Shown here in pieces: positions 1 through 64,000 of a stretch of DNA of 64,000 bases; the stretch's first letter is position 1; every line of letters begins with the position of its first letter. Both the position numbers and the translations under genes were made by a program. This DNA is from Pirellulales bacterium. GTDB lineage: Bacteria > Planctomycetota > Planctomycetia > Pirellulales > Thermoguttaceae. Where the stretch lies: the NCBI GenBank assembly GCA_013360685.1, contig JABWBD010000003.1:91-64090 (forward strand). Reading direction: 5' to 3'. The notes beneath the pieces were generated by a model. It was not told the DNA's origin, searched no databases, and saw nothing but the letters and a program-made list of their open reading frames with translations.

Positions 1-202
1 ACCCCTTTATTTTTTCACGGATCTGGTGATTCACGGAACCAATGACGACGTCGAACGTGTCGTTCGCCGTCGTACCCGGAAACGAATAGGTCGCCAGCAG
101 CACCCGGTCCTCGAGCGGCTCGGCCCTGAGCGACCGCGATTTCAACTTGTCCGGTCGGCGGCTCTTCCTCTTGCGTGGCCGATTGGTCAACCGGCCAAAC
201 AC
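1..202 (-). CDS. N-terminal fragment of a secreted planctomycete-type protein (gene runs off the left edge)
   Basis: Absent from the ORF track because there is no stop inside the window. My translation from GTG 202-200 reads VFGRLTNRPRKRKSRRPDKLKSRSLRAEPLEDRVLLATYSFPGTTANDTFDVVIGSVNHQIREKIKG and stays open to base 2. A basic stretch followed by EPLEDRxLLA is the N-terminal leader pattern common in large secreted Planctomycetota proteins. Confidence 0.45.
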   Translation of the reverse strand, partial: MFGRLTNRPRKRKSRRPDKLKSRSLRAEPLEDRVLLATYSFPGTTANDTFDVVIGSVNHQIREKIKG

Positions 203-1019
203 ATTCGTCAAGAAAAAAGAAGTCCTCTTATGCACGGCAAAGCCCTCCTAAACTCAATAGGGTCGATCCAGTCCAGGCAATCACAAACCGCCAGATCGCC
301 GGCAAACGATATCGGCACAACGCAATCCGCGCAGAGAAAACGCAATCCGCGTGACCACGGCGAATTCCCTTCCGTTGGTTCAGAATGCCTCGCGCAGAAA
401 AGGAACGCGGGCGTCAAGCCTTGCGCGACGCTGTTCCGGCCAGTGAGAAAGTACCGGCGAGTGTAACGAACGTGCGCAACCGGAATAGCCGTATTTGGAA
501 TGCCATGCGCGCAGAGGTCATCCAATGGTGCGCAGAAGCCGCCATCTTTGTCTCCGCGAACGCCGGCGCGCCGACCGTCACGCCAGAGTCACCGCACGAC
601 AGCGGTCCGGATCGCGATTCATGCCTCGCTCCTGTCGCCGTAAGTCATGCAACACAAGCCGCGGGCTGTTGCATCCGCGAGCAAGCCCCCCTTGCCCTCC
701 CAGCTAGGGACCATCCAATTTATCGAGTGGCCCAAAAAACGCCTCTTGAATCCTTCCGACGCACCGATTACCATCAGGTGCGCATACTGTACCGATGTAT
801 ACAATGCCAAATGGAACGCTTCCATAGTCGGACAGCGCCACTTCCTATGGCAGGAGCGATGTAACACACAAAACGGCAAGATCACCTCCGCCGCCGACTT
901 TGCGTCGCTGGAGCGATGAGCAAGAGGCAGCGGGCCACCCCCTTGCATTCGGGTGCCTTGCCGGGTCTAGTGGTGAGAACGTGGGGCCAAGAACAGACCG
1001 CCAGGCAGAAGGGCATACG

Positions 1020-3620
1020 ATGAGACGCTGCCGTGACTTCCTGTTGATCATGGTGCTTTGCTCCGTCGCCACCGCGGCGGACGAACCGGTCCGGAAACCA
1101 TCCGACGAACCGCTCCTGGGGTGGGCAGTCTGCCGGGTGCACCGCACGAGCGTCGTCCACCCGGCCGCCACGATAAAACCGGACGACCTTGCGAGGGCCA
1201 AGGGCAATCTTGAGCGTCATGCCTGGGCCCAGGAGTATCTGCGTGGGCTGGAGAGGTCGGTCCGTGATTGGCCGCAGAAGATCAATCCGGAGTATCTCCG
1301 GCAGATGGTCCCCGCCACAACGCCGGGCGACACCCTGTTTACTCCGTGCCCCGCTTGTCGCGATCAGGGCAAGCCCTGGCATCCGCACGGTCAATGGGAC
1401 TGGTCCGCCGAAGCATCGGACCGGCTGACCTGCAAGATCTGCGGCACCGTTTTTCCCAACGAGAAGTATCCGGAAGCGATTGAGCTGCGCGCCGCGTACG
1501 GCGGCGGCCAGGTCTTCACCTACTGCGGCGCCGAGCCCTTTCAGATCTTCAGCTATCTCGGGCGTCCGAGCTTCTCGGGCAACATTCGCGCCCGCAAAGT
1601 GCATTTCATTTCCGGGATCTGCCGGCAGCTTGCCGAAGCGTATGCCCTGAGCGGAAAGACCGAGTACGCCCGGGCGACGCGGGCCATTCTTCTGCGGCTT
1701 GCGGAAGCCTATCCGCAGTGGCTGGTCCACGTCGGCTACGGGGAATACGCCGACATGGACCCGCACGTCGCCGCTTTGAACATCAACCATCTTCCGAAGG
1801 ACGAACTCTGCCCGCCGCCGGCCAGGCCCGACCGGCGTCTGCACACGGGCTACTGGTCGGCGGGCCGCGCGTCCGGCGTCGGCATGGAAGCGGGTTTTGT
1901 GCGAAAAATGGTCGAGGCTTACGAGTTCACCTGCGAGGCGGTCGCCGACGGCCGTCCCGTCTACTCGGACGACGAACGCATCCGCATCGAGCAAGACCTC
2001 CTGCTGGAATCCTCGGTGCTCCTGTTTGCCGACAAACAGGTGAACAACAAGTCGGTAGGCAATGCCACGGCCGTGGCGCTGGTGGGCATGTCGGTCGGGC
2101 ACCCCGAGATGGTCCGCTTCGGCCTGGACGTCTTTCTCAAGACGGTCGATGGGTGGTTCCTGCCCGACGGCGGGACTTCGGAGTCGTGGGCGTACGCGAT
2201 GATGACCCTGGGCGGGGTCAGCCCGCTGGGTCAGGCCCTCCGCGGCTACAGCGATCCTCCCGGCTACCGGGACGCCGAGGGCAAGCGGATCGACCGCATG
2301 GACCTGTACCACGACACGGCTTACTCGAAGGTCTGGGCGGCCATGTTCAACGGGATGCAGGGCGATCTCAGCTATCCGCCCCTGGCCGACGGTTCGCCCG
2401 GGTCGCAACTCGGCGCCCACTATGCCGAGTTGATGGCGGACAACTACCCGGAGAACCCCCAGTACCAGGCTCTTTTGAAAGCGACGGCAGGTGACGACCT
2501 AGCGCGCGGCGATCGTTCGCTGGCGATCTATTACCGGCCGGTGGATCTCGCCGATCAGCAGGCTCCGCCCGTGACTTTGCCCGACTACTGCTTTCCCGAG
2601 CTGAAACTCGGCTACCTGCGGAGCGGCCCGACCGGCCGCGACAGTTCCCTCGTTCTCAGCGCGACGGACTGGGGCGGCCACCACCACCTTGACAGCCTTA
2701 ATCTCTACTATTGGCACCAGGGCCAGGAACTGCTGTCCGATCTCGGCTATCTCTGGGACCATCCCCAGAAACCGATGACCATGCGGACGCCGGCCCACAA
2801 CACCGTGATCGTCGACGGGAAAGACCAGGTCAGCAAAGGGCGAGGAGGCGCGTTCACGCTCTTCGCCACCACTCAGCGCGTGAAGGTGATGGAGGCGGAG
2901 TCGCGAGCGTACGCGCAAGCCGATCTCTACCGGCGGACCGTTGCCCAAATTGAGTGTTCCGACGGGAGGCATTACATCGTCGATCTCTTCCGCGTGCGTG
3001 GCGGCCAGCGGCACGAGTACGTGTTTCACGGGCCGAACCGCGACGTAGCGACGAAAGGTCCGAGCGTCGGGCCGATCGATGCCGGCGAAGTCTCTTCGGC
3101 CTTGGATCTGGCGAACGTCCGCGGCTCCGGCAAGCCGGGCCCCTGGACGCTCACGTGGAATCTTGCGGACCACCGCCGGTTCCAGGCCCTCTGGGAGAAC
3201 GAGGCCGGACAGCTCACCATGATCGGCGACGGCTGGGGCCAGCGCGACTGGCACAACACCGACCTCGGCGCGACGCTCCCCTACGTGGTCCGCCGGGCAG
3301 GAGCCGGGAAAGGTCTTACGGCCTTCGTGACGGCGTTTCAGTCCGTCGGGGCTGCCGACCCGATCGTGGAGGAGATCCGTCGTCTGCCGGTCCCGGAGGA
3401 CCAGGCCGAGGGCACGGTGCTCATTGCCGTGCGGACCGCGTCGAGCACGGAGTACGTTGTCTCTTGCATCGAGCCGCGCCGCGTGAAACTTACAACGCCC
3501 GATGGATCCTTGGAATCGGATGGCCGTTTCGCGGTCGTATCGATTCAATCGGGCAAGCCGGCCTTTGCCCAGGTCTTCGACGGAGAGGTGCTTCGCTGGA
3601 ACGACCAGGATTGCCGGTGA
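1020..3620 (+). CDS. Heparinase II/III-family polysaccharide lyase-like protein, secreted
   Basis: ORF 900..3620. Start moved to ATG 1020, giving signal peptide MRRCRDFLLIMVLCSVATAADEP. The C-terminal block GGHHHLDSLNLYYWHQGQELLSDLGYLWDHPQKPMTMRTPAHNTVIVDGKDQ matches the Hepar_II_III signature (HxHxD ... HNTxxVDG). Confidence 0.85.
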   Translation: MRRCRDFLLIMVLCSVATAADEPVRKPSDEPLLGWAVCRVHRTSVVHPAATIKPDDLARAKGNLERHAWAQEYLRGLERSVRDWPQKINPEYLRQMVPATTPGDTLFTPCPACRDQGKPWHPHGQWDWSAEASDRLTCKICGTVFPNEKYPEAIELRAAYGGGQVFTYCGAEPFQIFSYLGRPSFSGNIRARKVHFISGICRQLAEAYALSGKTEYARATRAILLRLAEAYPQWLVHVGYGEYADMDPHVAALNINHLPKDELCPPPARPDRRLHTGYWSAGRASGVGMEAGFVRKMVEAYEFTCEAVADGRPVYSDDERIRIEQDLLLESSVLLFADKQVNNKSVGNATAVALVGMSVGHPEMVRFGLDVFLKTVDGWFLPDGGTSESWAYAMMTLGGVSPLGQALRGYSDPPGYRDAEGKRIDRMDLYHDTAYSKVWAAMFNGMQGDLSYPPLADGSPGSQLGAHYAELMADNYPENPQYQALLKATAGDDLARGDRSLAIYYRPVDLADQQAPPVTLPDYCFPELKLGYLRSGPTGRDSSLVLSATDWGGHHHLDSLNLYYWHQGQELLSDLGYLWDHPQKPMTMRTPAHNTVIVDGKDQVSKGRGGAFTLFATTQRVKVMEAESRAYAQADLYRRTVAQIECSDGRHYIVDLFRVRGGQRHEYVFHGPNRDVATKGPSVGPIDAGEVSSALDLANVRGSGKPGPWTLTWNLADHRRFQALWENEAGQLTMIGDGWGQRDWHNTDLGATLPYVVRRAGAGKGLTAFVTAFQSVGAADPIVEEIRRLPVPEDQAEGTVLIAVRTASSTEYVVSCIEPRRVKLTTPDGSLESDGRFAVVSIQSGKPAFAQVFDGEVLRWNDQDCR

Positions 3621-3640
3621 ACGGGAATTCGCCTGCAGGA

Positions 3641-4534
3641 TCAACAGGTCGCCGAGGTTTTCGGTTCCGTGTGGGATGGTGTCGCTGCGGCGGAAAGGCG
3701 GGGCGGACGGCAGAAGGCCCCGGGGAACAACTGCTGCCTGCGAGCGAGATCCGCCGAGGCGGCGTATTCGCTGAGTTCGAAGACTTCGCAGAAATCGATC
3801 CGCCGGCCCCGCGCGTCGCCATAGGCCGCCACGAGGTCTTCGCGAAACCGGTCCGCCCGATGGCGCACGTGGCCGCGATACCACGGCTCCAGCCAGCGGA
3901 GCCTTTCTTCCTCGTCCTCCGGCACCTGGTCGAGAACGCCCTCCGCAAAAGGCAGCCACTCGAACACCTGGCTGCGGTGGCAGGCCAGCATGGCCAGGAT
4001 CGTGCCGGCACGATCGGTAGCGTCGAGCACGACGTCGGCCTCCAACGGGCAAGGTTTCGTGAACAGGTCGGGCATGTAGGCGACCACCGGGTCGCGCTTC
4101 AAGGCGGGCGTGTCGCGGAGCAGGTTCGGCACGGTCACCAGATATGTGGCATCCTGGACCAACTGGCCGGCGGCGCGGTGGTCGGGATGGTAGTCGTACG
4201 GCCGGTGCGCCAGTACGAGATCCGGCCGGAAGGTGCGGATCTCGCGGACCACGCGACAGCGCGTCGGGATATCTGCGACCAGTTCGCCATCGGGAATTTC
4301 CCACGTGATGTACTCCGCCCCGATCACGCGTGCGGCTGCCGCGGCCTCGGCGCGACGGATCTGAGCCAACTGCTCGGGCGGCCGGCTGAAGTGCCCGGCC
4401 TGGCCGTTGGTCATGGAGACCATGCGGACCTCGTGTCCGTGCTCGCGATAGATTGAAGCCAGGCCGCCAGCGTGGTATTCGGCATCGTCGGGGTGGGCAC
4501 CGAGGATGAGAAGGCGAAGCGGGGGAGTTGGCAT
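3641..4534 (-). CDS. PIG-L/LmbE-family N-acetylglucosaminyl deacetylase
   Basis: ORF 3641..4588. LLILGAHPDDAEYHAGGLASIYREHGHEVRMVSMTNG is the AHPDDxE zinc-deacetylase motif. Start moved to ATG 4534, which has AGGAG about 10 nt upstream; ATG 4588 remains possible. Confidence 0.85.
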   Translation of the reverse strand: MPTPPLRLLILGAHPDDAEYHAGGLASIYREHGHEVRMVSMTNGQAGHFSRPPEQLAQIRRAEAAAAARVIGAEYITWEIPDGELVADIPTRCRVVREIRTFRPDLVLAHRPYDYHPDHRAAGQLVQDATYLVTVPNLLRDTPALKRDPVVAYMPDLFTKPCPLEADVVLDATDRAGTILAMLACHRSQVFEWLPFAEGVLDQVPEDEEERLRWLEPWYRGHVRHRADRFREDLVAAYGDARGRRIDFCEVFELSEYAASADLARRQQLFPGAFCRPPRLSAAATPSHTEPKTSATC

Positions 4535-4885
4535 AAAAGACGGACTCCTATGGATGTGTAGGGAGAGCGCGATGTGGTCATTTGTCATTGGTCATTTGTC
4601 ATTTGCTTGCGGAGTGGTCGGCGACGTTGCGGGGAATTGCTGAACACGGTTTGCTGAGTCTAAATTCTCTGCGATGAAGCGCCTGGCTGCAAGTTCTGAA
4701 TGGGCTTGCGGTTGCGCGAGGGGCTTGGAACGGAGTTGGTGTTGCAGGGCGTTTGGCCAAATCGCCATACACCACCGGTTTCCGACGGGGGACCGTTGCC
4801 TTCTTCCGGATTCAAACGCCGGAGGGTAGACTGGGCAGATGCCAAAGGACATCGAGAGTGTGATCCGCGGCGCCGTAACAGAAGG

Positions 4886-7363
4886 ATGACCATGATGCGT
4901 GCAGTCCTGGTTGCCACCTTGATGGTTTTTTTCGCAGGTGATGCGGTTCTCGCCGCGGAGGAGGACTCTCCAGCCACAAATTCCTCGGCACCGGCGCAGC
5001 TTGCCGACGGGCGAGGGATTCCTGAGGTTGTCTTCGCCGTGCGGACGGTTCTTCCGGAACACTGGTACGCCAACTTCGGCTACTTTTCGCCGGACGATAA
5101 CCACAAGTGCTATGGCCAAGGCGGACGGCTGTGCAAACTGGACCTCAAGACCGGCAAACTGAGTTTGCTGTTGGAGGATCCCGAGGGGGCAGTTCGCGAC
5201 CCGTGCGTCCACTACGACGGCAGCCGAATCGTCTTCTCGTACCGCCGAGGAGGCAGCGACACCTATCATCTCTACGAGATCCAGGCCGACGGCAGCGGCC
5301 TGCGCCAACTGACCGATGGAATCTACGACGACATCGAACCCTGCTGGCTGCCCGACGGCGGCATCGTGTTCGCCTCCGCGCGCTCGCGCCGCTGGGTCCA
5401 ATGCTGGCTGACGCAGGTGGCCACTCTCCACCGATGCGATGCCGACGGCAGGAACATCCGGCAGCTCTCCGCCAACTTGGAGCACGACAACACGCCGTGG
5501 GTGCTCCCCGACGGGCGGATCCTCTACATGCGATGGGAATACGTGGACCGCTCGCAGGTGCACTACCACCATCTCTGGACGATGAACCCAGACGGCACCG
5601 GCCAGACGGTCTTCTTCGGCAACCTCCACCCGGGCGACGTCTATATCGACGCCAAGCCGATCCCCGGCAGCGACCGGGTGGCACTGATCAAGTCGCCGGG
5701 CCACGGTGCGACAGAGCACGCGGGCTATGTGGCCTCGCTCGGCGTGAAACAAGGTCCGGACCACCTCCCTTCGCTGCAGACCTTGAGCCGCAGCGCGGAC
5801 TTCCGCGATCCGTGGGCGCTGGCCGACGATTGGTTCCTGGCGGCGCGCCAGAACACGCTCGTGCTGATGGACCGGCAGGGAACGGTCAGGACGCTCTATA
5901 CCCTTCCGGCCGAGTTCGGCGGTGCCTGGCTGCACGAACCGCGTCCGCTGGCGGCGCGAAATCGCGAGCCGGTCATCCCGCCGCGCGTCAATCCGGCCCG
6001 GCCGACGGGCCGGTTCCTCTTGAACAACGTTTACTCGGGCCGCAACATGGCCGGAGTCCGGCCCGGCGAGATCAAGAAGCTCCTGGTCATCGAGAGCCTG
6101 CCGAAGCCGGTCAATTTCACCGGCGGCATGGATCCCTTGAGCTACGTGGGTACGTTCACGCTGGAGCGGGTGTTGGGCACAGTCCCCGTCGAAGCGGACG
6201 GCTCGGCCTTCTTCGAAGCGCCGGCGCTGCGAAGCTTGCTGTTTGTCGCCTTGGATGAAAACGACCTGGCGGTCAAACGCATGCAGAGCTTTGCCACGCT
6301 CCTGCCCGGCGAGACCCAGGGCTGCGTCGGCTGTCACACGCAGCGTTCGGCGACGCCGCCGGCGGAAGTTCCGCAGCTTCCCGAGGCTGCACGTCGCGCG
6401 CCGAGTGTCATCGAGCCGATCCCCGATGCGCCCGACGTTCCCGATTTTCCCCGCGATGTCCAGCCCGTGCTGGACCGCCACTGTGTGAAATGCCACGATT
6501 ACGACAAACGCGACGGGGGGGTGGTTCTCACGGGCGACCGGGGACCGATGTTCTCCCACAGCTACTATACCCTGGTGGTCTGGAGGCAGGTGGCTGACGG
6601 CCGCAACTACCCCCGCAGCAACTACCCGCCCCGAACGCTCGGCAGTGGTGGAAGCCCTTTGATGGACAAGTTGGAACCGTCGCATTACCAGGTGCAAGTT
6701 CCGGCCCGAGATCGGCAGACCGTGCGGCTTTGGCTCGACGCGGGGGCGCCCTACCCGGGAACCTACGCGGCCCTGGGCACAGGCATGATCGGCGGATACC
6801 AGAAGAACGAGCAAGTCCTGGAGAATGATGCCCAGTGGCCGCAGACCCGGGCTGCCCAGGAGGTTTTCAAGCGTCGTTGCGCCGCCTGCCATGACGAGAA
6901 ACAGCGTCCCATCCCACGGTCGCTCTCCGACGAGATCGGTCTGAGCTTCTGGGCGCCCGACATGAACGATCCGCGCCTGCGGCAGAGCCGGCACATCGTT
7001 TTCAACCTCACGCGGCCGGACCAATCGCTGATCCTGCTGGCGCCTTTGGCCAAAGCGGCGGGAGGCTACGGCCTCTGCCGATCCCCCGAGGTTTCCAAGG
7101 AGAACGGCGGCTCGGTCCTCCCCGGCAAGGATGACTCCGACTACCGCACGCTCTTGGCCATGTGTGAAGCGGGCCGCGACCGACTGAACGAGATCAAGCG
7201 GTTCGACATGCCCGGCTTCCGGCCTCGGCCGGAATATGTTCGAGAAATGAAACGATACGGTGCACTGCCGGCGACGTTCGACGGCGAAAAGGACCCGATC
7301 GACGCGTACGCCCTGGACCGTCGTTACTGGAACCTTCTTGGCTGGCCGGCGGCACAGCCCTGA
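4886..7363 (+). CDS. Secreted beta-propeller (TolB-like) protein with C-terminal three-CxxCH cytochrome c-like region
   Basis: ORF 4700..7363. ATG 4886 gives signal peptide MTMMRAVLVATLMVFFAGDAVLAAEE. Propeller-like repeats are present (YEIQADGSGLRQLTDG, CDADGRNIRQLS, WTMNPDGTGQTVFF), followed by heme-c motifs CVGCH, CVKCH and CAACH. Confidence 0.7.
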   Translation: MTMMRAVLVATLMVFFAGDAVLAAEEDSPATNSSAPAQLADGRGIPEVVFAVRTVLPEHWYANFGYFSPDDNHKCYGQGGRLCKLDLKTGKLSLLLEDPEGAVRDPCVHYDGSRIVFSYRRGGSDTYHLYEIQADGSGLRQLTDGIYDDIEPCWLPDGGIVFASARSRRWVQCWLTQVATLHRCDADGRNIRQLSANLEHDNTPWVLPDGRILYMRWEYVDRSQVHYHHLWTMNPDGTGQTVFFGNLHPGDVYIDAKPIPGSDRVALIKSPGHGATEHAGYVASLGVKQGPDHLPSLQTLSRSADFRDPWALADDWFLAARQNTLVLMDRQGTVRTLYTLPAEFGGAWLHEPRPLAARNREPVIPPRVNPARPTGRFLLNNVYSGRNMAGVRPGEIKKLLVIESLPKPVNFTGGMDPLSYVGTFTLERVLGTVPVEADGSAFFEAPALRSLLFVALDENDLAVKRMQSFATLLPGETQGCVGCHTQRSATPPAEVPQLPEAARRAPSVIEPIPDAPDVPDFPRDVQPVLDRHCVKCHDYDKRDGGVVLTGDRGPMFSHSYYTLVVWRQVADGRNYPRSNYPPRTLGSGGSPLMDKLEPSHYQVQVPARDRQTVRLWLDAGAPYPGTYAALGTGMIGGYQKNEQVLENDAQWPQTRAAQEVFKRRCAACHDEKQRPIPRSLSDEIGLSFWAPDMNDPRLRQSRHIVFNLTRPDQSLILLAPLAKAAGGYGLCRSPEVSKENGGSVLPGKDDSDYRTLLAMCEAGRDRLNEIKRFDMPGFRPRPEYVREMKRYGALPATFDGEKDPIDAYALDRRYWNLLGWPAAQP

Positions 7364-7435
7364 GGCACAAGAAAGGGGGCGGCTTGGGAACGTGACGATA
7401 CGTGGTATGCCGCGGGTATCGCGTTAGCGCCCTGG

Positions 7436-8782
7436 TCACGCCAGCGCCGCGAGGGCGACGCGGAGGACGTTGCCGCCGAGGATCTTCTGAATATCGTCGT
7501 CGCGGTATCCTCGCTGGACCATGCCGACGGTGAACAGCGGCCAGTTGGTCCACGCCATGCTTAGCGCGGCCTCCGGCGACTTCCCGGCCAGCGAACCTTC
7601 GGGCCAGAATGCCTCCCAGCGCGTGCGGAACCTGGCACGGCTGGGGATTTTCTTGCTTTCCGCTCCCGCATTGCGCGAGGTGTAGGCCACGTCGGTGCCG
7701 ATGGCGGCGTGGTCGGGCCCGAACGTCTTGACCACGTGGTCGATATGATCGAGCATCGCGCCGATATCACCTTTGCCGCCGAGAAACCCGGGGACGCAAC
7801 AGATGCCGATATACCCGCCCGTGTCGCAGATCGCCCGGATCACGTCGTCCGGCTTGCTGCGGATATGTTCGTTGAGCGCGGCACATGTGGAATGGCTGGC
7901 GACCATGGGTTTGGTTGAAGCCTTGGCGGCCTCGAGGCTCGTCCGCCAGCCGCTGTGGGCGCAGTCGGCGATCACGCCAACGCGGTTCATCTCGGCGATT
8001 ACCGCCCGGCCGAAGTCGCTCAGGCCGGCGTTGGCCGGCTCCGCGCATCCATCGCCGATCATGTTGCGGCGATTGTAAGTCAGGTGCATCATGCGGATGC
8101 CCAGCTCAAAGAAGATGCGGATGTAGCGGAGTTCATCCGCGATGGAGACCCATTGCTCGACCAAAGGCGCGCCGTTGCCGGTGAAATACAGGCAGTGGCG
8201 TCCCGCCTGCTTCGCCGCAACGATCTCGTCGGGCGTTGCGGCCTTGGGCAGGAAGTCGGGGAGCATGTCGGTGAGGTAGGTGAAGTGGGCGAGCCGCTTG
8301 AGCAGCCGCAAAGCGCCTTGGCCTTCCTCTCCGGCGTTCTGGAAGATGCAGGTCACGCCGGCCGCTTCCCACGCCTGCTTGAATTCGGCCAGTTCAGCCG
8401 GATTGGTGGCGGCGCGGGTCATCGACATGCCCTCCTGCATGTCCTGGATCTCCACATCCGAAGCCCCGGCTTCGACGGCCGTCCGGATCGCGTCGCCATC
8501 GACGGCGGCACGGGGCGAGAAACCGTAGCTCTCGAAGACGAGCGAGCGGGCGTGGAGTTCCAACCCGTGCTCCAAGTCTTTCTTGCTCGGTTTCAGGATA
8601 TCCAGCGCCGCCTGGCGCGCTTCCTGGATGACGGGGTTGGATTGCCACGAGGCAGGCTCGGCCGGTTTCTCGGAAGCCGGCGTGGCGGTGTTCTCGGCGG
8701 CATACGCGGCGGCCAGTCCGGCCAGCGGCAGCCCGGCGGATGCTTGGAGGAATCGGCGTCGATCGACGGAGTTGTCGGACAT
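7436..8782 (-). CDS. Membrane (renal-type) dipeptidase, peptidase family M19, Tat-exported
   Basis: ORF 7436..9010. ATG 8782 gives twin-arginine leader MSDNSVDRRRFLQASAGLPLAGLAA. M19 blocks are present: HLTYNRRNMIGDGC, DCAHSGW, VASHS, AIGTD. Confidence 0.85.
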   Translation of the reverse strand: MSDNSVDRRRFLQASAGLPLAGLAAAYAAENTATPASEKPAEPASWQSNPVIQEARQAALDILKPSKKDLEHGLELHARSLVFESYGFSPRAAVDGDAIRTAVEAGASDVEIQDMQEGMSMTRAATNPAELAEFKQAWEAAGVTCIFQNAGEEGQGALRLLKRLAHFTYLTDMLPDFLPKAATPDEIVAAKQAGRHCLYFTGNGAPLVEQWVSIADELRYIRIFFELGIRMMHLTYNRRNMIGDGCAEPANAGLSDFGRAVIAEMNRVGVIADCAHSGWRTSLEAAKASTKPMVASHSTCAALNEHIRSKPDDVIRAICDTGGYIGICCVPGFLGGKGDIGAMLDHIDHVVKTFGPDHAAIGTDVAYTSRNAGAESKKIPSRARFRTRWEAFWPEGSLAGKSPEAALSMAWTNWPLFTVGMVQRGYRDDDIQKILGGNVLRVALAALA

Positions 8783-9065
8783 GGGTGCCTCGATGGTTGG
8801 TCGGATTGGTGGCTTGGAATGGCGAATCTTGGCTATTGCTTCCAGGACAAACTCGGCTGCTGACGTTCCGGCGGCCGCTTTCTCGCCATGGGATTGATGA
8901 TAGCAGCCGGGCTGTTGCGAGGAAACGCTGCTGGGTCGTCGTGGCTCGACGCGCGAAATCGGTGTGTCAGGACTCATTTGAAACACTCGACCGAGTGCCA
9001 TATCCGGCAATCCCCACCGGTCGTTCCGGCAGGGGTGTCCGGAAGGCAGCGAGCCTGGGACAAGC

Positions 9066-9761
9066 TCATCCCGAAGGTGGACGGCGTCGCGAGCGGGGGC
9101 CCGTTGCTTCTGATCGGACTGGGGCTGCGTTGCTGCGATCCAAGTCCTTAGTCCCGTTCACCGAGCCTGTATAGGCGGGATAAGCGGGACGATTCTGGAG
9201 GTAGGTGTCCACCTCGTCCCCCCACGAAGTCCACCCCTCTCGTCTTTCTCGGGCGAAAAGTTCGAGGTACGGGCCGGGGCTGCACGCCTCGATGACGCCG
9301 TAGAGTTCGTCGGGCTTGCGGGAGTGCTCTTGCTTCCGGGTCTGGATGATGTTGGTCTGAGTCCGACCTGGCTGAAGGGTCCGTAGGCTCCCCTTCACGC
9401 CGAACAGCACAAGCTCGGTGACGTTGCGGAAGTAGAACCCGACACCCCGCCCGTCCGGGCCTCCGTCCTTTCGGACCTTCAACCAGACGATGTTCGTCTT
9501 GTACATGAACCCCCACGCCCGCATGATCGACAGCCCTTCGAGCAACAGGGCATTTGGGCACCACAGGTAGAGATGGGACCTCGAGAGAGCGAATTCCCCG
9601 ACCGGCAAAGCCGCGATTTCGTCGAAGCTCATCGTCCGGTAACGGCGGAGACGCTTGTGCTCGGGCGCGACCTTCCCCGTGCGGTTGTCGAATCGCCACG
9701 GCGGATCGATCAACACGGTTCCAAACCGTCCCTTGAAGCCTTCCAACAGGTCGTCCGTCAT
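9066..9761 (-). CDS. MT-A70-family (N6-adenine type) DNA methyltransferase, no adjacent nuclease
   Basis: VLIDPPWRFDNRTGKVAPEHKRLRRYRTMSFDEIAALPV contains the DPPW catalytic motif of the MT-A70 family. AGGAGG RBS lies upstream of ATG 9761. Confidence 0.8.
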   Translation of the reverse strand: MTDDLLEGFKGRFGTVLIDPPWRFDNRTGKVAPEHKRLRRYRTMSFDEIAALPVGEFALSRSHLYLWCPNALLLEGLSIMRAWGFMYKTNIVWLKVRKDGGPDGRGVGFYFRNVTELVLFGVKGSLRTLQPGRTQTNIIQTRKQEHSRKPDELYGVIEACSPGPYLELFARERREGWTSWGDEVDTYLQNRPAYPAYTGSVNGTKDLDRSNAAPVRSEATGPRSRRRPPSG

Positions 9762-9938
9762 GTCGGCCTCCTATCCTCTTCCCGAATCATTCCCGCATTA
9801 TCTAGTTTTGTGCCAGCACCTTTCAATGGCCGCTTTGGGAATGCGAGATCGATATCGAGGCTCCGGTCGATTCTGCGCACGAGACGCGAATCCGGGGCGT
9901 GGTCCCGTAATTGGTGCGGTGCCGCCACTGCAAGAAGC

Positions 9939-10011
9939 GGCTCTTCCCTTTTTTGGGCGCCAGCCTCGGCGTTTTCTGTAGGACAGCCTACACCCAAAAA
10001 ACGGAAGAGCC
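9939..10011. repeat. Long-loop hairpin in a divergent intergenic region (19-nt arms, one mismatch, 35-nt loop)
   Basis: GGCTCTTCCCTTTTTTGGG (9939-9957) pairs with CCCAAAAAACGGAAGAGCC (9993-10011). Confidence 0.6.
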
Positions 10012-10361
10012 CAAGAGTAGCACCGGCAAAGTGCAGCGGCTTGTTCTGGCTCCTCGTCGTGCTTGTGCTCAGCGGAGCAGTGCTCGTGCTCGTAATCGAT
10101 GGCGGCCACTTGGCCGGCCTGCGGTTCGGCGTCGGTCGCGGGTTTCATCGTCATCCGAGTGAGCATCGAGACGATTCGGTGAAGCTTCCGCGTCAAAACC
10201 ACGCTCGGCCAGAATATCCCCACCGTGCCAAGTCCCGACCCTCACGTTGCCACGGACCCCGAATCCGGAACCCCACCCCCCAACCACCTGCTTGCTTGCA
10301 TCGCACTCTGCCGGCGAGTACAAGAAGGATGGCTCCCCAAAGTTCCAATCGGAGAATTCCC

Positions 10362-13300
10362 ATGAGCAGACTCCACCTGGCAGCGTTGGCCGCCATCGTG
10401 TTCGCGGCTTTGCTGGCCTCTGGCGCCATTGCCCAAATCCAGCTTGCCACCGACGCGCCCAAACCGCTTTCGCCTGAAGAAAGCCTCAAGCACTTTCGCC
10501 TTCCGGACGGCTTTCACATGGAACTGGTTGCTGCCGAGCCCCATATCGCCGATCCCGTGGCCATGGCCTTCGACGCGAAAGGACGGCTCTTCGTCTGCGA
10601 AATCCACGGCTATAACCTCGAAGGCTATCTGGATGTTCTCGAACTGAACAAGACGGGGCAGCTCGATACGGCCGTCCGCCGCATCCCGGCCAACGAAAAA
10701 GCCTGTAAGATGGCCGAACAGGAGCAGTACGGAACCGTCAAGCTCCTCGAAGATTCCAACGGCGACGGGCAAATCGACCGCGATACGGTCTGGGCCGACC
10801 GCTTGCCGCCGGCCTACGGCGTCGTGCCGGCTCGCGACGGAGTGATCGTCCTCTGCGCTCCGGATATCCTCTACCTGGCCGACCGCGACGGCGACGGCCT
10901 CGCCGACACCCGCGAGGTCCTCTTCACCGGCTTCGGCGCCTATGACATGTGGTCGCGGATCAACAACCCGCGATGGGGCGTCGACAATTGGATCTACGCC
11001 GTCGGCGCGATCCAGAGCGGCGGGACGATCCGGGGGCCGCACATGCCGGGCGAGGTCCACATCGGCGCAGTCTGCTTCCGCTTCAAACCGGATGGGAGCC
11101 GCCTCGAGCCGTGCTCGGGCAATACGAGCGGATTCGGCCAGGCGCTGGACGACTGGGGCGACCGCTTCCTGGTGACCAACCAGCAGCACGCTCTCTTCGT
11201 CGCTCCGCTGCCGCACCGATACCTCGCCAGGAACCCCCACTACGCAGCCCCGAGCCCGGTCGTCAACATCTCCACCTACGGCCATCCGGCCCCCGTCTAT
11301 CCGATCAGCCGGCCCGACCCGTGGCGGCTTGCGCGGAGCAAGGACCCGGCGTGGGTGAAGTTCTATGGCGAGGCGGAGGCGACGGCGAACGGCTTCTTCA
11401 CCGCGGCCAGCGGCCAGGTGATCTACACCGCCGACGCCTTCGCGCCGGAATTCCGCGGCAACCATTTCAGCGTGGACAACGCTCAGAACCTCGTGCACCG
11501 CTGCCTGCTGGAGCCCGACGGGCTGAGCTACCAGGTCCGGCGCCCCCGCGCCGACGAGCGGACCGAGTTTCTTTTGTCCGATGAGCAGTGGTTCCGGCCC
11601 GTTAATCTTGTGGTCGGTCCGGACGCAGCGCTCTATGTGGTCGACATGTACCGCGATATCATCGAGGACTACTCGGCCATCCCGCGTTTCCTGCAGCAGC
11701 TTTACGTCGAGTCGATCATCGCGGGCAGCGACAAAGGGCGGATTTGGCGCGTGGTCGCCGGCGGCTCGCCCCGGCAGCCCAGGTTCAACCTGGCGGCCTG
11801 TTCAAGCGCCCAACTTGTCGGCGAACTCTCCCGCCGCAATGCCTGGTGGCGCGAGACGGCACAGCGGTTGCTGGTCGAACGGGGCGACCGCTCGGTTGTG
11901 CCCGTTCTCGAATCGCTGGCCCGCGAAGGTGCGACGCCGCAGATGCGGCTCCATGCGATCTACACGATCGAGGGGCTCGGCGCGCTGACGCCGGAGACCG
12001 TCCAGCGTGTCCTTCGCGATCCGCACTTCGCCCTCCGCATGCACGCCTTGGCCTTGGCCGAGCCGTGGCTGGACAAGCGTGCGGCGCTGGCCGAGCAAGT
12101 CCTTGGAATGACCGGCGACGAACACCCGCGCGTCCGACTGCAACTGGCATTCACCCTGGGCGAGTTGGACGACCAGCGCGCCGCCGCGGCGCTTGCGCAA
12201 CTCGCCTCGCGCGACGGCGAACACCCCTGGATGCAAGCGGCCATACTTAGCTCCGTCGCCGAATCGGCCGCGCGGCTCGCGGCCGAAATCCTGGGGCGCA
12301 AGGAGGATGTCGGGCAGTCCTTCGCTCTCTTGCGCCCGCTGGGATCGATCGTCGGCTCGCGCCGCGACCAGCCGGAAATCGCCTCGCTCTTGGCCGCACT
12401 CGCCGACATCCAGGACGAAAACCTTGCCGATGCCCAGGCTTCCTGCCTGGACGGCCTGACGCAAGCCGTCAAGCAGGGCAAAATGGAAACACTTGCCTCG
12501 GTCGACGGCCAGAAGGCCCTGCGGCGGCTGCTGGTCCATCCTTCGGTGAAGGTCCGCCAGTCGGCCGTCCTTGCGGCCGGCCTGCTCAAGCTCCAGGATT
12601 CCCCCGAGATGAAAAACGCCGTCGCTTCCGCCAAGGAGATAGCCCTGGACGGCAGCCGGCCCAACGCGGACCGCCAGGCGGCGATCGGGCTGCTGACCAT
12701 TGCGCCCTACGAGGAACTCGTATCGACCGCCGAAGAACTCCTCGATGCCCGGCAACCGCTCGACGTCCAATTGGCGGCGGTCGCCGCCCTAGCGTCGTCC
12801 GACAACCCGGGCGTCAGCGAAGTCCTTTTGGCCGCATGGCCAAGCCACACGCCCAAGGTCCAGGCGGCCGTCATCGAGGCAATCTTCAGCCGCAAGAACC
12901 GGCTGCCGGGCCTGCTCGACGCCATCGCGGCCGGCCTGGTCCAACCCGCTGCCCTCGACGCCAATCGCCGCACGCAGTTGCTCAAGGACGGCGGCGACGA
13001 GATCCGCCGGCGAGCCGAGAAGCTGTTGGCTTCAACCACGCGCGAGGACCGCCGGCAGGTGCTCGCGCGCTACCAGTCCGCGCTTGCCGGGCCCCGCGAT
13101 CCGGCTCGCGGCAAGACCGTCCACCAAGAGCAGTGCGCCAAGTGCCACAAGCTCGGCGATTCGGGCTTTGTTGTCGGCCCGGACCTCTCGGTCATCAAGA
13201 GCAAGACCGACGAAATGCTGCTCTCCGATGTGCTCGATCCGAGCAATCTTCTGACCGCCGGATACCAGAACTACACGGTGATCACCGAGGACGGGCGGAT

Positions 13301-14003
13301 CTTCACCGGCGTGCTGGCCGCGGAGACGGCCACCAGCGTCACGCTCCGCAAGGAAGAGGGCGTCGAGCAGACGATCCTCCGCAAGGACATCGACGAAATG
13401 GCGGCCTCGGCGATTTCCATGATGCCCGAGGACCTCGATCGCCAGGTGACCCCGCAAAACGTGGTCGACCTGATCGCCTATCTCCGCGAAGCCTTCGGGC
13501 CGCCATTGCCCGCCGTCGTAACGCTCTTCGACGACGACTCGGCCTTCACGGCCGTGCTCGGCGAAGGCCAGGGGACCGCCACGATCGATCCCGAGCATCC
13601 ACACTCCGGTGCGATTTCCCTGGCGATCACTCCGCCGCAGCGCTACGCGCTGCGCGTTCCCGGCTGGGAGTATCCGATCCGTGAAAACCCCGTCCCCGGC
13701 GAGTACCGCTACCTTCGTTTCGCCTGGAAATGCCGCGGCGGGGACGGCGTGATGATCGAACTGGCGGGCGGCGGCAATTGGCCGCCCGCCGACAAGCCGG
13801 TCTGGCGCTATTACAGCGGCCGGAACACGACCGGCTGGGCCGCCGTGGAGGTCTCGCCCCGGCAGCCCGGCGATTGGGTCGTCATCACGCGCGATCTCTG
13901 GAAGGACTTCGGCGATTTCACACTCACCGGCATCGCCCCGACCGCCATGGGCGGCAAAGTCTGGTTCGACAAGATCGAACTGCTGCGCAGCGCCGAGCCA
14001 TGA
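10362..14003 (+). CDS. PVC-type membrane-bound-dehydrogenase-domain / HEAT-repeat / CxxCH heme-binding protein
   Basis: ORF 9573..14003. ATG 10362 gives signal peptide MSRLHLAALAAIVFAALLASGAIAQ. FRLPDGFHMELVAAEPHIADPVAMAFDAKGRLFVCE is the dehydrogenase-domain N-terminal block. HEAT-like repeats occupy the centre. GKTVHQEQCAKCHKLGDSGFVVGPDLS is the Pirellula/Verrucomicrobium-type heme-binding domain. Confidence 0.8.
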   Translation: MSRLHLAALAAIVFAALLASGAIAQIQLATDAPKPLSPEESLKHFRLPDGFHMELVAAEPHIADPVAMAFDAKGRLFVCEIHGYNLEGYLDVLELNKTGQLDTAVRRIPANEKACKMAEQEQYGTVKLLEDSNGDGQIDRDTVWADRLPPAYGVVPARDGVIVLCAPDILYLADRDGDGLADTREVLFTGFGAYDMWSRINNPRWGVDNWIYAVGAIQSGGTIRGPHMPGEVHIGAVCFRFKPDGSRLEPCSGNTSGFGQALDDWGDRFLVTNQQHALFVAPLPHRYLARNPHYAAPSPVVNISTYGHPAPVYPISRPDPWRLARSKDPAWVKFYGEAEATANGFFTAASGQVIYTADAFAPEFRGNHFSVDNAQNLVHRCLLEPDGLSYQVRRPRADERTEFLLSDEQWFRPVNLVVGPDAALYVVDMYRDIIEDYSAIPRFLQQLYVESIIAGSDKGRIWRVVAGGSPRQPRFNLAACSSAQLVGELSRRNAWWRETAQRLLVERGDRSVVPVLESLAREGATPQMRLHAIYTIEGLGALTPETVQRVLRDPHFALRMHALALAEPWLDKRAALAEQVLGMTGDEHPRVRLQLAFTLGELDDQRAAAALAQLASRDGEHPWMQAAILSSVAESAARLAAEILGRKEDVGQSFALLRPLGSIVGSRRDQPEIASLLAALADIQDENLADAQASCLDGLTQAVKQGKMETLASVDGQKALRRLLVHPSVKVRQSAVLAAGLLKLQDSPEMKNAVASAKEIALDGSRPNADRQAAIGLLTIAPYEELVSTAEELLDARQPLDVQLAAVAALASSDNPGVSEVLLAAWPSHTPKVQAAVIEAIFSRKNRLPGLLDAIAAGLVQPAALDANRRTQLLKDGGDEIRRRAEKLLASTTREDRRQVLARYQSALAGPRDPARGKTVHQEQCAKCHKLGDSGFVVGPDLSVIKSKTDEMLLSDVLDPSNLLTAGYQNYTVITEDGRIFTGVLAAETATSVTLRKEEGVEQTILRKDIDEMAASAISMMPEDLDRQVTPQNVVDLIAYLREAFGPPLPAVVTLFDDDSAFTAVLGEGQGTATIDPEHPHSGAISLAITPPQRYALRVPGWEYPIRENPVPGEYRYLRFAWKCRGGDGVMIELAGGGNWPPADKPVWRYYSGRNTTGWAAVEVSPRQPGDWVVITRDLWKDFGDFTLTGIAPTAMGGKVWFDKIELLRSAEP

Positions 14004-14016
14004 AAGGCACGAACGC

Positions 14017-14070
14017 AACTCCCCTCTCCCGTTTCGCTCATAGGGGGAGGGGGTGAGGGCAGTCGGAGTT
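14017..14070. terminator. Composite hairpin between convergent genes (CCCCTCTCCC-type element)
   Basis: AACTCCCCTCTCCC ... GGGGGAGGGGG ... GGAGTT, sitting directly after stop 14003 and before the convergent stop at 14176. It shares an exact 17-mer (AGGGGGTGAGGGCAGTC, 14048-14064), in inverted orientation, with 45509-45525. Confidence 0.5.
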
Positions 14071-14175
14071 CTGCCAGGGCTCTTAACCAATCGGGCACTG
14101 GCTCCCGGCCATTCTCGAGACAATCTTGGAGAAGCGACAACCCAAGGTCGCCTGTCCCCGTCTTGCTCGCCGTCG

Positions 14176-15336
14176 TCAGACACTGACCATCGGTTCCGCT
14201 TCGCACGAAGGTTCCTGGTCCTCGTCGCGCGCGAGGCTGGTCGCGTCGCCGACGAATTCCAAAGGACCGTCGGCGCCGCGGCGGCTGCCCGGATAGAACA
14301 GTTCGACGGCCGCCAGGAACTGCGTCAGGTCGGGCGCCCTCTCCAACTCCGCGGCCTCCGACTGGAACTTGTCGCGGAGTTCATAGACAAGGTGCCGGCC
14401 CATCGGCCAGCGGACGCTCATGATGTCGTTGATTTCGTTGAGCAGTTGGTAGACGCGCGCCCGCGTCAGCCCCATGCTGCGCGCGGCCTGCCGGACGCTG
14501 GTGATCGGGCCGTGGATCCCCAGGCGGTTCTCGGCCAGGGTGGCGATCTGCTGGGTGGCGTCGATGCGGATCTGGTCCACCAGCGGCGCCACGAAATTGT
14601 CGTACAGGTCCTGGTTGCTCGGGATCCCCGGCGTCTGGAGCATCCGGCCGGTCCACGTGTCGACCTTGTCGATCAGCCGCGGGCAGATTCGCACAACCAG
14701 GTGGTCCATCCGACCCATGTTGCTCACCAGGGTGTGAACGCTGTAAAAGACCTCGAGGATCGCCTGGACCCGCTTTTCGCCGTGGGTCTTCATATAGCGG
14801 ATTTCCTGGAGGCTCAAGCCCGTGTACGCCTCCAGAGGCGTGCTCCAGATGACGCGTGTCATGTTCTGGAGGCTGGGGGCGAACCGGCCCAGCACCTCTT
14901 TGCCCAGACCGTGGCGGATCACGCTCGCGCGCCATTGGCTCCAGACCACCTCCGACACGCTCGCCGGATCGAAGCCGTTCGATGCCGGCCCGGCCGGCGC
15001 CCCGGTTTTGTCTTTCTCAGGCGCCGCGGCGAGTTCGACCGGCAACTCCGAAGGATCGGTGTTTGCGACGCGGGAAAGCAGCTTCACGAAGGAACGGATC
15101 TTCTTCTGTCCGATGCCGGGCGTGGCAGCCAGATCCACGAAAGGTGTGTTCAACAGGTCGCCCAGCGTGCGGCCCAACAGCGCCAGCGGCAACCGGCGGT
15201 CGGTCGGCAGCGCCCAATAGGCCAAAGGCTTTTCGAGGTGCTGCGAATACGTATCGGCGAGCAACAACCGACGAAGGCTCTCGAAACGACTGACTACCTG
15301 GAGTTCTTCAACCGATGTTGTCTTCGCTGGCTTCAT
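14176..15336 (-). CDS. Conserved hypothetical protein with helix-hairpin-helix-like and sigma-70 region-4-like HTH motifs
   Basis: Strong RBS (GAGGAGGAG) before ATG 15336. ATPGIGQKKIRSFVKLL is HhH-like. SVRQAARSMGLTRARVYQLLNEI resembles a sigma region 4 HTH. No enzymatic motif was recognised. Confidence 0.6.
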   Translation of the reverse strand: MKPAKTTSVEELQVVSRFESLRRLLLADTYSQHLEKPLAYWALPTDRRLPLALLGRTLGDLLNTPFVDLAATPGIGQKKIRSFVKLLSRVANTDPSELPVELAAAPEKDKTGAPAGPASNGFDPASVSEVVWSQWRASVIRHGLGKEVLGRFAPSLQNMTRVIWSTPLEAYTGLSLQEIRYMKTHGEKRVQAILEVFYSVHTLVSNMGRMDHLVVRICPRLIDKVDTWTGRMLQTPGIPSNQDLYDNFVAPLVDQIRIDATQQIATLAENRLGIHGPITSVRQAARSMGLTRARVYQLLNEINDIMSVRWPMGRHLVYELRDKFQSEAAELERAPDLTQFLAAVELFYPGSRRGADGPLEFVGDATSLARDEDQEPSCEAEPMVSV

Positions 15337-15637
15337 AGTTCTCCTCCTCGGTTGTCCTCACCGGACGCAAACCTTCCCCCGGACAGGACCCGCAAGTCGG
15401 CATAGGTGGATCTTCGACGGTGGATTCGGCGGGCCCTGGGTTGTTGTTGGGCGGGAATTCGGCACGCGGCCCGCCGCTTGCCTTCGACGGCCGGCGTGCT
15501 CAAACCTGGCGGGTGGGCTGCACGGCTACGCCCCTGCCGTCAAGAACTCTTGGAGCAGTCGCGATGCATTGCCGGGTGCAATTTTCCCACGCGGGGGGGC
15601 CGTCTGTCAAGATACTTTATAGTCTTTTCTGGGGAAA

Positions 15638-16066
15638 ATGCTGCAACTTGTTCGCGGAACATCAGCCAGGGAATCCCTGGAAATTGGGAGCTTTGCGGCC
15701 AGATTGCGTCCCCGATCTTCGACGTTCCACCCAAACCTAATTGGACAATTTTGCGGAAAATCCCGAGATTCCCGCCCGGAAATCGGGTTTCACTCCCCAA
15801 TCAACCGCATCCAGCGGCTTCCGCGCCCCGTGCTTCTCGTTCACGCCCTTGACGATACGAATGTTCCCGTCGGGGAGTCCCAGGACTTCGCGGAGGCCCT
15901 GCGACAACTCGGCCGAGATGTCACCCTCGAGACGGTTCTTGCCGGAGGCCACGACCAATCGATGATCGACAAAGGAATTCCCAGCACAATCCCGTGGTTC
16001 CAAACGCGCGAACCTGTTGTCAATCCGAGTGCAGCGATCATAATGGGCGGGAAACGCCTCGAATGA
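15638..16066 (+). pseudogene. Truncated alpha/beta-hydrolase (S9/dienelactone-hydrolase-like) C-terminal remnant
   Basis: PRPVLLVHALDDTNVPVGESQDFAEALRQLGRDVTLETVLAGGHDQSM carries the catalytic Asp and His segments only. A nucleophile-elbow-like GGNSARG occurs upstream in a different frame (ORF 15420..15740). There is no room for the N-terminal half before the divergent gene at 15336. Confidence 0.4.
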
Positions 16067-16101
16067 GGTCCACCCTCGATCCATGCCGCCAGGAGGAAAT
16101 C

Positions 16102-17283
16102 ATGCAAGAAACAAGGCTCCCTCTGAGGTTCGTCCTGCTGCTCTCGTTGCTGATGGCCGCTCCACAGACTGCTTTTCCAGAGGAGCTGCCTCTTCTGCCC
16201 GGACCAGTCCGGCTGGTGTTGCCCCCGGTGATCTACGCCGTGCCGGGCGTGGAAATGAACGTCTATTTCGACAACGTCGTGCTCGTCGTGGATCCGAACG
16301 ACTATGTCTTCGATGTTGCCTGTTCGCGCGGAATCCACCAGTCGGAGCGATGGACCTACACCCCCTCCGCGGACGACGTGGGCAGCCATCCCCTGATGAT
16401 CGAAGTTCGCGACGGTCAGAACCAGGTCATCGCGAGAGCGACGACGAAGATCGAGGTGGTTCCCGCCGATGCAGGCGGCAACCGGCCCGTCTCGGCTCTG
16501 TTGATCGGCGACAGCCTCACCAATGCCTCGGTCTATTCGCAGCACCTCCTGGATCTCTGCAAGCAGCCGGGCAATCCCCAATTGACGCTCATCGGTTCGT
16601 ACAATCCTGAAGGGCAGGCGCCGGAAAACCGCCACGAAGGCTATGGCGGCTGGACGGCGCTTCGATTCGCCACGCACTACACCGGCGTTGCACGCCAGGG
16701 CGACTCGCGAAAACGAGGCAGCCCTTTCCTCTATGAGAACGCCGACGGCAGCAAGAAGCTCGATTTTGCCAGGTACCTCAAGGACATCGGGGCGGAAAAG
16801 TCGCCCGACTTCGTCACGATCTTCCTGGGCCCGAACGACATCTTCCCGGCCACGGACGAAACGCTCGAAGAGACCTTGGATACCATGCTGGCCAACTACG
16901 ATCTGCTCCTGGCGATGGTCCGCGGGGTATCGGCGGAGACCCGCCTGGGCGTCATGCTGCCGGCGCCGGCGGCCGCCACCCAGGACGCCTTCGGCGCCAA
17001 CTACAAGACCGGGCAGACCCGCTGGCAATACAAGCGGAACCAGCACCGGCTGGTGGAACGGATGCTCGAGCGTTACGGCGCCCGGGAATCGGAAGGCATT
17101 TATCTCGTGCCGACCGAGGTCAATCTCGACAGCCTGCACAACTATCCCACGGCATCCGGAAAGTGGAACGTCCGCGCGGAAACCGAGGCCGCCCGCCTCA
17201 ACAACGGCGTGCACCCCGCTGCCTCCGGCTATCGGCAGATCGGCGACACACTCTACTGCTGGATGAAGGCCATGCTCCGCTAA
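16102..17283 (+). CDS. SGNH/GDSL-family hydrolase, secreted
   Basis: ORF 15994..17283. AGGAGG RBS and ATG 16102 give signal peptide MQETRLPLRFVLLLSLLMAAPQTAF. LLIGDSLTNASVY is the GDSL block I. A late GVHPAASGY block is consistent with block V. Confidence 0.75.
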   Translation: MQETRLPLRFVLLLSLLMAAPQTAFPEELPLLPGPVRLVLPPVIYAVPGVEMNVYFDNVVLVVDPNDYVFDVACSRGIHQSERWTYTPSADDVGSHPLMIEVRDGQNQVIARATTKIEVVPADAGGNRPVSALLIGDSLTNASVYSQHLLDLCKQPGNPQLTLIGSYNPEGQAPENRHEGYGGWTALRFATHYTGVARQGDSRKRGSPFLYENADGSKKLDFARYLKDIGAEKSPDFVTIFLGPNDIFPATDETLEETLDTMLANYDLLLAMVRGVSAETRLGVMLPAPAAATQDAFGANYKTGQTRWQYKRNQHRLVERMLERYGARESEGIYLVPTEVNLDSLHNYPTASGKWNVRAETEAARLNNGVHPAASGYRQIGDTLYCWMKAMLR

Positions 17284-17311
17284 CGATCAACACGTCACGG
17301 GAGGTTCGACC

Positions 17312-18973
17312 ATGCCCTACCGATTCCAACTCCACTGCCGGCAATTGGTCCGCCCGATTGCCTTCGTATCCGTTCTGGTTTGCTGGACGGTTGCTTTCTT
17401 GCATGCCGCCGAGGACGACGTCCGCGCTCGCCTGGAAAGCCTGCCGCAACCCTGGAAAGAGAAAGTGCATCGGGTGACCCTGCAGGAATACGAACAGACG
17501 CTGCGGTTCTGGTCTGAGAAACATCCGGCCATTCTCGCGGTCGAGAAAGTCGGGAATTCCGTCAAGGGATTGGGGATCTATCTGCTTGCAATCACCGACA
17601 AGTCCGTTGCCGATACCGACAAGCAGATCGCCCTGGTTCCGAGCCTGCACGGCGGGCCAGAACGTTCGGGAACGAGCACGGCGATGCACCTGGTCGAGTG
17701 GCTGCTGGGCGATTCACCCGAGGCCGCGGAAACCCGCCGCAAGCAGATCGTACTCGTGATGCCGGTGCCGAACCCCGAGTCGTACTTCGAGACCGACCGG
17801 TTCGGCAATGCCAACGGCATCGATCCCTACACGGGCGGCGGCGCTGCGAACTGGGACCTGGCGACGTTGACCTACAAACTGCTCGACAAAGCGCCGGAGA
17901 TCAAGGCTTTCCTGGAGGTGGTCGATCGCTATCAGCCGGAAGTGATCGCGGACCTGCACGGAATCGGGCTTCAGGAGTATGCCGCCGACCGCCTGGCCGA
18001 CCGCCGGATGTACCAGGGGCAGACCATGTTTGAAGTCACGGCTTCCGCGTATTCCAACTACACGCTGCGGCCCTGGGATTGGCGCGTGATCGAGGCAATG
18101 GTAGCGGCGGGCTGCGAGGCAGGATACCCCTCGGACCGTTTCGAGGCCGATGCCCAGCAGTCGTTCGGCGGCCCGGCTCTTCAACCCATCGCCGATCGCC
18201 TCTGGCGCGGCGCGCCCAACTTCTATACCGCCCAGTACGCCTACGTGAAGTACCACACCATGGTGAGCGCCTTCGAAATCGGCTGGGAAGCGAGCGGCGT
18301 TGCCCGGATCCGGGGTCTGCTCAAGATCGGCAACAACGTCTGGGACTCCGAGGGCGTGCCCGGCTACCCGGTCAATCGCGTGGACGCCTTCGTAGGCCAC
18401 TTCCTCACTTCCTACGGGCAAACCGCTCACGAGCGGCGGCGAAGCCGCGCGGAACTCTGGCAGCAACAGGGCCGCTTTTCGCAGGCGATGCTGTATCCTC
18501 AGACCGATGGCCGCGAGAGCTACGTGGTGGCGCTGACCGACGAAGCAGTCCAACGGCTCGAAAGCGACAAGAGCAAATTCCTCGAAAACCTGCAAGGCCG
18601 GCCGGGATTCAACGTCGACGCGATTCGGGCTTTCTTCGACATCGGGCCGGAGGACAAGCTCTACGTCGAACGCGGCCCGGGATCGAGCGCTTCACCTCAC
18701 GCGATCGAGCACGGCCTGGGCATGCGGCTGCGCATTCCCTACCGAAATCCGGAATTGGTCGAGTTCCGGCTGAACGGGCAGCCGTTGTCCGAAAGCCCGA
18801 CCGACGGCTACCAGCGATGGTTCGCCGACGGTTCCACGCAGGTGCAGATCCATATTCCGCCGGAAAAAGTCCAATCGGCCGGGCTGTTCGTCGTCACATG
18901 CGCGTACCGGCCCGACATCCAGCGGTCCAACGGCTGGACTCCGCCGCGGGAAGTGCTCGAGCGGGTTAAGTGA
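17312..18973 (+). CDS. M14-like zinc carboxypeptidase-family protein (putative), secreted
   Basis: GGGAGG RBS precedes the start. VPSLHGGPERSGTSTAMHLVEWLL resembles the HxxE zinc-ligand block (with a one-residue insertion). VIADLHGIG resembles the third His ligand block. Assignment is by motif only. Confidence 0.5.
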   Translation: MPYRFQLHCRQLVRPIAFVSVLVCWTVAFLHAAEDDVRARLESLPQPWKEKVHRVTLQEYEQTLRFWSEKHPAILAVEKVGNSVKGLGIYLLAITDKSVADTDKQIALVPSLHGGPERSGTSTAMHLVEWLLGDSPEAAETRRKQIVLVMPVPNPESYFETDRFGNANGIDPYTGGGAANWDLATLTYKLLDKAPEIKAFLEVVDRYQPEVIADLHGIGLQEYAADRLADRRMYQGQTMFEVTASAYSNYTLRPWDWRVIEAMVAAGCEAGYPSDRFEADAQQSFGGPALQPIADRLWRGAPNFYTAQYAYVKYHTMVSAFEIGWEASGVARIRGLLKIGNNVWDSEGVPGYPVNRVDAFVGHFLTSYGQTAHERRRSRAELWQQQGRFSQAMLYPQTDGRESYVVALTDEAVQRLESDKSKFLENLQGRPGFNVDAIRAFFDIGPEDKLYVERGPGSSASPHAIEHGLGMRLRIPYRNPELVEFRLNGQPLSESPTDGYQRWFADGSTQVQIHIPPEKVQSAGLFVVTCAYRPDIQRSNGWTPPREVLERVK

Positions 18974-18991
18974 ACCAGGCCGGCGGTGCTT

Positions 18992-20176
18992 TTACTTGTC
19001 GTCGAGGATCTCCACCGCTTCGAATTTCTCGCCCTCGAGCATCGAGAGGCTGGCGCCGCCGCCGGTGCTCACATGGCTGACCTTGTCGGCGAAGCCGAGT
19101 TGCTGGATGGCTGCCGCGCTGTCGCCGCCGCCGATGATGCTGGTGGCCTTGCTGTCGGCGATCGCCTTGGCAACGGCCTTGGTGCCCTCGTCGAAAGGCG
19201 GCATTTCGAACACGCCCATCGGTCCGTTCCAGACCACGGTCTTCGCGCCTCTCACCGCGTCGGCAAACTGCTTGGCGGTCTTCGGGCCGATGTCGAGGCC
19301 CTGCCAGCCGTCGGGAACTTTCCCGGTCTCGACCACCTGCTTGTTGGCATCGGCTTTGAAGGCATCGGCACAGTGCGTGTCGACCGGCATCGCGAGCTTG
19401 CTTCCGCCGGCGGCCAGGAGCTCTTTGGCCAGTTCCACCTTGTCTTTCTCGACCAGGCTATCGCCGACCTTGCCTCCCTGGGCAAGCGAGAATGTGTAGG
19501 CCATCGCGCCGCCGATAAGCACCTTGTCGCAGATGCCCAGCAGGTTCTTGATCACCGGGATCTTGTCCGATACCTTTGCCCCGCCGAGAATGGCGACGAA
19601 CGGCCGCTCGGGACTGGTGATGACATCGGAAAGGTACTGGATTTCCTTGGCCACCAGGAAACCGACGACCTTGGGCTTGCTGCCCATGGCCTTGGGCACG
19701 GCGACCATCGAGGCATCCGCGCGGTGGCAGGTGCCGAAGGCGTCGTTGCAGTAGACATCGGCCATGTCGGCCAGGGTCTTCGCGAACGTCGCATCGCCTT
19801 TCTTCTCGCCGGGGTGGAATCGAAGATTCTCGAGGACCAGCACCTCGCCCGGCCCGAGCCCGGCAGCTTTCTGCCTGGCATCGTCGCCGACGACGTCGGT
19901 GGCAAAGAGGACTTCCTTGCCCATGAGTTCGGCCAGCTTGTCGGCGGCCGGTTTCATGCTGTACTTGGGATCGGGCGCGTCCTTGGGACGTCCCAAGTGG
20001 CTCATAAGAATCAGCGAGCCGCCGCGCTGGAGCACGGAGTTGATGGAAGGCAGCGCCATGCGGATGCGGCGGTCGTCGGTGACGTTCTGTGCGTCATCCA
20101 GCGGCACGTTGAAATCGACCCGCATCAGGACCTTCTTGCCTTTGACGTCCACGTCTTGAATTGTCTTCTTGGCCAT
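18992..20176 (-). CDS. pgk: Phosphoglycerate kinase
   Basis: [27 protein letters not shown]..., full-length, with a typical Pgk N-terminus and the C-terminal [13 protein letters not shown] block. Confidence 0.95.
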
Positions 20177-20327
20177 GTCGGTTCGCTCTCCTGCGATACG
20201 AAAGGGTGAGTCTGAACCACTGAGTGTACCGTGAGGCGGTCGAAGCGGGAAGTACCACCGCGAAGGGGGCAGGGCCGGGAAACGCGGTGCAACCAGCCCG
20301 GAAAAGCGGGAGCGGCAGTGCCGCGCG

Positions 20328-21062
20328 TCAGGTTGCCACCTCGAGGATCTGGAACTTCACGCCGCGCATCGGTGCGCCGCTGTTATGGAAGACGATGCCG
20401 CAGTATTCATATCCGATCAGGCTTTGATGCGTATGGCCGAAGTAGACGTTCTTCACACCGGCGCCAGGGCCCTGCCCGATGGATTCCAGATACGCGGAAA
20501 TCCGCTTTGCCACCAGCCGTTTTCGATAGCGGAAATAAGGAAACGGGCGGTGCAGGTGGGTGACCACGACCAGGTCGTAGAGCCGGCTCAGGAGCAGGCC
20601 CCGTTGTTTACGGTGCAGCCAGCGCGACCGCGCGTGGGTAAGCATCTCCTCGCTCATCACCCGGTCGGCCACGTCGCCGTGCAAGAACACACTGCTTCCC
20701 AGGCGGAAATAGTACGGGTACCAGGAAAGGTTGGGAATTGCGTTCTCCAGACTCACGAGCCGATCGATGAACTCCTGGTGGAAATCGTGATTGCCCAACA
20801 GCAGATGGAATCGGCACTCACCGCGCCGCGCCGCCAGTTCGGCGAGCCAACGGATCGCGTCGTCCACGGCATGATGGATCGTCCGGGCCTGCGACCAGCG
20901 GAAATCGAAGATGTCGCCGCCCAAAATGAAGTGCTCCGCTTGTGAGGCGGCCTGGGCAATCCTCTCGAAATGGCGGTCGGCCTGCGAGCGGCGCGCAAAT
21001 AGGTGCAGGTCGGATACGAAATAGGTTTTCCCGCCGTGTCGGACCGCGGTCTTTTCCGGCAT
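20328..21062 (-). CDS. Calcineurin-like metallophosphoesterase (LpxH-like fold)
   Basis: ORF 20328..21092. Blocks [27 protein letters not shown] and GHTH are present. ATG 21062 is preferred, ATG 21092 is possible. Confidence 0.8.
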
Positions 21063-21201
21063 GTTCACGATTCCGAGTGTTCGACAGGGCAAAGCGGCGC
21101 CCGTTGGATGCCGCCTTTACCCGCTAAGTCGCTGTTTGAGAATAACTTGGCCGTTTGTCAGATACTGGAAGTTGGGAGTTGAAATGGCGAAGCGGCGGCG
21201 A

Positions 21202-22551
21202 TCAGCGGGCAACCAGCACGATTCGTAAATCACAGACGTTGGTCCCCGTGGGACCGGTGTTGATCAGGGCCCCCAGCGGTTCAAAGAAGTGGTAAGCGTC
21301 GTTGCGCGCGAGATGATCGGCAGGATCGAGCCGTCGCGATTGGGCGTCTTCAAGGACCTCGGCGTCGATCCAAGCGCCGGCGGCGTCGGTGGGACCGTCT
21401 TCGCCGTCGGTTCCACCGGACAACAGCGCGATGCCCTCCGCGCCCGCCTCCCAGAAGGCCTCGACGGCAGCCAGCACGAGTTGCTGGTTCCGGCCGCCCA
21501 GCCCGCGGCGCTGCCGATCGACCAGTCGCACGACCGGTTCGCCCCCGCTGACCAGGCAGTCGGGTCCGGGCTGGCTGCGCATCGTGAGGGCCATGCCGGC
21601 GAGATGGCGGCCGACCTCCTCGGCAAGTCCCTCCGACTGCCGCGCGCTGATCAGCGCGGGTGAATATCCCAGACGCACCGCCTGCTCGCTGGCAGCATCG
21701 ACGGCCGTGGCGTTGTTGCCGATGATCCAATTGGCCACCCGCGCGGAGGGCCCTTGTCTGGCCTCGCTTCCCTTGCTGCGGAGATAATCGAAGACCCGGT
21801 CCGAAATTCCTGCCTCGCGGGCATGGAACTTGTCGAGCACCGCCAGGGCCTGCTCCGGAGTTGATGAATCCTCGACCGTCGGCCCGGATGCGATCACGTC
21901 GAGCGGATCGCCGAGCACATCGGAGATGATCAGCGACGCCAGGCGCCCGGCGCGGCACGCCCGCCCCAGCCCGCCCCCTTTGATCCGGCTGAGTTGCTTG
22001 CGGACCGCGTTGAGTTGCTCGATGTTGGCTCCCGCCCCGCTCAAGTGCCGCGTGACGGCGAGCTTGTCGGCCAGCGTGATCCCTTCCACCGGAGATGGCA
22101 TCAAGGCCGAACCGCCGCCTGAGATCAGGCACAGGCACAAGTCGTCAGGCCCGAGAGACTCGACGATCTTGAGGATTTCGGCGGTCCCCGCGACTCCCGC
22201 CTCGGTCGGCTCGTTCACCCCGGGGGGCCGGGCGCCGTAGAGCCGGATCCGCGACAGCGGGCGGACCGTGTCCTCCGGGACATTCACCCAGCCGACCAGG
22301 CGTTTCCGCTCGATCCACTGCGGACCGAGGACCTCTTCGACCGCGGCGGCCATGCCCGCGCCCGCCTTGCCCGCGCCCACAACCGCCAGCCGCCCGATTC
22401 CGTCCAGCGCGATGCGTTCTTCGCCGACGACAAGGACCGGGCCCTCCACGCGGAGCGTCTTCCGGACAAGCCGCTCGGGGGCCACGGCATCGACGCCCGC
22501 CTGCCAGATCCGTCGCAAGTCGCGGCGGAGTTGTTCGGGGGATCGGTTCAT
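21202..22551 (-). CDS. Glycerate kinase / hydroxypyruvate-reductase-type protein (DUF4147 + MOFRL)
   Basis: ORF 21202..22923. ATG 22551 (MNRSPEQLRRDLRRIWQAGVDAV) lies just downstream of the permease stop at 22611. AVVGAGKAGAGMAAA and the C-terminal SGGTDGEDGPTDAAGA are MOFRL-family blocks. Confidence 0.8.
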   Translation of the reverse strand: MNRSPEQLRRDLRRIWQAGVDAVAPERLVRKTLRVEGPVLVVGEERIALDGIGRLAVVGAGKAGAGMAAAVEEVLGPQWIERKRLVGWVNVPEDTVRPLSRIRLYGARPPGVNEPTEAGVAGTAEILKIVESLGPDDLCLCLISGGGSALMPSPVEGITLADKLAVTRHLSGAGANIEQLNAVRKQLSRIKGGGLGRACRAGRLASLIISDVLGDPLDVIASGPTVEDSSTPEQALAVLDKFHAREAGISDRVFDYLRSKGSEARQGPSARVANWIIGNNATAVDAASEQAVRLGYSPALISARQSEGLAEEVGRHLAGMALTMRSQPGPDCLVSGGEPVVRLVDRQRRGLGGRNQQLVLAAVEAFWEAGAEGIALLSGGTDGEDGPTDAAGAWIDAEVLEDAQSRRLDPADHLARNDAYHFFEPLGALINTGPTGTNVCDLRIVLVAR

Positions 22552-22610
22552 TTCGCCCTGACCCGCGGCGGACCGGACCCTTCGGCCGCCTGTTGGACCA
22601 TGGTCATGAT

Positions 22611-23612
22611 TCACCTCCTCTTGGCCAAGACCCCGTTGATCACCAGGGCCGCCATCAATACTACGCCGGTGAGCAACTGCCTTGCCAGGTCGTTGATCCA
22701 GGTGATCTGGATCAGGCCGGTGTTGAGCGTCGTGAAAGTGAGGACGCCGATTGCCGTCTTTCCTATTCCCCCTTCGCCGCCGAAAAGGCTCGTTCCGCCC
22801 AGCACGACGCAGGCCACCGCGCTGAGGAGCAAGTCCTTGTTCTGGTCGAGAGTGACGTTGGTCATGCGCCCCGCATTGACCAGTCCGCCCAGCCCCGCGG
22901 TAGCCGCGGAAATGACCAGACACGCCACGACGATCCGGCCGGTGCGGACACCGGCAAGCCGCGCGGCCTCGCGGTTGCCGCCGGTCATGTAAACATAGCG
23001 GCCGAAACGGGTGTGCTGCAATACGACGTGGCCCGCCACGAGCACGCCGGCCGCCAGCATCGCGCTATACGGCACCACCACGCGGCCGCCGGATTGAAGG
23101 CCGTCGTTGCCGAGGACGGCCAGCACTTCAGGGATCTTCAGCAGCTTGCTCTGCGTCAGGTACCGCGACGACCCTTCGGCGATGAACATCATGGCCAGCG
23201 TGATGATGAAGCTCGGCAGGGCCGACCACACGGTCAACACGCCGGAGAGAAACCCCAGCAACAGGCAACTGGCCAGGGGAACCAACAGCACGGCAGCGGT
23301 GGTCATGAAGGGTTCACTGCTCCCGCCCCCGATCCACCGCTGGTAGAGCCAGCCGCACAGACAAGCGCACCACAAGGCCGCCATGCCCACCGACAGGTCG
23401 ATTTCCGCGCAGAGCAGCACAAACGTAAGACCCGCCGCCACGATTGCCAACACCGATCCCTGTTTCAAGATCGCGGTGATCGTCGCGACCTTCAGGAAGT
23501 TCGGGGCCGCCAACGTGAAGAAGACAACGAGCACCGCCAGGCTCACCAGCGGAGCGATATCGCGAGCGTCCCAGCGACGGAAGAAGGGGGAGGAGTTGCT
23601 AAGGTCGGACAT
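22611..23612 (-). CDS. Sugar ABC transporter permease (ribose/monosaccharide type)
   Basis: Multi-TM protein with the RbsC-like block RFGRYVYMTGGNREAARLAGV. Confidence 0.85.
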   Translation of the reverse strand: MSDLSNSSPFFRRWDARDIAPLVSLAVLVVFFTLAAPNFLKVATITAILKQGSVLAIVAAGLTFVLLCAEIDLSVGMAALWCACLCGWLYQRWIGGGSSEPFMTTAAVLLVPLASCLLLGFLSGVLTVWSALPSFIITLAMMFIAEGSSRYLTQSKLLKIPEVLAVLGNDGLQSGGRVVVPYSAMLAAGVLVAGHVVLQHTRFGRYVYMTGGNREAARLAGVRTGRIVVACLVISAATAGLGGLVNAGRMTNVTLDQNKDLLLSAVACVVLGGTSLFGGEGGIGKTAIGVLTFTTLNTGLIQITWINDLARQLLTGVVLMAALVINGVLAKRR

Positions 23613-23687
23613 AAGTCTTCCGAGGTCTTGTCGTTTCCATAGGGTCGGTCGGCAGATGCTCCAATCCCCGACTCCGGCGGCACACCC

Positions 23688-25193
23688 TCACGCGGAACGG
23701 ATTAGCGCGGCCTTGTCGGTCTCGATGTCGGCGAACTCACGGGTTACCCGGCCGCGGCTCATCACCAGGATGCGGTCGGCATGCGTTAGGAGCATCCCCG
23801 GCTCGCTGGAAGCGAGGATGACGGCAGTCCCCTGCTGCTTCAGCCCGGCCACCAGCCGCATCACGTCTTCCTTCGCCGCGACGTCCATCCCGCGAGTCGG
23901 CTCGTCGAGCAAGAGCACGCGGACTTCACCCATCAGCCACCTGGCAAAGACCACCTTCTGCTGGTTTCCCCCGGAAAGGTCGCCGGCCGCCAGAAGCGGA
24001 TCCGGCGGGCGGCAGCCGACGCGTTGCAGCACCGGCCGCGTGGCGCCCGCCTCGCGGCTTCGCATCAGCCAGCGGCCGGCAACACGCCGGAGATGGGCCA
24101 GGGTGACGTTCTTGTAAATCTCGCCCTTCAGGAACAGGCTCTGAGCACGGTCCGCGGTCACCAGGACGACGCCGCGGCAAACGGAGTCGTGGGGATCGCC
24201 TGGCTGGATCGGATGCGAGTCGACCAGCACGCGGCCGGAACTGGCGCGGCGCGCCCCGCCGAGTGTCTGGACGAGTTCCTGATGCCCGGCGCCGACGAAC
24301 CCGTAGAGCCCGAGGCACTCACCTGGAGAGACTTCCAGACACACATCGGAAAAACCCCCTGCCAGGCTCAGTTCTTCGGCCACGAACACCGGCAGTTCGC
24401 GGGTCCGGGCACGGAGCCGTACGCCCGTCTCGTAGCCCACCTCCGCTGCCTCCAACCGATGCCCGAGCATTTTGCGGATCAGTTCATGCTTGTCGAGACC
24501 GGCTTTCGGAACGGTTTCCACAAGCCGTCCGTCGCGCAGCACGGTCACCCGGTCGCAGATCTCCAGCACGTCCTCGATGAAGTGGCTGATGAAGACGATG
24601 GCGACGCCGCGGCTCCGGAGCCTCTGGACCAGTGCGAACAGGCGGCGGGTTTCCGGGGGACTCAGGGCGCTGGTCGGTTCGTCGAGGATAAGCACACGGG
24701 CGCCGCTGTGGACCGCCCGTGCGATCTCGACCATCTGGCGGACCACCAGGGGATAGCTGTCCAGACGCCGCGTGACCTCGACGTCGATCTCCAGATCCGC
24801 CAGCCACTCTCGCGCCTTGCGGCGGATGGTTGTCCAGTCGATCCGGCCCAAACGCGTCGTCGGCTGCCGGCCCAGGAAGAGGTTTTCCGCCACGCTCAAT
24901 TGCCCGATCCCCGACAACTCCTGGTAGACCATGGCGATCCCCTCGGCAAGAGACGCCTGTGGCGTATTGAGCCGGATCGGCTGGCCGGCCAAGAGCACGG
25001 TCCCTTCGTAATCGGGCAGTGCACCGGCGAGGACCTTCATGAGCGTGCTCTTGCCCGCCCCGTTGCCGCCGACGACTCCATGCACTTCGCCGGCGCGGAG
25101 CGAGAAGTCCACGTCGCAAAGCGCAACGATCCCCCCGAATCGCTTCCCCACGCGACGGCATTCCAGGAGTGGTGTCTCGGTTGCAGCAGTCAT
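23688..25193 (-). CDS. Sugar ABC transporter ATP-binding protein (duplicated ATPase, RbsA/MglA-like)
   Basis: Two ABC cassettes are visible: Walker A GGNGAGKST, signatures LSGIGQL and LSGGNQQK, Walker B LILDEPT and LLLDEPT. Confidence 0.9.
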   Translation of the reverse strand: MTAATETPLLECRRVGKRFGGIVALCDVDFSLRAGEVHGVVGGNGAGKSTLMKVLAGALPDYEGTVLLAGQPIRLNTPQASLAEGIAMVYQELSGIGQLSVAENLFLGRQPTTRLGRIDWTTIRRKAREWLADLEIDVEVTRRLDSYPLVVRQMVEIARAVHSGARVLILDEPTSALSPPETRRLFALVQRLRSRGVAIVFISHFIEDVLEICDRVTVLRDGRLVETVPKAGLDKHELIRKMLGHRLEAAEVGYETGVRLRARTRELPVFVAEELSLAGGFSDVCLEVSPGECLGLYGFVGAGHQELVQTLGGARRASSGRVLVDSHPIQPGDPHDSVCRGVVLVTADRAQSLFLKGEIYKNVTLAHLRRVAGRWLMRSREAGATRPVLQRVGCRPPDPLLAAGDLSGGNQQKVVFARWLMGEVRVLLLDEPTRGMDVAAKEDVMRLVAGLKQQGTAVILASSEPGMLLTHADRILVMSRGRVTREFADIETDKAALIRSA

Positions 25194-25199
25194 GGCGAA

Positions 25200-25327
25200 G
25201 GATTTTGGATTTTGGATTTTGGATTTTAGATTTTGGATTTTGGATTACAGAATCTGCCATAGCTCGCGATCGCTGCCCATCATGCTCATTTTCAGGGCTC
25301 TCAATCCAAAATCTAAAATCCAAAATC
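25200..25327. repeat. Intercistronic heptamer-array hairpin: (GGATTTT)x6.5, plus a perfect 25-nt inverted partner
   Basis: Tandem GGATTTT spans 25200-25246, with one AGATTTT variant. 25303-25327 (AATCCAAAATCTAAAATCCAAAATC) is the exact reverse complement of 25215-25239, variant unit included. The element fills the gap between the SBP stop (25328) and the ATPase start (25193). Confidence 0.9.
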
Positions 25328-26407
25328 TCATACCAGGCAGTGCCGCGGGTCGGAGAGGAAGAACATGGCGTCGAGATTGCCCGATTCCTTGGACACCAGC
25401 GGGCTGGGCAGGATGATCTGCTTGGGGACCTCGTCGATCTTCTCCTTGTTGCGGACGATGAACTGGCCGACGATGAGCGAATAGCCGTGGATCATGCACG
25501 TCGGGTTGACCGAAGTGGCGGCCAACAGCCCGTCGCGGACGCCCGTCAGGCCCGCCTTTTGCCCGTCAACCGCGGTGACGACCATCTTTTCGTGGCGGCT
25601 GCCGGCCAACGCGGGCGTGCATGCCAGGGCCATGTCGTCGTTGTGGAAGAAAGCCCCGGCAATCGGCTCGTCGCTCTCCTGCAGGAGCGTGTCGAACGTG
25701 TTGCGCGCGATCTCGGTCTTCCAGTTGCACCAGCGGACGCCCCCGCCGACGACCTTGACCTCCGGATACTTGCCAACGATATTGTTGAATCCCCGCTCGC
25801 GGTCCTGGGCGCCGCTGTGGCCGCTCTCTCCTCCGATATGGATCACCTTGCCCTTGCCGCCGATTTTCTCCATGAGATAACGCGTGCTCGCCTCGGCCAT
25901 GGCGGCGTGGTCGGGCGCGATCTCGATCCACACGCCCGCCTCGCGCAACCTCGGCCGCTCCACCAGCAGGGTATCCATCGAGATTACCGGGATGCCTCGC
26001 GCTTTGAGCCGTTTGACCGGTTCTTCGAGAATGCCCGTCTGATGGGCCTGGAACGCGCAGAAGTCCCAATCATCGTCGACGATCAGTTCGATTTTCTCCC
26101 GCTGCTTCTGGCCGTCGAATTCGCCGTCGAACCAGACCACCTCCACGCCGAGCAGGTCTCCCCAGAGCATGGCGGCATCGTAGCCGAGTTTGTTCCAGGT
26201 GCCCTGCAGCCCGGCACTGGAGAAGGCGGCCCGCAACCGTTGTCTGCCGCCCTCGCCGGTGGACTGGGACGCAGTGCACCCGACCAGCAAAGCCCCCAAT
26301 CCCAGACCTGCACCGGATGCGGCCTTCAACAGGCCGCGACGGGTGGTCTGCACTGGTCTGGCGCATCGCACCGTGAGGTGGTCTCTGCCGATGTCGCCGA
26401 CAGGCAT
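25328..26407 (-). CDS. Sugar ABC transporter substrate-binding lipoprotein (periplasmic-binding-protein type I)
   Basis: AAGGAG RBS precedes the start. The leader TTRRGLLKAASGAGLGLGALLVGC combines a Tat-like motif and a lipobox. The body is RbsB-like (ISMDTLL, GGESGHSGAQDRERGF). Confidence 0.8.
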   Translation of the reverse strand: MPVGDIGRDHLTVRCARPVQTTRRGLLKAASGAGLGLGALLVGCTASQSTGEGGRQRLRAAFSSAGLQGTWNKLGYDAAMLWGDLLGVEVVWFDGEFDGQKQREKIELIVDDDWDFCAFQAHQTGILEEPVKRLKARGIPVISMDTLLVERPRLREAGVWIEIAPDHAAMAEASTRYLMEKIGGKGKVIHIGGESGHSGAQDRERGFNNIVGKYPEVKVVGGGVRWCNWKTEIARNTFDTLLQESDEPIAGAFFHNDDMALACTPALAGSRHEKMVVTAVDGQKAGLTGVRDGLLAATSVNPTCMIHGYSLIVGQFIVRNKEKIDEVPKQIILPSPLVSKESGNLDAMFFLSDPRHCLV

Positions 26408-26667
26408 GATATTCTCCTTGGCTTGACCCTTCGCTTGCTGGTTCCCGATGCCGCTCGCTGAGCACTATAGTATAACGTGGTTTGATGCCTTGCCAGAAAC
26501 GCCCGGCGGATCCTTCATTCCCCCCTCGGGCGTGGCCGACAGTTTTCTTGAGTCTTCCTTCCCACCGCCCCGGTATTCGCCAACCGTTTCCCATGCAACG
26601 GTTCGACCCCAGTCTGGCGCGCCGCTCCGCGAAGTGATTTCCCGCCGGTATTCGAGAGCCTTCTCCC

Positions 26668-27381
26668 ATGCGACTGCTCGACCTGACGCTCCCAACTCCT
26701 GCCGAGAATCTCGCTCTCGACGAGGCCCTGATCGAGGAGGCCGAAGATGGCGGTCTTCCGGTGGAAACGCTCCGTTTCTGGGAGCCGAGCGGGCCGATGG
26801 TCGTTGTGGGCCGCTCCTCGCGACTGGAAGAAGAAGTCCGACTGGATGCCTGTCGCGAGATCGGCGTGCCGGTGTTTCGCCGCGTCAGTGGTGGAGCGGC
26901 GGTCGTCACCGGGCCGGGCTGTCTGATGTATGCCCTGGTGCTCAGCTATCGCCTTCGACCCGCGTTGCGGCTGATCGACCATGCGCACCAGTTCGTCATG
27001 GGCACGATGGCGGCCGCCCTGGAGCGGCTGGTCCCCGGGATCGGGCCCCAGGGGATTAGCGACCTGGCGGTGGGCGGCAGGAAAGTGTCGGGCAACAGCG
27101 TCCGCTGCAAACGCGACCATCTCTTGTACCACGGCACGCTGCTTTACGACTTCCCGCTCGATCTGGTCGAGCGTTGCCTGAAAATGCCCCCGCGCCAACC
27201 GGCCTATCGCGAGGGGCGGGAGCATCAAGCTTTTGTCGCCAATCTGCCCCTCTCAAGCCTGGAGATCCGGCGAGCGATCGCCCGCGCCTGGCAGGCGGAC
27301 GAACCCGGCCTTCAATGGCCCTGCCAGCGAACGGCGCAACTCGTCGCCCAACGATACAGTCAGCCCGAGTGGAATGCGTGA
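26668..27381 (+). CDS. Biotin/lipoate A/B protein ligase-family protein (LplA/LipB-like)
   Basis: MRLLDLTLPTPAENLALDEALIEEAE..., then RRVSGGAAVVTGPGCLMY and GGRKVSGNSVRCKRDHLLYHGTLLYDF (the catalytic-lysine block of the BPL_LplA_LipB family). Confidence 0.8.
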   Translation: MRLLDLTLPTPAENLALDEALIEEAEDGGLPVETLRFWEPSGPMVVVGRSSRLEEEVRLDACREIGVPVFRRVSGGAAVVTGPGCLMYALVLSYRLRPALRLIDHAHQFVMGTMAAALERLVPGIGPQGISDLAVGGRKVSGNSVRCKRDHLLYHGTLLYDFPLDLVERCLKMPPRQPAYREGREHQAFVANLPLSSLEIRRAIARAWQADEPGLQWPCQRTAQLVAQRYSQPEWNA

Positions 27382-27831
27382 TGGAAAGCGTCTCCCGTGG
27401 CCCTTCGTGCCTGTGCTCTTTCCTCACGCGGACCAACCCGATGGCACCGTTGAGAAGCCTGCTATGGCGAAAAACACAAGTGCATGCCGTGCGATCGCCA
27501 TGGCCACCGGCCGGGTCCAGACGTCGTCGTTGGGAAACAGGGCGGCGTAGCCGGGCATAGATCGTTCGAGGTAGTGGCGGATCTCGCTACGATTCGCCAC
27601 TGCGTGAATCATGGCTGCCACCCTTGGTCCCCTTGGTCTGTCCAGAATCAGGGGCCAGCCCAGCCCTCAACCTCCCTTGAGTCTGGCGGGCGGAAACAGC
27701 ATGCGATGCTTGGCATCGACGACTCGCCGGATTTCCTGTCCCCTGCCACCTGTGATTCTCGCTTGGCCAGATAGGAACGGAAAACTAAGTACTGCCTGTA
27801 ATTCCTGAGCCCCCACTTAAGGAGAGAAACC

Positions 27832-28338
27832 ATGCCGCGCAACGCAATCACAGCCATCGACCCGGTCGCCGACGCCATGGTCGGGACGAGCCGCCAAACC
27901 GATGAGTTACTGTGGATCGCCACAGAAACACGGCGAACCCCGATGGAGTTCACTGGGCGGAAGAAGGGATCGCGCACGGCGGCCGCGGCTCTGTCGGCGC
28001 TGGCCTTGTTCCTGGCGACGATCGTGTCCGGCTGCGGCACATCACCGATCTACCCGCCGGTTACGATCGAATACCGTGATTCCCTGTTCGGTATTGGGAA
28101 AGTCGTCATTATTTCCAACCCCTCCAGCCATCACCTGTACAACGTGCGAGTAGTCGGCAGGAATCTCCAGGAAATGTCGTCGGCGTCAGTAAAGGCCACG
28201 GACCATCTCAGTCCCGGCAGTTTTGTCCAGGTCGGCTGGCTTGAGTTTGAAAACTGGGCTCCCCAACCCGGTGAGAGTATCGAAGTCTACGCAGATGGCT
28301 ACGTTGTCCCGGCAGTGTCAATCATACCGAAGGACTGA
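27832..28338 (+). CDS. Hypothetical lipoprotein
   Basis: AAGGAG RBS lies 8 nt before ATG 27832. An internal lipobox LFLATIVSGCGTSP is present; the alternative start ATG 27943 would place it in a canonical signal peptide. No functional motif was recognised. Confidence 0.5.
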   Translation: MPRNAITAIDPVADAMVGTSRQTDELLWIATETRRTPMEFTGRKKGSRTAAAALSALALFLATIVSGCGTSPIYPPVTIEYRDSLFGIGKVVIISNPSSHHLYNVRVVGRNLQEMSSASVKATDHLSPGSFVQVGWLEFENWAPQPGESIEVYADGYVVPAVSIIPKD

Positions 28339-28376
28339 GGCGCTCGCCGAAGAGCAGTTCAACAAGGAGACCAGTC

Positions 28377-29600
28377 ATGACCAAAGTCACCCATCTCATT
28401 GTATTGTTTGCAGTCTCGATGGCCTTGCTGCCCGTCGCAGGCCGATGCGGCGCCGCGGACGCCGCACGGCAACTTCTCCCGGAGTATTCCCGTCTTGCGA
28501 AAGGAGTCGGCCGGCTGGTTGTTTCGATGGAGACGTCGCGAGAAGCCTTTCCCGAGGAGGAGCCGAGCATGGCTGAAGCGATCCGCGAGTTGTACGCGGT
28601 CGCCATCGATCTTCATGGCATTCAATCCGAGGACTCCCAGTTGAGCTATATCGCCTCTCAATCGCAACGCGCTGTCGCCGAGGCGATCGAAGCGTTCGAG
28701 CGCATCGAAAGGATGCCAAAGCCTTCCGCCGTTGATGTGCTCGGCGGGTCGATCATCTCCGGCTCCCTTGGCGATCCGATCGTTGGCCCAACGGTTTTGG
28801 CCCTCGACGCCATGAAGAAGTCCGAGGATATGATGGCCGAACTCAAGAAAGCCGTGGCAATCTGGAATCGCCTTGACGGCATCCATTCTGGACTTCCCTG
28901 CGTCGCGCAAAAATACTCGCCCGCGGTTGTGGATCAACCGGACCGGCTCGTCCTCGACTTCGACGAAGCGTGGGGGCCGGTCGGCCCGCACGACTGGCTC
29001 CGCCTGGAGAACAACGGGCAAGACCTGGCCGACTGCACAATCCTGGTGGAACTGACTGGCAAATCGGGCCCCGCCCGGCGGAACGTCCACTTTGTCGAGC
29101 ACTGGCCCGCGCACACGCCCCTGTATGCCCGATACGAACCAGGTTTCCTACTCGACGGCGAGTATGCCGGGCGCACGACCGTGTCGAAGGTCCAGCAAAT
29201 CGCCGTAACCGTGTGGTCGCCGAAGGAATCCTTCCGAGCAATCTGTACCTACCTCGGCGAGGAGAAGGATCGCGATATCGCCCGATACTGCGAGACGCTC
29301 TCGCTACATGGTTCGTACAGACCTTTTGAGAAGGGATTTCTCTGGGATACCCAACGCGCCGCCGTCTTTTCGCTCGACGGCATCGAGTCGCTCCCGCCAT
29401 GCCGAGTGACCGTCACGTTCAGCCGCGGCAAGCAATCGAAATGCTGGGATTGGGAGTTGGACGGTTGGAGCCGAGGGCAACGCAAGACGTTCCAGCCGTC
29501 CCGAGGCGCGCTGCCCTTCGACGCGCAGAGAATCGTGGGGGAGATCACGTTCCCGGACACCGGCTACAAACATCGGACCTCGCTTGCAGTGAACCAGTGA
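28377..29600 (+). CDS. Hypothetical secreted protein (full-length copy of a duplicated domain)
   Basis: AAGGAG RBS; signal peptide MTKVTHLIVLFAVSMALLPVAGRCGAADA. The C-terminal ~240 aa are about 85 percent identical by eye to ORF 33270..33947. Confidence 0.6.
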   Translation: MTKVTHLIVLFAVSMALLPVAGRCGAADAARQLLPEYSRLAKGVGRLVVSMETSREAFPEEEPSMAEAIRELYAVAIDLHGIQSEDSQLSYIASQSQRAVAEAIEAFERIERMPKPSAVDVLGGSIISGSLGDPIVGPTVLALDAMKKSEDMMAELKKAVAIWNRLDGIHSGLPCVAQKYSPAVVDQPDRLVLDFDEAWGPVGPHDWLRLENNGQDLADCTILVELTGKSGPARRNVHFVEHWPAHTPLYARYEPGFLLDGEYAGRTTVSKVQQIAVTVWSPKESFRAICTYLGEEKDRDIARYCETLSLHGSYRPFEKGFLWDTQRAAVFSLDGIESLPPCRVTVTFSRGKQSKCWDWELDGWSRGQRKTFQPSRGALPFDAQRIVGEITFPDTGYKHRTSLAVNQ

Positions 29601-30254
29601 CCGCTGTGTTCGGGAACAGATTCGCGCGTTTTTTTCAACCACCCGCCAGAACATCAAGCAGCCCGGCTGCTACCATCGGGAAACAGCTTGGTGCTGCGAG
29701 AATCGGATGGCCAGCAGGCAGGCTGCTTTGCTTTTTGAACTCTTGGCGGATCGTTGTTTCAGTTGGCCGACGGCCTTCGGTCACCGTAGCCTGGGGTGGC
29801 ACGCTGGCAACACCCCAGGTAAGCGGGTGAAGGCAAGCGTTTGGCCAACGGCCATGTTCACCCGTATCTCGCCAGCCATGTCCACAGATCACCCATGAGG
29901 CGATGATGATGGCCTTCGGCCAGATTGGGATTATGTAGCCCCTGGGCCCCGCGGTTCTCGCCTTGCAGGACAGGAGCCCGAGGGCATCCAGTAAATCACG
30001 AACCTGATCGCAGGAGATTGTAGCCATGTCAACGAGGTATTCAAACAAACGACTTCGGACAATCGGCGAGCAGGGGCACGACGTGGGGTTTTCAGCGCCA
30101 GATCTCGATGACGTGCGCGAAGCGAAGGTACTGCTGGAATACCCCTTCTTGCCGCGAGAATCGCCGACATTATCGGAACGCCCATGGAAAAGGCATCTGA
30201 ATGCCTGCCGCAGAAGTGGTCCGAGGTGGTCAACCACGCGTCGCGGAGTGGCAG

Positions 30255-31760
30255 CTACTCAAGCACTTGTTCACGCAGAAAATCAATCTGGTCGGCAACG
30301 TCCAATCGGTTCGTCCAGTTTTCGACCTGATGCGTCCAGAAGAAATCGAGTTCGTTCAGCAGCTCCGGCGCGTGGTCGCTCACATATTGGCCACATACCG
30401 TACGGCCACGACAGGCGAGCATGTACAACAGCCATCGCCGCCGCTGTCCCGAGCTTGCACGAATCAGTCGCACTATGTGCGGCACGAAATCGAGTCGGCT
30501 CAGCAAGACCGCTTGTACCAACCCGGCAGACTGGCGGCCGTCGTCGCCGACGTGCCGCAAAAGTGCTTCGAGATTGTCGGAACAGACCATTCTTGAGAGC
30601 GCCAAGATAGCATGGACGGCCACCACTTCGTCGCTATCATGGACATGAGCGACCAGGCCGGTCAATTCGGCATCGGTCGAAACCTCCGCCAGTCCCCAAG
30701 CGCCGGCCGCTCGCAATTCCGAGTCGTTCGACGTATCTTCCACCAAGCCTCTCAGGAGATCAAGGGATCGTCTGCCAGGCATCTCGGCCAGTATCAGTGC
30801 CGATTCCATTCGGTACTCTCTGGCCACGTCATGGTCATGGACGATCCTGGAAATCGAATCCCATCCCTCCTCGAAGCCAAGACGAGCAAGTGAAGCGGCT
30901 GCCTCCAGGCGAATTCTGCCGTCCTCGGAGTGGTCCATGAGGTGGCTGAGCCGCCCCCTGCTCACGGCGGCTACGTCGGGCAGGAACCCCAGTGCTTTCA
31001 CCGCGGCATACACCGACTCGGTGCTGTCGCTTTCCAAATCGGAGAAGAAGTCGTATCGCTGCGACGGGGAAGCTGAAGGGGTCAACATGACGCGCAGCGC
31101 CGACGCGAGAATCGCGTCGCCGTCGCCGAACACGTCACCGACGTTGACGTGCGGTACTAGCCTTAATCTTCCGCTGCCCGATTTGCGCAAGAGGCGATAG
31201 GTTTGCTTTCGGCCGCCCGCCAACTGCGTGCTGATGGAGTCGCGCGACACGCTCAAGACCCTGCCCGCCCGTTTGGCGACCATTGTGGGCCAGGTGAAAG
31301 GGACCTCGCTTCCTTCCGATGCTGACTTCCTTTGCCCCGGCTTGGCCAGGTGCCAAGTGGACCGCATATCGCCGACGCGAAAAATCGCCACTCGATCACT
31401 GGCTATCCAGGTATCGTCGATCGGCCAGCATCGAATGAACGCCACGATGTCGTGGTCTCGGAGTCCTTTGTCCCATGCGCGATCGGGGTTGTTTACCGAG
31501 TGAGACATCGTGATCTTCAGATCGGCCTTGGCGCGGCACTCGATCCGTATGCCGGACTCCAGACAGAGAAGATCGGGAACCCGCAATCGCTTGATCTTGG
31601 TTGCCCAAATCTTGATGCTGCAACAGTAGCGTTCCAGTTCGATGATGCGGAATCCACCCTGCCTCAGGATGGCGGCAACCTTTCGCGTGCCAACCGCACC
31701 GATGCTGACGTTTCGTAGAAACTCCCGGTTGCTCTTGAACCCCACGGTGGCCGCCCTCAA
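30255..31760 (-). CDS. Hjc/PD-(D/E)xK-like N-terminal domain fused to HEAT (PBS-lyase-type) repeats; occupies the R slot of a C-controlled R-M-like cassette
   Basis: The TTG start (31760-31758) overlaps the TGA stop of the upstream C gene (TTGA). The N-terminus GAVGTRKVAAILRQGGFRIIELER...VPDLLCLESGIRIECRAK follows the Hjc/restriction-endonuclease-fold pattern (G...GF.v.R ... PD ... hExK), with Thr for the first Glu and ECR/AK for ExK. The C-terminus has at least 5 HEAT-like repeats (DGRIRLEAAASLARLG, DSELRAAGAWGLAEV, SDEVVAVHAILALSRM ...). Confidence 0.65.
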   Translation of the reverse strand: MRAATVGFKSNREFLRNVSIGAVGTRKVAAILRQGGFRIIELERYCCSIKIWATKIKRLRVPDLLCLESGIRIECRAKADLKITMSHSVNNPDRAWDKGLRDHDIVAFIRCWPIDDTWIASDRVAIFRVGDMRSTWHLAKPGQRKSASEGSEVPFTWPTMVAKRAGRVLSVSRDSISTQLAGGRKQTYRLLRKSGSGRLRLVPHVNVGDVFGDGDAILASALRVMLTPSASPSQRYDFFSDLESDSTESVYAAVKALGFLPDVAAVSRGRLSHLMDHSEDGRIRLEAAASLARLGFEEGWDSISRIVHDHDVAREYRMESALILAEMPGRRSLDLLRGLVEDTSNDSELRAAGAWGLAEVSTDAELTGLVAHVHDSDEVVAVHAILALSRMVCSDNLEALLRHVGDDGRQSAGLVQAVLLSRLDFVPHIVRLIRASSGQRRRWLLYMLACRGRTVCGQYVSDHAPELLNELDFFWTHQVENWTNRLDVADQIDFLREQVLE

Positions 31761-31978
31761 TGGCTGGCAGCATCAGGCATCAGCTCCGACATGGCGACAT
31801 CCAAGGCGATGGCCAACCTCTCGATGTTCACGAGAGAGATGTTGCGTTCGCCACGTTCGACGCCACTGACGTAAGTCCGATGAAGGCCGGCCAGGTCCGC
31901 CAGCCTTTCCTGGGAAATCCCCTTCTTTCGGCGGATTTCTCGGAGTCGTTCCCCAAACCGGACCTGCACGTCGGACAA
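31757..31978 (-). CDS. Controller (C) protein, XRE-family HTH regulator of R-M systems
   Basis: A 73-aa protein. GISQERLADLAGLHRTYVSGVERGERNISLVNIERLAIALDV closely follows the conserved C-protein core (LSQE.LA...G..R.Y.S..ERG.RN.SL.NI..LA.AL). TTG start. It is divergent from the methyltransferase and overlaps the downstream gene. Confidence 0.85.
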   Translation of the reverse strand: MSDVQVRFGERLREIRRKKGISQERLADLAGLHRTYVSGVERGERNISLVNIERLAIALDVAMSELMPDAASH

Positions 31979-32018
31979 GATGGTACCCTTTGCTGCATCA
32001 ACAGGATGCCCAAAGCTA

Positions 32019-32090
32019 TTGACGGCAGTGTCGGGGATTGCATATTATACGTCTACAGCCTTTAAGTTACGGTAACGTATCGTCTACACG
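32019..32090. promoter_or_regulatory. Divergent promoter/operator candidate for the M and C genes
   Basis: AT-rich patch. TTGACG (32019-32024), an 18-nt spacer, then TATTAT (32043-32048) reads toward M. Direct repeats TATaCGTCTACA (32046-32057) and TATCGTCTACA (32078-32088) lie 31 bp apart and flank the palindrome GTTACgGTAAC (32066-32076). Confidence 0.4.
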
Positions 32091-32145
32091 ACTGGGAAAC
32101 TTCCGGGAAACTTGGTACGCTGCAATGAAGAGGAGAGCACGCTCG

Positions 32146-33135
32146 ATGCAGGGGAATGGACGAGTAGTCGAGGTCTACCGGACCAAGTTCGGCAGGGCGG
32201 TTCTGTCCAAGGCCGAAGACTACCTGCCGTCAATGCCGGAAAACTCCGTAGACTTGGTGGTCACGTCGCCCCCTTTCGCCCTCTTGCGACAGAAGGCATA
32301 TGGGAACCTGGACCAAGCCGATTACGTCGATTGGCTCGTCTCGTTTGGCCCGCTGGTGCGACGAGTCCTGAAGGACAGCGGCAGTTGGGTGCTGGACTTG
32401 GGCGGCGCCTATCAGCGCGGAGTCCCCTGCCGCTCGTTGTACAACTACCGGGTTCTTCTTCGGCTGTGTGATGAACACGGCTTCTATCTCGCCGAGGAGT
32501 TCTTCTGGCACAACCCGGCCAAACTGCCTTCGCCCATCGAATGGGTGAACAAGCGCAAGATTCGCGCTAAGGATTCAGTCAATACGATCTGGTGGCTTGC
32601 CAAGTCCGAGAATCCCAAGGCCAATGTCAGCAATGTCCTTGCGCCCTACAGCGCGCGCATGAAGCAGTTGATGAAGGATCCGGAAGCCTTCTATCGACCG
32701 AAGGATCGTCCGTCCGGGCACGACATCAGCGCCAAATTCGGCAAAGACAACGGTGGGGCGATCCCCTCAAACCTATTGCAGTACCCGAACACCGAGAGCA
32801 ACTCCGTCCATATCCGGCTGTGCAAGGCGCACGACGTCGAACCGCACCCTGCGCGGTTCCCTCGCTCGTTGCCGGAGTTCTTCATCAAGTTCTTGACCGA
32901 TTCCGGCGATACGGTCATGGACATTTTCGCCGGCTCGAACACGACGGGGGAGGCGGCTGAGTTGCTGGGCCGATCCTGGATTGCTCTGGAGTGCAATGTC
33001 GAATACATTATTGGCTCGGCCTTCCGGTTCATGGCCGAATGGCCGGACGATGAAGTCGCGGACTTCGTCCGCAAGGCTCGGGACGTTCCGGCCGAACCTT
33101 TACGCGTCCGATCGTTGCAGCGATCACTATTCTGA
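32146..33135 (+). CDS. Beta-class amino DNA methyltransferase, SPPF type (predicted N4-cytosine; N6-adenine not excluded)
   Basis: ORF 32038..33135. ATG 32146 has AGGAG 10 nt upstream; ATG 32125 is possible. Motif IV VDLVVTSPPFALL precedes motif I DIFAGSNTTGEAAELLGRSWIALE, which is the beta-class order. HPARFP is also typical of this N4/N6 family. Confidence 0.9.
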   Translation: MQGNGRVVEVYRTKFGRAVLSKAEDYLPSMPENSVDLVVTSPPFALLRQKAYGNLDQADYVDWLVSFGPLVRRVLKDSGSWVLDLGGAYQRGVPCRSLYNYRVLLRLCDEHGFYLAEEFFWHNPAKLPSPIEWVNKRKIRAKDSVNTIWWLAKSENPKANVSNVLAPYSARMKQLMKDPEAFYRPKDRPSGHDISAKFGKDNGGAIPSNLLQYPNTESNSVHIRLCKAHDVEPHPARFPRSLPEFFIKFLTDSGDTVMDIFAGSNTTGEAAELLGRSWIALECNVEYIIGSAFRFMAEWPDDEVADFVRKARDVPAEPLRVRSLQRSLF

Positions 33136-33206
33136 ATCCATGCCGTGCGGTCTCTTGGCAACTTGTTTCACTGGTCAGGGCCACATCCCTGTCGGGCGCT
33201 GATTAA

Positions 33207-33947
33207 CGCCATTACCACTCCGGTGGACACGCGTGGCTGGTTCCCAGGATTTCGCAGAAATACGCGCCGGTGATTGTAAATCAACCGGACCAGCTCATCC
33301 TCGACTTCGACGAGGCCTGGGGGCCGGTCGGCCCGAACGACTGGCTCCGCCTGGAGAACATCGGGCAAGACCTGGCCGACTGCACAAATCTGGTGGAACT
33401 GACCGCCAAATCGGGCCCCGCTCGGCGGAACGTCCACTTTGTCGAGCACTGGCCGGCGCACACGCCCCTCTATGCTCGATACGAACCGGGTTTCCTACTC
33501 GACGGCGAGTACGCCGGGCGCACGACCGTGTCGGAGGTCCGGCAACTCGCCGTAACCGTGTGGTCGTTGAAGGAAGCCTTTCGAACGAGCTATGTCTACC
33601 TTGGCGAAGAGAAGGATCACGATATCGCCCGATACTGCGAGATGCTCTCGCTGCACGGATCGTACAGGCCCTTTGAGGAGGGCTTGCTCTGGGACACCCA
33701 GCGGGCCGCCGTCTTCACGCTCGACGGCATCGAGTCGCTTCCGCCGTGCCGGGTGATCGTCACGTTCATCGGCGGCGGTCAATCGAAGTCCTGGTACTGG
33801 GAGTTGGACGGCTGGAGTCGGGGGCAGCGCAAGACGTTTCAGCCGCCGCGAGGCGCCTTGACGTTTGATGCGCAGAGAATCGTGGGAGAAATCACGTTCC
33901 CGGAGACGCGCTACAAGCATCGAACCACGCTTCCGGTGAGCCATTAA
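33207..33947 (+). pseudogene. 5'-truncated paralogue of gene 28377..29600 (C-terminal domain only)
   Basis: ORF 33270..33947 (GTG start). Homology to 28885-29600 already begins upstream of that GTG (..YHSG..SQKYAPVIVNQPDQLILDFDEAWGPVGP.. versus ..IHSG..AQKYSPAVVDQPDRLVLDFDEAWGPVGP..). It lacks the signal peptide and the N-terminal ~170 aa. It could still be expressed as a stand-alone domain. Confidence 0.5.
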
Positions 33948-33959
33948 CGCGGGTACCTA

Positions 33960-34619
33960 TCATTTTGGAAGGTGTTCCACCATTCCGTCCTCCGATACAA
34001 CCAAAATAAGACACTTCTCATGCTGGCTTAAGTACCGGACTGCCGAGTTGTATCTTGCACCCCGGGCCGGATCGCCGTGTTTGCTTGCTTTGCCATCGAG
34101 AATGACGCCAATGCCGTGGCACACGCCATTAAGATCAACGACGATCGCGCCGTCGATCGCGGACGCTCCCGTGATCAATTCTTCAGTCGCTTTGAAAGGG
34201 AGGATGGTGCCGCCTTCAGCTAACCGCCGCGCCTCCTTGCGCGCGGACGGAGAAATCACGAGCATTGTGCCGTGCTTCGCCTTCGCCGCGAACGACACCA
34301 TATCGAGCAGTCGAGCCTTTGCGGTAGAACTAATGGATGGAAAGATCCGCTGGAGCGCAGCTTCGACCTCAGCCACATCATACTGGCGCTTTGGGAGTCC
34401 CGGCTGCCCGTATTCGACGCGCATCAGCGCAGTGTCGAGATGCCATAATTCCCAACAATGGTGTTTGACGAACTTGACTTCAAAAGTGTCGGCGTTCGTT
34501 ACATCGTATTGCTTTCGATCAAAGTTCCCAAGTCCGTAGACACAGCGAGAGTCCGACAGGACGTGCAAGTTTTCCGTGCACATTTCCAGGATTTTGCGCG
34601 CTCGTCGGTAATGAACCAT
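33960..34619 (-). CDS. Diadenylate-cyclase (DisA_N/DAC)-like domain protein with a degenerate RHR motif
   Basis: Residues 116-219 reproduce the DAC block order: HGTMLVIS (GALIV block), SAIDGAIVV (DGA motif), GDPARGARYNSAVRY (in place of GTRHRAA) and LILVVSEDGMV (VVSEETG block). The N-terminal 115 aa are unassigned. The stretch has lower G+C. Confidence 0.6.
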   Translation of the reverse strand: MVHYRRARKILEMCTENLHVLSDSRCVYGLGNFDRKQYDVTNADTFEVKFVKHHCWELWHLDTALMRVEYGQPGLPKRQYDVAEVEAALQRIFPSISSTAKARLLDMVSFAAKAKHGTMLVISPSARKEARRLAEGGTILPFKATEELITGASAIDGAIVVDLNGVCHGIGVILDGKASKHGDPARGARYNSAVRYLSQHEKCLILVVSEDGMVEHLPK

Positions 34620-34709
34620 CGGAATCGACGGGCTGAACTTGATCTGAGCATTGACTGCGGGATGGCCAATGTCACAGACGATCAGATTGCCGATGCCTTC
34701 TTGCTGTTC

Positions 34710-35501
34710 CTACCTCATTGACGAGATGACCGTCGCCGCATCGAACAGGTCGTAGGTGCCATGAAGCAAGGTATCTCTCGGAGAGAACCGCGTTCCAGCC
34801 CACGCCTGGTCGCGCGTGAAGAAGGTACCTGCAATGCGTAGAAGTTCGCGTGTGTCGCGCTGCCTCCATTCCAGCAACGCGCCGGCATTGCGCTTCCTCA
34901 ACTCTTCCGCCGCGTCAGCGAGCACGACCTCGACGGCACCCCACACGAAGGACGGCGACCGGCCGTTCTGCTGATACACAGAGCCATCGAGGTGCGGGTA
35001 GCGGTTATACTGATCGCGATGGACCGCGGCAATGAGGCAGACCACATACCCGTTAATTTCGGCTGGTTGCGACGCAAAGACCAGCATGGAGTGCGAGTCG
35101 AGTATCTCTTCCACGGCGTGCTTGATCTCGCGCCAGCACGTCCGTAGGAAGTCGCAGTGCCTCGAATATGTGTTTCCCCATTTGGCTGGAGGCAACCCAT
35201 CGTTCGGAGGGAGCGTCCTGGCGGTTGTGAGTTCCTGGAACCTTCCAGTGAACTGGCGGGATTTAACGGGAGCCACGCGCGTAGGCGATACAACTGTCTT
35301 CCCATTTGCGAGACTCGCCCCCACCAAGAACACCCAGGGAGTCATTTCCGCCCCGAGTGACTCAAGGACATTTTCTAACGTATTCCGATACAGGTGCACA
35401 AATTCATCTTGATGTTGCCATATCCGACGTGTTCGCACGGAAACCTCCAAAGTCTTCTTCGTGGATTGTGCAAAAGGACCTCCACTGCTGGCAGGATACA
35501 A
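34710..35501 (-). CDS. Hypothetical protein, upstream partner of the DAC-like gene
   Basis: A 263-aa ORF with a TTG start (uncertain), on the same strand and 90 bp upstream of the DAC-like gene. G+C is lower than the flanks. No motif was recognised. Confidence 0.5.
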   Translation of the reverse strand: MYPASSGGPFAQSTKKTLEVSVRTRRIWQHQDEFVHLYRNTLENVLESLGAEMTPWVFLVGASLANGKTVVSPTRVAPVKSRQFTGRFQELTTARTLPPNDGLPPAKWGNTYSRHCDFLRTCWREIKHAVEEILDSHSMLVFASQPAEINGYVVCLIAAVHRDQYNRYPHLDGSVYQQNGRSPSFVWGAVEVVLADAAEELRKRNAGALLEWRQRDTRELLRIAGTFFTRDQAWAGTRFSPRDTLLHGTYDLFDAATVISSMR

Positions 35502-35726
35502 ATACTACTATCAAACGGTCTGCGATGAACGCGACCGCATCGCGTCCGATGAGCTTTGCGCGGGGATGTTCTGTGTCGACGGTCGCTGTGTACAGAGTTG
35601 CTTCAATGACACACCTCTCTATTCGCGGAACCCCGAGTCATAAGCGCAAGGTTACCGCCGGTCCGGGCTTGTCCGTCGGAGGCCCTGCAAGTGATCGCTA
35701 ATCGCCATCAGTGTGGCTGTCGTCAT

Positions 35727-38324
35727 CTACTGGTTTTGGGCACTTAAGCCCTCGAAGATCCCAAGATAGGAAAGCGACCGGACAAAAGCGTCTCGTTCCT
35801 TTTCCGCCCAACTCAGTGCGGCTGCCGGTTGGCCCGCGGCCGCCTGGGCAGCACCGATTTTGCGGAGGGTGGAGGCGCGAGCGGAAATGTTTTGAATCCT
35901 TCTGGCCGTAACCAAGGCCGCGTCCAACAAACCCGCCGCAGCTTGAGTGGACGCGATCTTCTCAAAGCGCAATTCGCCCGAAACCGTATCTCGAATCCCC
36001 TCAGTTGCTGTCAATGCCTCATCGAGGGTCGTTCGCGCTCGCGTTGTGAATCCAGCCTGTATTTCGAGCGCAGCGATATCGGCTAAGACATCCGTAGGAG
36101 ATGAGCAGTATTCAACCCTCCTGCCCGCCGCCAGTGCTTTGTCGAAAGTCTTCTGCGCTTCAGCCGGCATACCCGCCTTGGCTTGTTCGGCCGCGATTTC
36201 GCCAAGTGCCCCAGCACCGATCTCGATTAGGCCGACGGTTGTCCTCGACGCGACTTCGATGTGCGCGACCGTTTCCAGAGCCGAATCGAAAAAGCCCGCC
36301 TGGGCCTGCGCAACCGCAATATTACGGAGCAACCAGGCTTCCACCCATGCTTCTTTAGCATTATTAGCTGCCGCTAAGGCTTGGTCGAAGGTCTGCTGGG
36401 CTATGGGTTTTAAGCCAGCCTTGGCTTGCGCAGCAGCGACTTTGCTGAGGGCGGGAGCGCGCCACGGTACATCTTCGATCTTCCCAATAGTTGCCATCGC
36501 CTCGCCGAACAAGCCCGCCTCAGCCTGCGCAGTGGCAATCTGGTCGAGCGCCGTTATCCCGGAAAGCATCTTTTCAGCCGTAACGAGGGCTTTATCGAAT
36601 AAACGCGCCTTGGCCTGCGCGGCGGCGATGTTGCTGAGTGCTGACTGGCAGACGGCCTCAAAGCCTTCGATCCCTTCGGCGGTCGCCAATGCATCGTCAA
36701 AAAAACCCGCCTCAGCTTGACTTGTAGCGATATCTTTCTTTCGCCGTGCCGCCTCGCCGTTCCGATTGATCACGACCCCTGTCGCCCCCACAAGAGGAGG
36801 AAGCTCTTTGATTTGCCTTGCTGCCGCCAATGCATCGTAGAACGTCCTCTGGGCTTCGGCAGTCAAGCCCGCCTTCGCTTGGGCTGTAGCAATCTCCGTT
36901 AATCCGAAGGCCCTCCACGATTCGCGTTCGACCCGTTCAACTGTTCGGAAAGCCCCGTCGACAAATCCCGATTTGGCCTGGGAAGCGGCGATGGAACTGA
37001 GCGCAAAGGATTGGTCCTCCCCAGCGCCTAATTCACCTGCTGCCGCTAATGCCTGGGAAACTATATCGCCTATAGGCGCTATTACAGGCGGCAAATCATC
37101 CGGCGCTGCCTCCCCGCCATTGCCCAACGGCCCCGGCTGCGTGATTATCAGGGTAGCTGGCCGTAACATAAAAGCAATTACAAGTATCAAGGAGGCAGCT
37201 ATCGGGGCGGCCACAAGCCACCGCCAAAATCTTGGAGTGTTCGATCGTGGGGCGGATGCAACACGCGACGCGTGCTCTCGGAGATCGCGTGCCAAATCTG
37301 CCGCCGTCGTGTAGCGTTGGCCTGGGTCCTTCGCCATCGCTTTGAAGCAGATTCGTTCCACCTCTGGCGGGATCGAATCGTCAATAGTCCGTGGCGGCCG
37401 GGGTTCACGTTTGAGGACCTGTTCACGCAGGTCGGCGCGGCGACCGGCCCGAAATGGCGGCCGGCCGGTTAGCAACTCGTAAAGAACCACGCCGAGGCTG
37501 TAGATGTCGGCGCGCGCCGTCACGCGGAGCCCTTCCCCGGATGCCTGCTCCGGAGCCATGTACAATGGCGTGCCCGTGACAACGTCCTGCTCGTCAAGCA
37601 GCTCGTCTTCGCTCGCAGCGATGCCGAAATCGGTCACGTACGCCTTGCCTTGGGCGTCAAGCAGAATGTTGCCCGGCTTGATGTCGCGATGGACAAGGCC
37701 CTGGAGATGCGCGTGATGCAGCGCCTCGGCCACCTCCGCCACGATTCGAGCCGACTCATCAAACGATAGCCGGCCCGCCGCAATCCGTTTGGCAAGATCG
37801 GTTCCTTCGATCCACTGGGAGACTATGTAGCAGCCCGATCGGTTCGGCCCAACGTCGAACACCTGCACGATGCTCGGGTGGTGTAGCTTGGCGACCTTGC
37901 GGGCCTCCTCCAGGAATCTGGCGGCCTGGATCCGGGAGCCGAGCCGCCCGGGACGCGGAATCTTGATGGCGACGTCGCGGTCCAACTCCGGATCGCGACC
38001 TCGCCACACCTGTCCGAAACCACCCTCGCCGATAAGCTGCTCAAGCTGATAACGCCCAAGCGTGGTCGGCGACTCCACGACGAACGAGTGGTCGCCCCTG
38101 CCGGTGTTCGCGACTTCATCGGGCCATGATGAGTCGCCCTGGAGGTCAATAAGGAACTTGTCGATCGATTCCAACAAGCCGATGCGCCGGGCAACCTCGT
38201 CCCGGAGCTCGGTATCGTCACCGCACAGTTTCGATAGTGAAACGCTCTCGCCTTGAGCGCGGAGGGTATCCCAGTGCGCGAGAAGCTCATCCGCACGAGA
38301 TTCGAAGGACTCGCCTGCCTTCAT
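35727..38324 (-). CDS. Ser/Thr protein kinase with one TM helix and an extracytoplasmic 'IAxAQAxAG' helical-repeat domain
   Basis: The track ORF 35727..38999 is over-extended. ATG 38324 (MKAGESFESRADELL) lies 14 nt after the sigma-factor stop. Hanks motifs are present: GEGGFGQVWRG, VAIK, HRDIKPGNILL, DFG, TPLYMAPE. TM helix: FWRWLVAAPIAASLILVIAFML. At least 11 repeats follow. Confidence 0.85.
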   Translation of the reverse strand: MKAGESFESRADELLAHWDTLRAQGESVSLSKLCGDDTELRDEVARRIGLLESIDKFLIDLQGDSSWPDEVANTGRGDHSFVVESPTTLGRYQLEQLIGEGGFGQVWRGRDPELDRDVAIKIPRPGRLGSRIQAARFLEEARKVAKLHHPSIVQVFDVGPNRSGCYIVSQWIEGTDLAKRIAAGRLSFDESARIVAEVAEALHHAHLQGLVHRDIKPGNILLDAQGKAYVTDFGIAASEDELLDEQDVVTGTPLYMAPEQASGEGLRVTARADIYSLGVVLYELLTGRPPFRAGRRADLREQVLKREPRPPRTIDDSIPPEVERICFKAMAKDPGQRYTTAADLARDLREHASRVASAPRSNTPRFWRWLVAAPIAASLILVIAFMLRPATLIITQPGPLGNGGEAAPDDLPPVIAPIGDIVSQALAAAGELGAGEDQSFALSSIAASQAKSGFVDGAFRTVERVERESWRAFGLTEIATAQAKAGLTAEAQRTFYDALAAARQIKELPPLVGATGVVINRNGEAARRKKDIATSQAEAGFFDDALATAEGIEGFEAVCQSALSNIAAAQAKARLFDKALVTAEKMLSGITALDQIATAQAEAGLFGEAMATIGKIEDVPWRAPALSKVAAAQAKAGLKPIAQQTFDQALAAANNAKEAWVEAWLLRNIAVAQAQAGFFDSALETVAHIEVASRTTVGLIEIGAGALGEIAAEQAKAGMPAEAQKTFDKALAAGRRVEYCSSPTDVLADIAALEIQAGFTTRARTTLDEALTATEGIRDTVSGELRFEKIASTQAAAGLLDAALVTARRIQNISARASTLRKIGAAQAAAGQPAAALSWAEKERDAFVRSLSYLGIFEGLSAQNQ

Positions 38325-38338
38325 TGGACCGGCCCCCG

Positions 38339-38968
38339 TTAGTGATCGCCCGGCCGAGCTCCGTGAAGGGCCTTGTGCAACATCAACCGAGCGGACCGCC
38401 AACGCCGCTTGGCAGTTCGTTCCGAGATGTTGAGCGATTCGGCTGCCTCCTTCAGCGGAAGCCCCGCGTAGAAGTAAAGGTCGAACAACTCGCGCTCCTC
38501 CTCCGGAAGTCGCTCCACCGTCTCGTGAAACTCGGTCCACTCGGCCACTGTGGCCGGACCATCGGTGGCGGCGGGGGGTTGGTCGCCGAACGGGACCGAA
38601 TCCGTTTCGCCCGGGCGTCGCCCGACCGTGTCGTGATGGGCGCCCATCCCCTCCGAACCATAAAGACGTCGCGCCAGATCGATCAACTCCCGGCGGATCT
38701 GAACGGCGGCCAGCCTGAAAAAGTGCGACGGCGAACTGGGCGTCCCTGCCGACAACGCGCGCTGCAGGCGGATGGCCGCCTGCTGGACCACGTCGTCGGT
38801 CTCCTCCCACCGACGCACCCGCGGAAAATCCTTCAACAGCCGGTGCGCCAACCTGTGGAGCCGTTCCGTGGCGAAGGCAAACAAGGCATCGCGGGCGGCC
38901 GCATCGCCGGCTCGCAACCGGTCCAAACAGTGTTCGATTTCTGTGGTTTGTCCCGCGGAGCGTGGCAT
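38339..38968 (-). CDS. ECF-type RNA polymerase sigma factor (kinase-associated type)
   Basis: ORF 38339..39133, start moved to ATG 38968. The region 2 block is DDVVQQAAIRLQRAL. The region 4 block is LPEEERELFDLYFYAGLPLKEAAESLNISERTAKRRWRSARLML. A Ser/Thr kinase follows directly, as in planctomycete ECF-STK pairs. Confidence 0.85.
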   Translation of the reverse strand: MPRSAGQTTEIEHCLDRLRAGDAAARDALFAFATERLHRLAHRLLKDFPRVRRWEETDDVVQQAAIRLQRALSAGTPSSPSHFFRLAAVQIRRELIDLARRLYGSEGMGAHHDTVGRRPGETDSVPFGDQPPAATDGPATVAEWTEFHETVERLPEEERELFDLYFYAGLPLKEAAESLNISERTAKRRWRSARLMLHKALHGARPGDH

Positions 38969-39511
38969 GACACGTGACCTCAAGGGCCGTAAACCGCAAC
39001 CAGCCGACCAGCCCATCCTACCAGCTAAACTTGCTGGCTGCAAGCAAGCTCGCTGGCGGGGGTGCATTCCTGTTTCTCCGCGCTCCCCACAAAACACCGA
39101 GCGAAATGCGGCTTCGCAACCCGCGGCGATCAAACGCTTTGCGGTAATCTGCGGGAAAAACAGCTACTCGAGCGCAGAAACGGGAGTGCACCCAACTGGG
39201 GGGGCGGCAGCCAGGTTTGCGCGTCCCAGCGAGTCCGAAACAATGCCGGCACGAGATGGGCGTGGCGCAAACATTTTCATTGTAGTGGGTTTCGCGAAAT
39301 GCTGTCTGTCGTAGGTCCCCGGACCTGTACGCCGAGATCCCGCTCGGCAAGCGGCATCTACCAGTTGTTACCCCGTTGGAACCATGCCGCCCTTCGTGTT
39401 TTCGCCGAGAATCGTGTCCCCTACGGCCATTGGCTCTCGCTTGGTTCATGTAGAGGCAGGCAAGCCGGTGCTGCCTGCGAGTTACGACCATCCGCAGAAG
39501 GAGACCCAGTC

Positions 39512-39928
39512 ATGTTGAAGAAGACCGTTGCCGTTGCCGCCATCGTTTCGTGCCTGTCCATCGGAAGCATCTCGCACGCAGGGGACTTCTGGTCGTCGAT
39601 GAAGAACATCTTTGGCGGCCAGAATTACTATCGGAACGGGCAGTACGCGGGGAACAGCACACCGAACGTCTTCGGCGGCTACAACTACAACATCGGGGGC
39701 ACAACCGGCTCCAGTGCTCCCAACGTCTTCGGTGGCCAGAATTACCGGTTCGGCGGAACGACCGGCTACAGCACCCCCAACGTGTTGGGTGGGGCCAACT
39801 ATAACTTCGGGGGAGCCAGCGGTTACACCACTCCGAACGTTTTCGGCGGCTCGAATTTCAACTTCGGCGGCACCAGCGGCTACACGACGCCAAACGTATT
39901 CGGCGGCTCGAATTCCTACTCGTGGTAG
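39512..39928 (+). CDS. Small secreted Gly/Asn/Tyr/Phe-rich tandem-repeat protein
   Basis: Track ORF 39062..39928. GAAGGAG RBS and ATG 39512 give signal peptide MLKKTVAVAAIVSCLSIGSISHA. About five 19-aa units PNVFGGxNYxFGGTxGYxT follow, encoded by 57-nt repeats from 39662. Confidence 0.65.
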   Translation: MLKKTVAVAAIVSCLSIGSISHAGDFWSSMKNIFGGQNYYRNGQYAGNSTPNVFGGYNYNIGGTTGSSAPNVFGGQNYRFGGTTGYSTPNVLGGANYNFGGASGYTTPNVFGGSNFNFGGTSGYTTPNVFGGSNSYSW

Positions 39929-40125
39929 ACCGCGGAACTTTGTCGTGTGGACCTTTCGCATTCGAAAGCGGCCTGATGCGAGTTTCCGACCGAACGTGAA
40001 GCTTGCATCGGGCTCCGCCTTCAACCGATGGCGGCGGCTGTCGATCCGGGAGGATGATACCGAGCGATATGAGTGACCCTTGGCTATACCTAGTCACAAT
40101 TACTCCGCAATGAAGGAGACGTGTC

Positions 40126-41142
40126 ATGTTGAAGCAGTGTTCTGCATTGGCTGTTGTGCTCTGCCGGCTGCCCGGCGGCGCGGGTGACGTCTTGGCTATG
40201 CGACTACGTGAGCTAATCTATGCGCCCCTGCTCGCGCTCACGGTTGTTGCATCAAACACTGACTCAGCACCGGGCCAGGAGCGACGCTGGGTTGTTGTCG
40301 ATGCGCCTCGAGTTATTTCTGCAAAAGATGTTACGCCTTCGTCCTATGCGGATGACAGCCGAGTTCTTGAATTGATCCTGTCGCCCTCGCCCAGGTTTAC
40401 CGAGGGATTGAAAAAGGCTACAATTCTTCGCCTCAACTATCGTATCGAAACTGCGTTCCCGGTGGTCGATTTCCTTCCATCGACAACGTTGTCTACCGTC
40501 TTCGCCACTGACATTGACGTGGTGACGTCCGTATCCGAATTCAACGGACGGATCTCCTACGTGGTTAGTCCGAGATCGGGCGGAGCAATGGCAGAATCAC
40601 GATCGCGTGAGAGTAATGTGACCTACAGGCTATTGCCCCCACTCGATACGCTCATCGAGAGCGGTTTTGATAACAAAGGGCGTGGAGCGTTTTTCGCATT
40701 TCACGCCGATAATCGGACAACCCTTGCAGGCCGGAAAGATATCGCAATCCTGTTACGTGTCCCGAAGGAGTTTCGAGGAGATTACGTGACGCTGCGCGTT
40801 TCCGGCGAGATGGAGAACGATGAGGCGCCTTGCTGTGTGGTCCGAATGGTTAAGCATGGTTTTCAGGATGAGTTCGACGTCGCGTTCTATCGTGATGGGG
40901 CTCCCGATAGCGCGGATCTAAGAAAGCGTGCCGATGGTTTCGCAAATAATCCCAGCCTAGCAGCCGCGGCGGCCAAGTTGGAGGCAGCAATCAGACGACG
41001 GGAGCAAGGTACCGGATGGTCCTTCGGTCCAAGCAAAGAGTTGGTCGATGGCGTGAATAACGCAAAAGCCGAATTTGACTCTCTACAAGAAAAGGCGCGC
41101 ACGGAGTTTCGTCGCGCCAATAACACGGACTCTGTCCAATAG
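40126..41142 (+). CDS. Hypothetical secreted protein
   Basis: GAAGGAG RBS before ATG 40126. The N-terminus is hydrophobic and the G+C visibly lower. The C-terminus is predicted helical (AAAAKLEAAIRRREQ ... EFDSLQEKARTEFRR). No motif was recognised. Confidence 0.5.
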   Translation: MLKQCSALAVVLCRLPGGAGDVLAMRLRELIYAPLLALTVVASNTDSAPGQERRWVVVDAPRVISAKDVTPSSYADDSRVLELILSPSPRFTEGLKKATILRLNYRIETAFPVVDFLPSTTLSTVFATDIDVVTSVSEFNGRISYVVSPRSGGAMAESRSRESNVTYRLLPPLDTLIESGFDNKGRGAFFAFHADNRTTLAGRKDIAILLRVPKEFRGDYVTLRVSGEMENDEAPCCVVRMVKHGFQDEFDVAFYRDGAPDSADLRKRADGFANNPSLAAAAAKLEAAIRRREQGTGWSFGPSKELVDGVNNAKAEFDSLQEKARTEFRRANNTDSVQ

Positions 41143-41489
41143 CGATTTCGATGAACGCCGATTTCCGCGGGGGGGAAAGGTGATGATACTTTCGTATGAT
41201 CACTTCCGACTGGCCGGGGACTATGACCTGAAGACCGCAGCGGTCTTCGCGCTCCAGTCGCCGCAGGGTTTCGCCTGGAACATCCATCACAACGTGATCC
41301 AGAACTGCGTCAGGTTGTCGCGGCTGGTGAAGGTGACGGCCGATGGCCAGGTGGTCTAAAAGGCGGAGAAGGACGCTTGCCGGCCCTTTCCCTTGGAAAA
41401 CAGGGACAGGCGACCTCCTTCGGCTTCCATCACCCCCATCTTGTACGCACGGCGCGCACAACCTGCGCAAGAACGACTTGAGAACCCCG

Positions 41490-43379
41490 TCACTGCCGCG
41501 GGTCGCGTCTTTCGAGCCCTACGATTTCCAGCAACCTCAGCGCGTTGGTCGTCGTGGCGACACCGGGCCGCAGCTTGTAGTCGAAGGTCATCGGCCGCTC
41601 GGCGTCGTGATCGTGGAGCGTTTCGGCAAAGTGGACGCAGCGGCACGCAGCGGCCAGAGGTTGGCTGGCGGCCAGGTCGAGGTCGTGGGTCGAGATCGCG
41701 CCGAGGGTGCTGCGAGCAAGCAGGTGTTCCAGCACGCGCACCACGGCAATATGCCGTTCCCGGGAGTTGGTGCCCAGAAGGATCTCGTCGAGGAGGTACA
41801 AGACGCGCGCATGCGGCGGCCGGGCATCGCGGGCCAGGTCGACGATCTCCTTCAACCGCATCAATTCGGCCATGTAGAACGATACGCCGTCTTCCAGCGA
41901 ATCGCGAATCCGCATGCTCGTGGCCAGCGCGACCGGCGGCATTCGCAGGCGCTCGGCACACACAGGCCCGCCCGCCTGTGCGAGAACCACATTCACGCCG
42001 ACGGCGCGCAGGAGCGTGCTCTTGCCGGACATGTTCGAGCCGGTGACCAGAAGGAATGTGCCGGCCGGCCCAATCCGGACGTCGTTGGCCACCCGCGTCC
42101 GGTCGGGCAGGAGCGGATGCCCCAGTCCGCAGGCTTCGATCGAGTCGGCCGACTCGCTCACCTCCGGCATCGCCCAGCCGGGATGATCGTGCGCGACGCT
42201 CGCCAGCGAGGCGAGTGCTTCGAGTCTTCCCAGCGCGAGAAACCATGCGCGGGCGTGCCTGCCGTATCGGGCCTGCCACGCCTCCAACAGGCTGAGAACA
42301 TGGAAGTCGTACAGGAACAGAAACTGGAGCGGCAGGTAAACGAGCATAGCCGTTAGCGCGGAGTGGCGGAGCATTGTGAGCGCCGCGATCCGGTTAAGCT
42401 GGTTCATCCGCATTAGCACGCCTCCCCCGCCAGTGGCCACCTCGCGATGGAGAGCATTCAGCTCCCCGCTTGCATGCGGCATCGCCACCATGAGCCGAAA
42501 GATCCGCAGATAGCGTGCTGCTTCGCCGTGGCGCAAGCGAGTGCGGGCGAAGATGTCTTGGACCCTTCCTCGCACCGCGGCGGTGATGAAGACGTTCAAG
42601 ACAAACACGGCGAAAACGGCGGTTCCGCCAGGCTCGGCCGGAATCACCTGGCTCGCGGTTGCCAGGAGAACCAGCGCGGAGATTGCGGAAAGCATCCGGA
42701 CCGGCCACAAGAGCCACGGCCGTGCGGAAAGCCAGGGCCCTCCCTCCGCCCACTCGACGAACCTCTCCGTCGCTCTCCCGCGGTCTGCCAGCAAGCGACC
42801 CTCGAGGATCAACATCTGCCGCAAGTCCAGACACGGCGCCAACTCCGCCGCGGCCTCCTGTCTCCGCTTGATCTCCTCGGGGGGCGCCGGTTCCAAGAGC
42901 CAATCACGGAGCACGCGGATCCCGAGCGGAGTGTTGGCCGAACAGAGAAAGTGGAACAACGACGCATGCCCGAACAAGTCGAGGTCGGCCGCGGTCGCCC
43001 GGAATTGCGAGGGTACGGCGATGCGCATCTCGGGCAACGCCGGCCAGTCGCGGTCCAGCCGGGCGATCGCCTCTTCATTGACCTGCCGCAAGATGCGATT
43101 GCGGAGGCCCTGGCGGCGGACATATTCGTGATAGACCACCGCAGCAAAGAACCCGCCAAGGGCGGCGCCGGCCGCCCAATGCCATGGCCGCCCCTGGTCG
43201 CTGTTCCAGCCCGCGATGAACAGCGCGACGGCAGCGATGAAGATCGCCAGGCGCAAGCGAGATACCCACCGGTCGCGGACTGCGTAGCGATATTCTGCCG
43301 CGGAGAATTCGTCGGCGCGGCGGCGGTAGGTTGTTGCAAACGGCGAAGGGCGGTTCGTTCTGGGTTGCTCGTCATCCAT
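41490..43379 (-). CDS. MutS-related ABC ATPase (domain V only) with N-terminal transmembrane segments
   Basis: ORF 41490..43523, ATG 43379 preferred. Walker A TGSNMSGKSTLLRAVGVNVVLAQAG and Walker B LYLLDEILLGTNSRERH match MutS domain V. TM helices LRLAIFIAAVALFIAGW and AAGAALGGFFAAVVY are present. No mismatch-binding domain. Confidence 0.8.
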   Translation of the reverse strand: MDDEQPRTNRPSPFATTYRRRADEFSAAEYRYAVRDRWVSRLRLAIFIAAVALFIAGWNSDQGRPWHWAAGAALGGFFAAVVYHEYVRRQGLRNRILRQVNEEAIARLDRDWPALPEMRIAVPSQFRATAADLDLFGHASLFHFLCSANTPLGIRVLRDWLLEPAPPEEIKRRQEAAAELAPCLDLRQMLILEGRLLADRGRATERFVEWAEGGPWLSARPWLLWPVRMLSAISALVLLATASQVIPAEPGGTAVFAVFVLNVFITAAVRGRVQDIFARTRLRHGEAARYLRIFRLMVAMPHASGELNALHREVATGGGGVLMRMNQLNRIAALTMLRHSALTAMLVYLPLQFLFLYDFHVLSLLEAWQARYGRHARAWFLALGRLEALASLASVAHDHPGWAMPEVSESADSIEACGLGHPLLPDRTRVANDVRIGPAGTFLLVTGSNMSGKSTLLRAVGVNVVLAQAGGPVCAERLRMPPVALATSMRIRDSLEDGVSFYMAELMRLKEIVDLARDARPPHARVLYLLDEILLGTNSRERHIAVVRVLEHLLARSTLGAISTHDLDLAASQPLAAACRCVHFAETLHDHDAERPMTFDYKLRPGVATTTNALRLLEIVGLERRDPRQ

Positions 43380-43843
43380 GCACCCATCATAATCGATTTG
43401 CTCGGAACAGACAGCGCCGGTTTGGGCGAATGGTTTTCGGCACGATGGCCGGAGAGAGCCGCCTTGACTCATGGGAAGATCGATTTCGTGCGAGACAGTC
43501 TGTCCATTACCAATCAAGAGCATCTTTGCAGGCTGTTTGAGATGACATGCAAGAAGGTGGGCACTCTGGGTGTGGGATTCACCGCGCGTAGCCAGAAGCT
43601 GGCTCTGGCTCTTGGGGAAAGACTTCTAGGAATGCACATGCGAGATGATGCTCCACTGGATGGCGTTTCGTGCGCAAAGCGCGGAAGCCATGCTGACCAT
43701 CTCGGACTGGAAAGGCGACACCGAGCCCGGCGGGGCAGTCGGACAGGAGACCATATTGAACTTCGTGCACGTGCAACCCTATGATGAGTGGATGGGCCGA
43801 AGGGGGTCGGGAGTCTTTTCTTGTGTCGACCGAAAGTAGCGGA

Positions 43844-43910
43844 GAGTCGAGGGTCGAGGGTCGAGAGTCGAGAGCCAGACGGTTTGGCTCTCGACTCTCA
43901 GCTCTCGACC
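43844..43910. repeat. Heptamer-array hairpin: (RRGTCGA)x4 with a 25-nt inverted partner
   Basis: GAGTCGA GGGTCGA GGGTCGA GAGTCGA spans 43844-43871. 43852-43876 pairs with 43886-43910 (22 of 25 positions), with a 9-nt loop AGACGGTTT. Confidence 0.85.
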
Positions 43911-43969
43911 TTTGGGGCCGAGACGGAAGAAGACTTCCGACCGCGAGGACAACGAACTGGAGGTTGATC

Positions 43970-45412
43970 ATGCGTATTGCTGCAAGCGTTCTGACTTTGT
44001 TTTGCGTTTCCCTGGCCGGCAATTCTCGCGCTGCGGATCCGGCCTTGCGCCAGCGGGCGGCGGAGGGGCTCAAGAAGGCGGTCGATTCCTTCCAGAACGA
44101 GGTCTCCTGCGAGGGCGGGTATCTCTGGCGCTACAGCGAGGATCTTCAGCGCCGCGAGGGCGAGGGCAAGGCGTCGGCGACGACCGTCTGGGTGCAGCCG
44201 CCCGGCACGCCGTCGGTCGGCATGGCCCTGCTAGGCGCCTACGAAGCCACCGGCGAGGAGCATTATCTCGAGGCGGCGCGGCGAACCGGCATGTGCCTGG
44301 TCCGCGGTCAGCTCGCGTCGGGCGGCTGGGACTACCGCATCGAGTTTGATTCCAAAGAGCGGGCCCGCTATGCCTATCGAGTCGAACCTGCCCAAAAAGG
44401 CAAATTGCGCAATACGAGCACTCTCGACGACGACGCCACGCAGGCGGCCCTGCGGATGCTGATGCGGTTGGACAAGGCCCTGGAGTTTCGGGACGAGAAA
44501 ATCCACGAGGCAGCCATGTTTGCCCTGGCAAGACTGATCGAGGTACAGTATCCTAACGGCGCCTGGCCGCAGCGGTTCGACAGCCCGCCCGATCCGAAGC
44601 AATTCCCGGTCAAGAAGGCGAGCTACCCCGAAAGCTGGTCGCGGACGTATCCGGGGGTCGATTACAAGACGTTCTACACGTTTAACGACAACGCGATGAA
44701 CGACGTGATCGACGTGATGTTCGAGGCATGGCGGACCTACGGCGACGAGAAGTACCGGGCGTCGGCCGAGCTCGCGGGCGGGTTCATTCTTCTGGCCCAG
44801 ATGCCCGATCCGCAGCCCGGCTGGGCCCAGCAGTACAATGCCGACATGCAGCCGGCCTGGGCGCGGAAGTTCGAGCCGCCTTCGATCACTGGCGGAGAGG
44901 CGTACGGCGTCGTGCGGGCACTGTTCCAGCTCTACCGCGAGACGGGCGACAAGAAGTACCTGGAGCCGATCCCGCGGGCGATCGCCTACTACCGCAGTTC
45001 GCTGCTGCCGAACGGCCAACTTGCGCGCTTCTATGAGCTTAAGACGAACCGGCCGCTGTATTTCACCAAGGATTACCAGTTGACCTATAGCGATGCCGAC
45101 ATGCCCACTCATTACGCTTTCAAGACCGGCGACTGGACCGAGTCGGCCCAGCGGCAATACGACCAGTTGGTGAAGCTCTCGCCGGAGCCGTTGCGGCCGG
45201 AGGGGCCGAGGAAGCCGGGGAAGGCCTCAGCGAAGCTCATCTCGCAGGTCGAGTCGGTCCTGTCGGCGATGGACAGCCGCGGGCGGTGGGTCGAGGAGGG
45301 AAAGCTGCACTACCAGGGCGAGAATGATCCGACGCGCAAGGTCATTGACTGCACGACGTTCATCCGAAACGTCGGCGTGCTCAGCGCGTACCTGGCGACC
45401 AAGGGAGATTGA
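43970..45412 (+). CDS. Pectate-lyase PL10 (PelA/Pel-15E)-like secreted protein (putative)
   Basis: ORF 43781..45412. GGAGG RBS and ATG 43970 give signal peptide MRIAASVLTLFCVSLAGNSRAADP. The blocks GGYLWRY, GGWDY, TSTLDDDATQAAL, YPNGAWPQRF, FNDNAMND and GWAQQY resemble the alpha/alpha-toroid PL10 family. Confidence 0.55.
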   Translation: MRIAASVLTLFCVSLAGNSRAADPALRQRAAEGLKKAVDSFQNEVSCEGGYLWRYSEDLQRREGEGKASATTVWVQPPGTPSVGMALLGAYEATGEEHYLEAARRTGMCLVRGQLASGGWDYRIEFDSKERARYAYRVEPAQKGKLRNTSTLDDDATQAALRMLMRLDKALEFRDEKIHEAAMFALARLIEVQYPNGAWPQRFDSPPDPKQFPVKKASYPESWSRTYPGVDYKTFYTFNDNAMNDVIDVMFEAWRTYGDEKYRASAELAGGFILLAQMPDPQPGWAQQYNADMQPAWARKFEPPSITGGEAYGVVRALFQLYRETGDKKYLEPIPRAIAYYRSSLLPNGQLARFYELKTNRPLYFTKDYQLTYSDADMPTHYAFKTGDWTESAQRQYDQLVKLSPEPLRPEGPRKPGKASAKLISQVESVLSAMDSRGRWVEEGKLHYQGENDPTRKVIDCTTFIRNVGVLSAYLATKGD

Positions 45413-45493
45413 GGCGAGCCGAAGCCGTAAGGCTGCGGGTAGTTTGAATCGGCGGCGATGAGAATCTCCTATAGATCCTGTGGGTCTTAGCGG

Positions 45494-45564
45494 CCCTAAC
45501 ATAACCGCGACTGCCCTCACCCCCTGCCCCTCTCCCGAAGCGGGAGAGGGGAGTTGAGTTAGGG
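45494..45564. terminator. Nested hairpin between convergent genes (CCCCTCTCCC-type element)
   Basis: The inner stem is perfect: CCCCTCTCCCG aag CGGGAGAGGGG (45527-45551). The outer stem pairs CCCTAAC (45494-45500) with GTTAGGG (45558-45564). It lies between stop 45412 (+) and stop 45603 (-). Confidence 0.6.
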
Positions 45565-45602
45565 TCTCTTATGAGTCCTATAGAACCGAGAGGAAGGCAT
45601 CC

Positions 45603-45989
45603 CTACGCGCCAGCCGAGCGGTGGAAGTGCACGTGGCGCCAGGTGCCGTTCTTGCGCTGCCAGACGCGGGTTTCCTCGCCACGCGCCGTGACGGGGGCGC
45701 CGGCGGGGTCCAGGCGCTGCACCAGGCGGACGTAGGAGACGACGGCTACGTCGCCCATCAGGCGGACGTGCGGCGAGCACATGGTGGTGTTGACCGGGCC
45801 CTTGCCCACACCTAGGTCGAAGTAGAACTTGTGGAAATCCATGCCTTCCACAAGCTGCCCCCTCGCCTCGGGCTCGAAGGCCGAGATCGTCGGGTCGCAC
45901 AGGGCGGCGTAGGTTTCCCAGTCGCCGGCCGCGATGCTCTCCAGAAGCTGCTGGTTGAGCCGGACCAGTTCGTTAGCGGATGTTTCCAT
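45603..45989 (-). CDS. NTF2-like protein, CaMKII association-domain / DUF4440 type
   Basis: LVRLNQQLLESIAAGDWETYAALCDPTISAFEPEARGQLVEGMDFHKFYFD...ETRVWQRKNGTWRHVHFHRS follows the CaMKII-AD pattern closely. Confidence 0.75.
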   Translation of the reverse strand: METSANELVRLNQQLLESIAAGDWETYAALCDPTISAFEPEARGQLVEGMDFHKFYFDLGVGKGPVNTTMCSPHVRLMGDVAVVSYVRLVQRLDPAGAPVTARGEETRVWQRKNGTWRHVHFHRSAGA

Positions 45990-46010
45990 GACAGACGTGC
46001 TTCCTCGCAG

Positions 46011-46907
46011 TTAAACCTGGGTTTGAAGGATTCCCAATTGCACTAATTTCGCCCGGCACTCGTCGCGCTCGCGGCAGCGGGTCAGGCTGGCCCAGCTTGG
46101 ATCCTGCGCGGCGAGAAAGGCATCTTCCGTGGCGGGGATGCTGTTCGACTGCACCAGCCTCGCGATCACCTCGCGATCCAACCGCGTGAGGTGCATCGCG
46201 TCCAGCCGATAATCGACGAACGCTTCCCAGACGGTCGGAAACAGCGGCTGGACGATCTTCTGCCCGATGGCCTGCGCGTATTGCCGGATCTCCTGCTGGG
46301 CGTGCACGTCCATCCGCAGGGCAAGGAAGTGCAGCAGGTTGTGCAGGTCGATCTTCCAGTAGGCCTCGGTATAGGTGGAGAGGGGAAGATCCTTGCGGGC
46401 CTGCTCGCGCGCGACGCCCAGCGCCAGCCGCCGCTGGTACATCGCGCGCGACTGCTTCTGGAACTCAACCTCCTCCGCGGTGAGATCGGCGCCGAGCTGC
46501 TCGTCGAGCACGCCCTCGCTCCCCTGGCGATTGCCGGCCGCCTGCAAGCGCCAGCCGTCGGGCGGAGTGGTCTGGGCGGCGTCGATGGCGACCGAGTAGC
46601 GGGTGCTGTACTCGTTGGTCGAGGCCATGCGGTGCCGGATCCATTGCCGCCAGCAATCCATCGGCACCCGGACCAAGAGCTTTACCTCCACCATCTCGAA
46701 GGGCGTGGTGTGCTGGTGCCGGAGAAGGTAGCGGATGAGGGTACGGTCGTCGGAGACGCGGCGGGTCCCCTCGCCATAGCTCACGCGAGCCGCTTGAACG
46801 ATCGCTTCGTCGTCGCCCATCGCGTCGACGAGGCAGACAAAACCGTCGTCCAGCACCGGGAACTTCTTCCACCGCAACTGTTCGAGGAGGGCGAGGTTGC
46901 TGGGCAT
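46011..46907 (-). CDS. thyX: FAD-dependent thymidylate synthase
   Basis: The ThyX signature RHRMASTNEYSTRYS (RHRxxSxxxxSxRY) is present, together with the N-terminus VLDDGFVCLVDAMGDDEAIVQAARVSYG. ATG 46907 has GGAG 8 nt upstream; ATG 46952 is possible. Confidence 0.9.
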   Translation of the reverse strand: MPSNLALLEQLRWKKFPVLDDGFVCLVDAMGDDEAIVQAARVSYGEGTRRVSDDRTLIRYLLRHQHTTPFEMVEVKLLVRVPMDCWRQWIRHRMASTNEYSTRYSVAIDAAQTTPPDGWRLQAAGNRQGSEGVLDEQLGADLTAEEVEFQKQSRAMYQRRLALGVAREQARKDLPLSTYTEAYWKIDLHNLLHFLALRMDVHAQQEIRQYAQAIGQKIVQPLFPTVWEAFVDYRLDAMHLTRLDREVIARLVQSNSIPATEDAFLAAQDPSWASLTRCRERDECRAKLVQLGILQTQV

Positions 46908-47074
46908 CCGTGAGGCTCCGCTGGCAGGGAACTTCGGCAGCAAAGTACCCATTGTACCGGAGGACGGCGGTCAAGCCAGGGGCAGCGGGCCTGACGCACG
47001 TTGGTGTGCCTGTGGGACGGCCTTCCAGGCTGTTGTGACGGCCTGGGAAGGCTGCCGTCCTACAACCGGTCGCG

Positions 47075-47332
47075 TTACTGTTCCATCAGTTCCTGGACGA
47101 GGCTGGCCAGCAGCGCCGGGTTGTCGGCTTGGACCAGGTGGTCGATGCGGCTCTGCGACACACCCGCTTTCTGAAGGGCGGGAAGAAGCTGTTTCCACAC
47201 GCGCTGGCGGGCCTTGCCCTCGGCCAGGTAGAGGTCGGTCACCAGCTCGCTCAGCCGCTGCAGTCCGATGGCGTCGCGGTTCTGATAGTAGTTCCGGATG
47301 ATGCGATCTTGGTAGGCGGATCGTTTGGCCAT
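47075..47332 (-). CDS. Small conserved hypothetical protein (85 aa)
   Basis: Track ORF 47075..47623 is over-extended. The coding-looking part starts at ATG 47332: MAKRSAYQDRIIRNYYQNRDAIGLQRLSELVTDLYLAEGKARQRVWKQLLPALQKAG... No motif was assigned. Confidence 0.45.
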   Translation of the reverse strand: MAKRSAYQDRIIRNYYQNRDAIGLQRLSELVTDLYLAEGKARQRVWKQLLPALQKAGVSQSRIDHLVQADNPALLASLVQELMEQ

Positions 47333-47504
47333 GCGTCGGCGACAACTCCTTGGACGGGTAGGATAACACGGATCGACAGGCTCGGTGAATGATAGAGTTT
47401 TCGGCACTCCCTGCCAGCCGCCATCATGGAAAGCTGCGGCACAACGTGCCGGGATGCTTGCTTGCCCCTTCCGCCTTCCGCCCGGTTTTCCTACCATTCT
47501 CCCC

Positions 47505-49124
47505 ATGACCGACGCAAAGCGACATCCACTCATCCGCGGGGCGAGCGTTACCAGCCTGGGCACCCTCGCAAGCCGGGTGCTGGGCATGGTCCGCGACATG
47601 GCCACAGCGGCCGTATTCGGCATGTCGGGCGGGGGGGTGATGGACGCTTTTGTCCTCGCCTTCCGGATCCCGAACCTCTTCCGGCGACTCTTTGGGGAAG
47701 GGGCCTTGGCTGCGAGCTACCTGCCGGTCCTGTCGGCGGAACTGGAACACGATCGGCGGACGGCCTGGCAATTGGTGAGCGTCGGCTTGGTCTGGCTGAC
47801 GGTGGTGTTGGCCCTGCTGGTCGTCGTGCTGGAGGCCGGGCTGGCGGCAATCTGGATCGTTTGGGGCGACGTGCCGCGGGTACGGCTGGTCGTGGGGCTT
47901 TCGGCCGTGATGATGCCCTACCTCGTCTTCGTCTGCCTGGCCGCGCAGGTGTCGGCCACACTGCATGCCGTGGGACGGTTTGGCGTGGCGGCTTTGTCTC
48001 CCTGCCTCTTGAACATCGCCTGGATTGCGGCGGTTTGGGGCGCGGCCCCGTATTTCGCACACGACGACGAGGTCCAGACGTATATCCTGGCCGTGGCGGT
48101 GATGATCGGCGGGGTGCTGCAACTTGTGGTGCAACTGCCGGAGCTGCACGCGGCCGGTTTCCGCTTCGACTACGCCTGGGCCAATGTCCGCGACCCGATC
48201 GTCCGGATTCTTCGCGCGATTTTTCCCATGGTGCTTGGTCTGACGATCACCCAGATCAATACGCTCATGGACAGCCTCATTGCCTGGGCCCTTTCCTCGG
48301 CACCGGCGGGGCCGGAGCGGATCGCCTGGCTGCCGGGGGAGCCCGATTACCCGATGCAGCAAGGCGCCGTGGCCGCGATCTACTTCGGCGAGCGGCTCTA
48401 TCAGTTTCCGCTGGGGTTGTTGGGCCTGGCGGTGGCCACGGCGATTTTCCCGTTGCTCAGCCGCCATGCGGCGCGCGGCGACCGCGAGAAGCTTGGCGAC
48501 GATCTGACGTTGGGATGCCGCCTGGTGCTGTTTCTCGGCGTGCCGGCCAGCGCCGGGCTGGTGCTCCTGGCGGGGCCGATCACGCAACTGCTGTTTGAGC
48601 GGGGAGAGTTTACGTCGGACGACGCGGTGCGCGCGGCGAGGATGATCGCGACCTACGGCGCCGGGGTCTGGGCCTACTGCGCGCTGCACGTCGTGGTCCG
48701 CGGATTCTACGCCATGGGCGATCGGGTCACGCCGATGAAGGTCGGCGCCGCGGTCGTGGTGTTGAATTTCGCGCTGAACCTGGTCCTGGTCTGGCCGCTC
48801 GCTGAAGCCGGGCTGGCCCTGGCGACCTCGCTGACGGCCGGGCTCCAAGTTCTCCTGCTCATGATCGTTTTCTCGCGCCGTAGGAGCCATCTTGGTTGGC
48901 GTCTGCTGATCGCAACCGCGGCACGCACCGCCCTGGCTACCGTCCTGATGACGGCGGCCGGCTATGCGACGCTTGCCTGGCTGCCGGGCAACGGGGGCCT
49001 GGTCGGCCAGTTCGGCCGCGTCGTCCTGCCGCTGGGCACGAGTTCGGCCGTTTATTTCGCAGTCATTGCGATTCTGGGGCCCGGCGAGTTGCGGATGGTG
49101 TATGGTATGGAAAGAAGGTCGTAG
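47505..49124 (+). CDS. murJ: Lipid II flippase MurJ (MviN)
   Basis: ORF 47385..49124, start moved to ATG 47505. SVTSLGTLASRVLGMVRDMATAAVFG...FRIPNLFRRLFGEGALAASYLPVLS is the MurJ N-terminal signature. The protein is multi-TM throughout. Confidence 0.9.
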   Translation: MTDAKRHPLIRGASVTSLGTLASRVLGMVRDMATAAVFGMSGGGVMDAFVLAFRIPNLFRRLFGEGALAASYLPVLSAELEHDRRTAWQLVSVGLVWLTVVLALLVVVLEAGLAAIWIVWGDVPRVRLVVGLSAVMMPYLVFVCLAAQVSATLHAVGRFGVAALSPCLLNIAWIAAVWGAAPYFAHDDEVQTYILAVAVMIGGVLQLVVQLPELHAAGFRFDYAWANVRDPIVRILRAIFPMVLGLTITQINTLMDSLIAWALSSAPAGPERIAWLPGEPDYPMQQGAVAAIYFGERLYQFPLGLLGLAVATAIFPLLSRHAARGDREKLGDDLTLGCRLVLFLGVPASAGLVLLAGPITQLLFERGEFTSDDAVRAARMIATYGAGVWAYCALHVVVRGFYAMGDRVTPMKVGAAVVVLNFALNLVLVWPLAEAGLALATSLTAGLQVLLLMIVFSRRRSHLGWRLLIATAARTALATVLMTAAGYATLAWLPGNGGLVGQFGRVVLPLGTSSAVYFAVIAILGPGELRMVYGMERRS

Positions 49125-49158
49125 GAGAAGACAAGGGCCCACGGATAGCAGCGCCGGA

Positions 49159-49186
49159 CCACGGATGAAGAGGAGAACATCCGTGG
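49159..49186 (+). terminator. Hairpin downstream of murJ
   Basis: CCACGGATG (49159-49167), a 10-nt loop, then CATCCGTGG (49178-49186), 35 nt after the murJ stop. There is no U-tract. Confidence 0.4.
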
Positions 49187-49204
49187 TGCGGTGCTGCCGG
49201 TGTG

Positions 49205-49353
49205 CCATCCCTGCTTGGGATGGAGTGGGCTGTCCATGCGAGCGGAGGTGTCAACCATCCCAAGCAGTGCCGAGCGTTTGAACCAATGCGGCCGCACTGC
49301 TTGGAGTTGTGGCAAGCCTTGTTCGGGTGGCAAATCGGTACAACTCCAAGCAG
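49205..49353. repeat. Pair of CTGCTTGG long-loop hairpin repeats (upstream flank of the GHL10 gene)
   Basis: H1 pairs CTGCTTGGGATGG (49211-49223) with CCATCCCAAGCAG (49255-49267), 31-nt loop. H2 pairs CTGCTTGGAGTTGT (49297-49310) with ACAACTCCAAGCAG (49340-49353), 29-nt loop. Confidence 0.85.
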
Positions 49354-49451
49354 CGATGCCACACCCAATCGCATCCACTCGCGCCGCGCGTTACAATGGG
49401 CGGACCACAAGGACCGTTTCGCTTCGATTTCCCGCCTGAAGGAGACCTGCC

Positions 49452-51857
49452 GTGACATTGCCTTCCCTGATGCTGCTGGTGGCGATGGGAGCCGCCGCGC
49501 ACGAAAAAGCCATCGATGCGTTCGACTACGCCGGCGCGGCCGCCGCGCGCCAGGCCTGGGTTGCCTCGGACGGAACGCCCGCACCGACGGTCGTGGAGCA
49601 TTCCGGCCGGAAGATGCTGGAATTCGAGGCGCCGTTCGCCGGCAAGCCGGACCTGCCGCGGACGATCCTCGACCGCGACGTGAAACTCGACCTCTCCGTG
49701 CCCGGCGAGTTTACGCTGGATCTGGCCGCGGAGAATGTCGAGGCAGTCGGATCGGTGAACCTCTATTTTCGCAGCGGCGGCGGTTGGTATTCGGCCGGCG
49801 CGGGGCTGCACAAGACGGGCTGGCAGACGCTGCGTTTCTCCAAGGCGTCGTTCCGCACCGAGCAAAAACCGGCCGGTTGGCACAAGATCGACGGCATCCG
49901 CATCTCCGTCTGGCGAGGCCAGAAAAAGGACTCTCGCGTTCGCCTGGCGAGGCTGGCCGCCAAGTACCACGACGTAGCCCTGGTCATTCCCGCGGCCGGG
50001 TCGCGAGACGATGGAGAGTCGCGCGCGGCTTTGGACACGGCGGAGACGGTCGGCAGCATACTCTCGGAACTGGGGCTGGGGTCCGATGCGGTGGAAGACA
50101 CCGCGGTTGCGCGGGGGGCACTAGGCGACCGCCTTGTCGCCATTCTGGCCTACAACCCCGAGATCGGCGAAGAGGCGGTCCAGGGCCTGGTCCGGTTTGT
50201 CGAAAAGGGCGGCAAAGTGCTGGCATGTTATCAGTTGCCCGCGCCCTTGGCGAAGGCCCTTGGGTTTGATCGGGCGCAGTACCTGAAGGAAAAAGCGGGC
50301 ACATTCGCCCAGATCCGTTTCGACGGCGAGATCCCGGGGATGCCGCAGTCGGTCAAACAGGCGTCGTGGAACATCACGACGGCCAAACCGGCCGGGCACA
50401 ACGCCCAGGTGGTCGGCTGGTGGTTCAACGAGGAAGGCAAGCCGACCAATCAGCCGGCGCTGCTGGTGAGCGACAGGGGCGCTTTTTTCACGCATATCAT
50501 TTTGTCCGACGACTATGCCGCCAAGAAGCAGATGCTGGCGGCCCTGCTCGGCAAGTTGGCGTCGCCGCTCTGGGAGCAGATGGCCAGAAGCGAGTCGGAA
50601 CAGGTCGTTCGCGTCGGGCATCTCGATAGTCTTGGCGGACTGGAGCAGTTCGTGAAATCGGCGAGGAATTCCGCTGCCGCCGAGCGGCTCGAAGCGGCCG
50701 CGAAGGCGATGGAGGCGGCGAAGGCGAAGTATGCCGACCGCCAGTACCCGCAATCGATCGAGTCGGCCCGCAAGGCCCACGAACTCCTGGTCGAGGCGTA
50801 TCTGCGGTCGATGCCCAGTTCGGTGAAGGAAGGGCGGGCGTGGTGGAACCATTCGGGCACCGGGGCGTATCCGGGCGACTGGGACCGCACCTGCAAGGAA
50901 TTGGCCGCCGGCGGCTTCAACATGATTTTACCGAATATGCTCTGGGGCGGACTGGCCCACTATCCAAGCGAGATCCTGCCACAGAGCTCCACGTACCAGG
51001 AACTCGGCGACCAGATCGAGCAGTGTCTGAAGGCGGCGAAGAAGTACGGCCTCGAGGTGCACGTGTGGAAGGTGAACCACAACCTGTCGAATGCCCCGAA
51101 GGATTTTATTGAGAAGCTCCGCCGGGAAGGCCGCACGCAGGTCAATGTCCGCGGCGAGCCGCACGACTGGATCTGCCCTTCGCACCCCGAGAACCAGAAA
51201 CTCGAACGGGAGAGCATGCTGGAAGTGGCTCGCAAGTACGACGTGGATGGGCTGCACTTCGACTACATCCGCTACCCCGACCGCGAGTTGTGTTATTGCG
51301 ACGGTTGCCGCGAGCGCTTTCAGGCCAACGCCGGGGTGAAGGCGGCGAACTGGCCGCAGGACTGTTACTCGGGACCGCTCAAGGACAAGTACCACGACTG
51401 GCGGTGCGAGCAGATCACGAAGCTGGTGGCGTCGGTCTACCAGGAAGCGAAGAAGATCAAGCCTTCGATCCAGATCTCGGCCGCCGTCTTCGGCTCGTAC
51501 CCCGATTGCCGCATCTCCGTCGGCCAGGACTGGGTCCAATGGGCGAAGGCCGGCTATGTCGACTTCCTCTGCCCGATGGACTACACCGACAGCGACCAGC
51601 GGTTCATCAACCTGGTGAGCGAGCAGCTTCGGCTGGTCGAGGGCAAGGTGCCGCTGTATTCGGGGATCGGAGCGACGTCGTCCAGCTCGACGCTGCCGCC
51701 CGACCGCGTCGCCGGCCAGGCCCACCACGCCCGCGCCCTCGGCGCAGCCGGCTTCACGATTTTCAATCTCAGCCAGGGCACGCTGGAGGCAATCGGTCCC
51801 GGTTTTGCTCTCGGCGCCGGCCTGCAAAAGGCGGTGCCGGTGCATGCAAAGAAGTAG
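49452..51857 (+). CDS. Glycoside-hydrolase-like family 10 (GHL10/DUF187, YngK-type) protein, secreted
   Basis: AAGGAG RBS and GTG 49452 give signal peptide MTLPSLMLLVAMGAAAHE. YDVDGLHFDYIRYPD and DFLCPMDY are characteristic GHL10 TIM-barrel blocks. Confidence 0.7.
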   Translation: MTLPSLMLLVAMGAAAHEKAIDAFDYAGAAAARQAWVASDGTPAPTVVEHSGRKMLEFEAPFAGKPDLPRTILDRDVKLDLSVPGEFTLDLAAENVEAVGSVNLYFRSGGGWYSAGAGLHKTGWQTLRFSKASFRTEQKPAGWHKIDGIRISVWRGQKKDSRVRLARLAAKYHDVALVIPAAGSRDDGESRAALDTAETVGSILSELGLGSDAVEDTAVARGALGDRLVAILAYNPEIGEEAVQGLVRFVEKGGKVLACYQLPAPLAKALGFDRAQYLKEKAGTFAQIRFDGEIPGMPQSVKQASWNITTAKPAGHNAQVVGWWFNEEGKPTNQPALLVSDRGAFFTHIILSDDYAAKKQMLAALLGKLASPLWEQMARSESEQVVRVGHLDSLGGLEQFVKSARNSAAAERLEAAAKAMEAAKAKYADRQYPQSIESARKAHELLVEAYLRSMPSSVKEGRAWWNHSGTGAYPGDWDRTCKELAAGGFNMILPNMLWGGLAHYPSEILPQSSTYQELGDQIEQCLKAAKKYGLEVHVWKVNHNLSNAPKDFIEKLRREGRTQVNVRGEPHDWICPSHPENQKLERESMLEVARKYDVDGLHFDYIRYPDRELCYCDGCRERFQANAGVKAANWPQDCYSGPLKDKYHDWRCEQITKLVASVYQEAKKIKPSIQISAAVFGSYPDCRISVGQDWVQWAKAGYVDFLCPMDYTDSDQRFINLVSEQLRLVEGKVPLYSGIGATSSSSTLPPDRVAGQAHHARALGAAGFTIFNLSQGTLEAIGPGFALGAGLQKAVPVHAKK

Positions 51858-51867
51858 CCATGGGTGT

Positions 51868-52086
51868 GCCACTGCTTGGGATTGGACGGATTTGCCATTT
51901 GGACAGACGTGCCACAATCCCAAGCAGTGGGCAGCGCGGACGAGGCCGCCCAAACCACACCTGCCTGCGCGATGCCGTCTGGGCTGGTGCGAGCAGAGGG
52001 CAGCGTCGACGGAGCAGCCGAGCTGCACTGCTCGGAGTTGTGGTAAAGCCGTGCCCAATGGAGAATCCGTTCAACTCCGAGCAGTG
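51868..52086. repeat. Pair of CTGCTYGG long-loop hairpin repeats (downstream flank of the GHL10 gene)
   Basis: H3 pairs CCACTGCTTGGGATTG (51869-51884) with CAATCCCAAGCAGTGG (51915-51930), 30-nt loop. H4 pairs CACTGCTCGGAGTTG (52026-52040) with CAACTCCGAGCAGTG (52072-52086), 31-nt loop. Confidence 0.85.
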
Positions 52087-52137
52087 GCACACGAAGTGTG
52101 AGGAGCGAAGAGAACTGGAATCTTGGAGGCTATTGCT

Positions 52138-55100
52138 ATGTTGAAGTTTGTAACGGCGCTGATTGCTTTGCTTGTGACGGCCGTCGCGTACGCGGAGCCG
52201 CTCCTTCCTAATCCTGACTTCACCGAGGGCAACGGCGGGCCGACCGGCTGGAAACTCACCGGCGGAGAGGGCCGCTGGGTCGACCGCCAGTTCGTGGAGG
52301 TGACCGGCGCGGGCAAGGACGCCAACGAGTGGCGGTGCGAGGCTTCTTTCCAGCCCGGCAAGCTGTATCACTTTCAAATGCGTGCGCGTCGTCCCGGCGG
52401 CAGCGGACTGGCGGTGAGCGGCCCCAGCTTTGCCAATCGCGATTTCTCGAGCATCCCCGGCGAGTGGCGGTGGTTCGATTTCGTCTGCCGCGCTCCGGAC
52501 CATGTTGCCAGCGGCTACGTCCGGGTCGGCCAATGGCAGACGACCGGCACGACGCAGTTCGACGCCGTGCGACTGGTCCCAGCCCTGGCGGTGCACCGCA
52601 CGGCGGGCGGACTCTTGCTGGGCGAGGGTGAATCGATACTCGGCGGCCAGTACCGCTTTTCGGGCACGTTCGCCCATCAAGGGAGCAACTACCATCGCAC
52701 GCTTGTTCGCAGCAACGCCTGGTTCAATAGCGACCGTTGGTGCTTCGGCGATGGCAACGAGGTCGTGTACCGTTTCGGACTTCCCGGCCATCGCTTCCTT
52801 TCCGGCGAGGTGAAGTTCAGCGTGAATTACCACACCGGCGGCGGCTGCGTCGCCGAGATCAGCCGAGACGGCCAGAAGTGGCACGCGCTGGCCACGCAGG
52901 AAACGGTCGGCGACGCGGGAGCCCAGATGCCCACGGAAGTCTTGCCCACGGAGTCGTTCCTGCTGCGACTGCGGGCCGTGAAGGCGAGCAATTTCCAGGT
53001 CAACCGGATCGAGTTTCAGGGCCATCTGAGCGATCCGCCGACCGATGCGACCGGCGAGACGGTCTATGCGGATTTGGAGAGCACCAGCCCGCAGGTGTCG
53101 ATTGAGTCGATGACGCTGGGAGACGGCGATCGATCGGGACGGACGACGGTTACCATGGTTGTCAAGAACAGCAGCCCAGAAGCGGCAAAGGTGTCGCTCA
53201 TGGTTTCGCTTCAATCGCCGGGCAAAGAGCCCGTGGATTTGCCGGCTGAGAAGACGGATATCCCGGCCGGCAAGTCGGCGCCGCTGGCCGTGAGCATACC
53301 AGTGCATCAACCGGGCGAGCATCGCGTAGCGCTGAGTCTATCGGCCGGCAGCGGGGAACCGCTCCGGGCGTCGCTCGCGTTTTCCGTACCCGATTACTAT
53401 CGAACCGACTACGGCGAACTGCTCTCGGGCGGCACCGGCGATCTGGCCGTCTGGTGGTGTGACGCGACTCGCAAGGTTCCTCGCACGCGTCCGGCGCCGG
53501 CCAAGACAAGCAAGTTAGTGCAAATTGCCGCCGCCTGTAACGACTGGGAAGGCTTCCAGATCGTCGTGCGGCCGGACCGCCCGTTGAAAGGATTAACGGC
53601 GCGTCCCGGACCGATTGTGTTGCGCAAGTCAGACAGACCAGCAGTCCGCGGGATTCTCAATACGATTTCTGCCGAGAACGTCCGCGTTCTGCGAGTGTAC
53701 TACCATTTTGTCGATCATCCCACGGACCGCACGGGCATCCGCGACTGGTGGCCCGACGCCCTGCCGCCACTGAACGAGCCGATCGACGTTGCGGCCGGCG
53801 TGAACCAACCGCTCTGGATCGTCGTGTACGTTCCCGACATCGCGAAACCCGGCGAGTATGAAGGGGAAGTCGTGCTGGAAGCCGAGGGCTGGTCCGCCAC
53901 GGTGCCGATCCGGCTGAAGGTCTGGGGCTTCTCTCTGCCGGAGCGGAACCACCTGGCAACCGCCTTCGGGTTCAGCCCCGGCGAGGCGTTCCGGTATCAC
54001 CAGGTGAGAACCGAGGAAGACAAACGAAAGCTTCTGGACTTGTATTTCCAGAGCTTCGCCGAGCACCGCATCAGTCCCTACGATCCCACGCCGCTGGACC
54101 CGATACGGGTGAAGTTCGTCTCCGACGCCAGCCCGCCCCGCGCGGAAGTCGATTTCTCAGCCTTCGATCCGGCGATGGCCCGCGCGGTCGAACAGTACCG
54201 CTTCACCCATTTTCGCCTCCATCTGGACGCGATGGGGGGCGGCACGTTTCACGAGCGTTACGAACCGAAAATCGGCGACTATGGCGAAGCGACTCCCCAG
54301 TACCAGGCCATGTTTTCCAGCTATGCAAAACAGTTGGACGGGCACCTGAAAGAAAAGGGCTGGCTCGACATGGCCTATGTCTACTGGTTCGACGAGCCGG
54401 ATCCCAAGGACTACGGCTTCGTCCGCAGCGGAATGGAGCGGATCAAGCGCCACGCGCCGGGCATCCAGACCATGCTCACCGAAGAGCCGAACGATGCCTT
54501 GGCCGGCCCGGTCGATATCTGGTGCCCGGTGACGCCGAATTACGACCACGAACCGGCCGAGAAACGCCGCGCCGAGGGCGATCGGTTCTGGTGGTATGTC
54601 TGCACCGGGCCAAAGGCCCCTTACTGCACGCTTTTCATCGACCATCCGGCCACCGAGCTTCGCGTCTGGCACTGGCAGACGTGGCAGCGGAAGATCGTCG
54701 GCACCCTGGTCTGGCAGTCGAATTACTGGACCTCCTCCGCCGCCTTCCCCGACAAGCCGCAGAACCCCTACGAGGACCCGATGGGCTACGTCAGCGGGTA
54801 TTCGACTCCGCGCGGCACAAAGCGATTCTGGGGCAATGGCGACGGCCGGTTCATCTATCCGCCGCTGGCCGCGGCCGTGCCCGGTGCGTCGGGCTCCGGC
54901 CCGGTCCTCGAACCGCCGGTTTCGAGCATCCGCTGGGAGATGCTCCGGGAAGGCGTGGAGGATTATGAATTCCTCCACCTCTTACGAGAGAAGCTCGACG
55001 CGCGTCGCAGTGCCCTCTCGCCGGAGCAGATCCGCCAGTACGAGGCCCTGTTGGAAGTTCCGGCATCGATCACGTCGGACATGACGACGTTTACTACCGA

Positions 55101-55164
55101 CTCGGCCCCGATCTACGAGCGCCGCGCGGCGATTGCCGCGGCGATTGAACAACTGCAGAAGTGA
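52138..55164 (+). CDS. DUF4091-type glycoside-hydrolase-like protein, secreted
   Basis: ORF 52123..55164. ATG 52138 gives signal peptide MLKFVTALIALLVTAVAYAEP. The C-terminal blocks FWWYVCTGP...LRVWHWQTWQRKIVGTLVWQSNYW...GDGRFIYPP...SSIRWEMLREGVEDYEFLHLL match the DUF4091 pattern. Confidence 0.7.
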   Translation: MLKFVTALIALLVTAVAYAEPLLPNPDFTEGNGGPTGWKLTGGEGRWVDRQFVEVTGAGKDANEWRCEASFQPGKLYHFQMRARRPGGSGLAVSGPSFANRDFSSIPGEWRWFDFVCRAPDHVASGYVRVGQWQTTGTTQFDAVRLVPALAVHRTAGGLLLGEGESILGGQYRFSGTFAHQGSNYHRTLVRSNAWFNSDRWCFGDGNEVVYRFGLPGHRFLSGEVKFSVNYHTGGGCVAEISRDGQKWHALATQETVGDAGAQMPTEVLPTESFLLRLRAVKASNFQVNRIEFQGHLSDPPTDATGETVYADLESTSPQVSIESMTLGDGDRSGRTTVTMVVKNSSPEAAKVSLMVSLQSPGKEPVDLPAEKTDIPAGKSAPLAVSIPVHQPGEHRVALSLSAGSGEPLRASLAFSVPDYYRTDYGELLSGGTGDLAVWWCDATRKVPRTRPAPAKTSKLVQIAAACNDWEGFQIVVRPDRPLKGLTARPGPIVLRKSDRPAVRGILNTISAENVRVLRVYYHFVDHPTDRTGIRDWWPDALPPLNEPIDVAAGVNQPLWIVVYVPDIAKPGEYEGEVVLEAEGWSATVPIRLKVWGFSLPERNHLATAFGFSPGEAFRYHQVRTEEDKRKLLDLYFQSFAEHRISPYDPTPLDPIRVKFVSDASPPRAEVDFSAFDPAMARAVEQYRFTHFRLHLDAMGGGTFHERYEPKIGDYGEATPQYQAMFSSYAKQLDGHLKEKGWLDMAYVYWFDEPDPKDYGFVRSGMERIKRHAPGIQTMLTEEPNDALAGPVDIWCPVTPNYDHEPAEKRRAEGDRFWWYVCTGPKAPYCTLFIDHPATELRVWHWQTWQRKIVGTLVWQSNYWTSSAAFPDKPQNPYEDPMGYVSGYSTPRGTKRFWGNGDGRFIYPPLAAAVPGASGSGPVLEPPVSSIRWEMLREGVEDYEFLHLLREKLDARRSALSPEQIRQYEALLEVPASITSDMTTFTTDSAPIYERRAAIAAAIEQLQK

Positions 55165-55461
55165 GAGCTGGCATATCCATTGGACTGTGGACCATCGATT
55201 CGACGCGGTCAAAGTGATGGTCGGTCGTTTGAAAAACCGCATGCGGCAAGCGTTGAATGTCGGACGGATTTGGACCGAAGGCTATTGCCACCGATGCTTG
55301 CGAACGGTTGAGGAAGTGCTGACTGCACGTCGCTATGTCGCGGGTCACGCCGGCTGCCGGATGATCGAGGGCGAGATCATGCCAAGACGACTACGTAATG
55401 GAGATGGCGGATGATGTCGACACTATTCCAACGCTTACCACTTTGCGCACCACCGCGCTCA

Positions 55462-55765
55462 CCACTTCAAACCCCTTCAGCCCCCGGCTCCGCCGGGTGT
55501 TGGCTGGAAGGAAACAACGCTCTGCCGCGGGACCATCGAAGCAGAGATGGGTTGGCGCTGCAGGCCAACACCCGGCGGAGCCGGGGGCTGATGGGGTTTG
55601 GAGTGGCAATGGTGTGTGGTGGTTCGGGGTGGAGGCAGGCCGATGGGGCGATGCGGGACCATCGAAGCGGAAATGGGTTGGCGCTGCAGGCCGCTCGAAA
55701 TCGAGTTGGGTTGGCGACGCAGGCCAACACCCGGCGGAGCCGGGGGCTGAAGGGGTTTGGAGTGG
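55462..55765. repeat. Composite element built from a 43-nt inverted repeat (one left copy, two right copies) plus ~40-nt direct repeats
   Basis: L is 55462-55504 (CCACTTCAAACCCCTTCAGCCCCCGGCTCCGCCGGGTGTTGGC). R1 (55564-55606) is its reverse complement at 41 of 43 positions, R2 (55723-55765) at 42 of 43. The direct repeat GCGGGACCATCGAAGCrGArATGGGTTGGCGCTGCAGGCC occurs at 55527-55566 and 55653-55692. Confidence 0.9.
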
Positions 55766-55800
55766 CGACGGGGGTGGCGGGCACGGCGTCGGTGGTGCGC

Positions 55801-58800
55801 ATGGCGTGGGTGGTGTGCATGGTCATTGCGGCGAATGCGTACGCCTACAATCCGCCGGTTGATACCGCCGGTCCGCTGACTGTGCGGATTGAAGGCCCCG
55901 AAGAGGTGAGCCAACTGGAAACGCCCGTGCCGGTCCGCGTGGTCCTCCAGAATAAAGGCGAAGCAGCGATCCGCGGCACGATCGAATTGAAAGTGATCGA
56001 TCGCTGGCGCGCCGCGCCGAGCGGCCCGGTCGAATTCAAAGTCGGCGCCAAGGGCTCCGCCACACAGGAGTTCACGATTTCCGCCGGCAAAGGGACCTAT
56101 AGTGCGCATTACCCGGTGCATGCGCACGTTCGGTTTCAATCTGAAGGGCAGTCGCTGGTCGCTCATCCGATCCGGGTCTTCCAGACCAAATTCGAGTCGG
56201 CTCCTCCGGCCTCGTCCGTCTCGCTCGCCTGGGAGCCTTTCTCGATCCGCGACGGCGGCCAGTTGGCCCTCTGGCAACTGCCGTTCCATCGCTCCGTGGT
56301 CGAGATCTTCGGACAGAAGCCCCAGACGATGCCCGTTGGCTGGCAGGGGGCGGAAGCGCAGAGCCAGGGCAGCCTCCACATCCAGGACGTGGCGCTGGCG
56401 GGTGAACACCGCGAGGCCGTTCTCATCCATCCGCCCTGGGCCAAGGGACGCGTCGGCACCCTCGCCGTGGAATACCCGCTGCAATTGCCGACGGCCAAGC
56501 CGATTGTGCTGGAGTTTGCCAACGGCATGACGCCCGACGGCCAGAGCGACGGCGTCACCTTCCGCGTCCGCGTGGCGCCGTGGGATGCGCCTGCCGGCAC
56601 GCTCGGGGAAGTGGCATGGGAACGCCATTCGGCCGCCAAGACCTGGCAGCCCGCCAAGGCGGACCTCAGTCGCTTCGCGGGGCAGAAAGTCCGGCTGCAA
56701 CTCGAATCGCACCCCGGGCCGAAGAACAACACCGGCTGGGACCAGTCCTATTGGGCCGAGCCGACGCTCGTTTGCGGCACTCCGCCTCAGCCGGCCCCTT
56801 TCCCGCCGGCCAAGGACGACGGCTCACGCGTGCTGGGTAAGGTTCGCTGCGGCGAAAAGGACTGCACGGTCCGCCTTTGGCCGGGCGAGCGAGGCGCGCT
56901 CGACGCTGTGGTTGGATTCACATGCGGGGACCAGCGGCTCTTCTTTCGCGGCTTTGAAGTCCGTGTGCTCGGGGCGAGGCTCGATGATCCCCGCTCGCCG
57001 ATCGTCCTGGAAAAGGTCCAGGAAGAACCTGGCGGAGACGGTTACCAGGCCCGGCACCGGTTCCGCAGCGCGATGGGCACGTTCGACGTTGTGGGACGCC
57101 TGTGGACCGAGCGGGACGTTCTGCGCGTGAAGTTCCACCTGGAAAATGCACCGAAGCCGCAGCCTTGGCGCGTGGTCTACCTGGAGGACGTTGCCGCGGG
57201 GCCGTGGAGCCGGCCGATCGTGCATGTCTACGCCGGCCCGGGCAACGTGATCCGCCGGCCCGAGGCGTTCGATCTGTCGTTCGACGGGCACCGGCTGGCA
57301 ACGTCGTTCGTCGGATTGGATTTCGAGGAGGGGCCGTCGATGGTCCAGGGGAGCGACCTACCGCCCACCCAGTTTCGCTTCCAGCCCGAGGAGAAGCACG
57401 CTTCACTTCACGTGGGGCATGAGGGCACGCTTACGTTGATTCCGGCCCGGAACGTCTGGGACGGCGCTCGCGTGTGGCGCGACGTCAACGATCTGAAGGC
57501 GTCCGGCGGCGTCGAAAAGGCGGCGGGGCGGTTTGCCTTCGATCTCTGGGGCGGCCATTACGGCCCGAGCGCCGAGGCGCTTGGGCACTCGGTCCGCTAC
57601 GGCCTGACCGATTCCATGGTGGTCTGGCACAACTGGCAGCGGTGGGGCTACGACTACCGGCTGCCGGAGATTGTTCCGCCGAATCCGGCACTGGGATCGA
57701 CTGAAGACATGAAGCGGCTGATCGGAATCTGCCGCGAGGCGGGCGTGCCGTTCGCCCTGCACGACAACTACATCGACTTCTATCCCAACGCCGAGGGTTT
57801 TTCCTACGAGCGGGAGATCGCATTCCACGAGCGGCAAACGCCCGTGCGGGCATGGCTCAACGAAGGGCGCGGGGCCCAGTCCTATCGCTACCGGGCCGAT
57901 CGCATCGAGCCCTACCTGCGGCCGAACCTCCAGTGGATCCGCGAGCACCTCGCGCCAACCGCCTATTTCATCGACGTCTGGTCGAGCGCCTCGCCGTACG
58001 ACTATTGGACCGCCGACGGGCAGTTCTTCTCGAAGGTGTACACCCGCGACGTCTGGAGAAAAGAGTTTGCCTGGATCCGCGAGTTCCTGGGCAACCAGGC
58101 GCCGCAGATCTCCGAGAGCGGGCACGACCAGTTGATCGGCTACCTCGACGGCGCGCAGACGAACCATCTTCGCGTCGGGCAACCGGGTACGGGCCGCGAT
58201 GCCTGGACGGTCTGGAACATCCGCTGCGAGGATGCCGAGCGGACACCCTGGTTCGACGCCGCGCACCACGACCGCTTCATCCTGCACGGCGCCGGCTATT
58301 CGTCGCGCTACCAGGGCGGACTCGACGCCAGGCTCCACGGCATCTTCAGCGACGACTACATCGCCACCGAGGTGCTCACGGGCCATCCGGGCATGGCGCC
58401 CAGCCCCTTCGGCCGCGACGTGGTCCGCAAGTACTGGCTGCTTTCGGACTTGATGCGGGCACTGGCGATGAAGCGGATCGAAACGGTCGAGTACGCCGAC
58501 GGCGACCTGCACCGCCAGCACGTCCGCTGGTCGGGCGGCGGCGAGGTCTGGGTGAACCGCGGCCAGCGCGATTGGGACGTGACGGACGCTGTCCTGCCTG
58601 CGTTTGGGTTCCTTGCACGCGTCCCCACCGATCAAGGCGTCGTGGGAGCCTCGGTGGTTCGCCGCGACGGGGTGATTGTTGAAATGGCTCGCTCGCCCGA
58701 TCGGTTGTATGTCAACGGCCGCCACATGGTCGACGGCCCGCTTGCCATCGGCCTGGCGGTCGAGAAGTCCGAGGATCTCGGCGAACGGCGATTCCGCATG

Positions 58801-59472
58801 GATCTTCGCTGGCAGGCCGACGCGCCGATTCCGGCCGGCTGGACGGCGTTTCTGCACCTGGTCGATCCCGAAGGCGAGATCCTCTTCCAGGCGAGCCAGC
58901 AGCCGAGCACGTTCGAGCGAGAAGAGCGGGGCGCGGTCCGTGCCGCCGCGTCCAGCGTCATTCCCGAGGATCTGATGCAACCGGGAGCGAAGTACGAACT
59001 CCGTGCCGGCATCTATCACCGCGCGTCGGGCGAGCGGCTTCCCCTGGCAGGCAACGACGACGGCGACCGGCGGCTGCGGATTGGGCATATCGAAGTCAAG
59101 GCCGATGGCGGCCGGGCGACCGGCATCGGCTGGAAACCTCTGGAGCCGCAGCCCGACCCCATTCTCGCCCGGATGAACCCCGAGGGCCGTCCGATTGCGT
59201 TCGGGCCGGTCACCACTCCCGGCGCATGCCGGCTGACGCGGGACGGCGACTGCCTGGTCGTCACCGGCTTGCCGCAGACCGGCGGCGGGAAGTTCCCGGT
59301 GGCCATTCACTGGTCGGACCTTCCTTGGGGACTGCCGGTGCCGACGCAGGTCAAAGCGGTTGCCGCGGACGGCAGCCTATCCGCCGCGGAGCCGGTTCGC
59401 CGCGAGGGTGGAGTGGTCCGATTGACCTACGAACCGAGCATGTTTCAGTATCGGCTGGAACGGTCGAGATAG
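55801..59472 (+). CDS. Large secreted hypothetical protein (possible glycan-active enzyme)
   Basis: Track ORF 55411..59472, whose first 130 codons translate the repeat element. ATG 55801 gives signal peptide MAWVVCMVIAANAYAYNPP. Blocks such as FALHDNYIDFYPNAEGFSYE and YFIDVWSSASPYDYWTADG suggest a TIM-barrel-like enzyme, but no family was recognised. Confidence 0.55.
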   Translation: MAWVVCMVIAANAYAYNPPVDTAGPLTVRIEGPEEVSQLETPVPVRVVLQNKGEAAIRGTIELKVIDRWRAAPSGPVEFKVGAKGSATQEFTISAGKGTYSAHYPVHAHVRFQSEGQSLVAHPIRVFQTKFESAPPASSVSLAWEPFSIRDGGQLALWQLPFHRSVVEIFGQKPQTMPVGWQGAEAQSQGSLHIQDVALAGEHREAVLIHPPWAKGRVGTLAVEYPLQLPTAKPIVLEFANGMTPDGQSDGVTFRVRVAPWDAPAGTLGEVAWERHSAAKTWQPAKADLSRFAGQKVRLQLESHPGPKNNTGWDQSYWAEPTLVCGTPPQPAPFPPAKDDGSRVLGKVRCGEKDCTVRLWPGERGALDAVVGFTCGDQRLFFRGFEVRVLGARLDDPRSPIVLEKVQEEPGGDGYQARHRFRSAMGTFDVVGRLWTERDVLRVKFHLENAPKPQPWRVVYLEDVAAGPWSRPIVHVYAGPGNVIRRPEAFDLSFDGHRLATSFVGLDFEEGPSMVQGSDLPPTQFRFQPEEKHASLHVGHEGTLTLIPARNVWDGARVWRDVNDLKASGGVEKAAGRFAFDLWGGHYGPSAEALGHSVRYGLTDSMVVWHNWQRWGYDYRLPEIVPPNPALGSTEDMKRLIGICREAGVPFALHDNYIDFYPNAEGFSYEREIAFHERQTPVRAWLNEGRGAQSYRYRADRIEPYLRPNLQWIREHLAPTAYFIDVWSSASPYDYWTADGQFFSKVYTRDVWRKEFAWIREFLGNQAPQISESGHDQLIGYLDGAQTNHLRVGQPGTGRDAWTVWNIRCEDAERTPWFDAAHHDRFILHGAGYSSRYQGGLDARLHGIFSDDYIATEVLTGHPGMAPSPFGRDVVRKYWLLSDLMRALAMKRIETVEYADGDLHRQHVRWSGGGEVWVNRGQRDWDVTDAVLPAFGFLARVPTDQGVVGASVVRRDGVIVEMARSPDRLYVNGRHMVDGPLAIGLAVEKSEDLGERRFRMDLRWQADAPIPAGWTAFLHLVDPEGEILFQASQQPSTFEREERGAVRAAASSVIPEDLMQPGAKYELRAGIYHRASGERLPLAGNDDGDRRLRIGHIEVKADGGRATGIGWKPLEPQPDPILARMNPEGRPIAFGPVTTPGACRLTRDGDCLVVTGLPQTGGGKFPVAIHWSDLPWGLPVPTQVKAVAADGSLSAAEPVRREGGVVRLTYEPSMFQYRLERSR

Positions 59473-59483
59473 ATCGATAGCAG

Positions 59484-61811
59484 CTACTTGACAACCTCCT
59501 GCAGCTCGAGGATCTTCGACGCCAGCAGCCAACGGTAGGCGTCGAAATCGGCGCCGCTCCAGAGATCGTCGTACTTGTATTTCTCCTGAACCTTGATCGA
59601 GTCCCACAGCCATGCCAGCTCCTTGCGCGCGGACTCGGCCAGTTCCGCCGCGCGGCCTCCCTGCGACTTGCCTCGCTCGCAGAGCTGCGCGAGCGTGTAG
59701 AGATAGCGGCCGTCGTCGATCCCCTCGCGATACGCTTCCCAGAGGGTCACCGGGACCGGCTCTCCGTCGGGCGTGGACCGGTTGACGAAATCCATCGCCG
59801 TGCCGTCGAGATAGTTCCAGGGATCGCTCACGTCGGACGCGTAGATCCAGGGAATGAGGGCCTTGAAACCGGACCGCCAGAATCCGAATCCCCAGGTCAT
59901 CCTCGCGCCGCGGACCGGAGTGTGGTCGTTTTCGCCGCTGATGTGGTTCGGGTAGCACCAAAACTCGATGTTCTTCTCCTTGCTGAGCTGCTGGATCTTG
60001 GCATGGTCGAAGACGAACGGCTGGCAGCACCAGACATCGACGTACGGCCACATCGGCTCGAACTGCTCGTGGGTCGGATCGGCAGTGACGTATGTCCGGA
60101 CGCCCGGCGCCTGCTTGCACGCCTTCAAGACATTCGTCATGAAGCGGACCGAGTCGGCGTTCGTGCTGGGCTCGTCGATCGGATAGTAGAGGAATTCCGG
60201 CCATCCGTACTTCTTTCGCGTCTGCTCGATCACTTGGACCATCTTCGTCACTTCGTCGAAGAACGATTGCGGGACGTCGGACCGGACGAGGCGGAGGTGG
60301 CTGCCGGCGCCTTTCGGATCGACGAGCTTCGCGTACCACCAGCTCACCGGGAATTGGACCACCAGCGGCCGGTCGGCCAGCCCGAACTTCCGATCCAGGG
60401 CGATGTGGCGGTCGGTCTCCTGGCCATCCATGGTCCAGTTGCCGTGGTCATCGCGATTCAGTCCGGAGACACCCGAGATGTGGCAATTCATGCCGTGCGC
60501 GACCATGTCCCGGCGCTCCAGTTCGGCCTTGCGCTGGAAGTAGGCATTGGCTTCGGGCGTGTTGCTGTCGCTGACCGAGTTGATCGGGTCGCGGTAGTAC
60601 ATGCCGTAGATGTGCTCAGGGTTTTTCTGGAGGCGGATGGGGAGCACGCGGAGCTTCAGCGGCACGTCGGCGGCAGCTCCGCCGCTTGCAGCCACCTTCA
60701 GCACCCCCTGGTACACGCCGGGCTCGGCGGTCTCGGGCACCGCGACCGTGATCCAGAAACGCTGGTTCTCCGCTTTCTTGGCATCGAGCGATTCGCGGTG
60801 CTCCAGGACGTCCGGCGCGATGTGGCAGGAGAAGAACATCGAATAATTGGGCCGCACGAGCATATAACGCACGTGGCGTACGTCGATCCGGTCGGCCGGG
60901 ATTGCGCCCTTGTCCGAGCGAAGGTCCCCGGCGGTTACCGTGAGGCCGGAGAGATCCTTGAGCGGGTGGACCGTGAACGCGGCGGGCTCATATTCTCCCA
61001 GCGACGCGAAGATCTCGAGCTTCGGATCGAGCTCGATCCGGCGCGGCACGGTGTTCGGATAGACCACCTCGGACCAGTGGCGGGCGAACAGAGCAAAACC
61101 GCGGCGGCGGTCCGTCTCGCTAAACTCCGGCAACGCGCGGTTGTCCTCGTGGCGCGTCTCTTTCCACTCGGCGGCCACGTCGGGTGGAAGAAAGTAGATC
61201 TCCTTCTCCAATGCGTCGAGCACTTCCTTCCTTACCTTGGCTTCTTCGTCCGACGGAAACACGAGCAAGGCGGCCAGCATCCAGCCGGTCTTCGGCGCCA
61301 GCTCAATGGCCAGACGTTTTCCATCGACGGCCGTCTGGAGGATGCGACGTTCGAAGATGAAGGGGCCGGGGATCTTGACGGTCGCCTTGGCGGTGCCGGC
61401 GGCAACATCGAACCAGTGGTAGTCGCGCGGAGAGCCGGCACTTAAGCCGGAAAGCAGGTAAACCGTGTAGCGGCCAGGTTCCACGTCCACCACGAACGTA
61501 GCGGGTTGCTTGCTCAAGACGGAATCGCAGGTGATCTCGTTGGTATAGATGGGGGGCGGCTGCTTGGAGCCGCGGCTTTCATTCATTTCCCACTCGCGGC
61601 TGTAGAATCGGTGGTGCTCCTTGAGTCCGTCGGTCTGATGCCAACCGAAACCGGTCTCGGGCGTGTAGCGCGATTTCGCCGTGACGCGCGTAAACCCGGG
61701 CCGCAGTTCCGATTTTTCGGTCCCCATGTCGAACAGGTGAACCTCTGCTTCGGCAAAGCGGGTGCCAAGCAGCACAACGAGCCATGTCAGACCGACGAAG
61801 AGCTTACGCAT
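59484..61811 (-). CDS. DUF4091-type glycoside-hydrolase-like protein, secreted
   Basis: ORF 59484..61880. ATG 61811 gives signal peptide MRKLFVGLTWLVVLLGTRFAEAEV. The C-terminus FWCYPN...RMTWGFGFWRSGFKALIPWIY...VTLWEAYREGIDDGRYLYTL parallels gene 52138..55164. Confidence 0.65.
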   Translation of the reverse strand: MRKLFVGLTWLVVLLGTRFAEAEVHLFDMGTEKSELRPGFTRVTAKSRYTPETGFGWHQTDGLKEHHRFYSREWEMNESRGSKQPPPIYTNEITCDSVLSKQPATFVVDVEPGRYTVYLLSGLSAGSPRDYHWFDVAAGTAKATVKIPGPFIFERRILQTAVDGKRLAIELAPKTGWMLAALLVFPSDEEAKVRKEVLDALEKEIYFLPPDVAAEWKETRHEDNRALPEFSETDRRRGFALFARHWSEVVYPNTVPRRIELDPKLEIFASLGEYEPAAFTVHPLKDLSGLTVTAGDLRSDKGAIPADRIDVRHVRYMLVRPNYSMFFSCHIAPDVLEHRESLDAKKAENQRFWITVAVPETAEPGVYQGVLKVAASGGAAADVPLKLRVLPIRLQKNPEHIYGMYYRDPINSVSDSNTPEANAYFQRKAELERRDMVAHGMNCHISGVSGLNRDDHGNWTMDGQETDRHIALDRKFGLADRPLVVQFPVSWWYAKLVDPKGAGSHLRLVRSDVPQSFFDEVTKMVQVIEQTRKKYGWPEFLYYPIDEPSTNADSVRFMTNVLKACKQAPGVRTYVTADPTHEQFEPMWPYVDVWCCQPFVFDHAKIQQLSKEKNIEFWCYPNHISGENDHTPVRGARMTWGFGFWRSGFKALIPWIYASDVSDPWNYLDGTAMDFVNRSTPDGEPVPVTLWEAYREGIDDGRYLYTLAQLCERGKSQGGRAAELAESARKELAWLWDSIKVQEKYKYDDLWSGADFDAYRWLLASKILELQEVVK

Positions 61812-61876
61812 ACGATGTTCCTTCTTAATGTCCTCCAGCCGGTGTAGCCGACCGCTGCTGACCCGACACACGCGAT

Positions 61877-64000
61877 TCATAGCACCTTGACCACCACAGC
61901 ACGATTCTCGTCCTCCCCGGGCGCCAAATCAAGAACCACGGTCCGGTTTCGCACCGCGGGGTCCGCAGCCAGATACCGCGACAACGGCCCCACCACGCGA
62001 TGCTCGATCGTCCGCTGCAACGGACGGGCCCCATAGCGAACGTCAAAGCCTTCCTCGACGAGACGCTCGACAAGCGGTCCTGCAAATTGCAATTCCAGCC
62101 CGCGGCCGGCGATTCCCTCGCGCCGGCCCAGGTCTCCCAGCTCCTTGCGGACGATCGCCAGGCAGACCTCGCGGCCGAGGGGCCGAAACGTGACGAGGCC
62201 ATCGAGCCGATTGAAAAACTCCGGCCGGAAAAAGTCGCGTACTTCGCGCTGGTAGCTGTCAAGCGAGGCGTCGGAGAACCCGATCGACTGTCCCCGTGCC
62301 GAGCCGAGGTTGGAGGTCATGATGACCACCGCCGTGCGGAACCAGGTCGTCCGACCGTAACGATCGGTCAATCGGCCTTCGTCGAGCAGCCCCAGCAGCA
62401 TGTCGAAGACTTCCGGGCAGGCTTTTTCGATCTCGTCGAGGAGCACGACCACAAAAGGTCGGCCGCGGACCCGGCTGACGAAATCGCTGGGTGTGCCGTC
62501 GGGCTTCGTAATCAGGCGTTCCGCCGCCCAGGGCGCCGAGTACTCGCTCATGTCGAGGCGAACGAGCCGGTTCGAAACATCGCCGTGTCCGAAAAGATAA
62601 TCGGAGAGGGTTTTGGCCAACTGCGTCTTGCCGACGCCCGTCGGCCCGCAGAACAGGAGCGATCCCAACGGCCTTCGCGGATCGTTCAGGCCAGCCTTGA
62701 ACGTGGAGATGATGCGAGCGACCGCGAGACAGGCATCCTCCTGGCCAATCACCTGCTTCTGAAGCTCCCGGCAGACGGCGTCCAACTCCAGCGGCAGGCT
62801 GTCGTCCAGGAACATCTCGGGCAGGCCGGTTTCGCGAACGAACTGCACCACGACGCTTTCGACGCCGACACGCCCTTCGCGGCGCTGGACCTTTCGATTG
62901 AAGAGGCGGCGGAGAAAGGCGGTCCCGGCGCCGGGCAGCGGCCGGTAGGGAACGAAGCGGCGGAATAGCCTCACGACCGCGTCGGCCGCCGGTTGGTCGA
63001 TCTCCAGATGCGAGTCCTGCGCCATGATGGAAGCGGCCCGATTCACGGCGGAACGGGCTTTGGACGGAAGCAGTTCGTCGACCCGGACGAACTGTAGGAC
63101 TTCAAGTAGGCCGGGAAGCAGCCGCCGGCACGCCTCCAACTCGGCCGGGGTCGCTTCCGCGACGAGCCGGAGCTGCCCGCTTTCAAGGTACGGCAGGAAG
63201 AAGGCGGCGATGCCCGCTCTCGGATCGCTGCCTCCCTGGCGGACCAGATCGGCGAGGCTGTCGACGCAGAGAACGCCGTCGATCTCGGCCAGTTCGCCGA
63301 CGACTTGTTCGCACCGCTCCTGCCACTGCCCGAGATACTGCATTCCGGCGATCAGGCGAGAACCGGTCGTATGCCAGAAGCGATGCCTCGGCCGTTCCGC
63401 GGCGTTCTCGTCATCCCGCGCGCCCCGTTCCCGCTCGATCGCGCGCACGGCATTGACCAGAAGCGTCGTTTTTCCAACGCCGTCCTCTCCGATCAGGAGA
63501 ATGCTGCCGGTGCGTGCCCGGAGCCGCTCGGCCAACTGCGTCACTTCGGCTTCCCGCTCGTAGGCGGCCGAATAGGCCTTGCGGAACTCCGCCGCGCCGA
63601 CCGGCCGCGCGACCTGGTCGAGCGTGGGCGGAAGCTCCCTGCTATCGGCCGCGCGCCGCCGGGCCGACGGGATCCGGACGATGATCTGGTCCAGCCGGAC
63701 TGCCTTCGGAGGCAGCAGCGGCGCGATCTGGTTCGGCGCCCGGCCTTCCAAGGCGCTGCGAACGCGTTCGACCACCGTGCCGCGCAGCGCGGCCGAGTCG
63801 TAGCAGTAGAACCCCAGTCCCAGGGTGGGCACGGTGCAGCAGAGAATGCCGCCTAGCGTCCGGCCACGGATGCAGGGCAAGTTCAGCTCAACCGTATGTT
63901 CGCACGGATAGGGGCGGCCGTGTTTGTCGGTGCGATACTCCGGCCGCACCTGCACGCGAACGTGGAACAGCACCGGCTCGAGGAAATCGCTTGCGACAGC
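61877..64000 (-). CDS. Clp/Hsp100-like two-domain AAA+ ATPase with a non-canonical N-terminus (5' end probably outside the window)
   Basis: D1 Walker A is LLIGEDGVGKTTLL. D2 reads LLFCGPTGVGKTQLAKTLSDYLFG ... VVLLDEIEKACPEVFDMLLGLLDEGRLTD ... VIMTSNLG. The frame stays open upstream of the GTG at 63973 through base 64000. Confidence 0.8.
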   Translation of the reverse strand, partial: AVASDFLEPVLFHVRVQVRPEYRTDKHGRPYPCEHTVELNLPCIRGRTLGGILCCTVPTLGLGFYCYDSAALRGTVVERVRSALEGRAPNQIAPLLPPKAVRLDQIIVRIPSARRRAADSRELPPTLDQVARPVGAAEFRKAYSAAYEREAEVTQLAERLRARTGSILLIGEDGVGKTTLLVNAVRAIERERGARDDENAAERPRHRFWHTTGSRLIAGMQYLGQWQERCEQVVGELAEIDGVLCVDSLADLVRQGGSDPRAGIAAFFLPYLESGQLRLVAEATPAELEACRRLLPGLLEVLQFVRVDELLPSKARSAVNRAASIMAQDSHLEIDQPAADAVVRLFRRFVPYRPLPGAGTAFLRRLFNRKVQRREGRVGVESVVVQFVRETGLPEMFLDDSLPLELDAVCRELQKQVIGQEDACLAVARIISTFKAGLNDPRRPLGSLLFCGPTGVGKTQLAKTLSDYLFGHGDVSNRLVRLDMSEYSAPWAAERLITKPDGTPSDFVSRVRGRPFVVVLLDEIEKACPEVFDMLLGLLDEGRLTDRYGRTTWFRTAVVIMTSNLGSARGQSIGFSDASLDSYQREVRDFFRPEFFNRLDGLVTFRPLGREVCLAIVRKELGDLGRREGIAGRGLELQFAGPLVERLVEEGFDVRYGARPLQRTIEHRVVGPLSRYLAADPAVRNRTVVLDLAPGEDENRAVVVKVL

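Follow-up and report, generated by a model that had tools for sequence, protein, structure and literature searches.

The 64-kb window (the whole stretch of Pirellulales DNA analysed) contains a compact cassette of three genes, encoding a DNA methyltransferase (M), a controller protein (C) and a third protein in the place usually taken by the restriction endonuclease (REase), here referred to as R. All three ORFs had been claimed in an initial annotation and are present at the coordinates given there. The features of the locus, with the evidence for each, are as follows.

28905..29600, + strand: left copy of a ~690-bp direct repeat, the 3′ half of a 407-aa ORF (28377-29600)
30255..31760, − strand: R gene, a 501-aa ORF for a putative type II REase of a new family (ORF, homologues, methyltransferase linkage, AlphaFold)
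30270..31055, − strand: R residues ~236-497, an acidic HEAT-repeat α-solenoid (HEAT_2, alphaRep, AlphaFold)
31086..31328, − strand: R residues ~145-225, an all-β, barrel-sandwich-hybrid-like domain (eight β-strands, AlphaFold)
31356..31739, − strand: R residues ~8-135, a basic α/β domain and putative PD-(D/E)xK core (invariant columns, AlphaFold topology)
31757..31978, − strand: C gene, a 73-aa controller protein with an HRTY recognition helix (PADLOC, C.BclI, C.AhdI, C.PvuII)
32019..32048, + strand: σ70-like promoter TTGACG-18-TATTAT facing M (promoter scan, 10/12 matches)
32043..32068, − strand: C-box operator AACT-TAA-AGGC-TGTA-GACG-TAT-AATA (read from the sequence, conserved in relatives)
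32074..32088, − strand: second TGTA-GACG-ATA-CGTT element, TGTAGACG, 31 bp upstream of the C-box (read from the sequence)
32146..33135, + strand: M gene, a beta-class N4-cytosine methyltransferase orthologous to M.PvuII (homology to 1BOO, PADLOC, pPvu1 M)
33250..33947, + strand: right copy of the direct repeat, with a 225-aa ORF (33270-33947) comprising the C-terminal half only

The C gene adjoins R on its upstream side and on the same strand (C stop at 31757, R start at 31760 or 31745), and M is separate. DNA similarity to other genomes ends exactly at 30254-33137, which identifies the ~2.9-kb cassette as a mobile unit, and M, C and R are the only genes inside it. Since the same arrangement of genes is seen in dozens of unrelated genomes, the layout is not a product of chance. 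The cassette is chromosomal, is bracketed by the two direct-repeat copies, which are ~88% identical up to the stop codon (repeat search and pairwise alignment), and lies, as the initial annotation had noted, in a lower-G+C stretch (0.56-0.61 over 28-37 kb versus 0.62-0.68 elsewhere in the window). No copy of the system was found in plasmid or phage collections, and only 4 of 2.9 million viral contigs carry one. A defence gene next to the cassette is split.

The M reading frame is open from 32038, with ATGs at 32125 and 32146, and its product contains an SPPF motif IV and an AdoMet motif, TSPPF preceding DIFAGSNTTG in the order of the beta class. Homology to type II methyltransferases is seen with PF01555 (4.6e-38), PADLOC MTase_II PDLC03323 (6.3e-139) and the M.PvuII structure 1BOO (5.6e-119); identity to M.PvuII is 56.5% over 299 aligned positions and 60-80% in the central region, and identity to the M protein of the Proteus plasmid pPvu1 is 58%. 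The M protein of a Gluconobacter plasmid, 62% identical to that of the window, is partnered by a true R.PvuII homologue. C matches the PADLOC Control_protein model (1.5e-27), C.BclI (1.6e-21) and C.AhdI (1.5e-20), and is 53% identical to C.PvuII of pPvu1, with the HRTY residues aligned.

The C-box consensus is GACT-N3-AGTC-TGTA-GACT-N3-AGTC, in which the TGTA spacer pairs with the HRTY helix of PvuII-type C proteins (PMC2175313), and on the basis of this pairing the C-box and the HRTY helix of the window fit the PvuII model. The spacer matches at 4/4 positions and the half-sites at 3/4, 3/4, 3/4 and 1/4, the weak element being half-site 2B. The distance from the operator to the C start downstream of it is about 65-90 bp. 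The operator is kept in related loci and is near-canonical in L046 and L083. Judged by its sequence, the second TGTA element, which is kept in a planctomycete subgroup (loci L005-L008, L010, L012, L014 and L018), is possibly an extra C-binding site. The σ70-like promoter may serve to transcribe M, and from the coordinates its -10 element overlaps C-box half-site 2B.

The arrangement had been described as a PvuII-type controller architecture, and the comparison with pPvu1 agrees: the layout, with R preceded by C in one orientation and M in the other, is identical, C and M are homologous to their pPvu1 counterparts, a C-box with a TGTA spacer lies upstream of C, and the C stop and R start are separated by a few nucleotides, as is general in C-controlled systems (PMC2997769). 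In contrast to PvuII, with its leaderless transcript, the C transcript of the window is probably not leaderless, given the distance between C-box and C start; in addition, the window cassette has a weak half-site 2B and is located on a chromosome, whereas pPvu1 is a plasmid, and R, with 496-501 aa, is unrelated to the 157-aa R.PvuII. Overall, we consider it very likely that 30254-33137 is a mobile C-protein-controlled type II restriction-modification (R-M) cassette, with C and M orthologous to those of PvuII. The locus had been labelled ‘R-M-like’; its R-M nature was borne out and the qualifier can be dropped.

The initial annotation placed the R start at a TTG overlapping the C stop (TTGA). 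The overlap is present in the sequence, but the GTG at 31745, which lies 11 nt past the C stop with a GAGG ahead of it and gives a 496-aa protein, is the likelier start, since most R homologues begin at M/V-GFKSD and residues 1-7 have a pLDDT below 50. The tight linkage between C and R holds with either start. R had also been called unrecognisable as a type II enzyme, and indeed no REase model in Pfam, PADLOC, NCBIfam or the PDB matches it, the whole protein giving HEAT matches only in Pfam, PADLOC, NCBIfam, PHROGs and the PDB. R.PvuII itself returns a BLASTP E of 2, with no meaningful alignment, and a comparison of the R N-domain profile with a 5-member R.PvuII profile in hhalign gives a probability of 0.15% over 5 columns. 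Literature searches yielded no paper describing a HEAT-repeat restriction enzyme, in keeping with the earlier view that none was known. In public annotation, R-family proteins are named only ‘HEAT repeat protein’, and for this genome the annotated protein is cut short so that the putative nuclease domain is lost.

R had been proposed to consist of about 200 aa of nuclease followed by 260 aa of HEAT repeats. The HEAT-repeat C-terminus stands, but the AlphaFold model (pLDDT 92, pTM 0.89) divides the N-terminal part into two domains, so that there are three in total. The first, with a pI of 9.8, has the topology α-β-loop-β(D63)-β(E74xRxK)-β-β-β-α: helix 12-34 and strand 39-41 precede D63, which opens strand 64-66, and E74, R/K76 and K78 are located in strand 72-78. 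Residues of note are E43, D63, E74, R76 and K78, together with the conserved loop SNKIWATKIKRLRVPD; E43, D63, E74 and K78 are invariant in the R family and R/K76 is nearly so. A D...(D/E)xK motif is thus found on the β2-β3 hairpin, with mostly Arg at the K position, and a conserved basic insertion of 20 residues is located between β1 and β2. Minimal PD-(D/E)xK nucleases (type IIP REase cores and Hjc resolvases) share with this domain the α-β-β-β core, the Asp at a strand start, the E-x-K/R in the next strand, the upstream Glu and the basic surface. The R domain differs from them in matching none of these families by sequence or profile, in its predominant Arg with an extra invariant Lys two residues on, in the basic insertion and in the permanent fusion of the core to two further domains.

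Searches with the N-domain profile against the PDB and Pfam gave nothing meaningful. Foldseek against the PDB, using the full model or residues 6-230, had no solved PD-(D/E)xK nuclease among the matches listed, which were dominated by alphaRep and HEAT proteins and by a ~65-residue match to RNA polymerase β; the matches from BFVD were weak (TM 0.4-0.5) and came from small phage proteins, some of which carry the name restriction endonuclease or Holliday junction resolvase. The Hjc/PD-(D/E)xK-like fold suggested earlier is retained as a putative assignment, based on the motif, the topology and the weak Foldseek matches.

The barrel domain matches ~65 residues of the bacterial RNA polymerase β subunit in Foldseek (rmsd ~2 Å, ~30% identity); one homologue weakly matches Apocytochr_F_C, and Pfam searches with this domain gave nothing useful. 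The C-terminal solenoid comprises 17 helices over residues 238-496 in the AlphaFold model and is a HEAT protein by sequence as well (PF13646 HEAT_2, 1.1e-10, 42.1 bits against a cut-off of 27.7), with further matches to alphaRep (2.5e-12, and also by fold) and NblB (4.7e-4). Across the R family it is acidic, with a median pI of 4.9 and a net charge of -14. PBS-lyase/alphaRep HEAT-like proteins (HEAT_2, HEAT_PBS, NblB) match these 260 residues by sequence and fold; they differ in being scaffolds or lyase-related, with no known link to nucleases or methyltransferases, whereas the R solenoid is an obligatory component of an R-M effector. The DNA glycosylases AlkC and AlkD also have a HEAT-like α-solenoid that acts on DNA, which they bind via a basic concave face, in contrast to the acidic solenoid of R (pI ~4.9), which has no apparent catalytic role.

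The R family is compact and widely scattered. A homology search gave 470 homologues, which align over their full length down to 35% identity, and the family amounts to about 350 clusters, almost all of about 490 aa. The N-domain profile, searched exhaustively against 1.84 billion representatives, gave 351 matches, the best 150 of which belong to the R family only, almost all of them about 490 aa or fragments, with no remote homologue or alternative architecture among these 150. In a set of one genome for each of 185,579 species, 152 relatives were found in many phyla, and the family as a whole is spread over Planctomycetota, Bacillota, Pseudomonadota, Cyanobacteria, Acidobacteriota, Chloroflexota and Spirochaetota. 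Recurrent linkage to methyltransferases, which the initial annotation had proposed to check by neighbourhood analysis, is near-universal: a methyltransferase adjoins R in 80 of 82 loci, the other 2 being at a contig end. With a C gene abutting upstream in 68 of the 82, the view of the 501-aa protein as the effector in the R slot is upheld; no further conserved neighbour was found in the neighbourhood comparison. The partner is either PvuII-like or an unrelated enzyme of ~600 aa, the latter in ~60% of members, with repeated switches between the two types along the R tree. R is thus the constant partner across two methyltransferase types, as expected for isospecific systems.

CAGCTG does not occur in the 64-kb window, where about 11 copies are expected, and in the flanking DNA of either methyltransferase group none of the 64 palindromic hexamers is more depleted (O/E 0.27 and 0.30); its one-off variants are enriched. 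An MspA1I-type degeneracy (CMGCKG) was considered and rejected, as CCGCGG and CAGCGG are not depleted. A control set of 80 unrelated loci gave a CAGCTG O/E of 0.46 as a whole and of 0.27 for the closest planctomycete-like relatives. Avoidance of the site is therefore not specific to R-family hosts and is supporting rather than decisive, and against this baseline its absence from the window is only marginally unusual.

Taken as a whole, the cassette is very likely a type II R-M system built around a new kind of REase, and R is probably a non-homologous PvuII isoschizomer. The homologies, the conserved linkage, the three-domain make-up and the limits of the cassette are shown by the data. In the model that we infer for its nuclease activity, CAGCTG specificity, regulation and HEAT-domain role, M would methylate the N4 of the internal cytosine of CAGCTG, and C would bind the C-box upstream of its own gene, giving delayed activation of the C-R operon, and, as its operator overlaps the -10 of the M promoter, would probably damp M expression too. 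The 496/501-aa protein would be the restriction endonuclease cutting unmethylated DNA, with cleavage by the N-terminal PD-(D/E)xK-like centre (D63, E74, R76/K78) and DNA contacts by the conserved basic loop. The barrel and the acidic solenoid would be fixed parts of the enzyme, for which oligomerization or allosteric/autoinhibitory control is likelier than direct DNA binding. Since R is unrelated to R.PvuII, its gene has probably been replaced non-orthologously within a conserved C/M scaffold; PvuII-like methyltransferases also partner other unrelated nucleases, such as HNH enzymes, so a replacement of this kind is not exceptional.

Several other readings of the cassette have to be weighed against this model. 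R could be a genuine REase with a site other than CAGCTG, owing to a diverged methyltransferase, to remote cleavage or to a two-site requirement, as in type IIS, IIE and IIF enzymes. The large extra domains of R would suit an effector or second-site requirement, M is only 56-58% identical to M.PvuII, the ~600-aa methyltransferase of most of the family has no assigned specificity, and the control loci are depleted in CAGCTG as well; but the identity to M.PvuII spans the whole of M and peaks centrally, equally similar methyltransferases partner true R.PvuII homologues, and CAGCTG ranks first among the palindromes in both methyltransferase groups with CCGCGG and CAGCGG spared, so that we regard this reading as possible but unlikely. 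It is very unlikely, in our view, that the N-domain is a strongly diverged R.PvuII elaborated by domain accretion rather than a replacement. Both proteins have N-terminal helices followed by a β-sheet, and the acidic spacing is alike (D58-x9-E68-x-K70 in R.PvuII, D63-x10-E74-x-R76 in R), but the BLASTP and hhalign comparisons described above speak against homology, which is rejected at the profile level, and R.PvuII structures are absent among the Foldseek PDB matches listed.

That the window copy is decaying, with an inactive or attenuated R and M as a de facto orphan methyltransferase, seems quite unlikely. R carries N49I within the nearly invariant basic loop, at a position where 37/38 homologues have Asn, which makes the activity of this copy uncertain; half-site 2B is degenerate, the neighbouring defence gene is split, and in two relatives a broken R stands beside an intact M (cut to 203 aa in L014, interrupted in L018). 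Against this, the R ORF is intact over 501 codons with every invariant catalytic-type residue in place, its deviations at highly conserved positions number only 2 (family median 5), C and M are intact, as is the core of the C-box, and CAGCTG is wholly missing from the 64 kb. Least of all do we expect R to be an accessory or regulatory HEAT scaffold, with cleavage encoded elsewhere, or part of a methyltransferase-linked module unrelated to restriction. HEAT repeats, here acidic, are typical protein-protein interaction modules, and no nuclease family was detected in R by sequence, but the mobile unit holds no genes other than M, C and R, in about 70 loci R stands exactly in the slot under C control, with no other conserved neighbour, and its strongly basic N-domain bears the invariant D...ExR/K...K on a β-hairpin. 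A more speculative extension of the preferred model, doubtful at present, is that the solenoid and barrel make restriction conditional, either as an intramolecular DNA-mimic or autoinhibitory mask over the basic nuclease domain, lifted once two sites or an oligomer have been engaged, or as a sensor of a phage factor such as an anti-restriction protein. If true, R would be a type II enzyme that carries its own regulatory or sensor solenoid, a form of control undescribed for restriction enzymes.

For the R family itself, the preferred reading, a non-homologous PvuII isoschizomer, adds a REase family whose mix of domains, a PD-(D/E)xK-like core, a barrel-sandwich hybrid and HEAT repeats, is unreported for REases, and exposes a blind spot in annotation, in which the family is hidden under HEAT-repeat naming. 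The exchange of R within a textbook PvuII C/M scaffold would amount to a natural experiment on how nucleases of different descent come to share a site, probably CAGCTG, and an isoschizomer of this kind could differ from PvuII in cut position, star activity and methylation sensitivity. Finally, R may reveal whether a large acidic solenoid helps to control cleavage.

The cassette is a genuine C-controlled type II restriction-modification system, composed of a putative endonuclease (R), a controller (C) and a divergent methyltransferase (M), and all three ORFs of the initial annotation were found at their coordinates:

30255-31760, minus strand: R, an ORF of 501 aa
31757-31978, minus strand: C, an ORF of 73 aa
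32038-33135, plus strand: M, an ORF open over this span and divergent from C and R

In M, the motif TSPPF precedes DIFAGSNTTG, which is the beta-class order of motifs. The protein matches Pfam N6_N4_Mtase (4.6e-38), the PADLOC MTase_II model PDLC03323 (6.3e-139) and the solved structure of M.PvuII, 1BOO (5.6e-119); it shares 56.5% of 299 aligned positions with M.PvuII, and 60-80% in the central part. C matches PADLOC Control_protein (1.5e-27) as well as the solved controller proteins C.BclI and C.AhdI. A tblastn search of plasmids with the window M recovered pPvu1 of Proteus, whose annotated R.PvuII, small HTH regulator and divergent methyltransferase have the layout of the window. The proposed PvuII-type controller architecture is thus borne out by an identical arrangement and by partners that are 53% (C, including the HRTY helix) and 58% (M, by tblastn) identical to those of pPvu1. 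In contrast, R does not resemble R.PvuII (BLASTP E=2), and a profile of its N-domain aligned to a five-member R.PvuII profile with an hhalign probability of 0.15%. A true R.PvuII homologue on a Gluconobacter plasmid has as its partner a methyltransferase with 62% identity to the window M, which places the window M, as judged by sequence, within the PvuII methyltransferase orthologue group.

The C stop overlaps a TTG codon as TTGA in the window sequence, as first described, but this TTG is not the favoured R start. Since most R homologues open at M/V-GFKSD in the alignment, and residues 1-7 have a pLDDT below 50 in the AlphaFold model, we think that R is translated from GTG 31745, which lies 11 nt past the C stop with GAGG upstream. 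A C stop and R start within about 20 nt of each other are typical of C-controlled systems, and for PvuII translational coupling was not detected (Kaw and Blumenthal, PMC2997769). On the M side, in-frame ATGs at 32125 and 32146, 7 codons apart, both lie downstream of a predicted promoter, and two isoforms of the methyltransferase are possible. The region between the divergent genes contains three candidate regulatory elements:

32068-32043, C-sense strand: candidate C-box, AACT-TAA-AGGC-TGTA-GACG-TAT-AATA
32088-32074, C-sense strand: second element, TGTAGACG-ATA-CGTT, 31 bp upstream of the first and conserved in the planctomycete subgroup
32019-32048, facing M: predicted σ70-like promoter, TTGACG-18-TATTAT

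The C-box consensus is GACT-N3-AGTC-N4-GACT-N3-AGTC, in which a TGTA spacer, essential for activation, predominates with HRTY-helix C proteins and half-site 2A works as GACG (Mruk et al., PMC2175313). The window element resembles the box of pPvu1, has a weak half-site 2B and is kept in related loci; in the distant members L046 (TACT-CAT-AGTC-TGTA-GATG-CAT-AGTC) and L083 it is near-canonical. Because the -10 of the predicted M promoter overlaps half-site 2B, C bound at the C-box could damp M expression too.

By sequence, HEAT repeats were all that could be detected in R (Pfam HEAT_2, 1.1e-10; alphaRep designs in the PDB; a weak match to NblB). None of the endonuclease models in Pfam, PADLOC, NCBIfam and PHROGs matched, in keeping with the initial view that R is not a recognisable type II enzyme. 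The AlphaFold model, built from a 39-sequence alignment (pLDDT 92, pTM 0.89), retains the HEAT part of the nuclease-plus-HEAT division proposed earlier and extends that division to three domains:

residues ~8-135: basic α/β domain (AlphaFold and alignment)
residues ~145-225: all-β domain (AlphaFold and Foldseek-type fold search)
residues ~236-497: HEAT solenoid of 17 helices (AlphaFold)

The first domain runs from a helix (12-34) and a strand (39-41) through a conserved, basic loop of 20 residues, SNKIWATKIKRLRVPD, to strands 64-66 and 72-78, followed by three strands and a helix. An invariant P62-D63 immediately precedes strand 64-66, and strand 72-78 carries invariant E74, near-invariant R76 and invariant K78. 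A D...ExR/K arrangement on a β-hairpin is the signature of PD-(D/E)xK enzymes, and the modelled N-domain probably has this fold. In fold searches, the other two domains of R saturated the hit lists and the core was not placed against a solved nuclease; BFVD returned small phage proteins at TM 0.4-0.5, a few carrying the name restriction endonuclease or Holliday junction resolvase. About 65 residues of the second domain overlay a bacterial RNA polymerase β-subunit domain (rmsd ~2 Å, ~30% identity), and the model suggests a barrel-sandwich-hybrid type. The N-domain is basic family-wide (median pI 9.8), while the HEAT domain is acidic throughout (median pI 4.9, net charge -14), which makes the solenoid an unlikely main surface for DNA binding and points to oligomerisation, allostery or autoinhibition as its likelier role.

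Homologues of R number 470 matches, full length down to 35% identity, and 152 relatives in a GTDB-based genome scan fall in the Planctomycetota, Bacillota, Pseudomonadota, Cyanobacteria, Acidobacteriota, Chloroflexota, Spirochaetota and Verrucomicrobiota. Cultured hosts of the family include Paenibacillus alvei, Peptoniphilus catoniae, Gemelliphila asaccharolytica KA00071, Sphingomonas gilva ZDH117, Bradyrhizobium sp. STM 3562 and Pseudogemmobacter sonorensis. An exhaustive search of 1.84 billion representatives with the N-domain profile found 351 proteins, of which the best 150 are almost all about 490 aa long or fragments; the three-domain fusion thus appears fixed, with the N-domain in no other architecture among these best 150 of 351.

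To survey gene neighbourhoods, six-frame ORFs and phmmer were used on 82 non-redundant loci. The suspected recurrent linkage of R to methyltransferases and C proteins was confirmed: in 80 of the 82 loci a methyltransferase is encoded no more than 2.5 kb from the R homologue, and in the other two the contig ends within 300 bp; 68 loci have a C homologue adjoining or overlapping the R ORF, and a further three have one at a distance of up to 84 bp. Some Bacillota members have no C, and M follows directly downstream of R. The methyltransferase is PvuII-like in 29 loci and, in 51, an unrelated enzyme of ~600 aa (PADLOC PDLC03312 and PglXI models; L002 and L020-L081, about 51, e.g. L002:3858-5657), which is the partner in most family members outside the planctomycetes and Bacillota, matches Pfam N6_N4_Mtase and has no relative in the PDB. 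When R is placed on a neighbour-joining tree, all members of one major clade have a PvuII-like M; in the other, PvuII-like methyltransferases arise at least four separate times among the ~600-aa ones. These switches point to R, usually with C, as the constant unit and to the protecting methyltransferase as exchangeable, which would follow from both types protecting one common site.

The exchange also runs the other way. Plasmid-borne PvuII-like methyltransferases adjoin HNH endonucleases or a C-R.PvuII fusion, thus nuclease swapping is recurrent in this methyltransferase family, whose unrelated nuclease partners number at least three or four. The fusion is natural, of 260 aa with an HTH N-terminus (L173:977-1759, Acinetobacter plasmid pKO16_MAC), and the HNH partners have 327-339 aa (L174:1689-2672 and L175:3060-4079). 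In two planctomycete loci, R is truncated to 203 aa (L014:6001-6609) or interrupted (L018:6001-8196) and M and C are intact, from which loss of R with retention of M within the family can be read.

As for mobility, DNA similarity between the window and its closest loci (L005, 85%; L006; L007) starts at 30254-30274 and stops at 33073-33137, which marks R, C and M alone as the transferred unit. The cassette lies, as first described, in a lower-G+C stretch (0.56-0.61 over 28-37 kb vs 0.62-0.68 in most of the window). A direct repeat of ~690 bp (~88% identity, no indels) brackets it together with 654 bp of unassigned DNA (29601-30254), and a split gene follows on the right:

28905-29600: left repeat copy, the 3' half of a 407-aa ORF (28377-29600)
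33250-33947: right repeat copy, a 225-aa ORF (33270-33947) comprising that half only
33960-34619, minus strand: NCBIfam DS2_3_antiphage, model positions 272-489 of 576; Pfam DACNH and DAC
34710-35501, minus strand: NCBIfam DS2_3_antiphage, model positions 5-236 of 576; Pfam DACNG

The repeat-encoded protein has no match in Pfam, PADLOC, NCBIfam or PHROGs. The repeat may be an old, long target duplication, or the cassette may have inserted between tandem paralogues or into duplicated genes. The two ORFs on the right are a split or truncated diadenylate-cyclase-type defence gene that has lost its C-terminal end, and the cassette therefore sits in a small defence islet in partial decay, with housekeeping genes (ABC transporter, lipoate ligase) to one side of it and an ECF sigma factor and a Ser/Thr kinase to the opposite side. 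Heptamer arrays form an inverted pair in the short gap that separates the ABC-ATPase gene from the periplasmic-binding-protein gene: GGATTTT x6.7 (25200-25246) and the near-complementary AATCCAA x3.6 (25303-25327).

Because M is orthologous to M.PvuII, the system probably recognises CAGCTG. This hexamer is absent from the 64 kb window, where a fourth-order Markov model predicts 10-11 occurrences, and in the pooled flanks of related loci no other of the 64 palindromic hexamers is as strongly depleted, whichever methyltransferase group is taken (O/E 0.27 and 0.30), with the one-off variants CAGCTC and CAGCTT enriched. In the window, CAGCTA, CAGCTC and CAGCTT are over-represented. A degenerate, MspA1I-like site is argued against by CCGCGG and CAGCGG, which are not depleted. 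The depletion carries less weight as evidence for restriction at CAGCTG because control loci, 80 metagenome loci around an unrelated ABC-ATPase gene, are depleted too:

all 80 control loci: CAGCTG O/E 0.46, rank 5 among 64 palindromes
closest planctomycete-like control loci: O/E 0.27, rank 3
distant control loci: O/E 0.55, rank 13

CAGCTG avoidance may thus characterise the whole lineage of these planctomycetes. The depletion, a little more pronounced where hosts carry the family, is consistent with restriction pressure and is not proof of it.

The window R ORF is intact and deviates at two positions conserved at 85% or more, N49I and P162A (family median five). Codon 49 is ATC (31614-31616), encoding Ile; Asn stands at this position in 37 of the 38 homologues aligned, and a one-base change from AAC would suffice. 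Because this residue lies inside the conserved basic loop, N49I may reduce R activity, or it may be a consensus artefact of the MAG. The public NCBI record of the gene (P0018, Pirellulales MAG) is 100% identical over 311 aa, is named 'HEAT repeat domain-containing protein' and omits the nuclease-like domain because annotation missed the non-ATG start. Further family members are annotated only as HEAT-repeat or hypothetical proteins.

Overall, both the observation and the reading of the initial annotation hold, with the R start refined. Sequence comparisons point to an uncharacterised endonuclease family of wide but sparse spread and unprecedented domain combination, which would have replaced R.PvuII in a PvuII-type C/M scaffold. 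Non-homologous endonucleases for one site, and swapping of R genes, are well known; what is unexpected is limited to the architecture of R and the role of its acidic HEAT solenoid.

Follow-up and report, generated by a model that had tools for sequence, protein, structure and literature searches.

Two neighbouring open reading frames (ORFs) on the minus strand of a Pirellulales genome, within the 64,000-nucleotide stretch of DNA analysed here (hereafter the window), raise the question of whether they form a new two-gene module built around a diadenylate cyclase (DAC) domain. An earlier note had read them in this way, as a two-gene cassette whose genes lie 90 bp apart, in which a 219-aa DAC-like protein with RHR replaced by RYN is accompanied by a 263-aa protein of no recognisable motif, possibly serving a defence or conflict role undescribed for this fold. 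Here, we show that 33960-35438(-) is a single gene of the CdaG / DS-2C family that is split by a premature stop codon, and we weigh what this interruption implies for the state of the gene.

One gene in one reading frame

The two ORFs were recovered with the extents and lengths first proposed for them (Table 1), and profile searches assigned nearly their entire length to known domains. The 263-aa ORF, which was thought to carry no motif, matches Pfam DACNG (PF21752, E = 1.7e-29, 103.7 bits) over profile positions 1-207 of 208. The 219-aa ORF matches Pfam DACNH (PF21750, 2.6e-13, 50.2 bits) over profile positions 49-106 of 107, as well as DAC (DisA_N, PF02457, 4.8e-13, 49.2 bits), and its supposedly unassigned N-terminal part is the C-terminal half of DACNH. 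Neither ORF was matched by PADLOC v2, a 2023 release that predates DS-2.

Translation of the minus strand from 35591 to 33600 placed both ORFs in the same frame, with the TAG at 34710-34712 as the sole interruption. With this TAG read as Tyr, the read-through comprises 513 sense codons from TTG or 492 from GTG, and contains DACNG at residues 27-228 (101.5 bits), DACNH at 250-355 (profile positions 1-106 of 107, 92.5 bits, compared with 50.2 bits for the 219-aa ORF alone) and DAC at 405-508 (49.0 bits), all exceeding the Pfam cut-off of 27 bits. DACNH is complete at the DNA level only, with the TAG falling within the domain. A single NCBIfam model of 576 positions, NF053872 ('DS2_3_antiphage'), covers the 263-aa ORF at positions 5-236 and the 219-aa ORF at 272-489; read-through residues 27-513 align to positions 5-489 with 385 bits, below the equivalog cut-off of 630, under which the long forms P0026 (608) and P0058 (585) also narrowly fall.

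We found 1234 homologues in a collection of 5.8 billion proteins, and most of the 120 listed combine all three domains in a single polypeptide of 484-637 aa. The best matches, P0001 and P0002 (529 aa), share 56% identity with the read-through over 95-96% of its length, and identity to the 76 family members aligned with it (77 rows in total) ranges from 31 to 56%. When homologous loci were compared with the window by tblastn, one unbroken HSP of 494 aa ran across the TAG, from 35447 to 33969. The window gene thus presents the three CdaG / DS-2C domains DACNG, DACNH and DAC in family order and departs from the family in the in-frame TAG, none of the ~85 other loci being interrupted. The two-gene cassette could not be upheld on these grounds: there is one frame, the supposed 90-bp spacer is coding sequence for conserved parts of DACNH, and the homologues align as one HSP.

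Although the longest ORF begins at TTG 35501, the true start is likely GTG 35438-35436, because homologues begin at the equivalent position and a GGAGG precedes it. The TAG corresponds to read-through residue 264 and to codon 243 counted from this GTG. When the sequence was scanned for promoters and terminators, no promoter-like site came up, and terminator-like sites were no more frequent than expected by chance.

Table 1 Features of the interrupted gene and of the adjacent R-M cassette, in window coordinates.
Feature	Position	Strand	Basis or remark
501-aa ORF, HEAT repeats, start overlapping the C-protein gene end by 4 nt	30255-31760		R-M cassette
C-protein (control protein, 1.5e-27)	31757-31978		R-M cassette
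Type II MTase (PF01555; PADLOC MTase_II, 461 bits)	32038-33135		R-M cassette
Whole interrupted cdaG / DS-2C-type gene, short form	33960..35438	-	One frame; NF053872 match; homologue starts
ORF, 219 aa	33960-34619	-	3' fragment: C-terminal 58 profile positions of DACNH, helical linker, DAC
Supposed 90-bp spacer: 30 in-frame sense codons for DACNH residues (corresponding to two beta-strands of the P0001 model)	34620..34709	-	Pfam score gain
Premature in-frame TAG, inside DACNH	34710..34712	-	Translation; homologue alignment
ORF, 263 aa (coordinates include the stop)	34710-35501	-	Called from sequence
5' fragment without stop: DACNG (residues 27-228) and first 14 DACNH residues	34713..35501	-	Pfam
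Shine-Dalgarno-like GGAGG, 5 nt upstream of the GTG start	35444..35448	-	Sequence; function inferred

Active-site motif, fold and C-terminal end

All motif blocks claimed for the 219-aa ORF are present, namely HGTMLVIS, SAIDGAIVV, GDPARGARYNSAVRY and LILVVSEDGMV, with DGA at D156, G157 and A158 and R-Y-N at R189, Y190 and N191; D156, G157, R189 and N191 are invariant family positions. In the numbering of the 77-row alignment, D450 and G451 occur in 77 rows, A452 in 73, and R480, G481, R483 and N485 in 77, while position 484 is Y in 67 rows and F in 10. R-[Y/F]-N is fixed in every aligned homologue (76/76), and the window gene has all the active-site motifs of the family, I-D-G-A and R-G-A-R-[Y/F]-N-S-A-x-R-Y. 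In the alignment to PDB 2fb5, DGA pairs with DGA, and G-A-R-Y-N-S-A with G-T-R-H-R-A-A. What had been taken for a local replacement of RHR is therefore a motif fixed family-wide.

The 'DS-2C' enzymes of H. wooponensis and H. elongatus make c-di-AMP in vitro, and 3'3'-c-di-AMP synthesis is reported for Hymenobacter and Flagellimonas members (10.64898/2026.08.10.743927). In the genomes of H. wooponensis and H. elongatus, we found genes for short-form proteins that carry GARYNSA. Since Hymenobacter species with reportedly active enzymes encode this motif, RYN is compatible with catalysis and is no mark of degeneration, and the suggestion of a degenerate nucleotide-binding domain loses its footing.

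The DAC-like character of the C-terminal domain was borne out by both profile (Pfam, 49 bits) and structure search. The AF2 model of the exact 219-aa ORF has a mean pLDDT of 93.5, and its top 50 Foldseek matches in the PDB are all DisA, CdaA, CdaM or DacA at probability 1.0, with a TM-score of ~0.6 as normalised to DAC targets of ~150 residues; the P0001 model gave the same outcome. As judged from these models, the C-terminal domain truly adopts the DAC fold. That the 219-aa ORF is modelled confidently alone would speak against an inactivated gene, although AF2 is insensitive to missing strands.

DisA, CdaA (DacA), CdaS and CdaM share with the window gene the catalytic fold, DGA and the first Arg of RHR, whereas the H-R of RHR is [Y/F]-N in the window gene and the N-terminal domains are different. 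Compared with DisA, the window protein lacks the C-terminal HhH DNA-binding domain, as was noted from the beginning: Pfam gives DACNG, DACNH and DAC alone, with 5 further residues between the DAC match and the C-terminus. Compared with CdaA / DacA, whose N-terminal transmembrane anchor it appears to lack, its N-terminus is DACNG, which is predicted to be globular in the P0001 model, and glmM/cdaR synteny is missing; the absence of a CdaA-type context was likewise correctly recognised, the neighbours being an R-M cassette and an ECF-sigma/kinase pair, neither cdaR nor glmM.

The alignment separates a short form, with 0-36 residues after DAC (41 rows including the window), from a long form with 84-100 (36 rows). 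The window protein has 0 residues past the DAC domain in the alignment and ends at NF053872 position 489, so that profile positions 490-576, a C-terminal helical bundle of ~90 residues, are absent. We considered a C-terminal truncation by an adjacent duplicated fragment and rejected it, because the window C-terminus (…VVSEDGMVEHLPK) ends level with the natural short forms P0004 and P0009.

The premature stop codon and the state of the gene

The site of the TAG is Tyr in 72 of the 76 homologues, and the adjoining Glu is invariant. Logan contigs spanning the TAG were found in runs X1 and X2 (sample S1, study P1, 2020) and in runs X5 and X7 (sample S3, study P3, 2022), in both cases with no differences. 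As P1 and P3 are two independent activated-sludge studies, the TAG is identical in the contigs of four independently assembled runs, and is for this reason real. The allele seems to be fixed in the strain across the 2020 and 2022 samples. Stop-codon reassignment was rejected, since another 8 genes of the window terminate in TAG.

No internal stop occurs in any of the ~85 other family loci, the apparent ones in L017 and L038 lying upstream of the true start. Neither an intact TAY allele nor a close relative was found by exact 41-mer in genome contigs, or by degenerate 26-mer or protein scan (the latter in metagenome contigs), and no record of the exact product of the 263-aa ORF was found. Apart from the TAG, the gene is well preserved, with no frameshift or second stop. 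Leaving out position 264, 71 columns are conserved at ≥85%, of which the gene retains 69 (homologue mean, 94%); L314V and D509E are the two exceptions. In the linker and DAC region it keeps 42 of 43. Relative to homologues at 56% identity, synonymous sites are already saturated. This lack of decay suits a very recent mutation and, equally, continued selection on a working locus.

We consider it probable that this CdaG / DS-2C gene, cut by a nonsense codon, is a recently inactivated copy (pseudogene). Substitution of one base, turning TAY (Tyr) into TAG at this almost invariant DACNH residue, would end translation after DACNG, and the catalytic half could then be made only by re-initiation 30 codons downstream of the TAG. 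For the intact homologue P0001, the AF2 model (pLDDT 90.9) places the equivalent residue, Tyr243, after a helix (231-240) and ahead of the DACNH strands 251-254 and 262-273. Because the initial Met of the 219-aa ORF aligns with P0001 residue 274, a re-initiated product would be without these two strands, that is, without the first 44 DACNH residues. It is the combination of a translation ending after DACNG and a re-initiated half missing 44 DACNH residues that makes inactivation the most likely state, in what would be an accessory gene within a small variable region shared with the R-M cassette. Intact family members, by comparison, would be cytosolic three-domain enzymes that convert two ATP into 3'3'-c-di-AMP, with DACNG and DACNH as putative sensor or regulatory domains ahead of the catalytic DAC domain. 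We infer a loss of function, a recent mutation, and a horizontal acquisition as cargo of a mobile element or defence island.

The undecayed state of the rest of the gene leaves some room for a working split or read-through, and we regard it as unlikely that the locus still functions in this manner. It could do so either through low-level read-through or suppression, or through separate synthesis of the halves with re-initiation at ATG 34619, in which case DACNG and a truncated DACNH-DAC might constitute a deregulated or trans-regulated cyclase. Consistent with a functional locus, the catalytic and conserved residues after the stop are intact (42/43 columns), an in-frame ATG lies 30 codons past the stop, the allele persists in two studies, and the NCBI pipeline calls a 202-aa product at the locus. 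However, TAG is the stop codon of 8 other genes of the window, where no suppressor tRNA was found, there being no tRNA genes at all; ATG 34619 has no SD-like motif upstream, whereas the real start has its GGAGG; the 44 DACNH residues that would be lost are conserved in every homologue; and no naturally split or similarly truncated member was seen among the ~85 loci. A natural two-domain DACNH-DAC precedent for the 219-aa ORF was also rejected, since the phage and plasmid matches confined to that part belong to full-length proteins, of 766 and 572 aa. It is highly improbable that the TAG arose in sequencing or assembly and that the organism has an intact gene: word depth at the site is low (~2-5 per run), and contigs, in which minority variants are invisible, were inspected rather than reads, yet four independently assembled runs from two studies and years show zero differences at the site, and the truncated product is likewise called in a further, separate Logan contig and in the NCBI record. 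We attach the faintest probability of all to two genes forming a novel nucleotide defence module with a DAC-like domain altered or degenerate via RYN. Two ORFs are indeed callable, and the R-M neighbour and the lower G+C are real, but both ORFs are collinear with single-polypeptide homologues and with one NCBIfam model, the 'spacer' consists of conserved domain residues, R-[Y/F]-N is invariant, with short-form RYN genes in Hymenobacter species of reported c-di-AMP synthesis, and the family had been described beforehand. The claims of two genes, of an undescribed module and of degeneration are thus refuted by the frame, the prior family literature and the fixed R-[Y/F]-N, respectively.

Genomic context and relation to known systems

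The locus is AT-richer than its surroundings, as observed previously (G+C of 0.559, compared with 0.632 for the window), and sits in a broader dip of 0.57-0.60 between 28 and 42 kb. The R-M-like cassette reported alongside was also confirmed, comprising a type II MTase, a C-protein and a 501-aa ORF (Table 1), the last of which is presumably the R-M endonuclease. Further flanking genes encode an ABC transporter, a lipoate ligase, an ECF sigma (PF07638) and Ser/Thr kinase pair, and a MutS-like protein. No CD-NTase, phospholipase or 2TM-beta gene was detected by Pfam from 20.3 to 43.5 kb or by PADLOC from 22.6 to 43.5 kb; a long-form locus from Spirosoma (L054), taken as a positive control, gave Cyclase/CD-NTase (8e-122) and Phospholipase (6e-110) matches near its DAC gene. 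Neither a tRNA gene nor an integrase was seen in the window, and no remnant of the mobile elements of the homologues was found there, the DAC gene alone being held in common.

At least 587 reference genomes carry a relative. In 47 loci, mostly of Hymenobacter, the chromosomal surroundings of the gene are conserved, with clusters of flanking genes recurring in 31-39 loci, and cdaG in the Hymenobacter group behaves like a core gene; outside this group, neighbours hardly ever recur. The closest relatives of the window gene are cargo of mobile elements. A TrwC relaxase is present in L001 and L005, a tyrosine integrase in L001 and L003, and a WH_1-DUF8437-helicase protein in L001, L003 and L005, with ERF also in L005, while L006 is located at a prophage end, adjoining an integrase and a HATPase_c_3 protein. 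The immediate neighbours of the gene in these four loci have no recognised function. Family members were further found on 11 plasmid records, among them B. toyonensis p355, in which the gene is flanked by a reverse-transcriptase-domain gene on one side and a type I R-M system on the other, and in one Bacillus phage, two genes from an integrase. The possibility raised in the earlier note, that the homologues are core genes with non-defence synteny, holds for the 47-locus branch and not for the branch nearest the window.

In one preprint (10.64898/2026.08.10.743972), CdaG denotes the DACNG-DACNH-DAC architecture, a name credited there to Galperin, J Bacteriol 2023. Two CdaG branches of ~575 aa are reported to have an excess of antiphage genes among their neighbours, and at times to lie next to CD-NTases and 2TM-beta effectors (10.64898/2026.08.10.743972). 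DS-2, a CBASS variant with a DAC gene (phospholipase, cGAS, DAC), was validated in the DefensePredictor preprint; mutation of the predicted DAC catalytic residues abolished defence, and 15 of 30 homologues adjoin a CBASS (bioRxiv 10.1101/2025.01.08.631726). The window gene shares with the CdaG / DS-2C family the domains and their order as well as the DGA and R-[Y/F]-N-S-A motifs, and is set apart by the TAG inside DACNH and, relative to the ~575-aa branches, by the lack of the ~90-residue C-terminal helical bundle. The DAC component of DS-2 (which also comprises a phospholipase and a cGAS-like CD-NTase) is homologous to the window gene (385 bits, NF053872), but the window has no CD-NTase, phospholipase or 2TM-beta effector, the NF053872 score is below 630, and positions 490-576 are absent. 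The short-form CdaG of Hymenobacter resembles the window gene in ending a few residues past DAC, in GARYNSA and in having no CBASS partner, yet is only 31-35% identical to it and occupies a conserved chromosomal neighbourhood (TonB_C, PCC, DUF4442), unlike the nearest relatives of the window gene (56%), which are mobile-element cargo. In Panoptoo / PanDA, a DAC domain is used in phage defence, a feature in common with the DAC of the window gene's family; there, PanS is a single-domain DAC of ~150 aa that acts with an S2TM-beta membrane effector (PanE), in contrast to the ~490 codons, three domains and lack of an effector-like neighbour in the window.

Of the proposed defence or conflict module, the family's link to defence (DS-2) and the occurrence of the nearest relatives on mobile elements lend support to the general idea; its two-gene composition and its novelty do not stand. 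Pfam entries, the name CdaG, NF053872 and in-vitro c-di-AMP data (10.64898/2026.08.10.743927) exist already, and the fold is not undescribed in this respect. The family, its domains, the motif variant, the enzymatic product and the defence link have all been described, to which the window adds a new and probably dead member, and the finding opens no new class of system.

For the annotation of this genome, our results imply that the two 'hypothetical' ORFs belong in one entry, marked as an interrupted diadenylate cyclase gene of the cdaG / DS-2C type. Across the family, R-[Y/F]-N stands where RHR would be expected and is a fixed CdaG signature, and at least three genomic lifestyles can be distinguished: a core gene in Hymenobacter, a CBASS-linked long form (DS-2), and a short form carried as cargo of integrase/relaxase elements with no recognisable partner. 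We speculate, while holding it to be rather doubtful, that the mobile short-form clade represents a stand-alone, single-gene conflict module of which the window copy was recently silenced. DACNG and DACNH would then sense an invader and DAC would flood the cell with c-di-AMP, which might act via the host's own receptors with no dedicated effector, and the window strain may have silenced its copy by a nonsense mutation, for example as mis-firing is costly. It is less likely that the split is itself functional and yields a deregulated cyclase. A freshly silenced copy beside an R-M cassette matches the rapid turnover that is expected for accessory conflict genes.

Surroundings of the restriction-modification cassette

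The region around the restriction-modification (R-M) cassette contains a gapless direct repeat of 691 bp with 87% identity, the copies of which lie at 28906-29596 and 33253-33943 of the window. It involves a 407-aa gene, without a match in Pfam or PADLOC, and its shorter paralogue. The two copies bracket the entire cassette, which suggests that it entered a pair of tandem paralogues by insertion, or by recombination between them. Only 12 bp separate the end of the truncated paralogue from the stop of the convergent diadenylate cyclase (DAC) gene.

Within the cassette, the 501-aa ORF is presumably the restriction endonuclease; its 5' end and the 3' end of the C-protein gene share 4 nt, and it is transcribed divergently from the methyltransferase. 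Its sole match is to HEAT repeats (PF13646), confined to the C-terminal half; no match was obtained for the N-terminal ~250 residues. A type II endonuclease with HEAT repeats would be unusual.

A 1090-aa Ser/Thr kinase strongly matches the PADLOC models "PD-T4-6" and "mad6" through its generic kinase domain only, and these matches are probably not evidence of defence. Because the longest-ORF calls of the kinase and of the ECF sigma factor overlap each other, the true start of the kinase probably lies further downstream.

Features of the window and of loci carrying CdaG relatives
Locus	Feature	Position	Strand	Remarks
Window	407-aa gene	28377-29600	+	longer paralogue
Window	501-aa ORF	30255-31760	-	putative restriction endonuclease
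Window	225-aa ORF	33270-33947	+	5'-truncated paralogue of the 407-aa gene
Window	1090-aa Ser/Thr kinase	35727-38999	-	longest-ORF call; long Ala-rich repeat C-terminal region
Window	ECF sigma factor (PF07638)	38339-39133	-	longest-ORF call; upstream of the kinase
L011	PADLOC "mad2" match	1214-2254		neighbour of long-form CdaG, Paludibacteraceae MAG
L016	PADLOC "mad2" match	2716-3600		neighbour of long-form CdaG, Phycisphaerae MAG
L089	766-aa protein	3416-5716		Bacillus phage PHBA67-J (temperate); middle part matches CdaG

CdaG relatives on mobile elements and phage

Alongside the nearest CdaG relatives of the window's gene (loci L001, L003 and L005, the last identical to L008), we observed a recurring, very large protein with the Pfam domains WH_1 (PF28553), DUF8437 (PF28554) and Helicase_dom (PF28555). 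A TrwC-type relaxase-helicase occurs at L001 and L005, while L001 and L003 carry a tyrosine integrase; these loci look like integrative elements of a single family, hosted by Planctomycetota-like genomes. The phage protein at L089, encoded two genes from the phage's integrase, is a relative whose flanking domains differ, its middle part sharing 30% identity (E = 5e-33) with the DACNH and DAC portion of CdaG.

Genomic settings of the short and long forms

In the Hymenobacter-type set (L007 and L012-L087; 47 loci, mostly Hymenobacter), the chromosomal neighbourhood of the short-form CdaG gene is conserved over dozens of species and includes TonB_C-, PCC- and DUF4442-type genes, in which respect it resembles that of a housekeeping DAC. 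The H. wooponensis and H. elongatus enzymes have been named "DS-2C", i.e., defence-associated, in a 2026 preprint (10.64898/2026.08.10.743927); this label may not be applicable to the Hymenobacter branch. At L011 and L016, matches to the "mad2" (methylation-associated defence) model occur in place of CBASS genes, which hints that long-form CdaG is associated with defence systems of at least two kinds.
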